Origin: Centroscyllium fabricii
Taxonomy: Eukaryota
Length of the DNA: 64,000 bases
Direction of reading: 5' to 3'
Assembly: GCA_051313645.2 (NCBI GenBank)
Contig: JBNRSN020000029.1
Location: 41,044,001 to 41,108,000, forward strand
A program made the translations under genes and the position numbers. Shown one piece after another: positions 1 to 64,000 of the stretch (its first letter is position 1; every line of letters begins with the position of its first letter). The notes beneath the pieces are model-generated. The model had not been told where the DNA came from, did not search any database, and saw only the letters and a program-made list of their open reading frames with translations.

Positions 1-160
1 TTTAAATCGGAGATTGGAAGATATTCGTTAACAAATATTATTACAGTTTATCGGCCATAGGCAGGTATATGGAGTTAGATCGCAGATCACTCGTGATCTG
101 ATTGAGTGGCAGAGCAGGATCGAGGGGCTACAAGGCCTAGGCCTTTTCCTATGCTCATAT
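1..160 (+). mobile_element. CR1 LINE 3' end fragment (degraded)
   Basis: Resembles the CR1 3' UTR seen in other copies in this window (gatctgattgagtggcagagcaggatcgaggggc...ggcctaggccttttcctatg). Confidence 0.7.
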
Positions 161-876
161 GATTTTGTCTGTATTGTTTCGTAGCAGTACCTCGAATTTA
201 TAAGCCAGGTGTACCGCTTTTAAGATGACAAGTAATGAATGTTTCAGTATTCAAAATATTGCTGCTATCAGACAAAAGGCCGATTTGTATTTACTCCTCC
301 ATATACAGTATATCGAGGGAGCTCTTTCAGTCGATCACATGACATATATTGTAAATACGTGTTTCCAGCAGATTAGGTTATTCATACAGGAAGAAAGCGA
401 TCGTGTTCTTTATCACAGCTTTTCTTTGCTTTTCGAAATCGTGGTAACTTCTTATTTTTATTACTGGGATGAAAAATAGATTCAGAATATGGAATTGGAC
501 TATTATCGCCGCTAGAATTTTTTTTAATATACTTTATATCAAATACGTCATTTTATTTTATTTGTATAATGAACTGTTCTTTTATGTAACTGAATGGTAT
601 GTATGTTGTTAATCCTTTTAAAATGAGTTGTGGGCAATACAGCAATGTCCTCTGTTCCCTGATTCCCTATGAGTGAGGAAGTCAAAGGAGCACCGCCCCA
701 CGTGATCCCAGGTTCACATGTACACAGCGGTGTTCTCTGTGCACAACTCCTCAGCATTTGATTGCAAGTTATCGACGCAGGATTCTGATGATTCTTACGA
801 AATATAGCGGCGTATTCCGTTTCTATGCTGCCAGCAGCGAACCCAGTGCCGACTATAATAATGCCACCTAGATAGT

Positions 877-1690
877 GGGCCTGATTTTCCGAACGGAGGC
901 TTCCTGCGTCCGGAGGCTTCACAGAATCATGGAACCCCTACAGTGCAGATAGAGGCCATTTAGGCCCATCGAACCTGCATCGACACATATCCCATCCTAT
1001 TCCCGTAACCCCACATATTTAATCCCCCTAACACTAAGGGTCAATTTATCCTGGCCAATCAACCTAACCCGCACATCTTCGGACTGTGGGAGGAAACCAG
1101 AGCACCCGGAGGAAACCCACAAAGACCCGGAGAGAATTTGCAAACTCCACACAGTCACCCTTGCCGGATTTGAAACCGTGCCCCTGGCGCTGTGAGGAAA
1201 CAGTACTAACCACTATGCCACCGTGCCGCCCACTTCAGATCTGGAAATATCTACGAATTTACCTGAGGGCTGCCGAGGTCTGGACACTTCTGCTCCTGGG
1301 CCTCTCCAAACTCGAACTGCACAGGGCCCACGTTTACCAGGAGCCGATGGAGTTCGCAAGTGTCCCTGAGATCAAGTGGGCCTAGGAGAACCAACAGGAG
1401 AAAGGAATCTCACTTCATCAACTTGACAGATCGAACTGTCTAATATATGAATGGAAATCGCCCCAAAAATACAATGAAACATTAAATAAATTTAAGCACG
1501 TTTTTAGAAGAGTTGAAATTACAATACATTTAATTATTTAAATAAAATTTTAATTTTTGAAAATAATTAAAGATTTTTACGGGTCTAAAATCAGCCTACC
1601 TCTTTCAAAAATATTTTTGAATTATAAATGAGTTGAAAACATTTTTAAAACATTTTTTACCAACTCTTGTGTTGGTAAAACCTTTTTTTA
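877..1690. mobile_element. Old non-autonomous DNA transposon fragment, interrupted by a SINE
   Basis: Starts with a TIR-like gggcctgattttccg and has a GC-rich arm followed by an AT-rich core, like the related copies near 4820-5140 and 27330-28010. Confidence 0.45.
922..1231 (-). mobile_element. tRNA-derived V-type SINE with CR1-like tail
   Basis: The minus strand starts GGGCGGCACGGTGGCATAGTGGTTAG (A box) and has GGTTTCAAATCC (B box). It contains the V-domain-like GGGTTTCCTCCGGGTGCTCTGGTTTCCTCCCACAGTCC and a CR1-type tail. Confidence 0.85.
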
Positions 1691-2160
1691 AATTGTTACG
1701 ATAGAAAAGAATCAGCGGAGCAGGATTGAATACCTTTCGCTGCTTAACGGTAGCAGTACGTCTACAGGACGAGAAACGAGCACAGAGTCAGTTGATGAGC
1801 TCAATGCGCTTTACTGGGACTGACTACATATTATGACAATAGCACAAAGCAGACTTCAAAGAATAACTAAAGTGAATGTGGGGAAAGTTAACTAAGTATA
1901 TGTGTGAAGAAATGCTTTCAATTACATTGATGTTAAGCGTTGTTGGTAGGATGTTACTGGTAATTAGGATTTTAAAAGCGTATTGAGCGCTATAAGGAAG
2001 TTCTCTCCCTGAAAACGAATGTTTCTACTCGTTGGGTATCATATTCTTCGATTACGATAAAAATTACAATGTTTGAAAACCTTCAAAATACAATTGCCAA
2101 AAAATTGCAGTCGGGGACTTACCACCGGAGTATGCCTTTGACCCGCAAAAGTTCACCAAG
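1690..2160 (-). repeat. Left arm of an old inverted duplication (partner about 5070-5560)
   Basis: Its reverse complement aligns colinearly with 5070-5560, e.g. CAACGCTTAA(C/T)ATCAATGT, GAAGCATTTCTTCA and TGACTCTGTGCT. Identity is roughly 70-75% by eye. Confidence 0.8.
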
Positions 2161-2234
2161 AAATTTACTTTCAGTTGCGCCGTGTTGAAATATTTTCCCA
2201 ATGCCTGCGCACTAATTGCCCAACAAACTCTTAT

Positions 2235-3325
2235 TGTAACGGAATGTGGTGGGGCCCAAATGCAGAGACACTGAAACGTCTTTCTAGAGCAAAACTCCTT
2301 TAATATAAACAGATTACCGAAAACCCAATAAATGCATTCATACACAAATATATATACACATCTAAACAAGTCTTTGCTGAAGACTGGCACAAGTTTCCAA
2401 CAGTTACAAAAATACAGAGATAGAGAAAGAAAACAGGTTCCCTTCGGAACTGGCACCAAACTTCCCAAAGTTGTGTGGAATGCTACGCAGCCAAGCGCAC
2501 CATTGAGTAGAGGAATGCTACGCAGCCAAGCGCATCATTGACTAGAGGAATACATGTCCAAAACCTGAATACAGGTGGGTGCAAGCTATGTCCTGGATAA
2601 GTACTGGAACTCTCCCATGGTCCGCCCTACAGCTGGAACCCATCTCTCCCGGAGTTTTCAGAAGGAGAATCCAAGTACTGGAACTCTCCCATGGTCCGCC
2701 CTACAGCTGGAACCCATCTCTCCCGGAGTTTTCAGAAGGAGAATCCATCCTTAATCCTTGGGACTCCTTACATACCCTACAGCAACGTCCATACCTGAGT
2801 TCGGGTGATAATGACCAAATGTCCAAGGAGTAGATACGGGATCTCTTCCGAGTCCGCCCTGCGGTCGAGACTCACTCCCACGGAGTCTTCTGAGGAAGAG
2901 AATACCTGATCCACTAGCAGGGGAACGTCCTTACTCGACAGATGAATGTCCAAGCCTGAGCTTCATGTAGCAGAGTGCAATGTCCAGGCTGAGCGATTGA
3001 ACTCCCAAACCCATTGCCTCTCCAGCAGCTCAGAAACAGCAACCAACTCTTCCAGTAGTTTGAAGAAAAGTCAATTCAATCCAATGAATCCAGCTAATGA
3101 TCCCGCACCTGTCTCGTCAAGACCTCCAGCTTATGAGCCAACCCGGCAAACAGATCACTTGGTGTTAGCCAATAAGCTGCAGGCAACGAGAACAGGGACA
3201 CACAGGCAAGTGAAACAGATAATCGATAAGATAATATAATAACAGGGGAACATGTCCTCAATACAGCTGTGCTGCACACAACCAAGCTGTCTTTGAAACC
3301 TTAAAGGGACAGGCACCCTGTGACA
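2235..3325 (-). repeat. 3' LTR of the mini LTR element (1091 bp)
   Basis: About 98% identical to 3494-4510, apart from a 74-bp tandem duplication. Confidence 0.92.
2599..2746. repeat. Perfect 74-bp x2 tandem duplication, present in one LTR only
   Basis: AAGTACTGGAACTCTCC...GGAGAATCC occurs at 2599-2672 and 2673-2746, but once in the other LTR. This explains the 1091 vs 1017 bp length difference. Confidence 0.95.
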
Positions 3326-3481
3326 GAACCCCCCCCTTAAAGGGACGACTGCGACGGCCCAAATACCCAAAATGCCGGAATAGGGTGGGCGGAGGGGTAC
3401 GGAGAAGAGACAACCGTCCTCCAGGAAAAAGGAAACTTAACGAGTGCTAGACGCTACAGTGTCTGCTGGGCCCCAAAACTG

Positions 3482-3493
3482 GCGGGATCATTC
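3482..3493 (-). promoter_or_regulatory. Self-priming primer-binding site (non-tRNA)
   Basis: Minus-strand GAATGATCCCGC next to the 5' LTR. Eleven nt are complementary to GCGGGATCATT inside the LTR (plus-strand AATGATCCCGC at 4281-4291). Confidence 0.75.
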
Positions 3494-4510
3494 TGTAACG
3501 GAATGTGGTGGGTCCCAAATGCAGAGACACTGAAACGTCTTTCTAGAGCAAAACTCCTTTAATATAAACAGATTACCGAAAACCCAATAAATGCATTCAT
3601 ACACAAATATATATACACATCTAAACAAGTCTTTGCTGAAGACTGGCACAAGCTTCCTACAGTTACAAAAATACAGAGATAGAGAAAGAAAACAAGTTCC
3701 CTTCGGAACTGGCACCTAACATCCCAAAGTTGTGTGGAATGCTACGCAGCCAAGCGCACCATTGAGTAGAGGAATGCTACGCAGCCAAGCACATCATTGA
3801 CTAGAGGAATACATGTCCAAAACCTGAATACAGGTGGGTGCAAGCTATGTCCTGGATAAGTACTGGAACTCTCCCATGGTCCGCCCTACAGCTGGAACCC
3901 ATCTCTCCCGGAGTTTTCAGAAGGAGAATCCATCCTTAATCCTTGGGACTCCTTACATACCCTACAGCAACGTCCAAACCTGAGTTCGGGTGATAATGAC
4001 CAAATGTCCAAGGAGTAAATACTGGATCTCTTCCGAGTCCGCCCTGCGGTCGAGACTCACTCCCACGGAGTCTTCTGAGGAAGAGAATACCTGATCCACT
4101 AGCAGGGGAACGCCCTTACTCGACAGATGAATGTCCAAGCCTGAGCTTCAGGTAGCAGAGTGCAATGTCCAGGCTGAGCGATTGAACTCCCAAACCCATT
4201 GCCTCTCCAGCAGCTCAGAAACAGCAACCAACTCTTCCAGTAGTGTGAAGAAAAGTCAATTCAATCCAATGAATCCAGCTAATGATCCCGCACCTGTCTC
4301 GTCAAGACCTCCAGCTTATGAGCCAAACCGGCAAACAGATCACTTGGTGTTAGCCAATAAGCTGCAGGCAACGAGAACAGGGACACACAGGCAAGTGAAA
4401 TAGATAATCGATAAGATAATAGAATAACAGGGGAACAAGTCCTCAATACAGCTGTGCTGCACACAACCAAGCTGTCTTTGAAACCTTAAAGCGACAGGCA
4501 CCCTGTGACA
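3494..4510 (-). repeat. 5' LTR of the mini LTR element (1017 bp)
   Basis: The minus strand runs TGTCACA...CGTTACA. It has a TATA-like CATAAG near 4315-4320 and an ATTAAA poly(A) signal at 3558-3563. Confidence 0.92.
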
Positions 4511-5069
4511 CTTATGGCTCGTAAAAGCAGGCGTAGGGCCTGCTGTCAACAGCATATTGGTTATTATCAACCTTAAATTAAATATATTCAACTGAAGAAT
4601 TATGCACACACACGTAAAATTAGTTTATGCAAGTGTTGCCCCTGATTACATTTTTAAAATTACTTTTCAAAAATTAAGTTTTATTGTAACTGCTGTAATG
4701 AAGATATTTCTAGTTGCATTTTGCAATCAGGTCATCTATATTTATAACAGTTGTCTAAATTGTTTTAATTATTTGGAGATTCCAGGAGGATTTATTGGGG
4801 ATTTCGTTCAGAAATTGAATCCTCATTTCTTATTGAATAACCTGGCCCACGGGATCGCAGAGAAACTTCCGAAACGCTCATATCCCTGGGATCCGTGGGC
4901 CTTTATGCAGGCATATGCCTGGAGGTCCATGGCCAGCTTTGCTGAACCCTTGGGAGCTTGCAAGATCACATTTCGTTGTTCATGTACTTGTACATTGCAT
5001 AATGACAATAACGTTGAATTATTATTATTATTATTATTAGTACACTCATTAGTTTTGGAGCGAGGATGT

Positions 5070-5560
5070 AAGTTCATAGATCTTTCACGGGTCAGAGATG
5101 AACCCCGGTGGTACGTCCCCAACTGCAAATTCAGGGCCATTGTTTTTTGAAGTTTTCTAAACATTGCTTTTTTTATCATAAAAGATAAAAATGACACTCT
5201 GCTAGTAAGAAATTTTGTTTTTCAGAGAGAAAACGTTTGTATACCAGTCAATACGCCATTAAAACCCTAGTTACCAGTTGCAACTTTTCCTACAACGCTT
5301 AATATCAATGTTCATGGAAGCATTTCTTCAAACAAACGCTTAGTTAAATTTCTGCACATGTACATTTCTGATTACTCTTGAATCTGGTTTCTCCTATTGC
5401 CATGTTATGTAGTCAGTCGCAGTAAAACACATTGATCTCATCAATTGACTCTGTGCTAGTTTGGCATTCCTATATCGTCCTTCTAGACCAACCGCTACCG
5501 TTTAGTTGCGAAAGGTAATCAATTCTGCTCCTCTGATTCTTCTCTGTGATAACTTTTCTG
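5070..5560 (+). repeat. Right arm of the old inverted duplication (partner about 1690-2160)
   Basis: Colinear with the reverse complement of 1690-2160. Confidence 0.8.
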
Positions 5561-5715
5561 TGGCTTCACTTATGGCATTCCTAAGTGTTACAGTTTGGTC
5601 AGCATATTTTCAGCAATGGTACCATCTGTCCCCAGATCGTCACCTCTGGAGAACTGCTAACTCTCAACTTCTGCATCCACAGCTTAATTGGTTGCACATT
5701 GTCTGTTTCCAGCTA

Positions 5716-6640
5716 TAGAAACATATAAAAATAGAGTATAGGAGCAGGAGTAGGCCATTCGGCCCCTCGAGCCTGCTCTGCCATTCAATGAGGTCAAAGC
5801 GGCTCATCCAAACTCAGTACCCTGTCCCTGCCTTCTCTCAATATCCCTTGATCCCTCTAGCCTTAAGACATATATCTGACTCCTTCTTAAATATATTTAA
5901 TGAATTGGCCTCCAAGGCCTCCTGTGGCAGAGAATTTCACAGGTACACCATTCTCTGGGTGAAGAAATTCTTCCTCATCTCTGTCCTAAATGGCTTACCT
6001 CTTCTCCTTAGACTGTGACCCCTGGCTCTGGACTCCCCCACCATCGGGAAAATCCTTTCTGCATCAAGTCGGTCACGTCCTGTTATAATTTTATAAGTTT
6101 CAATGAGGTACACACTCATTCTTCTAAACTCCAGCGAGTATAAGCACAATCGACCCAATCTCTCCTCATACGTCATTCTTGCCATCCCAGGTATCAGCCT
6201 GGTAAATCTTCGCTGCACTCCTTCCATGGCAAGAACATCGTTCCTCAGAAAAGACGGCCAAATCTGCACACAATGCTCAAGATGTGGTCTCACCAAGGCC
6301 CTGTGCAATTGCAGCAAGACATCCTTGTTCCTGTACTCAAACCTTCTCGCTATGAAGGCCAACATCCCATTTGCCTTCTTAACCGAGTGCGACACTTGCA
6401 TGCTTACCTACAGTGACTGGTGCACAAGTACATCCAGGTCTCGTTGCTCTTCCCCTTCTCCCAATCTATTGCCATTCAGATAATAATCTGTCTCCCTGTT
6501 TTTGGTACCAAAATGGATAACCTCGCATTTATCCACGTTATATTGCATCTGCCATGCTTCTGCCCGATCACCTAAACTGTCCAAATAATACTGGAGTTTC
6601 TCAGCATCCTCCTCACAGCACACATGTCCACCCATCTTGA
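5716..6640 (-). mobile_element. CR1 LINE, 5'-truncated (RT C-terminus and 3' UTR)
   Basis: ORFs 5937-6401 (KKANGMLAFIARRFEY...LVRPHLEHCVQIW) and 6408-6635 (WQMQYNVDKCEVIHFG) are typical CR1 ORF2 C-terminal sequence. Confidence 0.93.
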
Positions 6641-6708
6641 CAGCAGTAGCTTAAGCCCTCCATATCAGTCTGTGAGACTGACCATCGGTTACTTAGCCAA
6701 AACTCCTT

Positions 6709-7681
6709 GGGGGAAAAATTCGGTATCGCCCCGTTTGGGGCGCTATACTCGGCACAGCACTAAGTTCAGCGCCCAGCGTTAATTATTGCCTTCAACTACA
6801 AACCCTGGAGGTGACCGGAGCGCTAAACCAGGTGCTACACACCTCTCTTTAGGCGCAAAGGCCGGACAGGGCGTCATTACCTCAGAGCGCTTGCACAGCA
6901 CATGTGATGTCAGTCAGCAATGGAACACAGACACACTGGCACTGTTCAATTCTTAAAGTCGAGTACTGACGAATGGTCATCGACCTGAAACGTTAACTCT
7001 GCTTCTTTGTTCACCGATGCTGCTTGACCTGCTGAGTTTCTCTTGTATTATTTGTTTTCTTCTCAAATGGGAGGGTTGATCTAGCTCTCCATCCACATCC
7101 TGCTCATTGCAGCCTTGAACCTCAGCCTGGACAGAAAGGTACTTCAAATTTGCGGGGAAGAGCTACGGAGTGACCCAAGGAAAGAGCTGAGAGTGCAGCC
7201 CCCTCATTATCTTCTAAATCGATACAAGGAAATGAAAAGAAAAATGAACCTGCAAAGTACTGCTCAGTACCCAAAACTCCTTCACACAGTGTTGAATCTC
7301 TCAAGAAGTCTCTCTATCACTCACTCAGAATGCGTGGTGCAAAAAAGGCAGGTAGGAATCACATTTCAATAGCGTTCCCCAGTCCCTTTCTGACTGCAGA
7401 ACGCCCCCCTCAACCTATCTTTGTTAGCGGCAGGCAGTAAGGCAGGGGAAGTCACTCAATATCCACTCTGGGGCGCTCTGGTGCGATATGCACTCGAATG
7501 ACATCAGAATCTGCCGGCACAGGAGATCATGTTTGTAGTGTTTAGCACCGCCATAAAATGGCTAGTCAATTTCCCGACCGACGCCAAAATCGCTGCGCCC
7601 GGGTGCAAGTTGATTTGCGGCACCATTAGCGCCCTCCAAAGGCACCAATGGGAGGTTCGACCAAACGAATTCTCCCCCCCC
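6709..7681. mobile_element. Non-autonomous TIR DNA transposon (degraded)
   Basis: Imperfect terminal inverted repeats GGGGGAAAAATTCG and CGAATTCTCCCCCC, with GC-rich subterminal GGCGC motifs. Confidence 0.45.
6960..7060 (+). mobile_element. Penelope-like pLTR fragment with a minimal hammerhead core
   Basis: CTGACGA-atGGTCatcGACCt-GAAACGTTA followed by a PLE-type tail (gatgctgcttgacctgctgagt). Confidence 0.7.
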
Positions 7682-9024
7682 ACACTTGTTTTGCACCCCA
7701 AATTCGCTACTTGGATGGTCAGATATGCTGAGCAGGAAGGTTTTCAATTCAAAATTGTGTTTGAATCTGTGGTGAGGTATCCCCAGATATTTCAAAATGC
7801 ACACAAGAACAATGCCTAAAACCCACCCCATCTTTGCTCACTGCTGCTAAACCATTTAATCGGTTAACATTCCTTCAAAAATCCATCTTTCCAGCGCCAA
7901 CGCAGTCGTCGCTGTCAGCTTAGCTTACAGTAAAGACAGCTGTTAGAATACTACGTTGTGTAGATCTAATTACACGTGAAGACACGCTTGCTTATAAGCT
8001 TGATATTCCTAACCTCGCCTGGTTCGCAATCCCTCAACACACCAAAGTTTAAATGATTTTACCCCGCGTCCCTACAGAAAATAATAATAGCCGAGAGGAA
8101 AATTTGGTGACGGATCTGTTCCAATTACTTCTTTGCATCAATTCAGATTTTGTGAAATGGTAATTGTTTGGGAGCTGGAAGACAGAGTGTGGATTATGAG
8201 AAAGCTCACTGTTTGTTGATGTTCCTCAATTACTGACTCTGGGTCATTAGCTTAAAACCATCCATGTTAATAAATTGGATGACGCAATAGGTAATTATAT
8301 ATCCAGCTTTGCAGGTGACAGCAAGGTAAGCCATGCAGTAGGTTGTGTACCAATTGGAAAAAAATGTTCAGTTGATTGAAATTTCGCCTTGCTGGCACCA
8401 TCCCTGATTTGGGAAGGTTAACTTTAGCCTGATAATTCATAGAATATTTGTAGAACCACATATTTGAAAATTACCTTTCAGTTCCATTTTAGTTTCAGCT
8501 GAGGAGATAGAAAATACAGATCAGTATGGCGAATGATTTTGCATTTTTTGAAAATAATGTAAGTTAAGCTCACCAATGTTTATTCACTATTGTTTGTTTC
8601 TAATGGTTAAGTGCTGACATTTTTTGATCCGTGAATAATCATTTTCACTTGCTCATTATGTTTTCACGTTTGCACAATTTGCAATTGTTGAAATTAATAC
8701 AGTTCTCCGTTTTCTTAATTTTGTGGTTTGTAATTTCATCACATGGATGTTAAAGTTGCGAGTATGACATTGTTAGTACCATTATTTTAGGAAGTCGTTA
8801 ACCAGTTTAGAATTATAACTTATGGCCTATGAGTACTAAAACTTAGACAGACACAGTCAGTGTTAGCATATAAGGTGGATCAACTTGTATATACATATGA
8901 AATATATAAAATACTAAGAGAGCTACAGTATTAATTTAAGTCATTAAAGAAAGATAACTGCACGAGTGAGGTGTACAGGATAACTGTAATTCATAACGGT
9001 AGCATCGGTAGTCGTGTTTTTATT

Positions 9025-9852
9025 GGGCCAGAATTTCGGGTTTGACAGCTGGTGGGCAACTTGGACCATGCGGAGCACTTAAGAACCGCACCAACATCGG
9101 ACTTTTTTTACTCTCTGCATTTCGGCTCGGCTCCGCCCCCTTCCTGCACAACGTGGCAGTCCAGCCACGCTGGGAGCGCAGTGTATGCCCCGCCCACAGA
9201 TCCCAAATTTAAATAAAAACACGCCCACAGATCCCCAATTTAAATTAAAAAATGAGCACAGATCCCCAGTCGGTCCTTTGTGAGAGCAGGGACGTGAGGC
9301 TCTGCACTCACAGACTCGGCAGTGAGCAGCGCAGCCAGTTCAGCTTTTGACCGAAGGTAAGTCAGCGATTTTTTTCCCTTAGTTTTTTAACTTCACTAAA
9401 TTAGTTAAACATTTCAGAACTCTAAATTTAAAAATTAGCCATTTGGATTAGGTATAGCAATTCAAAATCGGATTTTTAAATTAAAAAAACAAACTTTAAC
9501 ATCGAAATTTAATGATACCGATCTGGCCACATTACTCCCCAAAACTGTTAACACTTAAAATTAAAGGTAAAACAGTAACTTACCTTGTTTAAGAACGTTT
9601 CTCTCACCCTCACCCACGGGTTACTGCAGGTTTTTTGAAGTGCATCTCAAGGCTTCGTTGCCCACGGAATCACGCAGCAAATTGACCCTTTTCCACCGGA
9701 AATCTTGGGTGCAACACACTCCTGCGTTTGATGCTGAGGGCCCTTCTCCCTCAGCATCGGAAATCTCGGATCCATGGGCATCTCCCGTGCGTTCATCGCA
9801 CGGGACATTTCTTTTGTGGGCATCTGGTTTGAGGCACCCGAAATTCTGGCCC
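9025..9852. mobile_element. Non-autonomous TIR element (PIF/Harbinger-ISL2EU-like), ATT TSD
   Basis: 17-bp TIR GGGCCAGAATTTCGGGT / ACCCGAAATTCTGGCCC, flanked by ATT on both sides. Confidence 0.85.
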
Positions 9853-9932
9853 ATTGTTTTTCATTGCTGGCACAATAAATTTCATTTCTGACATAAATTT
9901 CTCCCATGAAGTGTAACTAACGAATATCTTTC

Positions 9933-12455
9933 TTTTAATCGTTCCTGGGATTGGCGTTGCTGGCAAGGCCAGCATTTATTGCCCATCCCCGATTGACATC
10001 CAGAAGCTGGTGGTGAGCCACGTTTTTGAACATCTGTAGTCTGAATGTTGAAGGAACTCCCATAATGCTGCTATGGGGGGAGTTCCATCATTTAAACACA
10101 GCGACGAAGAAGCAACGGCGATATATTTTTCTAAATAAGGATGGATTGTAATTAGGAGCAGAACATATATGTATTGTGTACTGATGTGCCTGATACCCTT
10201 GTCCTTCTAGGTGGTGGAGGTCGAGGGTTTTGGAGGGGCTGCCAAAGAAACCTTAATGAGTTGCTGCAGTACATCTTGCGGAAGGTACGCACTGCAGACA
10301 CGGTGCACCGGTGGTGAAATTAGTGAATATTTAAGATGATTGATGGGGTGCCAATCAATGCCACTGCTATTTTCTGGATGGTGTAGAGCTTCTTGAGTGT
10401 TGTTGGAGCTACACTCACCCAGTCCAGTTGAGAGTATTCCTACACACTCTGGACTTGTGCGTTTTGGTGGTTGAAAGGCTTTGGGGTGTCTGGAGCTGAG
10501 ACACTCGCCGCAGTCACCCCAGGCTCGGATGAGTTCTCGTTGCCAGAATATTTACGTCTCAGTTCCAGTTATGTTTCTGGTCAATGGTGACCGCCGATAT
10601 GATGATGGTAGGTGATTCGACGCTTGTGATATATTGGACTGTGAAGGGGCGATGGTTAGACCCTCGCTTTTTGGAGATAGTCATTGCCAAGCACATATGT
10701 GGCGTGAATGTTACTTGTCACATATCAGCCCTGGACTAAATGTCATCCAGGTCTTGCTGCATGGGAGCATGGGCTGCTTCATTAACTAGGGATATTCGAA
10801 TGGAACTGAACACGTTTTGACTAAGGCGGTAATGATATCTGGAGCCGTGTGCTCCTGGCAGAACTAAAAGTAAGCATCAGTGAGCAGATTATTGATGAGA
10901 AAGCGCTGCTTGGCAGCACTGTTGCCGACACCTTCCATCAAGTTGCTGATGACTGAGCGACCGATATGGCGGTAATTCGTCAGATTGGAATGCTCCTGCT
11001 TTTTGTGGGCAGAACATAGCTGGGCAGTTTTCCACGTTGTCGAGTAGATGCCATTTTTGTAGCTGTACTGGAACACTTTGTCTCGAAGTGTCCCCAATTC
11101 TGGAGCACAAGCCTTCTAGAGCAGTACAGCCAGGACGATATCTGGGCTCATAGCCTTCGCTGTATCCATGCACTCAGCCTTTTTTGATATCACGTGGAGA
11201 GCATAGAATTCACTGAAGACTGTCTTATGTAATGGCGGAGAATGCGGTCAGAGATAGAGAAGGATCATCCACTCAGCGCTTCTGACTAAAAATGGTTGTA
11301 AACGCTTCAGTCTTGTCTTTGTACGGAAGTCGTGGCCTGTGGTGGAATACACTCCTTCTGCTGCTGATGGCCCACGGCGCCTCATGGCTGCCTAGTATTG
11401 AAATGCGAGATCTGTTATAAATCTATCCCATTTAGCAGCATGGTAGTGCCACGCAAAATAATGGAGCGTGTCCTCAGTGCGAAGTCGTGATCCCGTCTCC
11501 ACAATACATTGAGTTACCCAGCAGCATATATTCTGCGCCCCTACTACACTCAATAATTCGTCCAAGTTGTGTTCAATATGGATTCAGACGTAGGGTCACC
11601 CACCTGAAAAGTAACATCTGTTGTTCTCTCCACACGGATGCTGCCTAACCTCCTGTGTTTCCAGCATGTTCTGTTGTTATTTTAACATGGATTAGGACGA
11701 TTTTGTCAGCTGAGGCGGGGGGGGGGGGGAGGTGTTAGGTGGCAATCAGCGTGAGGTTTCCTTGCCCATGCTTGATCAGACTTCATGGCGTTTGGAGTCA
11801 AAGTTGAAGACTACCACGGCCACTCCACCTTACTGTGCACAACTGTGCCGCCACCTCTGTGTGGTTGTATCGTGCCGGTGGGGCAAGGCCAAAGCACACC
11901 CACGGTTGTTGGACTAGCATTCTGGGACAATGGCTGAGAGGTGAGTATGTGAGTATGACTATTTCAGGCTGTTGCTTGAATATAAGGGATAGCTCTGCCA
12001 ATTTCGGCACAAGTCCCAATATGTTAATGGGAGCAATTTGCAGGATCAATTCGGCTGAGTGTGGCATTGTCATGTCCAAAGCCAGTGCTTAGAATGATGC
12101 CGGGCTGTACCTCCAGCTTTATTCCTCTGATTATTTACCGTAGCTGCTTGTTGCAGTTGGGTGTCTTGCTTGGCAATTTGAGACCACATTGCTGTGGGTC
12201 TGGAGTCACATATAGGCAAGTCTAAGTAAGGGCAGCATATTTGCTTCCCTAAATAACATTAGTGACCCAGATGTGTCGCTGTGACAATTCGATTGTTTCA
12301 TGGTCACCATTACTGATACTAGTTCTTTATTCCAGCTTTAAATAATTAACTGTAATTAAATTCCTCAGGTGCCGTGGTGGTATTTGAATTCGTGTCCCTG
12401 TTTCATCAGTCTAGGCCTCTTGATTAATAGTCGAACAAGTTAATATCGTGCCCGT
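9933..12455 (-). mobile_element. Degraded CR1-group LINE with a tRNA/SINE-like 5' head (copy 1)
   Basis: APE N-terminus (NILGLVPKLAELS..KQQPEIVILT, ORF 11798-12079) and RT-region remnant (WKTAQLCSAHKKQEHSNLTNYR, ORF 10864-11097). B-box-like GAATTCAAATACCACC at the 5' end. The 3' end is homologous to 30809-30875. Confidence 0.8.
11585..11682 (+). mobile_element. Penelope-like tail fragment inserted in the LINE (degenerate hammerhead)
   Basis: cagacgtagggtcacccacctgaaaagt...gatgctgcctaacctcctgtgtttccagca resembles 6960-7060. It is flanked by the imperfect duplication aa(t/c)atggatt. Confidence 0.55.
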
Positions 12456-13913
12456 CAGACGACGGAGCAATTAAAATGCAATTTTTTAAATAAATGCACA
12501 ATGTGGTTGAATTCCACTAGCGATGTAAAAACCTGTGGTATTTTGGATTCTGCAGACACTTCAGAACATTAGCAAATTTAGAAACGTTGTCCCCACTATG
12601 ATGATCAAGGTATCCATTCATTCCCACATCCTACATCATCCCGACTGTTGCTTTCCCAGCTGTGATTTTGTCATAAACCACCTACAACATTCCATGCATC
12701 GCGAATTATAGGACGCATAGAAACATGCTGCACTGATTTTCAATCTGATGTATTTCCCGGTGGGATAGTATAACTTTCGTAAAGTGTTCACGTGATCGCG
12801 TTTCCCCCATCATACAGCCTTTGGTCATGCAGAGTGTGAATTTTGTAAGGCATGTTATAATTCCTAACAGCATTGAGAAGACTGCTTATGTATCCGACTG
12901 AAATTCATTACTGCAGCGAAGTATGCCACCGACACAGCATTAATCCTGACTGCGATATTTACACTTTTAATCAGCATTTCAGTTGTTTAATAATTGCGGT
13001 TTATGGCAGAATTCCGATGACATCACCGTGGTGGCGTGGGAGCATTTTTTTGGAAATTTCCGACAACAGAGGCCAGCAGCAGAATTATTTCAGTTGCATA
13101 TTGACTGCACATGTAATTGTGGATTCGTTGTAACGTTCCGGATTTTTCACATTGTCTATGTAGTGAACTTGATAAATCAAGCGAAATCGGAGAAAATGGA
13201 TTACTGGATATGAGGGATATTTTCCCCCCTCTGTTGCGGTAAGTATTTTGTCTTTAATGGTAGTCAGAAATAATTACTCACCACTTTCCATGTATGTTTC
13301 ATGGTTCTCTTTTCAAGGCTTACTTTGTTGTCACGATTTTCATTATCATTGACTGTTTTGGGCACTTTCATGAAAATACAATTTTTGCCTTCGTTGCAGA
13401 AGGAAAACACTGTCGGCACTAACAAGAAAATGATTACACTACAAAATGTTGTCGATTAGTATTATACAATTACCGAGTTTTATTTGCAGTGCTTCATTTT
13501 CTGAAAGGGGACAAGGACACAATTGATGCGTTGTTATTACGCTAATAACATCTAAGCAACATTAATTACGTTGATTTGTGAAACTGATTAGTTATAAAGT
13601 TGCAGATGTGCAAAAATTGAGAGCAAACTCTTTAAATGACAGCCAATTTGGAGATGTTAGAAAGGTGTTTCGCGAATGCTTTTGCAAATCAGAGATATGT
13701 CCTTCTCATTGAAATATATCACGAAGCAGGATTGGCAATCAGTACATTTCCTTTAACGGTAACATTGTAATTTGAAGGGTTTTTGGATTAAAATAATGGT
13801 TCTAGATTCCTGGCACTAAAAGTGTCACAAATAATGGAATAGGTTTCACTCATATTTATCACAGAAGGAGATAGAGTGAGAATATAGCTGGCTTCAAACG
13901 AACATACCTGATT

Positions 13914-15480
13914 GAAACATAGAAACATAGTAGATAGGAGCAGCAGTAGCTCATTCGGTCCCTCGAGCCTGCTCCGCCATTTAATGAGATCATGGCTGAT
14001 CATCCAAATTCAGTGACCCTCCCTGCTTCCACCCCATATCCTTTGATCCCTTTAGCTTTAAGTAATATATCTAACTCCTTCTTGAATATATTTAATGATT
14101 TGGCCTCTACGGCCTTCTGTGGTAGATAATTCCACAGGCTCACCACTCTGTGGGTGAAGAAATTCCTCTTCAACTCTGTCCTTAATGGCATACCCCTTAT
14201 CTTCAGACTGTGACCGCTAGTTCTGGACACCCCGCCATCGGCAACATCCATCCTGCATCTAGCCTGTCTTGTCCTGTTAGAATTTTGTAACTGTCAATGA
14301 GTTCCCTCTTTCATTCATCTAAACTGCAGCGAGTATAAGCCCAATCGAATCAATCTCCCCTCATACGTCATTCCTGCCATCCCACGTAGCAGACTAGTGA
14401 ATGTTCGTTGCACCCCCTCCATGGCAAGGACATCCTTCCTCAGGAAAGGTGACCAAAACTGCGCACACTGCTCAAATGTGGTCTCACCAAGGATCTGTAC
14501 AACTGTAGCAAGTCATCATTGTTCCTGTACTCGAATCCTCTCGCTACGAAGGCAACATACCATTTTCCTTCTGAACTGCCTGCATTTATCCACATTATAC
14601 TGCATCTGCCATGCATCTGCCCAATCACAGAACCTGTCCAAATAATGCTGGAGTTTCTTGGCATCCTCCTCACCGCACACACTCCCACCCAGCTTTATGT
14701 CGTCTGCAAAATGGAGATATTACATCTAGTCCCCTCCTGCAGATCACTAAGAAATAACATGATTAGTTGGGTTCCAGCCATCGATTCCTGCGGTACCTCA
14801 GTAGTCACTGCCTGCCACTCCGAAAAAGACCCATTTATTCCAACTCTGCTTCCTGTCTGCCAAAACGTTTTCTTACCAAGTCAGTACCTTGCCCACAATC
14901 ACATGCGTTTGAACTTTACACGTTAATCTCTTATGCGGGGCCTTATCAAAAGCCTTCTGAAAGTCCAAATGCACCACATCCACTGGTTCTCCCTTATCTT
15001 TTTTACAAATTACATCCTCACAAAATTCCAGTAGATTAGTTAGCACTGCTGCCTCGCAATGAGGAACTCCTGGGTTCGAATCCTGCTTGGCGCAGGACCT
15101 CTCCGTGTGGAGTTTGCATGTTCTCCCCGTGTTCGTGTGGGTTTCCTCCGGGTGTACCGGGTTGCTCCCACCACCCTAAGACATGTAGGTTAGGTGTATT
15201 GGAGATACTAAAAATTGCCCATGAGTATGTGTGTGAGATGTGGTTCTTGGAGTTGGTGGTACCGAGGGATGTGTGGAGAGGGTAGGAGTTGGGTTTGGAT
15301 GATCAGCCATGATCTCATCAAAGTGGCGGAGCAGGCTCGAAGGGCCGAATGGCCTACTCCTTCTCCTATCTTCTGTGCTTCTGTGTTTCTGTGATTAATC
15401 AAGAAATATAAACCTTTTGCAAATCCTGGTTGACTCTGTCCGATCCTGTCACTGTTTTCCAAGTGCTCTGCTATTACATA
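13914..15480 (-). mobile_element. CR1 LINE fragment, interrupted by a SINE
   Basis: ORFs 14000-14251 (GHSLKIRGMPLRTELKRNFFTHRVVSLWN) and 14440-14688. CATAGAAA-type tail at about 13914-13930. Confidence 0.9.
15038..15392 (+). mobile_element. V-type tRNA SINE (5'-clipped)
   Basis: B box GGTTCGAATCC, V-domain GTGTGGGTTTCCTCCGGGT, CR1-like tail ending in (TTCTGTG)n. Confidence 0.85.
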
Positions 15481-15987
15481 GAATTTATTCCATTCCTTTT
15501 AAATAAAATCTGTTCAACTTGTGCAAATGATGGTTCTTCATAAGCGTGGTAGGTTGGCAGTCAGCAATGCCGCAGTGTGTATGTCAATTTAAACGACAAA
15601 TGCTTCTCTTATTAATTAAAACATAAATACAGTAATGAGACAAATTACAGAAGAAATTGATGTGCCGTTGACTTTAAATTTTCAGATCTGGGAGTTCTTC
15701 AGTTCTACCATCAAAATACTAACAATAGAACTGGTAATATCCAGAGCAAGGGTAGATTAAAGTGTCTCACTGGAGATTCCGCGGTCTCTGACTTAGTTAT
15801 GCCATAAGGCCATTATCGAAATAGAATTGAATAGCTTGTGTATTAACGCACGACCTCAATTTTAGCTTGTTCTTTCGTGTTCTCGTCTTCATTCGTCATT
15901 TTTGTCAGTTCACACCAATTCCCTGGAGTGCCGTCTGGCCTCGCACCAACTTTTAACGGAGGGGAACAGACAGCAACAATTTGTAAT

Positions 15988-16804
15988 GGGCCAGGTTTTC
16001 CTCTGTGCTGGTTAGTGCATGCGCTAGGACGCTGTGGACTCCTAATCGCATGCACCAACATCGCACAGAAGTTTCACCGTCAATTTCCTCCCCGTTCCTG
16101 CGCTGCGTGGCAGTCCAGCCACGCTAGGTGCGCAGTGTATGCCCCGCCCACAGATCCCAAATTTAAATTAAAAACGCCCCCAGATCCCTAATTTAAATTT
16201 AAAAATGCGCACAGATCCCGAGTCGGACCTTTGTGAGAGCAGGGAAGTGCGGAGCTGCACTCACAGACTCGGCGGGGGAGCAGCGCGGGCAGAGCAGCTT
16301 CTCTGAGGAAGAAACGGAAGGTAAGTCTCCCATTTTGTCCTCTTAGATTTTTTAATAGCTAGAGAGTTAAAAATTTCAGAAATTTAACTTTAAAAATTAA
16401 CGATTTGAAACAGGTAAATTAACTTAAAATCGGATTTGTAATTTTTAAAAAAAAACTTTAACTTAAAAATTGAACGCTACCGATCTGGCCACATTACTCC
16501 CAAAAACTGTAAAAAATTAAAATTAAAATAAAAAAATTAACTTACCTGCTTTAATAACTAAATCTTCTCCCTCACGCATGAGTTTACTACTTGTTTTTCT
16601 GTGTGCAGCTTGTGAGCCAGTTGCACACGGAATCACTCTCCAAAAATCACCGTTCTGACAGGAAATCGTCAGTGCAAGGTCTTCATGCGTTGGATGCTGA
16701 CGGGCATTAAAATCAGCACAGGAAATTCCCGTCCGTGGGCATCCCCCGTGCTGCCCACCCACGGGGCATTTCGGACGCCCCCCCCTTCAGGAAAACCGTG
16801 CCCC
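15988..16804. mobile_element. Non-autonomous TIR element sharing its core with 9025-9852
   Basis: TIR GGGCCAGGTTTTCCT / AGGAAAACCGTGCCCC with AAT/ATT flanks. The internal block gtggcagtccagccacgct...cccacagatcccaaatttaaat is nearly identical to 9152-9215. Confidence 0.8.
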
Positions 16805-18465
16805 ATTATAGCGATGTAGTACAACGTCCCAAGGCAATTCATGGGACACTAACCAGGCAAAACAGGAATGAACTTAACGTTGCTTTGTGCCTTTCAGATT
16901 TTTTTATTGCATGCAAGATAAACTGAAATCCGTCAGACTTTAATACTGTGCTATGGGATCCTATACATTTCCCCCCATCAATGATCTAAATGAAAACACA
17001 TAAATTACCTCTGATTGTTTTCGGCCATACACATAAATTAAAACATCTGTCTTACCTACTTGGAGTGCTTGCGCTAAAATGATAAATTGATTTAATTAAT
17101 ATGTGAATAAAGATCATGGACTAGATTATGGTGTCTATCTGACCCTTAAGTATCATTTGGGAAGAGAGCAGTGAAAACAATCTGGTGGAGTGAATGCACC
17201 ACACTGTACTGAAACCATTAGGTTTTCAATCCATTAATGTTGATGACCGGATAGGTTTTAGGGTTCCGTTACCATACACAATCTTTCCCACAATATGTAC
17301 CTCATGGCTCCGGACCTACGATTCTTTGTGCCTAGTTGATGAACATGGAAATCATCGCATTATGATAAAGGGAAATCCAGTTGTGTAGAAATTGATGTTT
17401 TTCAGTAGCTTAAAACTGATGGTATTGAATCGACCGACCTTTATACTCTGTGGCCCATATACAATAGAAGTAATTGCAATAGAAGGGAATATCAGCTGGG
17501 GTGTATAGCAGGAATGGGCGGCCAGATAATCCATTTAACGCCACCGTCCAAGACGAATTTCTACCCCTGAGTATAAATAATCACACGATAATTGGACGTA
17601 GAATCGAAATTTCGTTCACTTCCAAAATTGTTGAATGATAGAAACAAGTTTAGCATGTGCGCAAAATGGGCAATCGTAAATCGGCCATTGTTTTACAATG
17701 CAGACACTATTTCTTCAGGTGCGAAAATTAATCTGCTGCCCATTTGCTGTGGCCTGTTTAAATCCACCTCCGAAGATGAAAATTATGTCATTTGGCACGG
17801 AAATTGCACAACATTTGCCTACGACTCTCACCCAAACTTTGGTGGGAAAACTTATGCAATACCGCAGAATTTTTTTACACTGCAGGCTTCAGGCTACTGC
17901 GTCCTTTCAACAGTGTTCCTGCTTATGTCCAATTAAGTTTACCACTTGATGGCACTGGTAACCCCACATTGATGGCACTGATATCCACACATAATTTCAT
18001 TGCCAGTATTTTTATTATTTTGGTTTAATTATATGCCATTAAATTGTGTAGAGGTCATTCCGGGTGAATGTGGACATTTGGCACCTGGCAGAATAAAGGC
18101 GACAAAGGCTGGGCATCTGGTTTTAGATGCAAAACAGATTCGACGCTGTGAAAAACGGGCGCCCGATCGGCTGCAACCACTTTCCGCCAATGTTAAAAAC
18201 TAAAATTCAGCCCATCATTTTCTGGATAGTTTTAGTGGCAGGCTGCCCAAGATGCACCTGATTTTAAAGCCGACCAGTTCTCCAACACTTGTGCAATCTG
18301 CGTGGCCAATTTATCGTGCAGGTTATACATTACCCCAGTTCGACGGAAATAACGGTGACTTCAACTATCAAAAGCTTGACTGAGATACAATTAGCATGGA
18401 ACAATTATTAACATGCATTCATAACGCTATTTTGAGAAATTCATTCAGAGCTATTTTTGAGCAAT

Positions 18466-18716
18466 TGTAGCACCGGCAGGCCCAGGAACCACACGTGAGC
18501 CAGAGCTAGAGAAAAGCACAGCTTTAATCACTAGTACAAAACAAGAAAAAGAAAGAGACTGAACCACTCGAGACAGGCATATTTAAACGGTCCCGCGGTT
18601 GGTGACGTCATCGCGTCGGCCGACGTGATGACGTCGTTGCGTCACCCGGATTAGCGGGGCTTTGCTCCGCGGAGTCCCCGTGGCGGATTCGATGTCCCCG
18701 TGGGTGTACCGCCACA
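18466..18716 (-). repeat. 3' LTR of the CsRN1-clade element
   Basis: TG...CA ends; about 95% identical to 22675-22925. Confidence 0.95.
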
Positions 18717-18758
18717 CAGCTCCCCCCAGAATCCGTCCGGGAGGAATAGTGACAGTGT

Positions 18759-21518
18759 CTATGTGTGCCGTTGGGGTGGCCGGATGATGCGGCCGGACCG
18801 TGTTGCTAGTAGTCTCTGGTTCTGCGGTGGAGTGTGGGTGGGTTTTGCTGCGGGAGGGCGACCGCGTTGTGGTGGTTGTGCGGGGACCGTGGTCTCACCC
18901 GCTATCACATGTGCCGGCTTGAGCCGGTCTATTGTTACAGTGTCAGTCCTGTTACCCATTTGTAATTCGAAAGCTTTCGCTCCCGCCCGAAGCACTCTGT
19001 AGGGGCCATCGTAAGGTGGCTTTAGTGGAGATCGGTGTCTGTCGTGCCGAACGAACACAAATTTGGCATTTTTAATGTTGTCTGGCACCCGAGCCGCCGG
19101 CTCTCCGTGCCGGGCCACTGGTAGTGGCTGGAAAGCTCGTGCCGGGTTAGCAAAATCTTTTAAATACTGGTCGGCTGACCAGGGAGCATTGGGCTCAGCC
19201 AGGAACTCGCCCGGCACCGTTAAAGTTTGGCCGTAGACGAGCTCCGCTGCCGAGGCATTGAGGTCTTCTTTGACTGCCGAGCGCAGCCCAAGGAGGACCC
19301 ATGGAAGGCGGTCGGTCCACGATGCGTCCTTTAGCGTGGCCCGTAGTGATGCCTTCATCGAGCGGTGGAACCGTTCGCATAGGCCGTTCGCCTGTGGGTG
19401 GTAGGCGGTGGTTCGGTGTAGCGTTACCCCGAGGTCACGGGCGATGGCCGCCCATAATGCCGATGTAAACTGGGGTCCTCTGTCGGAGGTGATGTCTGTG
19501 GGCACGCCAAATCGGGCGACCCAGGTGGCGATGAACACCCTGGCCAAGTCCGTGGTGCCGGTGGCAGTGAGGGGGACTGCTTCTGGCCAGCGAGTGTTGC
19601 GGTCGACCATGGTCATTAGGTGCGTGGGGCCCCGGGATGGCGGTAGTGGCCCGACGAGATCTATGTGGACGTGGTCAAAACGCCTGGCCGGTACTTTAAA
19701 ATTTTCCAGCGGTGCCCTGATGTGCTTATGCACTTTGGAGCGCTGGCAGGCTATGTAGGAGCTGGCCCAGGTGCGGACGTCTTTGCGCAGGCCGCGCCAT
19801 ACGAAACGGGCCGATATTAGCTTAATGGACGCGCGGGCGCCGGGGTGGGACCGGTCATGGAGGGTCCTAAAGATATGTTGCCTCCAAGCGTGGGGCACGA
19901 CGGGCCTGGGTTGCGGTAACGAAACATCACAGCAGACGACGGTGGCAGCGGGGCCGCACGCGATATTGGCCAAGTGAAGGCCGGAGAGATTAGTTGCTGC
20001 GTTGAGTAGGTCAGGGTCGGCCAGCTGGTCAGCGGCCAGCTGGGCGTAATCGACCGCCATTTGGGCGGCGTTAATGGTGGGGCATGAGAGGCAGTCAGCC
20101 ACCACGTTGTCGCGACCGGAAATGTGCTGTATGTCGGTTGTAAATTCCGACATGGCCACGAGTTGGCGCTGCTGCCTGGCCGACCAGGGTTCAGCGACCT
20201 TAGCCATCGCAAATGTGAGTGGCTTATGGTCGCTGAAGGCTGTAAAGTGGCGGCCCTCCAAGAGGAAACGAAAATGTCGCACCGCCAGATGGAGAGAGAG
20301 CAGCTCTCTATCAAAGGCGCTGTATTTAACCTCTGGGGGCCGGAGTTGCCGGCTGAAAAAGGCCAAGGGCTGCCATGAGTTGCCGGTCCACTGCTCAAAT
20401 ACGGCCCAGACTGCATGGTCGGAGGCGTCGGTGGTGAGGGCTACTCTGGCTTTGGGCCTAGGGTGGGCTAGCAGGGTGGCGTTTGCCAGGGCGGTTTTAG
20501 TTGCGGTAAAGGCGGTGGCGGCTTCTGCCGTCCACTCGACCGCAGCCTTATTGGACTGCCCGTGGGTGGCCTGGTATAAGGGGGCCATGAGAGCGGCTGC
20601 TCCGGGGATAAAGCGGTTATAAAAATTAACCATCCCCAGTAATTCCTGCAGCCCTTTAATGGAGTGCGGGCGGGGCAATTCTTGTACCGCCTGAACCTTC
20701 GAGGGCAGGGGTATGGCCCCTGTTTGGGAAATGCGGTGGCCGAGGAAGTCAATGGTCTCGAGGCCGAATTTACATTTGGTGGGGCTTAAAATAAGGCCGT
20801 GTTCAGTAAGGCGTTGGAACAGGGTCCTGAGGTGCAGGAGGTGTTCCTGGGGGGAGGTGCTGGCCACGAGGATGTCGTCTAGGTAGACGAAGATGAACTT
20901 CAAGTCCCGTAGGACCGAGTCCATGAGGCGCTGGAAGGCCTGGGCTGCGTTTTTAAGGCCGAAGGGCATCCTAATAAACTCGAAGAGTCCGAAGGGGGTA
21001 ATTACGGTCGTTTTGGGAATATCCGCCGGGTGCACCAGAACCTGGTGATAGCCACGCACCAGGTCGATCTTAGAAAAGATCGTACAACCCGCTAATCTGG
21101 CGGAAAAATCCTGGATGTGGGGTACGGGGTACCTATCCGGGGTGGTGGCGTTATTAAGACGGCGGTAGTCGCCGCAGGGGCGCCAACCTCCGTCGGGCTT
21201 GGGGGCTATGTGGAGCGGAGAGGACCAGGGGCTGCTGGAGTGGCGGATTATACCAAGTTGCTCCATATTGCGGAACTTGGTGCGCGCGATCTCCTGCTTG
21301 GCCGGGTCGAGCCTACGGGCGTGGGCATGGACGGGCGGGCCTGTGGTGGTAATAAAATGCTCCACCCCGTGATTGGCCTTGCGGGCGGTGAACGTGGGGT
21401 TGGTTAGGGCGGGGAACTCTGCCAGGAGCGTGCCGTAGGCATCGGAGTCCCTGGAGTGGCATTGGGCTGCCACGTGGGCCACGAGTGCGGGCCCTGTAGA
21501 GCATGGGATGGTCGTCAT
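18759..21518 (-). CDS. pol: Gypsy pol: reverse transcriptase, RNase H, integrase (919 aa open frame)
   Basis: RT motifs WRPCGDYRRLN, MPFGLKNA and YLDD. RNase H motifs TDAS and DHKPL. Integrase H-H-C motif, HIDLVGPLP, SDRGPQF, YHPQANGLCERFH and the GPY/F module (PYDGPY). Confidence 0.95.
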   Translation of the reverse strand: MTTIPCSTGPALVAHVAAQCHSRDSDAYGTLLAEFPALTNPTFTARKANHGVEHFITTTGPPVHAHARRLDPAKQEIARTKFRNMEQLGIIRHSSSPWSSPLHIAPKPDGGWRPCGDYRRLNNATTPDRYPVPHIQDFSARLAGCTIFSKIDLVRGYHQVLVHPADIPKTTVITPFGLFEFIRMPFGLKNAAQAFQRLMDSVLRDLKFIFVYLDDILVASTSPQEHLLHLRTLFQRLTEHGLILSPTKCKFGLETIDFLGHRISQTGAIPLPSKVQAVQELPRPHSIKGLQELLGMVNFYNRFIPGAAALMAPLYQATHGQSNKAAVEWTAEAATAFTATKTALANATLLAHPRPKARVALTTDASDHAVWAVFEQWTGNSWQPLAFFSRQLRPPEVKYSAFDRELLSLHLAVRHFRFLLEGRHFTAFSDHKPLTFAMAKVAEPWSARQQRQLVAMSEFTTDIQHISGRDNVVADCLSCPTINAAQMAVDYAQLAADQLADPDLLNAATNLSGLHLANIACGPAATVVCCDVSLPQPRPVVPHAWRQHIFRTLHDRSHPGARASIKLISARFVWRGLRKDVRTWASSYIACQRSKVHKHIRAPLENFKVPARRFDHVHIDLVGPLPPSRGPTHLMTMVDRNTRWPEAVPLTATGTTDLARVFIATWVARFGVPTDITSDRGPQFTSALWAAIARDLGVTLHRTTAYHPQANGLCERFHRSMKASLRATLKDASWTDRLPWVLLGLRSAVKEDLNASAAELVYGQTLTVPGEFLAEPNAPWSADQYLKDFANPARAFQPLPVARHGEPAARVPDNIKNAKFVFVRHDRHRSPLKPPYDGPYRVLRAGAKAFELQMGNRTDTVTIDRLKPAHVIAGETTVPAQPPQRGRPPAAKPTHTPPQNQRLLATRSGRIIRPPQRHT

Positions 21519-21523
21519 GGTGT

Positions 21524-22504
21524 TTAAATCACCAAGCGGCGCTGAGTTACATCGAACAGTAGGCCATAGGTGCAGAGGAAGTCTGCCCCGAGGATGGGAG
21601 AAGTGACCTGGGCTGTTACAAAATCCCAGGTGTACGTGTGGCTTGCAAGGGTTATAGTTAGCTTGCAGGTGCCGTACGTTTTTATATTAGAGCCGTTGGC
21701 TGCCGCTAGTGGCGGGCCCCGGGTACCCCGTTTGCTTTCTGCAGGGCAGGCTGGCACAATGCTGTGCTGCGCGCCTGTGTTGCAGAGGAACCTGATGCCT
21801 GTACCGCTGTCTGTGGCGAAGAGCAGTGCTCCTGTGTGGCCTACAGACATGGTGGGGGCTGAGGTGGGCCGTGACTTGAACGTGCATGGCTGGACACAGC
21901 GGTGCGCTTTGTGTTCAAACCGCGTGTGGTAATAGCACCAGCCGGTGCTAGAGGGACACGGTTGTCTGGGCGGGCGCGGGGCCCTAGGTTCAGGCGTAAC
22001 GTTGTGCCTGGGGGGTGATTGGCTGCGCTCTACCGATGCGGAGTTAGGGTCGCACATGGTTGAGTGGGTGCGCTGGGCCTCCATGAGCCTGTTGGCCTCC
22101 TCTCCGAGTTCATCATCGCTCCGGTGGCAAAGGGCCGCCAAGGCCGGTCTGATGGCGCGGGGCAGTTTGAGGAGGAAGACGGTGCGGAAGAGGGAGGCCG
22201 GGTTGGGTGTGAGCGCTTGCATCTGACCTAAGAGGTCCGATGGGTCTGCGTCCCCGAGTTCGGGGAGGTCGAGGAGCTGGCAGTTGCACTCAAATTGGGA
22301 GGGGGTAAATTTTTTGATAAGCGCGGCCTTAAGCGTTTCATACCTGCCTGCGATGGGCACGCGCTGGACTTTTGACCACATCCGATCAATCGTCGTCTGT
22401 GGTAGGGCTGTGAACACCAGGTCATACCGGTCGTCCCCGTTGATGCCATGTGTGCGGCAGCTGGCCTCGATGCAGACGAACCAGGCCGCTGGCCGTTGCT
22501 CCAT
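21524..22504 (-). pseudogene. gag: Gypsy gag-protease, frameshifted relative to pol
   Basis: CYYHTRFEHKAHRCVQPC CHCC knuckle. The protease site reads FLCNTGA (catalytic D changed to N) and ILGADFL is present. Apparent indels at the LPEFW motif and at RLV(D). Confidence 0.88.
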
Positions 22505-22660
22505 CAGAACTCCGGTAGAGTCAATCCACGCCCGGCGTTCTGTCCAGCTCCTTGAGTTCGTGGAGCTTAGTTTCTTGGGTTAACCATGCTTTCTGTTAAA
22601 AGTCTTTGGCTGGTGGTCCCAGATCCTGCGGCAGCTTAACTTCTCTGGAAGTCGTTCCAG

Positions 22661-22673
22661 TTCAGGGTCACCA
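22661..22673 (-). promoter_or_regulatory. Primer-binding site complementary to the tRNA-Trp 3' end
   Basis: TGGTGACCCTGA, 1 nt after the 5' LTR. The tRNA-Trp PBS consensus is TGGTGACCCCGA. Confidence 0.8.
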
Positions 22674-22674
22674 C

Positions 22675-22925
22675 TGTAGCGCCGGCAGGCCGAGGAACCA
22701 CAGGTGAGCCAGAGCTGGAGAAAAACACAGCTTTAATCACTGGTACAAAACAAGAAAAAGAAAGAGACTGAACCACTCGAGACAGGCATATTTAAACGGT
22801 CCCGCGGTTGGTGACGTCATCGCGTCAACCGACGCGATGACGTCGCCGCGTCACCCGGATGAGCGGGGCTTTGCTCCGCGGAGTCCCCGTGGCGGATTCG
22901 ATGTCCCCGTGGGCGTACCGCCACA
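22675..22925 (-). repeat. 5' LTR of the CsRN1-clade element
   Basis: Matches 18466-18716 and is followed by the CAAT TSD. Confidence 0.95.
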
Positions 22926-24613
22926 CAATTCCATTGAATAAGTGCTGAAGAATATTAAACGGAATGCATTATTGCTGGTAGTAAGGCGTAAGGTGAAGCT
23001 TCATTAATTTCAGTTGTTTTTTTACAACCCATTGGAATTTCCATTTTAGCAAGTCTGATATTCCCATCTGTCCCATTGTAGCACAATAAAAGTAATCTAT
23101 GTGCTGGATGATGTCCAAAATGCAACGCGTAGCTTATCAGAAAATTCACATTGCATTGATCGTGCTTTTTGGTCCATTAGACTAAATGGAATGAAAATCA
23201 TAGGAATTTCACTAGACATATACTGTAAGTTGCTGGTGGCCGGCACTGGTACAGCAATGGCAGAGAACTCCCTTTGTCGAATCCACAGTTCGATTCTTCT
23301 ACAATGCCATTTTTATGCTACGTAGCTGGTTATCTAACGCTTTATGAGCGGCTGACCAGATTTGTTACACGGTCATTTTGATAGACATTGTAATTTGGAA
23401 TTTGCTGTAAGCTATCAGATCTTGCAAAAATCCACTGAATAAAACTACTGCTTGGTGAGTGGGTTGCCCCTGAGAGGATCATAATCTAAAAGTCTGTTGA
23501 GCATTCAGATTGTGCCAAAATCAACTTCCGTCGCAATTCTTATTAAAGCAGGCATGGCTCAACACCAGACTTATCAAGTGGCTTTTTAGCATCTCAGAGA
23601 GTCGGTTTACGAACAGTTCCAAAATTATTTCGCCTCAGATCCTACAGAAGACTGACGAGTGTATACAGTGATCAATCACCTTTGCTCCAACCGATATTAC
23701 GTTCCATTTACTTTAATAGAACTGAATATCGGGTGTGTTGTATAACAGTCCTCAAATGCGATTCAGTCCTTCCTACGTCCCTGCCCAAATTAAATTTGAT
23801 ATGCATTGTGTCTTATATAGAACAGTACATAAATAATCAATCTAAGTAGTGTCGCATAGGTTTGTAGGCACTAGGTTTCATTACTCACCATTGATTGAAC
23901 AATGTTTGTGCTGATCTAAAATATTTGGAAAAAACAATTAATAATCATAATCATAAGCACTGTATTATAAAATGCGTGTTGAATCATTCAATAAAAGCTT
24001 TTTGCGATAACTAATCAGATAAACATATTCCAAACAGCCAATTTCTAAAGTCATTCCTTTTGCTTGTATTATACCTTCAGTTTTTTTACTCAGCTTCGTT
24101 TCTGTTGAGGAATACAGCACGATATGTGTGTGTTTAGATATTTTCAGCCTTTAGTATGCGAGCAATACCTAATTATTTCCAATTACATTGCAAGTGAAGG
24201 AAATTCAGTTGTAATCAAGTAAACCTTTTCATATAGTACAACATTTTGATATCGTTTGTGAAACGCCAATGATACATGGACATGTTATTTCCACAAGGTC
24301 ATAATTATATCATATCGTTAACTATCAAGCCATGAGGATTATTCAATTTTCAGTTTATAATGCTGAGGGTACGAATAATTATTTCATGAAGATGTGGAAA
24401 GGTCTTTATTGTGCACCAATCTTGTGAAATCACAATCCCGTTCTCTTTGAATAATTTCAACAGTTCCCTATAGTTAGCCCACGTTGGAAATTCTGTCCGC
24501 AAAATGTGTGTATTACAAATGATCGTGATGTGGAGGTGCCAGTGTTAGACTGGGGTGGACAAATGCAAGAAGTCACACAACACCAGGTTATAGTCCAACA
24601 GTTTTATTTTAAA

Positions 24614-24651
24614 TCACAAGCTTTCGGAGCGTCTGCCCCTTCATCAGATGA
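24614..24651 (-). ncRNA. Minimal type I hammerhead ribozyme (PLE pLTR)
   Basis: UCAU-CUGAUGA-AGGGGC-AGAC-GCUCC-GAAA-GC-UU-GUGA: intact core, helix II and palindromic AAGCUU helix III. Confidence 0.8.
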
Positions 24652-24900
24652 AAGAGAAGCTGACTTAAAGAACGCACATATGGAAAGGAGAGAGAAATCT
24701 GATCTCCCACATCTCACCTTAGCAGAGATAGACAGAGCACACAAAGGCATATTAACATATTTTAACATATCAGTCTGGGATCAATGAGGCACAGTCACAA
24801 GGGGTCAAATGCTGCAAAACACACAGAATGATGTAAAAAAAAGTAATTTCCTTACAAGACAAAGATGTCTCTGGTCCGGATGACTCTACGTCAGGCAGGG

Positions 24901-26192
24901 TCACATGTAGCGTGATATGAAGCCGATATCACCGTTGAGACCGTCCTCATGGGTGCAGAATTTGGCTATCAGCCTCTGCTCGACGATTTTGCGTTGTCGT
25001 GTGTCTCGACGGCCACCTTGGAGAATGCTTACCTGAAGATCGGAGGCTGAGTGTCCTTCACTGCTGAAATGTTCCCCGACTGGGAGGGAACACTCCTGCC
25101 TGGCAATTGTTGTGTGGTGTCCGTTCATCCATTGCTGAAGTGTCTGCATGGTCTCGCCGATGTACCATGCCCTGGGGCATACTTTCCTGCAACGTATGAG
25201 GTAGACAATATTGGTCGAGTTACATGAGTATGTACCATGTACCTGATGTGGGGTGTCCTCAAGTGTGATGATGGTCTCTGTGCTGATGATTTGGCACGTT
25301 TTGCGAGGTTGCTGTGGCAGGGTTGTGTGGTGTCGTAGTTGTTGTTCTCCTGAATGCTGGGTAATTTGCTGCGAACGATAGTCTGTTTGAGGTTAGGTGG
25401 CTGTTTGAAGGCGAGTAGTGGAGGCGTGGGGATGGCCTTAGCGAGGTGTTCGTCGTCATCAATGACATGTGGAAGGCTGCAAAGAACATGGTGTAGTTTC
25501 TCCGCTCTTTGGAAGTACTGGACGACAAAGGGTACTCTGTTGGTTGTGTCCCGTGGTCGTCTTCCGAGGAGGTCTATGCGATTTTTCGTTATGGCCCATC
25601 GGAACTGTTGATCGATGAGTCGAGTGTCATATCCCGTTCTTACGAGGCCGTCTTTCAGTGTCTGTAGGTGTCCGTCGCGTTCCTCCTCATCTGAGCAGAT
25701 CCTGTTTGTTCGCAGGGCTTGTCCATAGGGGATGGCTTCTTTAACGTGGTTTAGGTGGAAGCTGGAGTAGTGGAGCATCCTTAGGTTGTCCGTGGGTTTG
25801 CGGTAGAGGGAAGTGCTGTGGTGTCTGTTCTTGATGGAGATTCGTGTGTCCAAGAATGAAACCGATTCTGAGGAGTAGTCCATGGTGAGTTTGATGGTGG
25901 GATGGAACTTGTTTATGTTATCGTGTAGTCCTTTCAGTGATTCTTCACCGTGGTTCCACAGGAGGAAAATGTCGTCGATGTATCTGGTGTATAGTGTTGC
26001 TTGGAGGTACTGTGTAGCGATGAAGTCTTGCTCGAACTTGTGCATGAATATGTTGGCGTATTGGGGTGCGAATTTGATCCCCACGGCTGTCCCGTGTGTT
26101 TGGGTAAAAAAACTGTTGTCGAAGGTGAAAATATTGTGGACAAGGATGAAGCGCATGAGTTGTGGGATGATGTCTGGAGATTGGCTGTTCAA
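24901..26192 (-). pseudogene. Penelope RT plus GIY-YIG endonuclease (frameshifted)
   Basis: QTHGTAVGIKFAPQYANIFM, RYIDD, FLD and LYRKPTD. A shifted frame gives NIVYLIRC...WYIGET, then PVGEHFS...E...GLN (ORF 24901-25149). Confidence 0.9.
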
Positions 26193-26325
26193 TTCAATTC
26201 AATTCAAGTTTTATTGTCATTGCAGAGTACTAGTGCAATACAACGAGACGAAGACTCGACGCTCCCGAGAGTAGTGCAAATAAATTACATGCAAATTGCA
26301 TACAGTAAAGTACATTATCAGGCGT
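26188..26325 (-). mobile_element. Short LINE 3' tail nested in the PLE RT region
   Basis: The minus strand ends AATAAAAC(TTGAA)n and interrupts PLE coding sequence between AAKASV and NSQSPD. Confidence 0.6.
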
Positions 26326-26700
26326 GCAGGTACTGAAGCTTTCGCAGCGATGTCGTCATCGTACGGATACTGGTGTAGGGTGCCGAGACGTCCATCGTGG
26401 CAAGGAGTGTTCCTGGTTCGACTGGTCCATGTGTGCTGAGTTTTTGTAAGAAGTCTGTAGTGTCGTGACAAAAGCTGGGGGTTCTCTCTACGATGGGTTT
26501 CAGGATGCCCTCGTTGTATCCTTTTCTGTGTGTTTTGCAGCATTTGAACCCTTGTGACTGTGCCTCATTGATCCCAGACTGATATGTTAAAATATGTTAA
26601 TATGCCATTGTGTGCTCTGTCTATCTCTGCTAAGGTGAGATGTGGGAGATCAGATTTCTCTCTCCTTCCCATATGTGCGTTCTTTAAGTCAGCTTCTCTT

Positions 26701-26738
26701 TCACCTGACGAAGGGGCAGACGCTCCGAAAGCTTGTGG
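26701..26738 (+). ncRNA. Minimal type I hammerhead ribozyme (inverted pLTR)
   Basis: UCAC-CUGACGA-AGGGGC-AGAC-GCUCC-GAAA-GC-UU-GUGG. Confidence 0.8.
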
Positions 26739-27329
26739 TTTAAAATAAAACTGTTGGACTATAACCTGGTGTTGTGTGACTTCTTACAAATGATAGAACA
26801 CTACATATTTTCCTGTCTCCATTGACTCGCTTCCCTGTAATCAATAACACAAGAAACACAGGAAAAGCAATTGCACGGCAGCATCAAGGCACATGCCATT
26901 CTTTCCTGAATGTATACAGCTGTTCCTTCGCCTTGCAGGACAAAACATCTGTGGTCCCAACAGCAACACCATCATGCTTAAGTAATTGACTATCTCCAAT
27001 GTGCTTTATTTTCACAAATTTCCTTCAGTTAAGGTGCGTCTCGTTTTTTTCTTCGGAGGCTTCAGTGTTGTGAAAAGTATTTTTCCATTGTGTCCACAAA
27101 TTGCATCACAAGCATTCCATGGTATAATATATCACAGTTAATATTACAAAGTTCGTAGTTGTCTGGTCTTTCAAACGATTCGGATCTGTACAGTGCAATG
27201 TAAGTGGAAACGTTGCATTGTGCTAAAAGGTTGCAGAAATGAATGATAAACCACGGACAGTTTTGTGCTTTGAACTCTTGCACTGAGTTGATTATTGCAA
27301 GGCAGCCTCAAACTCCAGATAATCCACTT

Positions 27330-28010
27330 ACGCAGCGTGGGTATAGTTTGAGGGACAAAGTTGCAGATGCACATACACGAAAACCCAGAAGTTGCGATCT
27401 GTCAAGTTTTACAATGACAGATCGTATGATTCCACAAGAAATCGCTATTCGCTGGTGCAAGGTTGGGCTATCTGTCCAACTACTGCCCAGCGAATGCCCA
27501 CTTATCTCTTATGCCTGCTCAAATCAGGTGTAATGCCTTATTTTATCATTGTAAGGGTTTAAAAAAAAGATTTTTTTAAATTAATTGAAATATTCAAAAA
27601 CCTTTAAAAGTAGTTAACGTTGTTCTGGCCCCTTTAGAAATGTTGACATTTAATTTTGAAAACAAATATATTTTTTTTTACATGTCAAATTCAATTTTAT
27701 TTTAATTAAATATTAACACGTGATAATCTATTGTTATATCTATGGGTTGAAAATGTGTTTTTATGTGACTCCTATTATATTAGAAGCTTAATGTGAAACC
27801 CACTTTGTTATTAGTTGGGCCGGCCCACATGATCCCAGGGATGCTTGCGAACCGTATACGTCCCAATTTATTTGGACCTTTATGCAGACATTAAGCCTTC
27901 AGGCCCAGGACGGCATGAGTAGGAAGATATTGCACCAGGTAGGTGAGTACATTTCTTGCGGATCGAAGGCATTCACCTACGGGAAGCCTCTGGCTGCAAT
28001 TTCCAGCACA
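27330..28010. mobile_element. Old non-autonomous DNA transposon
   Basis: GC-rich arms around an AT-rich core. ggcccacatgatcccaggg...cctttatgcag is shared with about 4840-4920, and it ends in the TIR-like gcaatttccagc. Confidence 0.45.
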
Positions 28011-28959
28011 ATACAAGTTATGTCATCAATACAAGGCAAAATTAAGCAGGGTGCAACACCGTTGTCCGATGTGATCCCTTGAGTTTCCCGCAGCTGGCTT
28101 AAGTTAAAAATATTCTAATGATGGAAGAACGGAACCCCAGTGGGTCGCAAAACAATTGCATGCGAAACGGGCGGTCGAGTTGCTGCCGCCGATTTATGCT
28201 AATTGTTCGCATGGTGCAGTTGACGTTTGCCTCTTAAACACGACGAGACAGGCTTTATTACTGAAATGACGTTTTGAAGCATAATGCTATCTTATGGTAT
28301 CAAGTTCTTACTTGCTTTCATCTCGCATGCTGTAACAAGAAGTACAATGTTAAAGGGATGATAATGCTTTATAATTAATATTTTACCATCCGGACCTGCC
28401 TTCTTTGCCTAGAATTTAGTCCAATCACCTGTTGTGGCTGCCAATTTGATGAATAAAATACAAAGAAAGGCACACCTATTCTCAGTTACAGGAAAAAGTG
28501 TTGGTTGTAAAACAATTCAAATTGTACCGAATACGTTTATGTTATCACAATAACAAACACTCGTTGCCTTAAAAAATCTCAAAGATAATGGCTGGCCGCT
28601 GAAAAGCCCCTGGGAGTAATTACAGTTATTTGGAAACTCTGATAATGGGAACAATACATTGTTAGGTTTTCTGTTTTCTGCCTATAGATATTTCCTTTCC
28701 TTATAAGTCGCTGATACCTCTCATCGTTGGAACTCTTGTCCCTGGTCTAGCAGTGTTGTATTTATCTGAATGACTTCTTGCTAAGTGTAACACTTACTCA
28801 CGCCTCAGATTACCCTTAACAAGGTGATCTACTCATAGTTGGTGTACGGAAACACAAAGGCTCTATCGGGCCTTGGTTAGGGTTAAACTGCCACATATGA
28901 TTTATTAAATGTTAAACAAGTAAAATAAATTGCTTTGCATAAGCCAGGTGTGTGAAACA

Positions 28960-29660
28960 TACAAGTTAATAGGGCCCGCCAGGTCCTGGTCTTAGTGTTG
29001 CCATTTGTCGCGACAGCCATCTCCGGGGGCTTCCGCTCAGAGCCTGGTAGAGCTATGGCTTTTAAAAATCGCGTCTCAGTTGCCCCGCACTCGTCGCAGA
29101 CAAAGGGAACTGGCACTCACTTCGAAGTTGCCGGGAGGAGAAGGGCGGAGAGAATTGGTCTGGAGAGGTGCCGGTCTAACAAAAATGAGATTGTGACTTG
29201 GGGTGGGGGTGATGTTAGCGAACAACAGCAGGAACGTGGTTGAGTGGGAGAGACGCTGAGGCAGCTGGATGAAGTAATGGGGTGAGTGCAGTCTGCGAAA
29301 CTGTAGTGGGTAAGCATTGAAAGATTGTTCCACTAATGGGCAATCGGGTACGAGGGGACGGAGGCTGGGGACTCGTACCGTGCTCCGGGTGCATCCCAAG
29401 CTTCAGTATATGGAGAGATGCAGTAGCGCCGAGTACTACATTTACCGGCCCAAAACAGCGCTGCAGATTTGGGAGGAGCACTCCTGCTCAACAGAACAGG
29501 AAGTAAAGCTATATTTGTGTCCCTTTTCTTTAGCGGCCACCAACATTTCCTTTAAGGAACGGTGTTTAGGCCGCTTTAGTAAAGGACAATCTAGTCCGAG
29601 TTTGCGTCGCCCTATGCACACCTCGAGGCGCAAAATGTGCGTAATATTCATCACCCCTAG
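28960..29660. promoter_or_regulatory. CpG/GC-rich non-repeat segment, possible promoter
   Basis: Locally GC- and CpG-rich and not matched to other repeats here. It has ETS-like CGGAAG and YY1/Kozak-like GAGATGGC on the minus strand, a GGGCGG box and several GTRAGT donors. Confidence 0.3.
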
Positions 29661-30808
29661 TTTCCGCGACTGTAGAGGACTTTTCTGAAAAATGTAATTG
29701 ATAGTAATAGTATATCCATAGTCTCAAACTATATGTGTATTGAGAGTAACACTGGAAAAGAACGCGATGACGCTAAGCAGGAGCACCTGGGAAGGCGGGA
29801 AGTAAATGCAATAGGTTTCATAATTTTACCTGTATCACAATCTACCAATTTCTTTTCTGCAAATGAAAAAAACAAACAGCAACCATAACATAGAAAATGT
29901 AGCCCATACACTTGGCATGCAACTATTAATTAAAAGAAGGTAAGCTGACGCTTGGATATTGTCAACTCTTTATAGTTGAGAGTCTGCATGGGTAATTCAT
30001 TTAAAGTGGAATTTTCACAAGGTGAACTCTTAATCCCTTAAGCGAGTTATAGATCTTACAACGCTCAATTCGCATAGGTTGGTCATATAAGATATTTTAC
30101 ACTAACAAATAATGCATTTTAATTTGTTATTTGATATATGCATAGTGGTTTATTCAGATTCAGTAACATTATTACGAATTTGCTCACTTATTTAAAGATA
30201 TGTGGAGTGAATTTCGTTTTGGTTCGTGGTTCCAAAACGTGCAATCTTCGATACAACGAAGAGCAATTTCACCCCCGTGGTAGATTTCCAAATTCGAATC
30301 AATGAGAATGAAATTGGATGGTTTATATAACAGGCGTCTAATACGCAACACCAGTTTTACTGCTAGGCTCCAAAGAGAAAATATAACCCACAGTTTTTGT
30401 TTAAATACAAATTTCCGGATGTTATGAACATCTTTTTTTACCAGTTCGTTGTTTGAAAATAATCATCCAGATGAAATTTCGCTTTGTATCTTGAGCCGTT
30501 AAATTTTGAATGTAGGTACATATTTTTTCATTTAACACCGACAACTTGTCACGGTACTCCGTACATAGCTTTGCAATAATACAACAGAATTCACTTTGCC
30601 ATACCTAAACTGTCAACCTTGGTCTGTAATTCTGAAAAAAAGCACAAGATTATGACTAAAAATGCATGATGCACGACGAATTATAGAAGAAAGCGCAGTA
30701 TGTACTGATAGTGCATTTATAAGAACGATATTTATAATTATGGCAATTATATTAATAGAAATCACGAGAAAATTAAGTTAAATTAAGGTGGGAGTGCAAT
30801 AAATGTTT

Positions 30809-33800
30809 TCATTCATTCATGGGATGTGGCCGTCGCTGGCAAGGCCACTGTTATTTACCCATTCCTAATTGCCCTTGAGAAAGTCTTTCTTGAACCGCTG
30901 CAGTCCGTGATGTGAGTGTATTTCTACTGTGCTGAAAGGGTGGCAGTTCCAGGATTTGGACCAAGCGAGGACGAAGGAATGGCGCTATATTTGCAAGTAA
31001 GGATGATGCGTGACTTGGATGGGAACTTGATGGTGGCAGATATGCATCTGCTGCCATTGTCCTTCTACGTGGTAGGGGTTGCGGGTTTCGGAGTTGCTGG
31101 TGAAGATGCCTCGCGAGTTGCTGCAGTGTATCAAGTAAATGGTACACGCTGCAGCCACTTTGCACTGGTTGTGGAGGGAATGAATGTTTAAGATAGTTTA
31201 TCGAGTAGCATCAAGCGAGCAGCATTGCCCTGGGCAGTTTCGTGATTATGTTTTGCTGAATCTGCATATGCAGTTTCCCATCATACTCCTGATTGTGCCT
31301 TGCAGTTTTCGGAAAGTCGAAGGTGAGTCAGGAGGTCAGTAATTCGCCTCAGAATACATAGCATCTGGCCTGCTCATGTCCACTTAAGTTTGCAGTCAAT
31401 GATGACCCCCAGGATGTTGATAGTCCGGGATTTGATTATGGTGATCCAGATGAATTTGGAGGCGAGGAGACTAGACTCTCCATTGTTGCAGAGGTCCAAT
31501 GTTTGGCACTTTTGAGGTGCGACTTATCAGCTCAAACCTAAAATTTACGCACGTTTTTCTGCATTTGGGCACGGACTGATTCATATCTGAGGAGTTGCGA
31601 ATGGAACTGAAAACTGTGCAATCTTTAGCAGACATCCCCACTTGTGGCATTACGAGAGAGGGAAGTGCATTAATGCAGCAATGAAGATTGTTGGCCAAGG
31701 GCATTTCCCCGAAGAACTCCTACAGCGATGTCCTGCGGCTGGGATGATTGGCCTCCAACAATCAGAAACATCTTCCTCTGTATGATTCATTCCATTAAAG
31801 ATTTCCCCCTAATTCGCAGTGAGTTCAATTAACTTGCGCTCCTTGATTAGCTGCTGCCAATATCAAATGCAGTCACTCTCACCTCACCTCCAGAATTCAG
31901 TTATTATGTATGTTTGGACCAAGGCTGCATTGAGGTCTGGAACCGAGTGGCCTGGCAGAACACAAACTTTCCATCAGTGAGCTGGTTATTGGTGAATAAA
32001 TGCTGCTTGATAGAACTATCGACGACAGCTTCCATCACCTTGCTGATGACTGAAACTAAACTTAGTGGGCGTTAATTGGCTGATGGAATTTTGTCTGTTT
32101 TTATTGGAGCGCAATTTTCCACTGTGTCGGGTGCCAGTGTTGTATCTGTACTGGAACAGCTTGACTAGTGGTGTCTTGTACTACAGCCGAGATCTAGTCC
32201 GGCCCATGGCCTTTGCTGTATCCTGTGCGCTCAGCCTTTCTTGATATCATGTGGAGTAAATCACAGACACAGACACAGACACAGAAGATAGGAGCAGGAG
32301 TAGGCCCTTTGAGCCTGCCCCGCCATTTTGGATGAGATCATGGCTGATCATCCAAACCCAGCACCCCCCTCCTACCCTCCTCCCATATTCCCCGACCCCC
32401 CAACTCTAAGAAGTATATCTCGCACACATACATATGGGACATTTTTAGTGTCTCCAATTCACCTACCTGCATGTCTTTGGGTGGTGGGAGGAAACCGGAG
32501 TACCCGGCGGAAACCCACACAAACAGGGGGAGAACATGAACGCTCCACGCAGAGAGGCCCCGGGCCAAGGAGGATTCGAAACCAGAATCTCCTTGTTGCG
32601 AGGCAGCAGTGCTAACCAATGCGGTACCGTGTCGTCCTGGCAGAACTGGCACAAGACCCGCTCCTGTGATGGTGGAGTGCTCATTAGAAGGCTGAGATGG
32701 ATCATCCACTTGTAACTTCTGCCTGATGATTGCAGCAAACGCTTCAGTCTTGTTTATTACATTCATGTGCTGGGCTACACCATCATTGAGGATGGAGATG
32801 TTCATGGAGCCTCCTCCTGCCATAAGTTGTTTCATTGTGCTCCACCATTCATGAGTGGATGCGACAGGACTGCAGAGCTTTGATCTGATCCGTTGATTTC
32901 GGGATCACTTAGTTCTATCTGTAGCCTGCTGCTTCAACTGATTACCAGCTTCACAATGTTGGCATGTCATTTGTATGTAAGCCTAATTATTCAACTGACA
33001 TGCTCTTCTACGCTCCCCATTGAACCAGGGTTGTTCGCCTGAGTTGATGGTAACGTTAGAGTGAGAGATATGCCATGCACATGAGGGAAATAAGGTTGCA
33101 GATTTTTGTGGTATACAATTCTGCTGCTGATAAACGCTCACAGCGCCTCATTGATGCAGTCTTTATGTACTAGATCTGGTCTAAATATGTCGCATTTAGT
33201 ACAGTGGGAGAGCAAAAAACACAATGGAGTTTTTCCTCAGTTTGAAAACGGTACTTTGTCTCCAAAAGGACATTGCGGTGCTCGCTCCTACCAATAGTGC
33301 CATGGACAGATGTATCTGAGATAGGTTGACTGACTATTTGAGGAGGGGTTAAATAGGTATTTTTCTCATGCTGATTATCTCACCATCTGCCTCAGGCCAT
33401 GTCTGGCAACTATGACCATCAGGACTCGACCTGCTGAGTCAGCAGTTTTGCGACCCAGCCACTCTTGTTAATGGAATTTGACGTGCTTCAGCTAAAGTTC
33501 ATTCTGTATACTTTCTACCCATAGTGCTTCTTACAAGTTGTGACCAAAAAGTAGTAGTACTATTTCATCAGCTGTGGGATGGCGGTCGATGCAAAACAGC
33601 AGGAGCTTTCCTTCCTCATATTTGGCCTAATGCCATGAGAATTCATGAGGCTCTGAGACACTTTTCCTGACTCCAAAGCCCTGCCCCTTCCCATTGCAAA
33701 CCACTTTGCCGCCAGCTCTGGTATTTCTGTCATGTAAGTGGGACAGGACTTATCTAAGGATAATGATGGATGATTCTGGGATGTTGGTTGAAAGGTTTGA

Positions 33801-34283
33801 TTGTGTGCGTGTGACTATTTCAGATTTGTTGCTTGTCTTACCTGTGGGACAGCTCTACCACCTTTGACACAAATTCCCGGATGTTAGTGAGGAGGACATT
33901 GTAGGGCCGACTGGGATTGTTGTGCCTTTGCCGTGTCCTAACCAGTTACCTAGGTTGGTGCCAAGTGTTCAATTCGGTTTCATCATTATTGATTATCCTA
34001 GCCGTTTGACACAAACAAAAGGCTTGCTAGGCCATTAAAGAGGGCATTTCAGAGTCAATCACATTGTTGCGGGTCTGGAGACATTTCTGGGTCAGACGTT
34101 GTGAGAAAAGCAGATTTCCTTCCCTAAAGTACATTAGTGAACTAGCTAATTTTTTATGATAATCGTTAATTTCATGTTGACCATTACTGAAGCTTGCTTT
34201 TTAATACAGAGTTTGAAAATAATTTAAGCAATTGCATTTAGATTGCACTGTGGTGGAATTGGAACTCGTTTTTCTGGATTAGT
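30809..34283 (-). mobile_element. Degraded CR1-group LINE with a tRNA/SINE-like 5' head (copy 2)
   Basis: Colinear with 9933-12455. (TGAA)n tail at about 30809, APE N-terminal remnant (TNIREFVSKVVELSHR) at about 33840-33890, and B-box-like GAGTTCCAATTCCACC near 34252-34267. Confidence 0.8.
32262..32638 (-). mobile_element. V-type tRNA SINE nested in the LINE
   Basis: Same family as 15038-15392 and 56762-57177; B box GGTTTCGAATCC. Confidence 0.88.
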
Positions 34284-34284
34284 T

Positions 34285-34607
34285 CATAGAATCATAGAAT
34301 CATAGAATCCCTACAGTGCAGATAGACACCATTTCGGCCCATTGAGCCTGCACCAACACATATTCAACCCTTTCCCCGTAACCCCACATATTTAATCCCA
34401 CTAACACTAAGGGTCAATTTATGCTGGTCAATCAACCTACCCCGCACATCTTTGGACTGTGGGAGGAAACCGGAGCACCCGGAGGAAACCCACGCAGACA
34501 CGGGGAGAATGTGCAAACTCCACACAGATAGTCACCCGAGGCCGGATTTGAAGACGGGCACCTAGTGCTTTGAGGCAAGAATGCTAACTACTATGCCACT
34601 GTGCCGA
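34285..34607 (-). mobile_element. V-type tRNA SINE
   Basis: Same subfamily as 922-1231, with a (CATAGAAT)n tail. Confidence 0.88.
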
Positions 34608-37600
34608 CCTGTTTTGTGTTGAACCTCGTGTTGCCTCCGTTATTTGTTAGGAGATCACACTCACCTACATTGGTGACCTCAAGTGAGGAAACTTTTTGCC
34701 AACCTTCGCAGCATCATGGCAACCAGTGCTGCGGCCTTGATACTGCCTTCCTTTTGGGAGCAGCAAGCGCCCACATAGTTTGTCCATGCTGAGGCTCAGT
34801 TCTCGCTATGAGAGGTCGAGGAAAATGGCGCCAAATTCCTCCACACCGTGCCTTCGCTCAAAAGCTCCACTGCTTTCGAAATCGTTGACCTCTTTGAAAA
34901 TCCTCCAGCAACGGGAAAGTATGAGGCGCTAAAGACAGATTCATACAGCTTTTCGGCCTCTCCAAGGAAGAGCGAGCCCGCAGGCTGCTCACGCTACCAG
35001 ATCTTGGAGACTCCACTCCCTCCCAGTTAATGAGCCAAATGCTTACGCTTCTGGGGCCTGAGCCATAATGCTTCCTCTTTCGGGCATTGTTCTTAAGCCA
35101 GCTCCCCCAGCAAGTCCAAGCTGCCCTCACTGGTTCTCCAATTACTGATTGTGCCAAACGTGCAGCCGCGGCAGATAAAATGTTCTTCGTGACCCAGCTC
35201 AGCTGCACTGCAATGAGGTTTCCCGTCACCGCAGAAAATGCCTAGCCTTGCCAGACCACGGGCCTCTGCTATGAGCATGCCCATTTTGGCGCGAAGGCCC
35301 ACTGCTGCCACCCGTCCTGCATGTTCACCACAAAAAAAAGTGTCACCCAGCCCACCGATTCCGCGACCCCGAGAATTTCATCTGATCGACCCCCCACCTC
35401 AAAGATGGCTGTCGGTTCTACTCCTCTATATCACTGATCTACTTTCCGGGCGGCGAAACCTCTGTGACACAAGAGCACAGTACAGTATTATTCCAGCTTC
35501 CACCCTCGATGTCCAGGCCGGTCAGAGGAGGCCTTCCCTCTTGGCAGCTAATGGCGGCGTCATTTACACATATGGAAAACGTTGAACTGAAGTCTGTTTC
35601 GAACGACAACGGCTCACATGGGACTTTATCGCTGCTTCAGTCTCGCAGCTCCTGCTCGGTGCAGATTTTTTGTGCGCTCACTGCCTACTGGTCGACAACT
35701 CCGACCGGGGCTTCATCAACGTGGCCACGTTTCATTCCTTATTGTGCTAACGCAGCAACAGACCGGGATTCATGTTTTCCTGTGCATCCCCCATAGCAGA
35801 TGATTATGCTTGTTTTCTAGCAGACTTCCCCAGACTGTTACAGCCAACCTTTATGGCCACGTTGTCTAAAGATGGGATCCAACAACATTTTCCCATTACA
35901 GATCCTCCAGCCTATGCTCAAGCTCAGTGCCTTGACCCCGCCAAGATGGCAGTAGCCAAGGCAAAGTTCGTGACAATGGAATAACTAGGGTTGTTTACTG
36001 CTCTAATAGTCACTGGTCCTTTCCTCTTCACATTCTCACAAAGCCAGGTGGATGATGGCGGCCGTGTGGCGATTACCAGAGGCTCAAGGACGCCACCACA
36101 CCCGATCATTACCCCATTCCGCATATTCAAAATATTATGGCACACTTGGCGGTAAAAGTCATTTTTTCCAATGTGGATCTGGTCCGAGGTTACGATCAAG
36201 TTCCCGTTCACCAGGCTGACATTAAAAAAACCATAGTCTTTACACCATTTTGTCTTTTTGATTTCTAAAGATGCCTTTGTGGCTCAAGAATGCCACACAG
36301 GTGTTCTAACGCCTCGTGGAGTCAGTGTTCCGGGACCTCACTTTTCTTTTCATCTACCTCGACGATATTCTCGTGGCAACACTGACAAGGCAGAGCATAT
36401 CTCACATTTATGTTTTCTTTTTCAGTGCATGTATAAGCATGGGCTTATCGTCAACCGTGCTAAATGCCAGTTTGGGCTAACCCAGATCGATTTTCTCGGC
36501 CATCGGATATCGGCAGACGTGACAATTTTTCTCCCGGTCAAAGTGCAGGTAGTATCATTTTTTCCTGAACCACAATTGGTAAAGGCTCTTCAAGAATTCC
36601 TCGGAATGTTTATTTTTTATCATCACTTCGTACCTAAGGCTGCACTCCTCATGCGCCCAATCTACGAGTCCACCAGAGGCAAGACCGTTAAATAACTGCT
36701 GTCCTGGATGGATGAGATGTCCTCGGCATTCAATGACACCAAGCGGGCATTGGCTAATGCCACGTTGTTAGTGCACGCTAAACCAGGTGCCACTGTGGCA
36801 CTTACAACCAATGCCTCTGACTACGCTACAGGAGCAGTACAACAGCAGTGGGTCGATGGCGCTTCGCAGCCACTGGCGTTCTTCAGTTGCCAATGATATA
36901 AGAATGACCTGGCACATTCCACTGAGAGCTACTTGCCTTATTCCTGGCAATCAGACACTTCCAATTCTTACTGAAATGTCGAGCTTTCACGGCGTTCGTC
37001 GATCACAAACCGTTGACTTTCGCCGTGGCGAAGACCTCGGAACCTTGTTCTGCTCGCCATCAGCACCAGCTCAATTTTATCTCTGAATTTACTACTGACA
37101 TCCGTCACCTGGCCGGTAAGGAAATCATAGTGGCGGACTGCCTCTCATGTCCTTCTCTTCACACCGTGCAGTTTGGCATCGACTTTGCCCGCACGGCAGA
37201 AGACCAAGTATCAGACACCGAGGTCCGGTCACTGAGGACGACAGTCACGGTCCCAAACCTGGCTGACATTCATTTCCTGGTGCCTGGTACATCTCTTCAT
37301 TGTGATGTTTCCATTAAAGATCCCTGGCTGGTGGTCCATGCTCCTGGCACCGATGGGTGTTTGGCGGCATCCACGGGCCATCGCCTCCAGGCATGTGGGC
37401 ATCCCAGAATTTAATGGCTGTACATTTTATGTGGCCCAGTCTGTGTAAAGATGTTAGAGACTGGACGAACACTTGGGTGGTTTGCCAGAAGGTGAAGATC
37501 CGGCGATACCTCAAAGCCCCATTAGCCAATTTTCCTGTGCCTGAGCGAAGATTTGACCACATCCATGTGGACCTAGCCGGCCTACTCCCACCATTCCAAG

Positions 37601-38882
37601 GCTACATGCACCTTCTCACCATAGTCGACCGCACTACCAGATGACCAGAGGTTGTCCCGCTCACGTCACCACCACCGCTGACGTGGTCAGGGCTTTCTAA
37701 TCATCGTTGGTGGCCAGATTTGGCGTTCCAGCCGACATCTCGTCGGACAGGGATCCTCAGTTTACTTCCCAACTTTGGAATGCTGTCGCTCACGGGCTGG
37801 GCGCAAAGCTTCATAGAACCAGCACCTACCAACAGCAGATGAATGGCCTCTGTGAACGTTTTCACAGATTGATGAAGGCCTCCCTAAGCAGCTGCCTGCA
37901 GGATGCCTGCTGGATAGACAAGTTGCCTGGGTTCTTCTGGGACTTTGTACTGCGCACAAGGAAGACCTCAACTTCTCTTCTGCAGAGCTGGTCTACAGAC
38001 AGCCCCTCAGAGTCCATGAAGATTTTTTCCCTTCTGGCATGTAGCCTTGGTCACCATCTGTATAACGATCCCTGCACCAGGAGGCGGCCAACCGTTTTCG
38101 TCCTGTTCCCACGTCTCAGCATTTTCCCCAGCACTCCCAGGTGTGGAAGGATTTGCAGCAGGCATAGTCCATTTTCATGCACTGGCATGCACAGAAGGAC
38201 CCTCTTTAGGCCCCTTACACCGGACCCTTCCAAGTCTTGGAGGCATGCAAAAAGTCTTTCATCCTGGACGTTGGTGGCAAGCCGGATAACATCTCGGTGG
38301 ATTGTCTGAAGCCGGCACACCTAGATCTCAGTCTCCAGTACATCCGGCCCTTCTGCCAAGGCACGGCAGACTTCCTGCAACTCCCCAGTCGCCCGCCACT
38401 TCGCCTGCCTTCAGCCTGCTTCTTCTTCTTCTTCTCTTCTTTATCTTCATTTTCACCAGCAGTGCAGCCAACCAGCCCGTCGGCTGACCAACCATCGTGT
38501 CTGCTTACTCCTCAGCCTACCGGCCTTCCGGACACCCCAGATCACCCGCGACCCGGGTACTACAGACGCTTCAGTCGTTTATTGAAACCACCTGAATAGT
38601 TGACTTGTTCTGTTAAAGACAATTCTGTGTGGGCTCATGTGGCAGTTCCACATCATGTTGTAAATGCTGGTATATAAAACGCTGTATATAATTGCCTTTA
38701 AATTGTATGTTTCCCCTCCCCTTTAAGAGAGAGGGAAAACGGACCTACAACGTGCTAACGCCATCACGCAATTAGTGGGCTTTTCTCTTCAGAGCAGTGT
38801 TGGAGTTTTTCAAGTAAAGACCTGTTTTGAGTTGATCCTCGTGTTGGCTCCGTTATTTGTCAGGAGACCCCACGTTCCTACA
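34607..38882 (+). mobile_element. Decayed CsRN1-clade Gypsy element with a truncated 5' LTR
   Basis: 5' LTR remnant 34607-34669, PBS TGGTGACC, CHCC motif CYEHAHFGAKAHCCHPSC (about 35266-35320), protease LCDTRA, RT/RH/IN fragments (KCQFGLTQIDFLGH, RFDHIHVDLAG, NGLCERFHR) and a 3' LTR at 38638-38882. Confidence 0.9.
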
Positions 38883-39699
38883 ATGTCTCATTTTCTTTGT
38901 GAATTGTGTTTTTTATGAAGCCGTTGCATTTGAGTAAATTCAATTATATTCATCATAAGGATGATAGGGAAGATACATATTACCTGCTTCATCGCTCCCT
39001 GGATCTACACGTTTGTCAATATTATTAATAGCTCAGGTAACTGGTGTCTTCTACTTAATTCATCAAGCTACAATTTCTTAGTTTAAGTGTATGTAAGAAT
39101 TAAACGGGAACATTTCAACTAGAGACGTTCATACAGCATGCCTATCAAAACTAAAATATTTGCAGGCGGTTGAATCCATTGGAACAGCTAACTATACACA
39201 ATATATTGAAGCACAAATCATAATTTTATATCAGAATGTTTGCTCTTTGTAACTCTCTTTCGAATTCCAGCGTAATATAAGTACGTTTATCAACAGAAAT
39301 TAGTACAACAACTTGTTATTAGTCAGTCAAATATCTCTTCCAGGTGGAAAGTTAAAATCATATATAAAAATATGCAAGCCAAACGACTCAGATGTTCAGA
39401 CAGGTAACGTCGTTCTTTGTCCGACGGGGAGTACAGAGTCAATGGCATAGGCCCATATTCCATTTACTTAAGTCCAAAGAGGCTACACAAAGATCGGCAA
39501 AAAATAAAATTAAACATTGTCAGGTGAGCACGGAGATACTGCGCAAACAATCAACTTTCCCACCGGGACCACCCTACATATTAATAGATTGATTTCAAGG
39601 TTTCCTGGAGCTACCGGGGAAGAATTGCAGCACCCAATTACACAGATGCTGCCTCGTTACCTTACTACCTTTCAGGTTGAAGAACAATCAGAAATGTAT

Positions 39700-39890
39700 T
39701 TAAGTTGATGTTGACGCACTAAAGGAAAAGCTGGTGTATTTAAGACGAAGCTAGCAGAGTACAGGAGCGAGAAAGGAATAGAAAGATAAATTGGTATCAT
39801 CAGATGAATTAAAGCCGGAGGGTAGTCGTCTAGAGCACAACTACTGACATTTGTTGGTCCGAATGGCGCGATTCTGTGCTGTAAATGGTG
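39700..39890 (+). mobile_element. Very degraded CR1 3' end
   Basis: ttggtccgaatggcgcgattctgtgctgtaaat resembles a CR1 terminus. Confidence 0.5.
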
Positions 39891-40205
39891 TCAAGAAACA
39901 ATGCATTATTCGGTTATCATATTATCAAGTTTGTCATGGAAGGTTCTTGCTATTCCAGTATGCAACATGAGGCTTATCTCGGAGGCCAGCTTGAGAATAA
40001 ACAGAGCCTAATGATGTGCTTCAAATGATAGTTACAGGATAGTCTTAGAAAACATTATGCTCAAAATAACCCGAAGACAGGCATCTCGAACTTCGCAGCA
40101 CTGGCAATTTGCCGGAAAATGCATAGACATTTATAAATTGAGTAATATTTCTGCGGACGTTTTCCACATCTTCCACCATAATTCGTGCGGAAATGCTACC
40201 ACATT

Positions 40206-41109
40206 GGGCCCTGTTTTCCTGTGCTCCAGAAGAGCTGCACCCCCAGGAAGGGGGGTCAGAAATGCCTCGTGGTGGTGCAGCACGGGTGATTCCCAGAAAC
40301 GTCAATTTCCTGTGCTGATGGGGAAGGAGCTTCAGCTTCCAACGCAGGAAGACTTTGAACTGCCGATTTCCTGTGGCAGCTGCTCAAAATGCTAGTGTAT
40401 CACGTGGGCAAGTCTCTCTTTTGCTGCACATTTAGAAAGCAGTCTTAGAGGTGCTGCAGGCTGCTTTGAGAAGTGGAGAAACACGTTTAAAGGTAAGTTT
40501 TTTCTTGATTCCTTTGCAGCTATTTGACTGTGGTCTTTCAGCTTTTAAATGGTAGGGTTTCTTTTTGTGAAAGTGAAAAAAACCGTTTTTTTAACGCGAT
40601 GTCAGGAGCTCTGGTGGCCACCACAGCTGCTTAATTCGCGTTAAAAACCCGTTTTTTTTTCACTTCCACCAAAAAAAAAACCCTACCCATTTAAAAGCTG
40701 AAAGACCACAGACAAATATCTGCAAAGGAATCAAAAAAAACCTTACCTTTAAACGTGTTTTTTTCACTTCCAACAAAAAAAACCTCTAACAGCAGAAAAG
40801 GCAGAAACTTAAAAAAAACAAGGTGCTTCCTAGAAACTTAAAAAAACCAAGGTGCTTCCTACCCGATATTCTTTGCCCTGAGGCCGATTCTGTGCTTTGT
40901 GCGGGGAAAGCCGACCTCAGTGGGCGTGGTCTGCTCACAACCCACGCACAAAGTACCACGCACCAAAAAAAAACAGACCCCTACGCAGCAAACAAACCCA
41001 GCATTTTCAACAGGAAATTGCCGTCAGGAAAAAAAAAATACGTGCGCGAGCACCGCGGGTGCACGTGAACGCGCATCCGCAGCAATCGGGCCACAGGAAA
41101 ACAGGGCAC
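40206..41109. mobile_element. Non-autonomous TIR element with a central ~300-bp palindrome, ATT TSD
   Basis: TIR GGGCCCTGTTTTCCTGTG / CACAGGAAAACAGGGCAC with ATT flanks. The left arm is homologous to the reverse complement of the right arm of 15988-16804. Confidence 0.85.
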
Positions 41110-41571
41110 ATTATCAATATTTTCATGACTGGCGTGAACCCACGCTATATCGCAGTGGTGTGTGTGCCTATATCACATGGCAGATATGTTTTCTAGAGTT
41201 CCTGACATTCCTGCATAGATATAATTCCAACACATTTTCAATTAATGCTTGAATATTTTTCAGTTTACTCAAATTCGCAGTAACATATTGCAATAAATGG
41301 ATGGAAACGTTACTAAAGAGATTTAACGTAATCCGGTTTATGCCCAAAAAGACATGCTGTCTTGACATTAATCCCTGGAGAGTCTCAGTGTTTACTTAGT
41401 TTTCCATATCCATGTCATTCAAATTAGCAATACAATTAACACACAAAACCAATGAAGAACAAGTAAACATATTCTAGATATATTACCGTTAATCTCTTTC
41501 AACTTCTCAACTATAAAAAAGAATACAAGTGTTCGAAATTATAAGGTGATACGATTAACTTGCTTGACAAT

Positions 41572-41757
41572 GGGGGCAATTTTAACTTTGGGCGATGCTG
41601 TAAAACGGACAATATTAATTAGACACCCAATATGAACATCACCGGATTTTTCATTCAAATTATTCGATGGAAAGTGAGTTCCAGCGAGGTGTAGACTGGA
41701 CCGTCATTTCCATACCGCACATTTAACATGATCGATCAACGATCAGATTATCCCAAA
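41572..41757. mobile_element. ~180-bp fold-back MITE (degraded)
   Basis: Starts GGGGGCAATTTTAACTTTGGGCGAT..TGTAAAACGG; same family as 57566-57747. Confidence 0.5.
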
Positions 41758-44168
41758 ATATGGATCATCCTCGCATAATATCTTGCGCTTTTGTTAATGC
41801 AAGTAAACAGATGCTACTATTATTACAAGCACCCCTACTACTGCCACTGTGAATGCTAATTATATATATCGTTTTACTAATAATATTAATTTTCTAACAT
41901 CCCGAGCGTGGCCTCATACGCAGGGTTTGGCCATGGGAAAGCTGCGTTTGACGTCTCGCCAGTGACAAAGGTTGTTGAAATATTTTACTTAAAGCCCACA
42001 AACTCGGAAGTGCAAAATTAGCCTGAGCCAAAGTATAAATGCCTTTGTCAACATTGAATAAAATATTACACTGTTAAGCTGATACTTTACCGAGTTTTAT
42101 TCGGAGTAAATCCGGGTCTGAAATAAAACAAAACGAAAGACAAGACTTATTTTCTTCGAATTCACGCAGGCTGGAAATTCCAACACTTGTGCCGAAAAGA
42201 GAAGAGAAAGGCATGTGCAAAAAAATAAATAGATTTAAATAGAATATCCCAGTGTGTGTATGTATTATGGAATAGATTAAGACAACATGTTTGGATTCAG
42301 ATGTACACCGCATTCATAAACAATTGCTCTGTCGATTACTACCGAAAAGTACAGAAAAGTGGCTAAAGTGGGAATGCAATTTACAAAAATAAAAATTCAG
42401 CTAACGAAAGGGGAAAATAAAACAACCCGGTGGAAGGATGAATATTAAATTAAAGAAGCGTAAAAGCACAATTGCAAATTTTGAAAGATCCACAATAACC
42501 TCCTTGGTTAAAGATAGTCCAAGCGTGGGAACAACAAATTCATTAGTCATAACAAATTGAACCGTCAATTTTGAAATCTGATATCATTGGCATAATACTA
42601 GTAAGGAATTTTAAAAACTCTTAATTCGAAATACAGAACTGTTGGCTGCAACAGGACCATGGCATTGTAAGATTCCCACGTTTAGAATATAGTGTCAATT
42701 TATTCTTAATGAATGGGAACATAACTAGCTTTAGGGCGACACAGGGAAGTTCTTTGTAGCATAGACGAAAAGGTACCTTTACGAGAGAGACCAATAGCAT
42801 TTTGCCCAATTAAATATCAAAAGCAGACACAAAATGTGTAACAGACGATGTCATTGATATCGCCCTCAAAGGTCAATGGGAGTGAAATCTGACAGCGTCT
42901 TCATTTTTGATCGCTATTTTTTGAATCCACTTGGGAAATGAGCTTGTTTTGATATATAGAGGATGCAATAACATTTAAACATCTTTTTCAAGACTCACCG
43001 AAACTGGTTAAGATGGTGTAGTTAAATATGCCCCTCGCCCCTTTCCGCAGCCCCATTCATGCCAAACAACGGATGTTAAGCCCTTGTGATCTTAAATGAA
43101 CGTAAAATAATTTCAAAATCGATCATATCCAAATTCGGCGCCAAAAGTCCAGCATTGTGAAACGCTCTCCCTCCAGAAAAGTGCCTCCATTCGGAACAGT
43201 TAATTTAGCAAACATCGAAATAAAATGTGCGAATTGTTTTGTCTATATGCCTCAACTACTGGAAACATGAACTGTCGGAGCCTGTGGGGGCCGTTAAGCA
43301 GCTCAGTGGTTTTATTCACTGAGAATTTACGTCATTATAACGGAATTGTATTAAATTGAATTATTTTTTTGCAAGTCCGTCTCGGTTCAAAGTTGCGGCT
43401 TGAGAGGCGTTATCTAATCGGATATCAGTGCCGTGGTATTTCATGAGCGTTGCTGGGCTTTAAGTAGAGCACACTCGAAAGGATTGACTTCGCTTTTTCC
43501 AGTAAATAATCCTCCACACAGCTGGCTGGACTGCTGGGTTCAGTTGTGTTGACCAGCAACACGTCTGTTTGTCGAATGCAACACATTGATATTGACAGTT
43601 CCGCCAAACTGATAAAACGATAATAGGCAACTTCTTGCTATCTACTATACACAGACTTTTAATGCATGTCAGAGAGGAGAAACAAAATAACATTCAATAT
43701 TACCAAGATAAAATGTGATCCTCACCGTCCTTTTCTGTTTGTCTCTTTACTTTGGTGACTTCTAGAAAAAAAGTAAATTATTTGATCTATTGCATATGAA
43801 AATAAAAGCAGCAGGAGCAAATTCTGTTGACGTTAACTCTTTCCCCTGCACCATCTTCAGAAGCGGACAGATGTCATAAGCGGCCATAAACGCTTTTTAT
43901 CTGGGGTTACTGTGCATTTCTCCACCGCCACACCCCTCCTTGAGTTTCCAGCAGGTTGATGATGGTAGCACTGCAGAACTTCAAGTAACAGCTCCTGTGT
44001 AAGATAAAACAATATTATTCACGTAGATATATGAATTTTCGTTATAGCTCTATGGGGCTGTCTGCCACTGTTACCATTCTGTAAAATGGACAGATTGATT
44101 CAACAATACTTCCTATGTTGATCTATAAAAGGTGCGCACAATTTCACAAAGCCCAACGCGTGATGATC

Positions 44169-44920
44169 GGGTCAGAAATTCAGGGCCCAACACGTGAGTA
44201 CGGACCGAGTACTCACGCGTGGGGCCATCGTAATTGCCGGTTTCCAGCATTCACCACGCATGCGTGTGAAACCAGCAATTCCGATCCCCTGACAGAAGCG
44301 GTCAGGTGTCGGAGCACGTTCGCGTGCATGGCAGCGGGTACGCAATGCACTTGCGGTTTTTTCATAGGTTTTTATCAGCATAAGTAAGGAAAAAATTACC
44401 GCTGCATTTTTCATCTGTAAGTAGTGGATTTCAACAGGTAAGTCATTATTTAATTCAATTTAAACATTTTTTCCACAGGTTTTTCATTTTAAAACAATAT
44501 AAAGAAAGGTAAGTTGATTTTTAGACCCGTTTAATTATTTTTTTCAAAATTTTTATTTTTTGCTTAAAGTAGCTAATTTATGTAATTGATAGAAATGTTT
44601 TCAAATCTGCAGTTTACTAAAAGGTATTTTAAGATTTAGTGTGTTTTTTGGGCTGTCGTATTCATAAGTTTGCTAAGTCTACCTATCAAACTTATGAATG
44701 GAGCATTATCTGCTCTGATTGGCTACCCGTGGACCACGTGATCTGGCTGGAAGCTCGCACCAACTCCGATGTTCAGATGCACCAGCACAGCACGCCGGGA
44801 TCTCAGGAGTGCCCCGCATCAGGATTTCATGCAGGTGAAATGGAGAACGGCAGGCGTGGTCCGTAAGTGTGGCTTGGAGGCGTGCAGTCGCGGGAAGCAT
44901 TGAACCCGAAATTCTGGCCC
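44169..44920. mobile_element. Non-autonomous TIR element (family B)
   Basis: TIR GGGTCAGAAATT / AAATTCTGGCCC and hairpin CGTGAGTAC..GTACTCACG. Homologous to 49062, 52944 and 54161. Confidence 0.82.
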
Positions 44921-45289
44921 ATTCATGTGTTCCATTTCGCCTTTAAAGCTGCAGTATCCAGGAGTAGCCACAACATACATTAGTTTTACCTGCAGTTAGC
45001 AGTGGTAATTTTAATTGTAGGAGATTGAGTGAAATTAGCGATATCAGACAGTCCACTGGTTGTGCACCACTCCAGATTATCCTTTTTGATGAATTCAGTT
45101 TGATTTTGTGCGTTAGCGCAACATGAACAGATGCAATTCGGAATTGAGTTTACACAATGACCAATTACATTTTCAATATACGTCACTGGAAAATAAATTT
45201 CGGCAGGTGTATAAATGCTCTTTTGATTCTCGGCCACCCAATATGATTTTAACCCGCTTGGTGTAAAGATGGAATATGCATTAAATGCA

Positions 45290-46005
45290 TTGCTTCGCTT
45301 CCACGGGTGTCCTTAAGGTTTCACAGCAAATTATTGACCTTTAAGGTGCAGTGCCTATTCTATAGGCAGGTACATCAGCCCAAGCACACAAAGGGCTGTT
45401 AGAAGCATAATATGGATGAATAACCGGGCATTCAGATTTCACTTATCGTATCCGTGTGTCAATTGGATGTCATGGGCGAAGTCAATAAGCACATTATCAG
45501 AGGAGGAACAATTTCCCACAAGAGAGGAAGACTAATGATCTGAAAACGTAAATGAATGGATGGAAGTCGAATGGCTTCTTTGGGTATGTATCTCTCGACG
45601 TAGCCTGATTTTTCTACAATCAATGTACCCTGAAAATGCAATGACAGCAGGCGAAGATAATGAAACAAACTGTCGAATTCTGTCGACCAGGGCGACGGTG
45701 ATGTAATTCAAGCAGTTGAAAATTGGGGCATCATTTTCCTCATCTATATTCCCGGTTAACACGGTTTGCATATGTCGACCATGCACACCGACAGCCTATG
45801 ATTTCCATCCATTAATTTTGTTGATAAGAAAATTAACAGCAGGAAAAGCAATCCATTGGCAGACTGAGTGAAGACTCCGAATTCGATATCTTAAACGGGA
45901 TTTTTACGTCTACCTGCATACGTAGATGCAGATTAATGACTTACTCGAAAAAGTCACCCCCAGAAATGCAGCAACCACTTAATATCCCTAATGTGAAATG
46001 CTGCA
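45290..46005 (-). mobile_element. Highly degraded Deu-domain SINE fragments
   Basis: gggatttttacgtctacctg...gcagcaaccacttaatat (about 45895-45990) resembles the reverse complement of the DeuSINE core as I recall it. Confidence 0.4.
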
Positions 46006-46029
46006 GTGGAGTTTAAACCCACAACAACT

Positions 46030-46142
46030 GCACGGTTACGGAGAAAGGGTGGGGGAGTTGGTTTAATTCGATAGCTCTTTTAAAAGATGGCACGGGCACG
46101 ATGGGCCGAAGGTCCTCCTTCTGTGCGAGAAGATTATATGAC
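46030..46142 (+). mobile_element. CR1 3' end fragment
   Basis: ggcacgatgggccgaaggtcctccttctgtgc terminus. Confidence 0.7.
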
Positions 46143-46870
46143 TCGCACTGAGATGTGAAAGTGGTACCGTTTAGTCCGAATGACCAATAAATTGATATTA
46201 ACATTATGCTTCTCTCACCTGGGCTTGGAGATCGCTTCAATCTGTCCAGTTCTAGAACCAAAAGTAAATACTTTACTACACGTCACATTAAGGCCATTTA
46301 ATTTGAAATTTCAGATTTAAAAACAAAATGCTTCCCTTTACTTTACAATGGAGTGTGCCATTTCACGTTCCTATGCAATTAGCTGAAACGAACACATCGA
46401 TTGATTCGCAGAATGTTTATAATTAGGATAACTCCACCTTGATGTAAGGAAACAAATCAAGTCTTTCTTGTAGGTGATTTCACGTTGAAAGTTTGCAGTT
46501 TACACGGAAAATTTTGAGTTTGGTTAATATCTTCAGAGCTTAACCAACTCGTCTAATTTGCCCTGTTTAAACTTGGTTACCAGCCATCTTACGCTTCAGG
46601 AAATTTACCAGTCCCCAGAAACCTTATTTTTGTGTGCATTGGTTCGCTCTACTTGAGACAGCACCCCAGGACCATTGATCGTTGTCGAAAATTCTAGAAT
46701 TCATATGCAACTAAAGAGGAAACGTGGTTAACACCCTAAATAGAATGACGATGCTATACATAAATTAAGTGTTGAAAAATATTCACAATATTTGCTTCTT
46801 AGATGAGTTATTGAATCGGGATTCCGTCTGCCAGTACTGCTGGACGTAATGGACCATTCAGCTATTCGAA

Positions 46871-46938
46871 ATCATGGAATCATAGAATCATAGAATCCCT
46901 ACAGTGCAGATAGAGGCCATTTCGGCCCATCGAGCCTG
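46871..46938 (-). mobile_element. CR1/V-SINE tail fragment
   Basis: (CATAGAAT)n followed by ccctacagtgcagatagaggccatttcggcccatcg, as at 922 and 34285. Confidence 0.8.
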
Positions 46939-49061
46939 TATGTATGAGTTCAACTGGTGTCCATGACTACATACTTTCCTCATCCACAAAACAGCTCATT
47001 GATTATTTTCGAACTTTACCCAATTGACTGCGTTTGTTCTGATTCACTTGGTGCGTTTCTGAGTAGGGGATTGAGGCATTTCAAAATAGGTTGTATCTTT
47101 TTAATATTAGTGCCAATAAATACTGATCAGGTAGCATTTCATTCACCTGTCTGCTATTTGTAAAATAATGGAGATCACACATGCACTAAAATAAGATCGA
47201 CATAACTTTTATAGGAACGATCTGGAGACCTTTTCCACATTATGGTGAACAATCAGTTCTAAAGTGTAAAGTGGGAGAGCATTTCACGAAATGCACATTC
47301 GAAGCTGATGATTTTCCGTTTGCTAATTTCAAAGTTAGGTGTGCAAGAATGAGCCATGACTGATAAATTTATGTTTCATCACATACAGAAGCGATGAGGT
47401 AGGTTTTCACCGTGCCTGTGTGCGTGAAACTGACTTCGTGCACCCCATGCTCGTTATAGAAGCGGCCCGATTTTTATTTGCATGGACAGCTTATCAAATT
47501 GCTGTATCATAAATTTAGCAATGTGGGTTGACGGATCACCGTGATTTTCAATGAAAATGAAAATCCGGCGGTTTCTATAATTCGAGCGGGTTGGGGGAGT
47601 TGCAAAACCTGTCATTCCCATGTTAATTAAGTTACAATTCGGCACCATTGAATTAAATGAAAACGAAATATGGCGGTTCGGATAAAGGGTGGCGGATATG
47701 CAACACCAAATTTACGCCCAGCATGTATCAGTGAGAATTCCTCAATCTGATTGGTGGAAGAGCCTCGATGTTGCTTGTCCAGCTTACAGAATGGCTTGCA
47801 GAATGCGCCGTGCTGCATCAGCCGCCGGTTAGAGCAAATATCTGTAATTTGTTTAGCAGCTGTCAACAGAGTCAATGGGGAGCTCCCTCCTTCGCCGGTG
47901 GCAACACAATATGGACCATAGATCTAGTTTGCGTCGTTTGTGACTTAAAACAATGGCCTACAATTTCGCCTCGGGCTGTGGCTCAAAAAGTGCGTTATCG
48001 GGTCAGCCGCACGTTAATGGCAGCGCCTCATATTCAGATCCATTTCAGTTAGTGGACTGGATATCAGGCACTGCGTTTAATTGGCGGCTATATTATAACA
48101 TCACTGTTGCGCCGCAGCCCGAGAGGAATTTCTAGGTTTCTGTTTTTGTTAATATCTCCAACACTAATTATCTTGTTAGGAATAAAACTTGACAGTGGTA
48201 AAAGGAATTGTTCAGGGCAGTGGGTTTGGTTGGCAGTAATTAGCACTTATCCCGCCGTTAAAAATAAGTTATGCCTTAATGCACCAGGCCAAACTTTCCT
48301 GCAACTTTAGTGGGGAACCAGTGGACAAGTAACCCAACTTCAGGCCATCGTATTGATTTAAATGCCGAGCCTATCAGCGAGGCCAGTTACAACGCACCCT
48401 GTGAAGAAGAGATGTATCTCTGTAAGCATCATCTGGATTTCTGCGTTTGATTGTGTATGTGCCAAAGCCGGAAGCTTACTCTGATATAACTGTGAGCGTT
48501 ATTAGCCTCTCTGTTAGTATTTATGCCAAATCATTTTTCACTATTTCTATGGAGCACGAACTTCGGAAGAAAAATTATGCTGCCGGAAATGTCACTTTAG
48601 TGGAAATAGGGATGGTCGTTTAAAGAACATTAAATGCAGAGATTTTATTAGTGCAGTGGAGGTTGCAACATATGAATTTGAGAAAGCTGCATGACTATTT
48701 AAACTATTGAAGAACTTGAACACGAAAACAACCACCATTAGCCGCCTATCCGAAATGAGATGCTTTTGATAGCAGACACTGAAGATATATTGTTTCAGCT
48801 GATCCCGCATAAATTGCATTCGCCTAGCCGATGTAGGATGCTCAACTACACCATTATACTTCTTCCTGTAAATGGAAGATCTGGAATTGTTTTTAAAGTA
48901 ATTTAAGCAATATGACGTTTCAGCTAATATTTTTGCCCTTGTTTAACTACTTGCTTCGATGTTATACCTTTAACCACGATTTTCCGTTTCAACGCTTCTG
49001 ATATATGTCGACAGCTTAAAAGGAGAAATTTCTTACACAAGCTCACGATTGTCCAATCAAA

Positions 49062-49420
49062 AGCCCAGAAATTAGGGCCGCAACGCGCGAGTACGGACGG
49101 TGCACTCACGCGTGCGGCCCTCAGAACTGCTGGTTCAGTGCGTACACCGAGCATGCGCACAGAACCAATACTTCCGATGCCGTGTCTGGAGGGCTCAGGA
49201 GCTGGAGCGCGTTGGCCTGGAGGTGTGCAGTGAAATCCCGATTTTTCCCCCAAGTTTTTTTATCAGGGTAAGTGTCGGAAAAGTTACGGATGAAAATAGC
49301 AGCTGTAACGACCCCTTTTCATCAGGTAAGTTTCTATTTTATTCAATTTAATTACTTTCTTCACAGGTTTTTTATTTTAAAACAATTTAAACAAAGGTAA
49401 CTAGTTTTTTTAGCCCACTT
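49062..49420. mobile_element. Left half of a family B TIR element, truncated at CR1
   Basis: GCCCAGAAATTAGGGCCGCAACGCGCGAGTACGG start, homologous to 52944. Confidence 0.75.
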
Positions 49421-49424
49421 AAGA

Positions 49425-51545
49425 GTATTAGTGAGGCCACAACTGGAGTACTGCGTACAGTCGTAGTCCCTTTATTTAAGGAAGGATATACTTGCATTGA
49501 CGGCAGTTTAGAGACGTTTCACGAGGTTTATTCCTGAGATGAAGGGGTTGACCTATGAAAAAGGTTGAGCAGGTTGTGTATATACTGATTGGAGTTTAGA
49601 AGAATGAGAGGTGATCTTATTGAAACACATAAGATACCGATGGTGCTCGACAACGTAGATGCAGGGAACAGCAATGCTGAGGGTGGGGATGGCATTACAC
49701 GGGAAAATAGAAGCTCGAACAACAAGGGCACAGCAGTTATCATGTGTGAGTTCAATCTGCATATAAATTGGGCTAACCAAATTAGTAACAACACTGCGGA
49801 AGAGGAATTTCTAGAGTGTATACGAGATGTTTTCCTGGATCAATATGTCAAGGAACCAAATAGAGATCAGGACACCTTAGACTTGGTATTATTTAATGAG
49901 AAAGGATTAATTAGCCATGCTGTTGTGCGAGGCCCCTTGGGAGGAGCGATACTAATACGATAGAATTCTTCATTAAGCTGGAGAGTGAAGTAACAGACTC
50001 AGAGACTAGGGTCCTGAATTTAAATAAAGGAAACTACGAGGGTATGAGGCCTGAATTAGCTAGGGTGGATTGTGGAACGTTACTGAACAGGTTGACGGTG
50101 GATAGGCAATGGCAAATATTTAAAGATCGCATGGATGAACTGCAGAATTTGTCCATCACTGTTTGGCCTAAAAATAAAACAGAAAAGGTGGCACAACCGT
50201 GGCAAACAAGGGAAATTAGGGATAGCATAAAATCAAAGGAGCCTACAGAAAAAGCAGCAAAACAGGATTGGGAGCAGTTTAGGATTCGGCAAAGGAGGAC
50301 AAAGGGATTAATTAAGAGGGTGATAATAGAATATTAGAGTGAGCTTGCAGGGAACATAAAAACGGACTCTAAAATCTTTCATAGCTATGTGAAGAAAAAA
50401 AGATTGGTGAAATCGTGCGTAGGCCCCTTACATTCAGAATCAGGAATTTATAATGGGGAACAAACACATAGCTGATCAATTAAATACATACTTTGATCTG
50501 TCTTCACAAAGGAGGACACAATTAAACTTGCCGATATGTCGGTCTAATGTGAGGGGGGAATTGAATAAAACAAGTATTTTTAGTGAAATGGTGTTAGGAA
50601 ATTTAAGCGTATTGAAGGCCGATCAATCGTCTCGGCCTGATAATGTACATCCTAGGGTACTTAAGGAATTGGCCCTAGAAATAATAGATGCAATTCTGGT
50701 CATCTTCCAAAATTCTTTAGACTCTGGACTAGTTCGCATGGATTGGAGCGTAGCTAATGTAACCCCACTATTTAAAAAAGGTGGTAGAGAAAAAACGGGG
50801 AATTTTAGACCAGTAACCCTGACATCGGTCATGGGGAAAATGCTTGAGTCCATTATAAAAGATGTAATAGCAGAGCACTTGGGAAACAGTGACGCGATTT
50901 GACAAAGCCAACATGGATTTCCAAATGGAAAATCATGCTTGACTAATCTACTGAAATTTTTTGAGGATGTAACTGGTAGAACAGATAAGGGAGACCAGTG
51001 GATGTGGTTTATTTTGACTTTCAGGCGTGCAAAGTTAAAGCACATTGGATTGGGGTAAGGTACTGGCTTAGTTAGAGAACTGGTGGGCAGAAAGGAAGTA
51101 AAGTGTTGGAATAAACGGTTCTTTTTTGGAGTGGCAGGCAGTGACTAGTGGGGTACTGCAGGGATCGGTGCTAGGACCCCAGCTATTCCCAATATATATT
51201 AATGATCTAGACGAGGGAATTAGACGTAATATCTCCATGCTTGCAGACGACACAAAGCTGGGTGGGCGTTTGTGCTGTGAGGAGGATGCAGAGTAACTCC
51301 AGTATGATTTGGACAGGTTGAGTGATTGGGCCGATGCATTACAGATGCAGTATGATGTGGACGCTTGCGAATTTATCCTCTTTTGTGGCAAAAACAGGAA
51401 CACCGATTATTATCCGAAAGTCAAAAGATTGGGAAATGGGTACCTGCAATGAGACCTGGGTTTCCTTTAGTACCAGTCGCTAAAGGTAGATATGCAGGTG
51501 GAGTAGGCAGTGAAGATGTCAAAAAGTATGTTGGCCTTCATAGAA
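49425..51545 (+). mobile_element. CR1 ORF2 fragments (composite)
   Basis: ORFs 49589-49963, 50044-50337 and 50453-50902 (PDNVHPRVLKELA, WSVANVTPLFKKG..NFRPVTLTS). QGSVLGP and ADDTKL motifs near 51160-51260. Confidence 0.9.
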
Positions 51546-52035
51546 ACATAGAACCATAGAGGATAGGAGCAGGAGTAGGCCATTCGGCCCCTGGAGCCCG
51601 CTCCGCCATTCAATAAGATAATGGCTGACCATCCAAATTCAGTGCCCTGTCCATGCCTTCTTGCTATATCCCTTGATCCATTTAGTCTTAAGGAATATAT
51701 CCAACTCCCTCTTGAGTATATTTATTGAAATGGCCTCCACTGCCCTCTGTGGAAGAGAATTCCACAGGTTCACCACACTCTGTGTGAAGAAAATCCTCCT
51801 CATCTGAGTCCTAAATGGTTTACCTCTTATTCTTAGACTATGACCCATGGTTTTCGACTCCCCGCCCATCGGGAACATCCTTCCTGCATCTAGTGTGTCC
51901 AGACCTGACAGATTTCAATGGGTTTCCATGATATCCCCTCTCCATCTTCTCAACTCCAGTGAGTATATGCCCAAACGACACCGCCTCGTCTCCTACGTCA
52001 TTCCTGCCATCCGAGGTATTAGCTTGGTGAATCTT
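51541..52035 (-). mobile_element. CR1 3' end, inverted relative to the upstream CR1
   Basis: ORF 51639-51878 (GHSLRIRGKPFRTQMRRIFFTQSVVNLWNSLP); tail at 51541. Confidence 0.9.
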
Positions 52036-52943
52036 AACCGCCAGTTCGGAATTTCTGCATGTGCTTGCGCATGTGCTATATTCGAAACTTACGATTTGTC
52101 AATCTAAGCCTTGACAGGTCATATACAGCGAAGGGGAAGTACTAATTGATAGTGCAGATTTGGGGTAATAGCGCACCAATTGTCCAGCAATTTTGTACGA
52201 AAATTATATGGCTTGTGAACGCAGGCGTATGAGCCTATTTCACTGTGAAAGGAAGCATTTGAGTGCGTCTGAAAGGATTGTTAACCATTCTTCTATCACT
52301 TCACAATAACATAAATGTACCTAGTGGCAACATTTAAATGCATTAAAATATAAAATATATGACAATTATCATTTAAAAGTAGCAATGGTTTCTGCACTCC
52401 AATTGTATGATGAATCGGGCATTCGGCACAAATTGTTATACTTCCTCCAAATTTATGAAATAAAACCAATTTGCTATTTTATTATATTATGTAATAAATA
52501 TAAAGCTTCCCCAAAGCTGGTGTGCTGCGGGCATGGTGTTTAATAAATAAAAAGGATCATTTCCAATTCCTTTCATTGCTATTGAATCGCAAGCCAACGT
52601 AAAGGACCTTTGACAAGATATTAAGTGCTACCCTTAAGCTGGGATGTTTGAAATACAGCACAGGTAATTCACTGGGCTAGCAAAACACTCTACGATGCTC
52701 TAAAATGCTTGGTATTGCTAATGACAGCTGGAAAATGTTTTTTTAGTATGACACGTAAGTAACTTAATGTTTAATATATTCTCAAGTGAAAGAAACTGTT
52801 TGACCCTCAAGAGAATTTTGAACAGATACACTACTTATTTCCTTCTAGTAAACGTTCAAAGGACGGAAATCTTTACTGGACCTCAAATTATCCCTTTTCA
52901 ATATTCAAGTTGAAAGCATATGCCAAATTATTGTTGATATATT

Positions 52944-53699
52944 GGCCCAGAAATTAGGTCTGCAACGCGCGGGTATGGACGGGGTACTCAGGTTTACGGC
53001 CATCAGAAGTACTCATCAGCGTACACTGCGCAGGCGCACACAACCAGCACTTCTGATGCAGGTCCTAGAGGGGTCAGGAGCCCCAGCGCATTGGCCTGCG
53101 CAGCAGGAGCTGCGCAGTGAACTTGCGATTTGTTACACAGGTTTGTATCAGGGTAAGTATTTAAATATTTACAGCTGCTTATTAAAGCACAAGGAGTGGA
53201 TTTCATCAGGTAAGTCTTTATTTTATTCAATTTCAGTGTTTTTATCACAAGTTTTTCATCTTCAAAAAGGTTATGAAAGGTAAGTTGATTTCAGGCCCGT
53301 TAAAAACTTTAAATACATTTTCAAAATTTTTATTTTTTGTTTAAAATGGCTCATTTATGTGACTGATAGTAATTTTAAAAAATATGATAAATTTTAAAAT
53401 TCATTTTAAGGCTTAATGTGGATTTGGGGCTCTAGTGTTTCATACGTTTGTCAGATCTTTCTGTCCAACTTATGAATGGAGCATTCTTTGCTCTGATTGG
53501 CTCCCCGCAGACCACGTGATCCCACGGGATGCCTCGCACTAACTCCGACGTTCAGTTGCCCCAGCGCGGCGTGGGAGCGGTGGGGGGGGAGCTTTCAGCA
53601 GGCCTCTGAATCGGGAGTGCAAGTGCGAGAACTACAGAATGGCAGGTGAACTTTGGAGTCTTGCACTCACGGCAAGCCTCCGATTCCAATTTCTGGGCC
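52944..53699. mobile_element. Non-autonomous TIR element (family B)
   Basis: TIR GGCCCAGAAATT / AATTTCTGGGCC with ATT/AAT flanks. Confidence 0.85.
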
Positions 53700-54160
53700 A
53701 ATGTTACATAATTTTAATAAAATGCTGTTATATGAAATAAGTACAAGTGTCAGTTTAATTTAAAGTCTTGAAAGTTTTTAAAATATAATTTCAAACACAG
53801 AGACTGAAAGACGTTTATGTAGGCGTGGCTTAACTTTGACGGATTTTGTGTGAGTCTCTTTGCTTACGCAGAGACTGTACGCTGCATTCTTGGCATTTGT
53901 GATGTAATAAGATGCACACAATTCCGCAGCGCCAAACAGAAAGTCTACGTTCTGGACCTCGCATAAGGTAAGTTCGCGTTTGTTTAGTGATTGGCGGTGT
54001 ACTCCATAGCTGTGCTGCTGAGCACAACTTTTGGACCATGATTACGACAGTAACAGGACAATCTAATTTTTGAAATAAATGTAAATTTCTGTCTGCCCTT
54101 TGTACCAATCATACAGATGGGATCACCTCAATTAAATAAAACTTGCTAATAATGGCTCAC

Positions 54161-54926
54161 ACATTAGGGCCGCAGCGCATGAATACGGAGCTGGTACTCA
54201 CGTGTGCAGCCCTCCGAAGTGCTGGTGAATGTCATTTCCCGTGCATGCGTGGGAAACCTGCAATCCCGGTAAGGGCCGCGGGGAGATGGGGGGGGGGGGG
54301 GGGTGTCGGGAGCTTCAGCATGTTGGCCTGTGCCCCAAGAGGTGCGCAGTGCAATTCCGATTTTTGTTAAAAAAAAAAATCCGTGTAAGTAATGAAGCAT
54401 TTACAACTCCTTTTAACAAGCGCAAGGAGTCGATTTCTTCAGGTAATTATTTATTTTATTTAATTTAATTATTTTAATTACGGGTTTTTCATTTTTTTTA
54501 AATATAAAGACAGGGGATTTAGTGCCGTTAAAAACTTAAAATATTTTTTCAAAATTTTAATTTTTTGTTTATAATAGCTAATTTATGTTAGTTCTAGTAA
54601 TTTTTAAAACAGTGACTTATCAAAACATTTATTTTAATGTTTAGTGTGTTTTTGGGGCACTTGTTTTTCATAAGTTTGACAGATCTTGTCTGTCAAACTT
54701 ATGATGGAGCATTCTTTGCTCTGATTGGCTCCCCGCCGACCACGTGGTCCCGCATGGAGCTTCCCACTATCTTCTACACTGAGTTGGCTCAGCGCGGCGC
54801 GCTGGGCTTGCAGCTCGGCATGTAATCGGGATTTCAAGTCCCAGAATAGGAGAACGTTCTGTGTGCTCGTAAATGTGGGTTGGAGGCTTGCACTCGCGGG
54901 AAGCCTCCAACCCGAATTTCTGGCCC
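54161..54926. mobile_element. Non-autonomous TIR element (family B)
   Basis: Homologous to 44169 and 52944; ends CCCGAATTTCTGGCCC followed by ATT. Confidence 0.82.
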
Positions 54927-55019
54927 ATTAATTGCATTTATTTCAGTCGAATGAAATTCGGTCAGGTTGTTAAAACAGTGAGCCTTTCAATGCGCATTGG
55001 TTGGAATCAAGTGCTCTAC

Positions 55020-55290
55020 GGACTGAACTGGAAACATTTAGAGCAGTCGTAGATTTGTAAGCAAGTGTGGGGCAGGGAGAGGGAGGTGGGGTTATCTTCT
55101 TCCCATTTTTCTGCCCCGCCCCACACTTGCTTAACATTTAGTTACTTCTCTAAACTTTTCCAGTTCTGATAAAGGGTCATTGGCCCGAAAAGGTAACTCT
55201 GTTTCTCACTCCACGAATCTGCCTGACCATTTTCTAGTATTTCTGTTGTCATTTCAGATTTCCAGTATCAGCAGTATTTTGCTCTTACCC
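55020..55290 (+). mobile_element. Penelope-like inverted pLTR fragment with a mutated hammerhead
   Basis: About 55025-55078 is an inverted copy of about 55110-55165. CTGATAA-GGGTCattGGCCC-GAAA carries a core G-to-A change. Confidence 0.65.
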
Positions 55291-55329
55291 TTTTAAATTC
55301 CTCCCTGGTCGTGAAACTCTTTTGTGCGA

Positions 55330-55506
55330 GGCAAGATTCAACTTAGACACATGTTCAGAATGGAAGGTAACCCAGTGACCCTTTGCTATATACTCTGCCT
55401 GATTTTCCTTCCCATTGACTTCAATGGCAAGCAAAATCAGACCGGACATCTAATGGCAACCAATGCGCCACTGTGTGTTTTGCACCACATTAAAGATAAT
55501 CTTCCC
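55330..55506. mobile_element. ~180-bp fold-back MITE
   Basis: Central palindrome CCATTGACTTCAATGG with inverted arms. Confidence 0.6.
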
Positions 55507-55857
55507 ATTTAGCCTGGATAACCATTATATAAGTTATTACATTTTATTTTCCATTAATCCACATTGCCAGTTTTAGCCCTGGCTGCAAGATGCAAATTTA
55601 ACCCAAATAGGTTGTGTTGCACATCACAGATTTCAAGTGCTATTCCACTTTGTTCTGGATGCAATTACCTCTTGAACTAATGGATCTGTACTTTGTGTTA
55701 TCATCGCCATCGTTCACTTCACTCGACTTGATCTCAACATAGGGCTCTGTTCCAATGTTCATATACTCATCAACAGGTGCCGCCATTTCAATTCAACAAC
55801 TGCAAAAAACAAAATTGAAACAATATTTTTATCGTATAAATAGGATCTATTGATGGC

Positions 55858-56555
55858 ATCACAGAATGATACAGCACAGAAGGAGGCCATTTGGCTTATC
55901 GCACCTTTGCCGACTCTTTTGAAGATCTATCCAATTAATCCCTCTCCCATCTTCTGTCCCCACAGCCCTGCAATTATCCTTCATTCAAGTATTTATCCAA
56001 TTCACTTTTGAAGAGTACGATTGAATCTGAATCCAATACCCTTTCGGACAGTGCATACCAGATAACAACAACTCGCCGTGTAAAAGAAAAACTTGTGTTA
56101 CCTCTGGTTCATTTGCCAATCACCTTAAATCTTTGTCCTCCGGTTACCGACCATTTTTCAGAATTTACTCTTTCAGCACCGCTAATGATTTTGAACACCA
56201 CTCTCAAACCTCCTCGCTACCTTCTCTGCTCTAATGAAAACAACCCCTGTTAATCCAGTCTATCAAGATAACTGAACTTGCTCACCCCTGGTACCATGCT
56301 GGTAACTCTCTTCTGCATCCTCCCCGAAGCCGTAACAGTTTTCCTAAAGTGTGGTGCCCATAATTGAACACAACACTCCAGCTGAGGCGTAATCCTGTTT
56401 TGTAAAGATTTAGAATAACTACCTTACATTTGTAAAATATGCCTCTATTACTAAAGCCAATGATCCATCTGTTCTTTTTAACAGCCTTCTCAAATTATCC
56501 TGCCACCCCCAACAATTTGTGTACATATACCCTCATGTGTCTCTGTTCCTGCAGA
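55858..56555 (-). mobile_element. Older CR1 3' fragment
   Basis: cacagaaggaggccatttggc tail and ttcctaaagtgtggtgccca..aattgaacacaacactccagctgagg (antisense of RPQLECCVQLWAP). Confidence 0.75.
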
Positions 56556-56761
56556 CACTTAATCGGTTCTAATTTTTACCCCTTCTGAAAAGGCCTTTTC
56601 GCAAATTTGAGCAATTCGTTTTAATGGACGAGGAAATAAATAACTGAAAAGAGACAGACATAAAATCTCGGACAATTCGGGTAGTGGTTTCCTTTTCTGA
56701 TAGTGTCAATCGGGTGAAATGGAGTTGGGCCCCATTATGCACATCTCGGCGGGGGTATTTT

Positions 56762-57177
56762 ACAGAAACACAGAAGATAGGAGCAGGAGTAGACCATTCG
56801 GCCCTTCGAGCCTGCTCCGCCATTTTGATGAGATCATGGCTGATCATCCAAACCCAGCACCCCCCCTCCTACCCTCTCCCCGTATCCCCCGACACCCCAA
56901 CTCTAAGAACTATATCTCACACCCATAATCATGGGCAATTTTTTGTATCTCCAATTCGCCTAACCTGCATGTCTTTGGGTGGTGGGAGGAAACCGGAGTA
57001 CCCGGAGGAAACCCACACAAACACGGGGAGAATATGCAAACTCCACGCAGAGAGGGAGGTCCCGGGCCCAGCAGGATTCGAAACCAGGAGAGGGAGGTCC
57101 CGGGCCCAGCAGGATTCGAAACCAGGAGCTCCTTATTGCGAGGCAGCAGTGCTAACCACTGCGCCACCGTGTTGTCC
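56762..57177 (-). mobile_element. V-type tRNA SINE with a duplicated B box
   Basis: A box GGTGGCGCAGTGGTTAG. The 38-bp unit AGAGGGAGGTCCCGGGCCCAGCAGGATTCGAAACCAGG occurs twice (57051-57126). Confidence 0.92.
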
Positions 57178-57565
57178 ACATTGGACAATAACAACATAAT
57201 AATCATACACATTACATAATCAATCCGAGCCGCTTCCTTTGTTATTTGGTAATGAACATAACCGTTCTGCTTTATAAAAACTGGATCCCTGACTAGTGGA
57301 TTTTTTTGTATAATCAAAAACTCACTGTTTGTAATTCCAAATGTCGGCTGCGGTGAAAAACGAGCTATAAGATGTTCGGCGCCCATTATATACCCTCACT
57401 CCGGATATTACTTCACAGTTGGAAAGCGAATCAGGTGGAGTGTGTAACAAACGGCAGATCGAATGTCGCACGTTTTGCACAACCACAAAGAATTGAAACT
57501 ACCCCTTACAAATATGAAATTGATCTACTCACAACCTTCATTTTTTCAGAATTAAATGATTTCCT

Positions 57566-57747
57566 GCGGTTAATTTTGACTTCCTGCGATAGTTTCAAAA
57601 AGACAGCGGCTCAGCCATCTGTTACACGTTTCGCTCGAGTTTCAACTCCATTGAAGTCAATAGGAATAAAGTCAGGGGAGATCTAAAATATGCTGCTGAT
57701 TCGCTATTATTCGTTTTACACTATCGCACAAATTTAAAATTACTTCC
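57566..57747. mobile_element. ~180-bp fold-back MITE
   Basis: Arms TAATTTTGACTT..GCGATAGT and ACTATCGC..AATTTAAAATTA around a central CCATTGAAGTCAATAG. Confidence 0.65.
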
Positions 57748-58274
57748 AATATTCTACCTCAGACAAGCCATGAGTTATAACATATTGGCATTATTTTGTT
57801 TGCTTGTGTACTCTGTTGCCTCATTTGTAAAGGTTGGGATTCAATGTGCATTTTCACAATTTTTTAGCTCGCTTTCTAATTTTATATCCCGGTTTATCTT
57901 AACCTCTCTAATTATTAACAGCGTTGAATACAGATTAAAATCGTTTGTTCATTTTGATGACAGATAGACGTTCCAGCTTTCAGCTTGGTGTAAGTACAGC
58001 AATGTTTTAGATTCTTTGCGCACATCATTATTAGATTAATATGGTCCAGGTGAAATGGACGAAGTACAGTCCAACTATTACAGGAGCAAAATACCGCGGA
58101 TCTGTTGTTACAATCCTAAAATACTAGTGCAGCAAACCTGGATTTGTAGAAACGCACCTAATCAAGGTTCACGTGGGTTTCTGATAAAATTTTGCAATCC
58201 TTGTCATTTCCATCGCCATCTAGGCTGAACGAAAATTATATACCGGCAGAAGATAGTTTCAGAATATAAAAGGT

Positions 58275-58454
58275 AGGACTAGATAAGCCTCTGCTTCTTC
58301 CTATCCCTTTTCGAGCAAGCCTTATATGAGTTATGTTAAAATTATCTTAATTTAAAATTGAAAATTTATTTTATTATTATTTTGTATTATTATTTTTCTT
58401 CTTTCTTTTAATGGTTTCTTTTTTATTGTTCGAAATAAAGATTCATTCATTCAC
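58275..58454 (+). mobile_element. 5'-truncated LINE 3' UTR with a 10-bp TSD
   Basis: TSD TATAAAAGGT at 58265-58274 and 58455-58464; ends AATAAAG(ATTC)n. Confidence 0.75.
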
Positions 58455-59445
58455 TATAAAAGGTCAACGTCGCTCTGGTACTGACCTGTTCAAAATTAAC
58501 GTATATTAACAAGTTGATTCAATTCATTGAATCATGGTGAATTGAACACCACCGTTTATTCAATGCATAATAGCGAAAGTATTCATAAATAAACTTACCT
58601 GCGTTCTGTCAATGAACTCCGCATAAAATGTGCGCAGTATTTATCCCAAAGTTTCTTCTTCTGAAATGTGCAAAATAAGTCCCCATTCCATTAGAGTGAG
58701 TCATCATATTAGGAATTTGTGGTGCAGCACATTTTCCAAAGTTGAATACAAGTAGATTGTCTCTTTCAGGGAGGAAGTAGTTGACTGTATCAACTTGTGA
58801 ACAATAACATTCATGGTCACGTCAACTGTGTTGCAACTGATAATTTCAGAAATGCTGACATTTTTTAGAACTGGATTCTCACTTCAAAAACGCTATCTCT
58901 GCAATTTTGATGATGAAGCGGTTTAAGTCTGCTCTTTTTTTCTTTTGCTTATCGAATGTATTATTGATGTTATCCCTGTTTAATCCACAACTTTAAATAT
59001 ATCAGTTGAACTGTAAGTGAACACCAAATCTGCAAACGATTTCAATATTATTTTTAAGTCCACAGAGCAGATTTATCGCACCCCTAGAAAAAATCACTCG
59101 ACAGGTGACCGTTTTTACACCTCCAGCATCTGCAATCTGTATTTATCACGCAAATGTTTTTTGGCATTTCTCTAGTTTTGAAGCAGCGACTAAGGTATTT
59201 TCTTTCACTTGAGACCCAATTTGGCAGTCGAAGTTATTGGCTATTTTCCAGAAAATATATCTGGTAAAAATTACGTTTGCTTAATCCAGTTTGGATCAAA
59301 TATCTTTCTCATCGATGTCCTGTCCCTCCAGTTGAATTGGTTCACGTTTGCGTAGCTCTGCTTGCAAAGGCACCATGCACTTTCTGCTGCACCTTTTCCC
59401 GCATTTTTATACATACAGCTGGCACTACGACTCGTTGATTCAGTC

Positions 59446-59640
59446 ATAGAGTTAGAGTCATAGTGTTATTACTGCACAGAGGGAGGCCATTCGGCCCATC
59501 GTGTCCATGACGGCTCTCTGTAGAGCAATCCCGTCAGTCCCATTCACTCACTCTATCCTCGTATCCCTGCAGGTTTATGTCCCTCAATTGCCTATCCAAT
59601 GTTCTTTAGAAATTATTGACATCTCCGCTTCCACCACCTT
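59446..59640 (-). mobile_element. CR1 3' end fragment
   Basis: gcacagagggaggccattcggcccatcg tail motif. Confidence 0.7.
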
Positions 59641-60437
59641 CATTGTTGATGTTATTTAAAGTCTTCCATTTTCTTCCAGGTACAAGGTGGCTAAATCAAC
59701 ATCAACCGGTGATAAAGGGCAATGCATGGCAACTATACTTAAACATGCACTACCGAACTATGAGATGCAAGTGGTCCAGTGGCGTGGGAGCATGTGAATG
59801 AATTACCTTTTACCTTTAGAAGCAGCAGGCCCGGAAATTGTCAGTAGATTTGGTCATCTCTTCGTAAACAAAATCAAGGAAAAGAGCAAAGGAAAATATA
59901 TACACCATTTTTTGATTTTGAGGAAAACATTGATTAAAACAGTTAAGTTAATTTTAATTCATAGCCAATAATATTAGCGAAATCGCATGAAATGTGATTA
60001 AATTACAAAAGAATGAGGCAAGTTACGAACTACAGATTTCAAAAGTTGTAAAAGATATAGAGCGATGGAATCCTGCAATCTGAATCTAGGCTGACAAATA
60101 GAAATCGTGCAGCAAATGTCACTGTTCTAATTGCAGCAAAGACCTGAAGACAAAAACCATGAAAGCAAGCAGGAAGTAATTCCCCTCCAAAGAATTAAAT
60201 ATAAAAAAACAGTAATAAGAGATTTACGGATACTCCTCCTGAACGCTTCACGAAACTTACCAATTGCTATATGTATGCAAGAAAGAATATAAAAGCTTTT
60301 TATCGTGTGGTGCGAAGAGGAAGCTAACTAGTCGCATTTTGAAATTTCATGTGTTTTCTTTAAATCAATCCAATATATTCTGAACATATAAATGGTGGAC
60401 CACATTTTGCATCTGATAAATATTTCGGTAGGACGCT

Positions 60438-60623
60438 GGCAAAAATCGTCATTTTTTCTGAGACAGTGTAAAACGGGTGGAAGCGAATTCGCAGCTCATT
60501 TTATATCTCCCCTGCTTTATATTTCCAATGAAGTCATGGAAGTGATAATCGCGTGAGATGTTAAACGGACTGAAGACCCGCTTCCAAGCGTTTTACACTG
60601 TCCCATGAAGTCAGATCTACCCC
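60438..60623. mobile_element. ~180-bp fold-back MITE
   Basis: GACAGTGTAAAACG ... CGTTTTACACTGTC inverted arms around a central CCAATGAAGTCATGG. Confidence 0.65.
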
Positions 60624-61320
60624 ATTGGGTTTAGCAACGCCTTCCAAAGACTGGAAAAGTGAGTGCTGGAATTCCCAGTGGATAGTGCTTATATATCAAC
60701 TTGTCAATTATTTGAGAAGATTATACCTATCATGAAAGCATAACCTGACATTGTTTTCAGATAAACAAAAACAGATACACCAGCTCGAGCAGTTGGTCAA
60801 TCGCTTCCTCTTGTGAATCTGAGCTCTGACAAGCAATTCAGGCACAGGTTTGATTCTTGCTCAATGCTAAGTGTGTTAATTTAACTGAGGTGGAAACATA
60901 AACGCTTACATTGAGCTCAAAGCCTGCAGTTCATTAAATAAATACATTAGGGCGGTTTATTGCTTTGATAATTTCGACAGATATGCTTGCGAGAAACTGC
61001 ACTTGGTTGAAGAGGCATGTGTATTAGTCGAAGCTCGGTTGTATTACTGCCCTCTGTTTGTACATTCGTAGCAAACGTTCGCACAAGATGAATGCACTGG
61101 ATGTGCAATCATATCCAAAAAAGAGGTTGCACGTTCACAAGATAAACCAATAAAAGTACAAAACATTGCTCCGTTTCAGTGACTCGGAATGACTTAGAAA
61201 ACTTCGATGAGAATCGCCAAAAGTTAACCAAACGTTCCATAAAAAGAGCCATAAGTATCCCAGAGCATTGAATGAACGAAAAGAACGTTTCAACTAATTC
61301 AACAGTTCCCACTTTAAAGG

Positions 61321-61465
61321 CAAAAAGTCTCTTCTTCTGCCGCCTGAGGAAGGAGCATCGCTCCGAAAGCTTGTGATTTAAAATAAAACGTTGGACTATA
61401 AACCTGGTGTTGTGTGACTTTTTGCATTTGTCCACCCCAGTCCAACACCGGCACATCCACATTAT
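61321..61465 (+). mobile_element. 145-bp Penelope tail insertion with a hammerhead and an 11-bp TSD
   Basis: CTGAGGA-AGGAGC-ATC-GCTCC-GAAAGCTT (61344-61372). The tail matches the 24524 PLE end. TSD CACTTTAAAGG at 61310-61320 and 61466-61476. Confidence 0.85.
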
Positions 61466-61874
61466 CACTTTAAAGGTGTCACTTTAAAACCATAATTTTC
61501 AAGAAAAGGCATCTGCGGGGTGAAATTGTTCTTGCGTGGTAGCGCAAAGCGGGCGGTAGCAAATCGGCAGCTCGTCTTACACACTGTCAGGCTTTTGATG
61601 GAACGATTGCTGCCGATTCGTTATCATCCATTTTGCGCTAATGACCCAATGCAATTTAAAACCTGTATTCCGCGGTGTACAAATTCGTGTTGCACTCCTA
61701 GCAAAGAAACCCTTTTAACCTGACACTCCAATCAGAGAAACGTATATTCTCCTCTGGATGCGGTTTTTGTATCTGTTCTTTGACTAAAACATAGACACGA
61801 AATTGATAAAATTACCAAATTTCCTTGCAATTGATAGTCTGATCGTGATCTCTTACATTGCACGTATTTTGTAA

Positions 61875-63083
61875 TTAGACGGGATTAATTAACAATCTTG
61901 CTGTGCGAGGCCCCTTGGGTCGGGGCGATCATAATATGATAGCATTCTTCATTAAGATGGAGAGTGAAATAGTTGTCAAAGAGACAAGGGTCCTCATTTT
62001 AAATAATGAAACTACAATGGTATGAGGCGTGAGTTGAGCAGGATTGATTGGGGAATGTCACTAAAAGTGTTGAGGGTGGATAGGCAATGGCAAATATTCA
62101 AAGATTGCATGGACGAACTACAGAAATTCTTCATCCCAGTTTGGCATAAAAATAAAACGAAAAAGATGACTCAACCAAAGGCTAACAAGGATCGCATAAG
62201 ATCCAAGGAGAGGACATATAAACTGACCAGAAAAGGCAGTAAACCCGAGGATTGGGAAAAACTTAAGATTCAGCAAAGGAGGACAAAGGGATTAATGAAG
62301 AGGGGAAAATAGAGTATGAGAGTAGGCTTGCAGGTAACATAAAACTGACTTTAATTTTTTTATAGATATGTGAAGAGAAAAAGATTGGTGAACCCAAGCA
62401 TAGGTCCCTTGCAGTCATAATATGGGGAATAAATAATGGGCAACAAAGAAGTGGCAGACCAATTAGATATATATTTTCGTTCTGTCTTCACAAAGGAGGA
62501 CACAAATAAACACCCAGACATGTCGGATAATATACGGTCTAATGATAGGGAGGAACTAAAAGAAATCCGTCTTCGTAAAGAAAATTTTGTTGGGGAAATT
62601 GATGGGATTGAAGGCCGATAAATCCCCAGGGCCTGATAGTCTACCTCCTAGTGTACTTAAGAAAGTGGCCCTAGAAATAATAGATAGATTGCTGGTCATA
62701 TTCCAAAAGTCGACAGAATCTGGTACAGTGCCCAGAATTGGAGGGTAGCTAAAGTTACCCCACTATTCATAAAAGGTGATAGAGAGAAAACGGGGAATTA
62801 AGCCTGAGATCGGTAGTAGCGTAAATGCTAGACTCCATTATAAAAGATGTAATAGCAGGGTACTTGGAAAGCAGTGACAGGATCGAGCAAAGTCAACATT
62901 GATTTACAAAAGGTAAATCGTGCTTATTTATCTGCTGGAATTTTTTGAGGATGTATCTGGTGAAATAGATAAGGGTGAAACAGTGGATATGGTCTATTTG
63001 GATTTCCAGAAGGCTACCAATAAGGTCCCGCATAAATGATTAATGTGTAAAGTTAATGCACATGGGATTGGGGGCAACGTATT
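61875..63083 (+). mobile_element. CR1 ORF2 fragment, interrupted by an LTR element
   Basis: ORFs 62022-62312 and 62436-62621 are homologous to 50044-50900. VDMVYLDFQKA..KVPH motif near 62980-63030. Confidence 0.88.
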
Positions 63084-64000
63084 TGTGGTAAACCGATAAT
63101 ATTGTTTCCCACCAATACTGTGTTGAATATAGTTACTCCTTGGTTACCCTACTGTGCAGTATATAGTTATCTCCTTCTTACATCTTGTCCCCACTGGTAT
63201 CTACCTGGGATGCCTCAGCCGGCTCCACCTCTAGGAGCCACCCACAGACTGTAGAAATTAGGTGGCAGCCATGTTGGCCTCATGCCATTCCAGGAACGGA
63301 TAGCGATAAGACCTGACCTCCAGTTCCTCATTAATAAAAGCCTCAATTACTTAACTTTGTCGACTCACTGTAATTGATCGTGCATCAATTTTATTAACGA
63401 ATTTTAGCGATGGACAAAATACTGAGACGTGATCGCCTGGAGTTAGAACCATAGGCAGCACACACACCGAGAACGTTCACACACTGGCTCAAGTGTTTTG
63501 AACTTTTCTTAGAAGCCTCCAGCGAAACTGTCACCTCGAATGAACGGAAACTGGCAGTCGTCCAATCCCGGGTAAGCCCGGCTATCTACCCATTGATCGA
63601 GGGCAAAATGTCTTCCGACAATGTTCTGACTATCCTCAATGACCAGTTCGCGGCCCCGAACAATGAAGTTTATGCGAGACACCTCCTACTGTGCCGCAAG
63701 CAGCAGACCGGTGAGTCAGTTGTGGACTACATCTGGGCACTGTGGGTGATCGGACGGGCCAACAACTGCAAGGCAGTAATGGCCCAGAACTGAATGGAGG
63801 ACCTGATCTGCGATGCCCTCGTTGCGCGTGTACAATCAAACTACAGGCGCCAGCGGCTACTCGAACAGGCTGAACTTGACTTAAAAAAAGCAGCGGCCCT
63901 TGCGCACTCGCTGGATGTGGTGCACAGAAATATGGAAGCCTATGACCAGCTGACAGCCTAATGGACAGCGTGGACGCAGCCTTCTTGGACGGTAGGACCA
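63084..64000 (+). mobile_element. Gypsy LTR retrotransposon 5' portion: LTR 63084-63387 and decayed gag from 63410
   Basis: TG...CA LTR with AATAAA. The gag-like frame reads MDKILRRDRLELEP...HWLKCF...NEVYARHLLLCRKQQTGESVVDY, with in-frame stops. The element runs off the window end. Confidence 0.82.

Follow-up and report, generated by a model that had tools for sequence, protein, structure and literature searches.

The 64,000-nt stretch of the Centroscyllium fabricii genome analysed here (hereafter, the window) contains, on the minus strand, a 2,276-bp LTR retroelement (hereafter, mini element), in which two long LTRs bordered by a target site duplication (TSD) enclose a core of only 168 bp (Table 1). 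The TG..CA termini of the LTRs, the 5-bp TSD, the polypurine tract (PPT) and the length of the core are all as described in the original prediction, with the LTRs measuring 1,017 and 1,091 bp. The two LTRs differ at 18 of the 1,017 aligned positions, and the 3' LTR has one additional 74-bp tandem unit. The mismatches include 12 transversions versus 6 transitions, a pattern from which most other sampled copies of the family differ; this excess of transversions may reflect recombination of two subfamily templates rather than age.

Also as predicted, the primer binding site (PBS) next to the 5' LTR does not start with TGG and is exactly complementary to an 11-nt site (hereafter, 11-mer) located downstream of a TATA-like CATAAG in the 5' LTR; a second copy of the 11-mer is present in the 3' LTR. 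The exact complement of the PBS occurs once per LTR and nowhere else in the 64-kb window, and the 11-mer was recovered in 4 of 20,000 shuffled LTRs. The motif resembling a gag start that had been noticed in the core proved to be a true gag relic, which additionally provides the leader half of a predicted stem between U5 and the leader (see below).

Table 1. Features of the mini element and its insertion site (window coordinates)
Feature	Position	Strand	Remarks
Mini element	2235..4510	-	2,276 bp in total
5' LTR	3494..4510	-	1,017 bp, TG..CA
3' LTR	2235..3325	-	1,091 bp, TG..CA; additional 74-bp tandem unit at 2599-2746
TSD, left copy	2230..2234	.	CTTAT, 5 bp
TSD, right copy	4511..4515	.	CTTAT, 5 bp
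Non-coding core	3326..3493	-	168 bp
PPT	3329..3338	-	
PBS	3482..3492	-	complementary to 4281-4291; 1 nt (G) between LTR and PBS
11-nt self-primer site	4281..4291	-	putative transcript bases 1-11
11-mer copy in 3' LTR	3096..3106	-	
TATA-like CATAAG	4315..4320	-	begins 29 nt before the 11-mer; same position as TATAAG in coding partner LTRs
Poly(A)-signal-like ATTAAA	3558..3563	-	70 nt before LTR end; 3' LTR copy at 2299-2304; AATAAA at about the same distance in partners
U5 strand of predicted U5-leader stem	3510..3540	-	
Gag-start relic	3442..3478	-	no in-frame ATG; doubles as leader strand of U5-leader stem
Protease-region relic	3421..3444	-	~20 nt; clear in sister copy L162 and in 368-bp intermediate L168, more diverged in the window
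Pre-PPT tail	3326..3421	-	82-86% identity to final ~98 internal bases of partner family
35-bp tandem unit x2.1 inside R	3736..3810	.	second location 2477-2551

The mini element is enclosed by an older pair of inverted repeats of ~470 bp (1695-2154 and 5079-5553; 75% complementary), which may represent a fold-back or MITE-like element. A 184-aa stop-free frame at 4596-5150 yielded no Pfam match, and a 356-aa frame at 25125-26198 with a weak match to the reverse transcriptase (RT) domain (PF00078) is probably a LINE fragment.

A search of the 7.2-Gb assembly (1,598 contigs) with the core and its junctions showed that the core is not unique to this locus, as expected from the earlier suggestion that the element was mobilized in its deleted form: all 40 scored matches are 98-100% identical to the query over 241 nt. 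Among the 30 loci fetched from this search, 22 carry a 5-bp TSD, five a 6-bp TSD, two have none and one could not be delimited. The 6-bp TSDs (L006, L020, L022, L026 and L030) thus account for 5 of the 27 copies with a TSD. Consistent with the trans-mobilization that the original prediction had anticipated for copies sharing one core, the TSDs differ from copy to copy, with 26 distinct ones among the 30 loci, spread over many contigs. The exact LTR-PBS junction is found 2,688 times in the assembly and an 18-mer from the leader 7,466 times (reversed-pattern controls, 0 in both cases). All of the first-listed 20 junction loci have cores of 161-172 bp, and their LTRs, representing several subfamilies, align to those in the window at about 70-90%. 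Of 40 further loci with the leader 18-mer, 34 have measured cores of 152-190 bp, four have the same core as judged by eye and two were unmeasured. The samples other than the 30 core-search loci consist of the first-listed sites of one contig and are hence non-random. At ~7,500 cores of ~2.1 kb, the family would occupy roughly 16 Mb, or 0.2% of the assembly. The core is non-coding (longest stop-free frame, 40 aa).

Some observations could be accommodated by a different history, in which a full-length element suffered a deletion after insertion and the product then multiplied through segmental duplication or recombination instead of retrotransposition. Tandem LTR-core-LTR arrays do exist (L032, L041), two copies located 10.5 kb apart (L024 and L025) have one TSD in common, and tandems of Tf1 can, as described in PMC11042837, form without integrase. 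However, the diversity of TSDs across many contigs, together with LTR pairs that are mostly less than 2% apart within each of the 30 core-search copies, in contrast to the diverged LTRs of the subfamilies, indicates repeated rounds of reverse transcription and integration. We therefore consider the duplication scenario, which is largely refuted already, to be extremely improbable. With its LTRs, PBS and PPT, independent insertions, lack of enzymes and a coding partner (see below), the family belongs to the non-autonomous LTR retrotransposons in the broad sense.

A degenerate pattern combining the PBS with a gag ATG yielded 8,439 exact matches and revealed the partner family, which is young, in the same genome. 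Among 60 fetched loci, the internal regions span 3.7-5.0 kb in 36 cases, 1.8-2.0 kb in three and ~0.7 kb in three, the remaining 18 not being delimited. The one full-length copy that was scanned encodes gag, protease (below the cut-off), RT, RNase H, integrase, a Tf2-like SH3 domain and a chromodomain, with the integrase preceding the chromodomain in Pol (PF00665, PF24626 and PF00385). Judging from its domains, LTR end motifs and type of priming, the partner is a Tf1/sushi-type chromovirus, in line with the origin proposed for the mini element from its sequence, and the core is homologous to this family. In total, 127 of 160 elements were delimited, of which 96 with matched LTRs and at least 10 pairs in the priming duplex were retained. 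The median divergence between the two LTRs is 0.65% in mini elements (n=70) and 0.85% in full-length copies (n=22), so that the two are of similar age and the activity of helpers likely overlapped in time with that of the mini elements.

Comparison of the core with the partner shows that it consists of three pieces, namely, ~50 nt covering the PBS and the gag start, ~20 nt of the protease region and a pre-PPT tail of ~95 nt. Elements of intermediate size, including gag-protease-only, ~700-bp and 368-bp forms, connect the partner with the mini element. Four of these (L151, L096, L156 and L168) have a common junction, which removes RT, RNase H and most of the integrase (partner positions ~1350 to ~3708), and L168 combines a 368-bp core with the leader of the mini elements, so that the loss of a further 200 nt yields the 168-bp form. 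The common junctions suggest stagewise descent from the full-length element down to 168 bp. The gag-protease-only elements form a separate family with a single 616-aa ORF, at least 150 copies of which are identical over the 151 aa searched. The LTRs of this family (L096, G000:C1488:214325253-214335252; L101-L130) are 649 bp long and 99.8% identical, indicative of a very young age; some copies are arranged in tandem and the family has an 11-nt duplex of its own.

The LTRs of mini elements and partners align only over short stretches (about 70-85% identity over 34-70 nt), and their PBSs differ at 1-4 of the 11 positions. The lineage in the window was likely mobilized by this partner family, but these comparisons single out no particular subfamily. 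A pattern search for the exact PBS of the window followed by a gag ATG gave 0 matches; the partner was detected with a degenerate PBS only. Other candidates were considered as well. The 30 best loci with a Tf2-like SH3 domain and 20 loci with long frames turned out to belong mainly to sushi families different from the partner, whose LTRs are short and whose 11-nt duplexes differ. Four elements (L081, L082, L095 and L097) represent older sushi-type families with LTRs of ~340-400 bp, in which differing 11-nt duplexes are found ~28 nt after the TATTTAAG box. A gypsy element within the window (18466-22927), with 253-bp LTRs (95% identical), a 975-aa pol frame (RT, RNase H, integrase) and an upstream DUF7041 frame, was rejected as the helper, given that it shows no chromodomain match and no LTR similarity to the mini element.

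If the element primes reverse transcription with its own RNA, the PBS and the 11-mer should change together, and compensatory changes in the duplex had been named as a way to check the original prediction. Non-coding copies with the same core display five fully Watson-Crick versions of the PBS/LTR-site pair, in which both sides have changed: AACGATCCGGC/GCCGGATCGTT, AATGATCCGGC/GCCGGATCATT, AATGATCCCGC/GCGGGATCATT (the version in the window), AATGATCCAGC/GCTGGATCATT and AATGAACCAGC/GCTGGTTCATT. The corresponding pairs are AACGATCTGGC/GCCAGATCGTT in the full-length partner and AACGAACTGGC/GCCAGTTCGTT in the gag-protease family. Of the 87 delimited mini elements, 64 form 11 Watson-Crick pairs, 79 do so when G.U is included, and 85 form at least 10 pairs. 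In 66 of the 70 rows of mini elements (copies with at least 10 pairs), RNA base 3 is engaged in G-C (29), C-G (27), U-A (8) or other (2) pairs, base 6 in A-U (63) or U-A (3), and base 9 in A-U (51) or G-C (13). Column identity at the primer site is 0.90 versus 0.43 and 0.42 in the ungapped flanks. The search pattern prescribed or restricted the PBS side in the LTR-PBS junction sample and in one other, and left it free in the leader-18-mer sample; the LTR side was unconstrained in every pattern. These paired changes are tallied per copy; on the core tree, in which 16 of 64 branches are well supported, 11 label changes account for the 8 PBS types.

The alternative is that the family, although mobilized in trans, takes its primer from a host tRNA or a fragment of one, with the 11-mer persisting in the LTR as an inherited relic. 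This type of priming is the norm for TRIMs, as summarized in PMC6934838, and for the non-autonomous families of sugar beet covered by PMC13570524. However, in addition to the missing TGG, there are five PBS sequences, each matched by its own LTR, and a host tRNA could not have followed such changes. The best tRNA match extends for 5 nt near the LTR, in a comparison limited to the 11 distinct tRNA genes recovered, which represent two types (Lys and Cys). We thus regard a tRNA primer as very improbable. The original claim that the element has no tRNA PBS is supported, and the paired changes constitute strong evidence, at the sequence level, in favour of self-priming and against priming by a tRNA.

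In Tf1, the primer consists of the first 11 bases of its own RNA, released by RNase H cleavage (as outlined in PMC7175516), and about half of the cDNA ends carry a copied PBS (as reported in PMC11042837). Matching of the two sides of the duplex is therefore explicable by templating as well as by selection, each of which requires self-priming. In eight copies (L186, L187, L190, L196, L199, L207, L208 and L213), a PBS-terminal T stands opposite a G of the 11-mer, that is, as a heritable G.U pair, which suggests that position 11 sometimes escapes overwriting by the primer; in these copies, the primer may be 10 nt long or the capped base may remain uncopied. One copy (L042) lacks the primer site in both LTRs, yet has a TSD, as might be expected of a dead-end product whose parent had an altered 3' LTR. 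In both LTRs of L042, the TATA and primer region (LTR positions ~110-180) is swapped for a fragment beginning like the 5' end of a partner-type LTR, possibly through a template switch between co-packaged RNAs.

Folding of the predicted 852-nt RNA segment (4291-3440) recovers the 11-bp duplex in both the minimum free energy and the centroid structures, and the fold as a whole is no more stable than those of shuffled sequences (z -0.72). With the PBS blocked, U5 and the gag-start relic are predicted to form 27 bridging pairs (-32.9 kcal/mol; the best of 50 leader shuffles reached -29.4). This U5-leader stem outperforms all 50 shuffles in 8 of 21 copies of lineage A, 15 of 16 of lineage B, 4 of 12 full-length and 2 of 4 gag-protease elements, so that the stem is supported by modelling, less firmly than the 11-bp duplex. 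The duplex and the stem cross each other, and ViennaRNA cannot model both within a single fold. In the ATG-bearing copies L148 and L156, folded with the usual U5, a C.A mismatch of the stem falls within the Met-Asp codons; in the displayed non-coding copies of lineage B and in L038, the stem is fully paired at this site. A similar U5-leader structure in Tf1 was reportedly described by Lin and Levin in 1997.

Self-priming might also operate with a primer supplied in trans by another RNA, or transcription might start elsewhere, implying a shorter R. Retrotransposon RNAs are packaged as dimers, according to PMC7175516, so that a duplex between two mini element RNAs is possible, and the start at 4291 is placed by analogy. 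Two runs that cover the unique flanks at a depth of 5-8 look like DNA contigs and so carry no information on the start. Against this, the mismatches noted above between the partner 11-mer and the PBSs of mini elements would make partner RNA a poor primer, and the TATA-like and poly(A)-like motifs hold the spacing seen in the partner. On balance, either variant appears very unlikely, and the preferred reading is that the 11-mer at the start of the element's own transcript serves as the primer.

The long R proposed for the mini element is likewise supported by homology, in that the TATA-like motif keeps the spacing of TATAAG in the partner and the poly(A)-like hexamer its position: in all classes, A(A/T)TAAA precedes the LTR end by 68-84 nt in almost every copy. 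Median LTR length is 521 bp in the partner and 996 bp in mini elements. If the 11-mer is taken as the start, R and U5 together have a median of 786 nt in mini elements versus 367 nt in full-length copies, and U3 of 219 versus 156. Hence, by sequence comparison, LTR growth is mostly in R and, where readable, occurred by tandem duplication, involving 35- and 74-bp units in the window, a 243-bp unit in L156 and length steps of ~100 bp in lineage B. No capture of internal sequence by R was detected when 22 LTRs were compared by blastn with the internal regions of 13 partner copies. Growth of R as a means of multiplying GGAC[ACT] motifs was also rejected: there are 6.8 of these per R-U5 in lineage A, 2.9 in lineage B and 2.5 in full-length copies, so that density does not rise consistently.

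One tentative explanation for the long R, which we consider rather doubtful, is a size floor, whereby self-priming sushi-type particles would need an RNA of at least ~1.6-1.7 kb and the parasite would be selected to rebuild, through tandem duplication in R, the length lost from its interior. In the 70 mini elements with matched LTRs, the LTRs span 891-1,226 bp, with none below 891 bp (predicted RNA of at least 1.71 kb); one-sided LTR deletions in mini elements go down to 517-841 bp. A separate element with a 688-bp core has lengthened its R by a 243-bp duplication of its own. By contrast, two elements with a 712-bp internal region (L144 and L261) have an ordinary LTR of ~540 bp and a predicted RNA of ~1.6 kb, with one altered LTR each. 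Furthermore, the mini elements probably have one origin and hence are non-independent, and plant non-autonomous elements can be as small as 291 bp in the survey of PMC13570524. On another reading, the long LTRs were inherited from one long-LTR ancestor.

The mini element shares with Tf1 of Schizosaccharomyces pombe and the sushi chromoviruses, as these are described in PMC7175516, PMC4600332 and PMC6317226, an 11-nt complementarity between the PBS and the predicted 5' region of the RNA, the location of the LTR site just past a TATA-like box, a PBS that is not tRNA-derived and, in its partner, a chromodomain-bearing integrase. The ends of its LTRs also fit the sushi motifs TGTYANR and CNTNACA given in PMC3601003. 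Unlike those elements, it has no coding capacity and its duplex closes a loop of ~800 nt, and its LTRs of about 1 kb compare with 328-538 bp in the pufferfish V-clade elements of PMC11117352. Like TRIMs, as characterized in PMC6934838, the mini elements are multi-copy, carry TSDs, have a non-coding core with PBS and PPT between terminal repeats and form LTR-sharing tandem arrays. However, at 2.3 kb they exceed the TRIM limit of 1 kb, their LTRs are ~1 kb rather than 100-250 bp, the PBS tracks the LTR of the same element instead of deriving from a tRNA, and the parent and intermediates are traceable. They also fall short of the >4 kb stated for LARDs in PMC13570524.

Further parallels come from plants. 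The non-autonomous elements of sugar beet cover, as presented in PMC13570524, a continuous range of sizes in which families pairing long LTRs with a short core are numerous; they comprise elements of intermediate size, occur in tandem copies and include gag/protease-only TR-GAG elements, of which the 616-aa gag-protease family would be the animal counterpart. The PBS motifs reported there are tRNA-derived, whereas the mini element derives from an animal chromovirus, has a self-priming duplex and can be traced through a series of deletion stages. Thus, the novelty originally attached to a TRIM-like design with giant LTRs was overstated: the layout is common among the plant elements, and self-priming was inherited from the Tf1/sushi parent.

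Taken together, the window very probably contains a recently inserted member of a non-coding, high-copy family that arose by deletion from a Tf1/sushi-type element in the same genome; it was likely mobilized by partner proteins and likely self-primed with the 11 bases at the 5' end of its RNA. On the model of Tf1, transcription would start at 4291, and bases 1-11 would pair with the PBS across the R-U5 loop, with U5 and the leader forming pairs as well. The RT/RNase H of the partner would then cleave after base 11 and extend the resulting fragment, plus-strand synthesis would begin at the PPT, and the partner integrase would create the 5-bp TSD, with the proteins of the partner family packaging, copying and integrating the RNA of the mini element. 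Both sides of the duplex would be kept matched by selection and because the primer is copied into each new PBS.

Vertebrate self-priming elements were reportedly described by Butler et al. in 2001. Self-priming has been demonstrated for Tf1 and implicated or predicted in other hosts, including vertebrates, as covered by PMC4600332 and PMC6317226. Thus, the mechanism itself is not new, and self-priming and long-LTR, short-core layouts were each known before. A search confined to the literature, as distinct from repeat databases such as Repbase and Dfam, and covering mainly titles and the beginnings of abstracts, yielded no paper on vertebrate LTR families that are both non-coding and self-priming. 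The family, a considerable repeat at roughly 16 Mb, is likely to be missed by pipelines that demand a tRNA PBS or coding domains. The family defines a near-minimal set of cis-elements, namely, the 11-mer at the start, the U5-leader stem, the PBS, a ~95-nt tail and the PPT. Should the size floor be true, the family would also amount to a natural experiment, set in a vertebrate, in which evolution has tried out five primer sequences and probed both size limits and self-priming. Its chief value lies in evidence for self-priming from natural covariation in an animal, unaffected by coding constraint, and in the deletion path from a full-length element to 168 bp, which is preserved within one genome.
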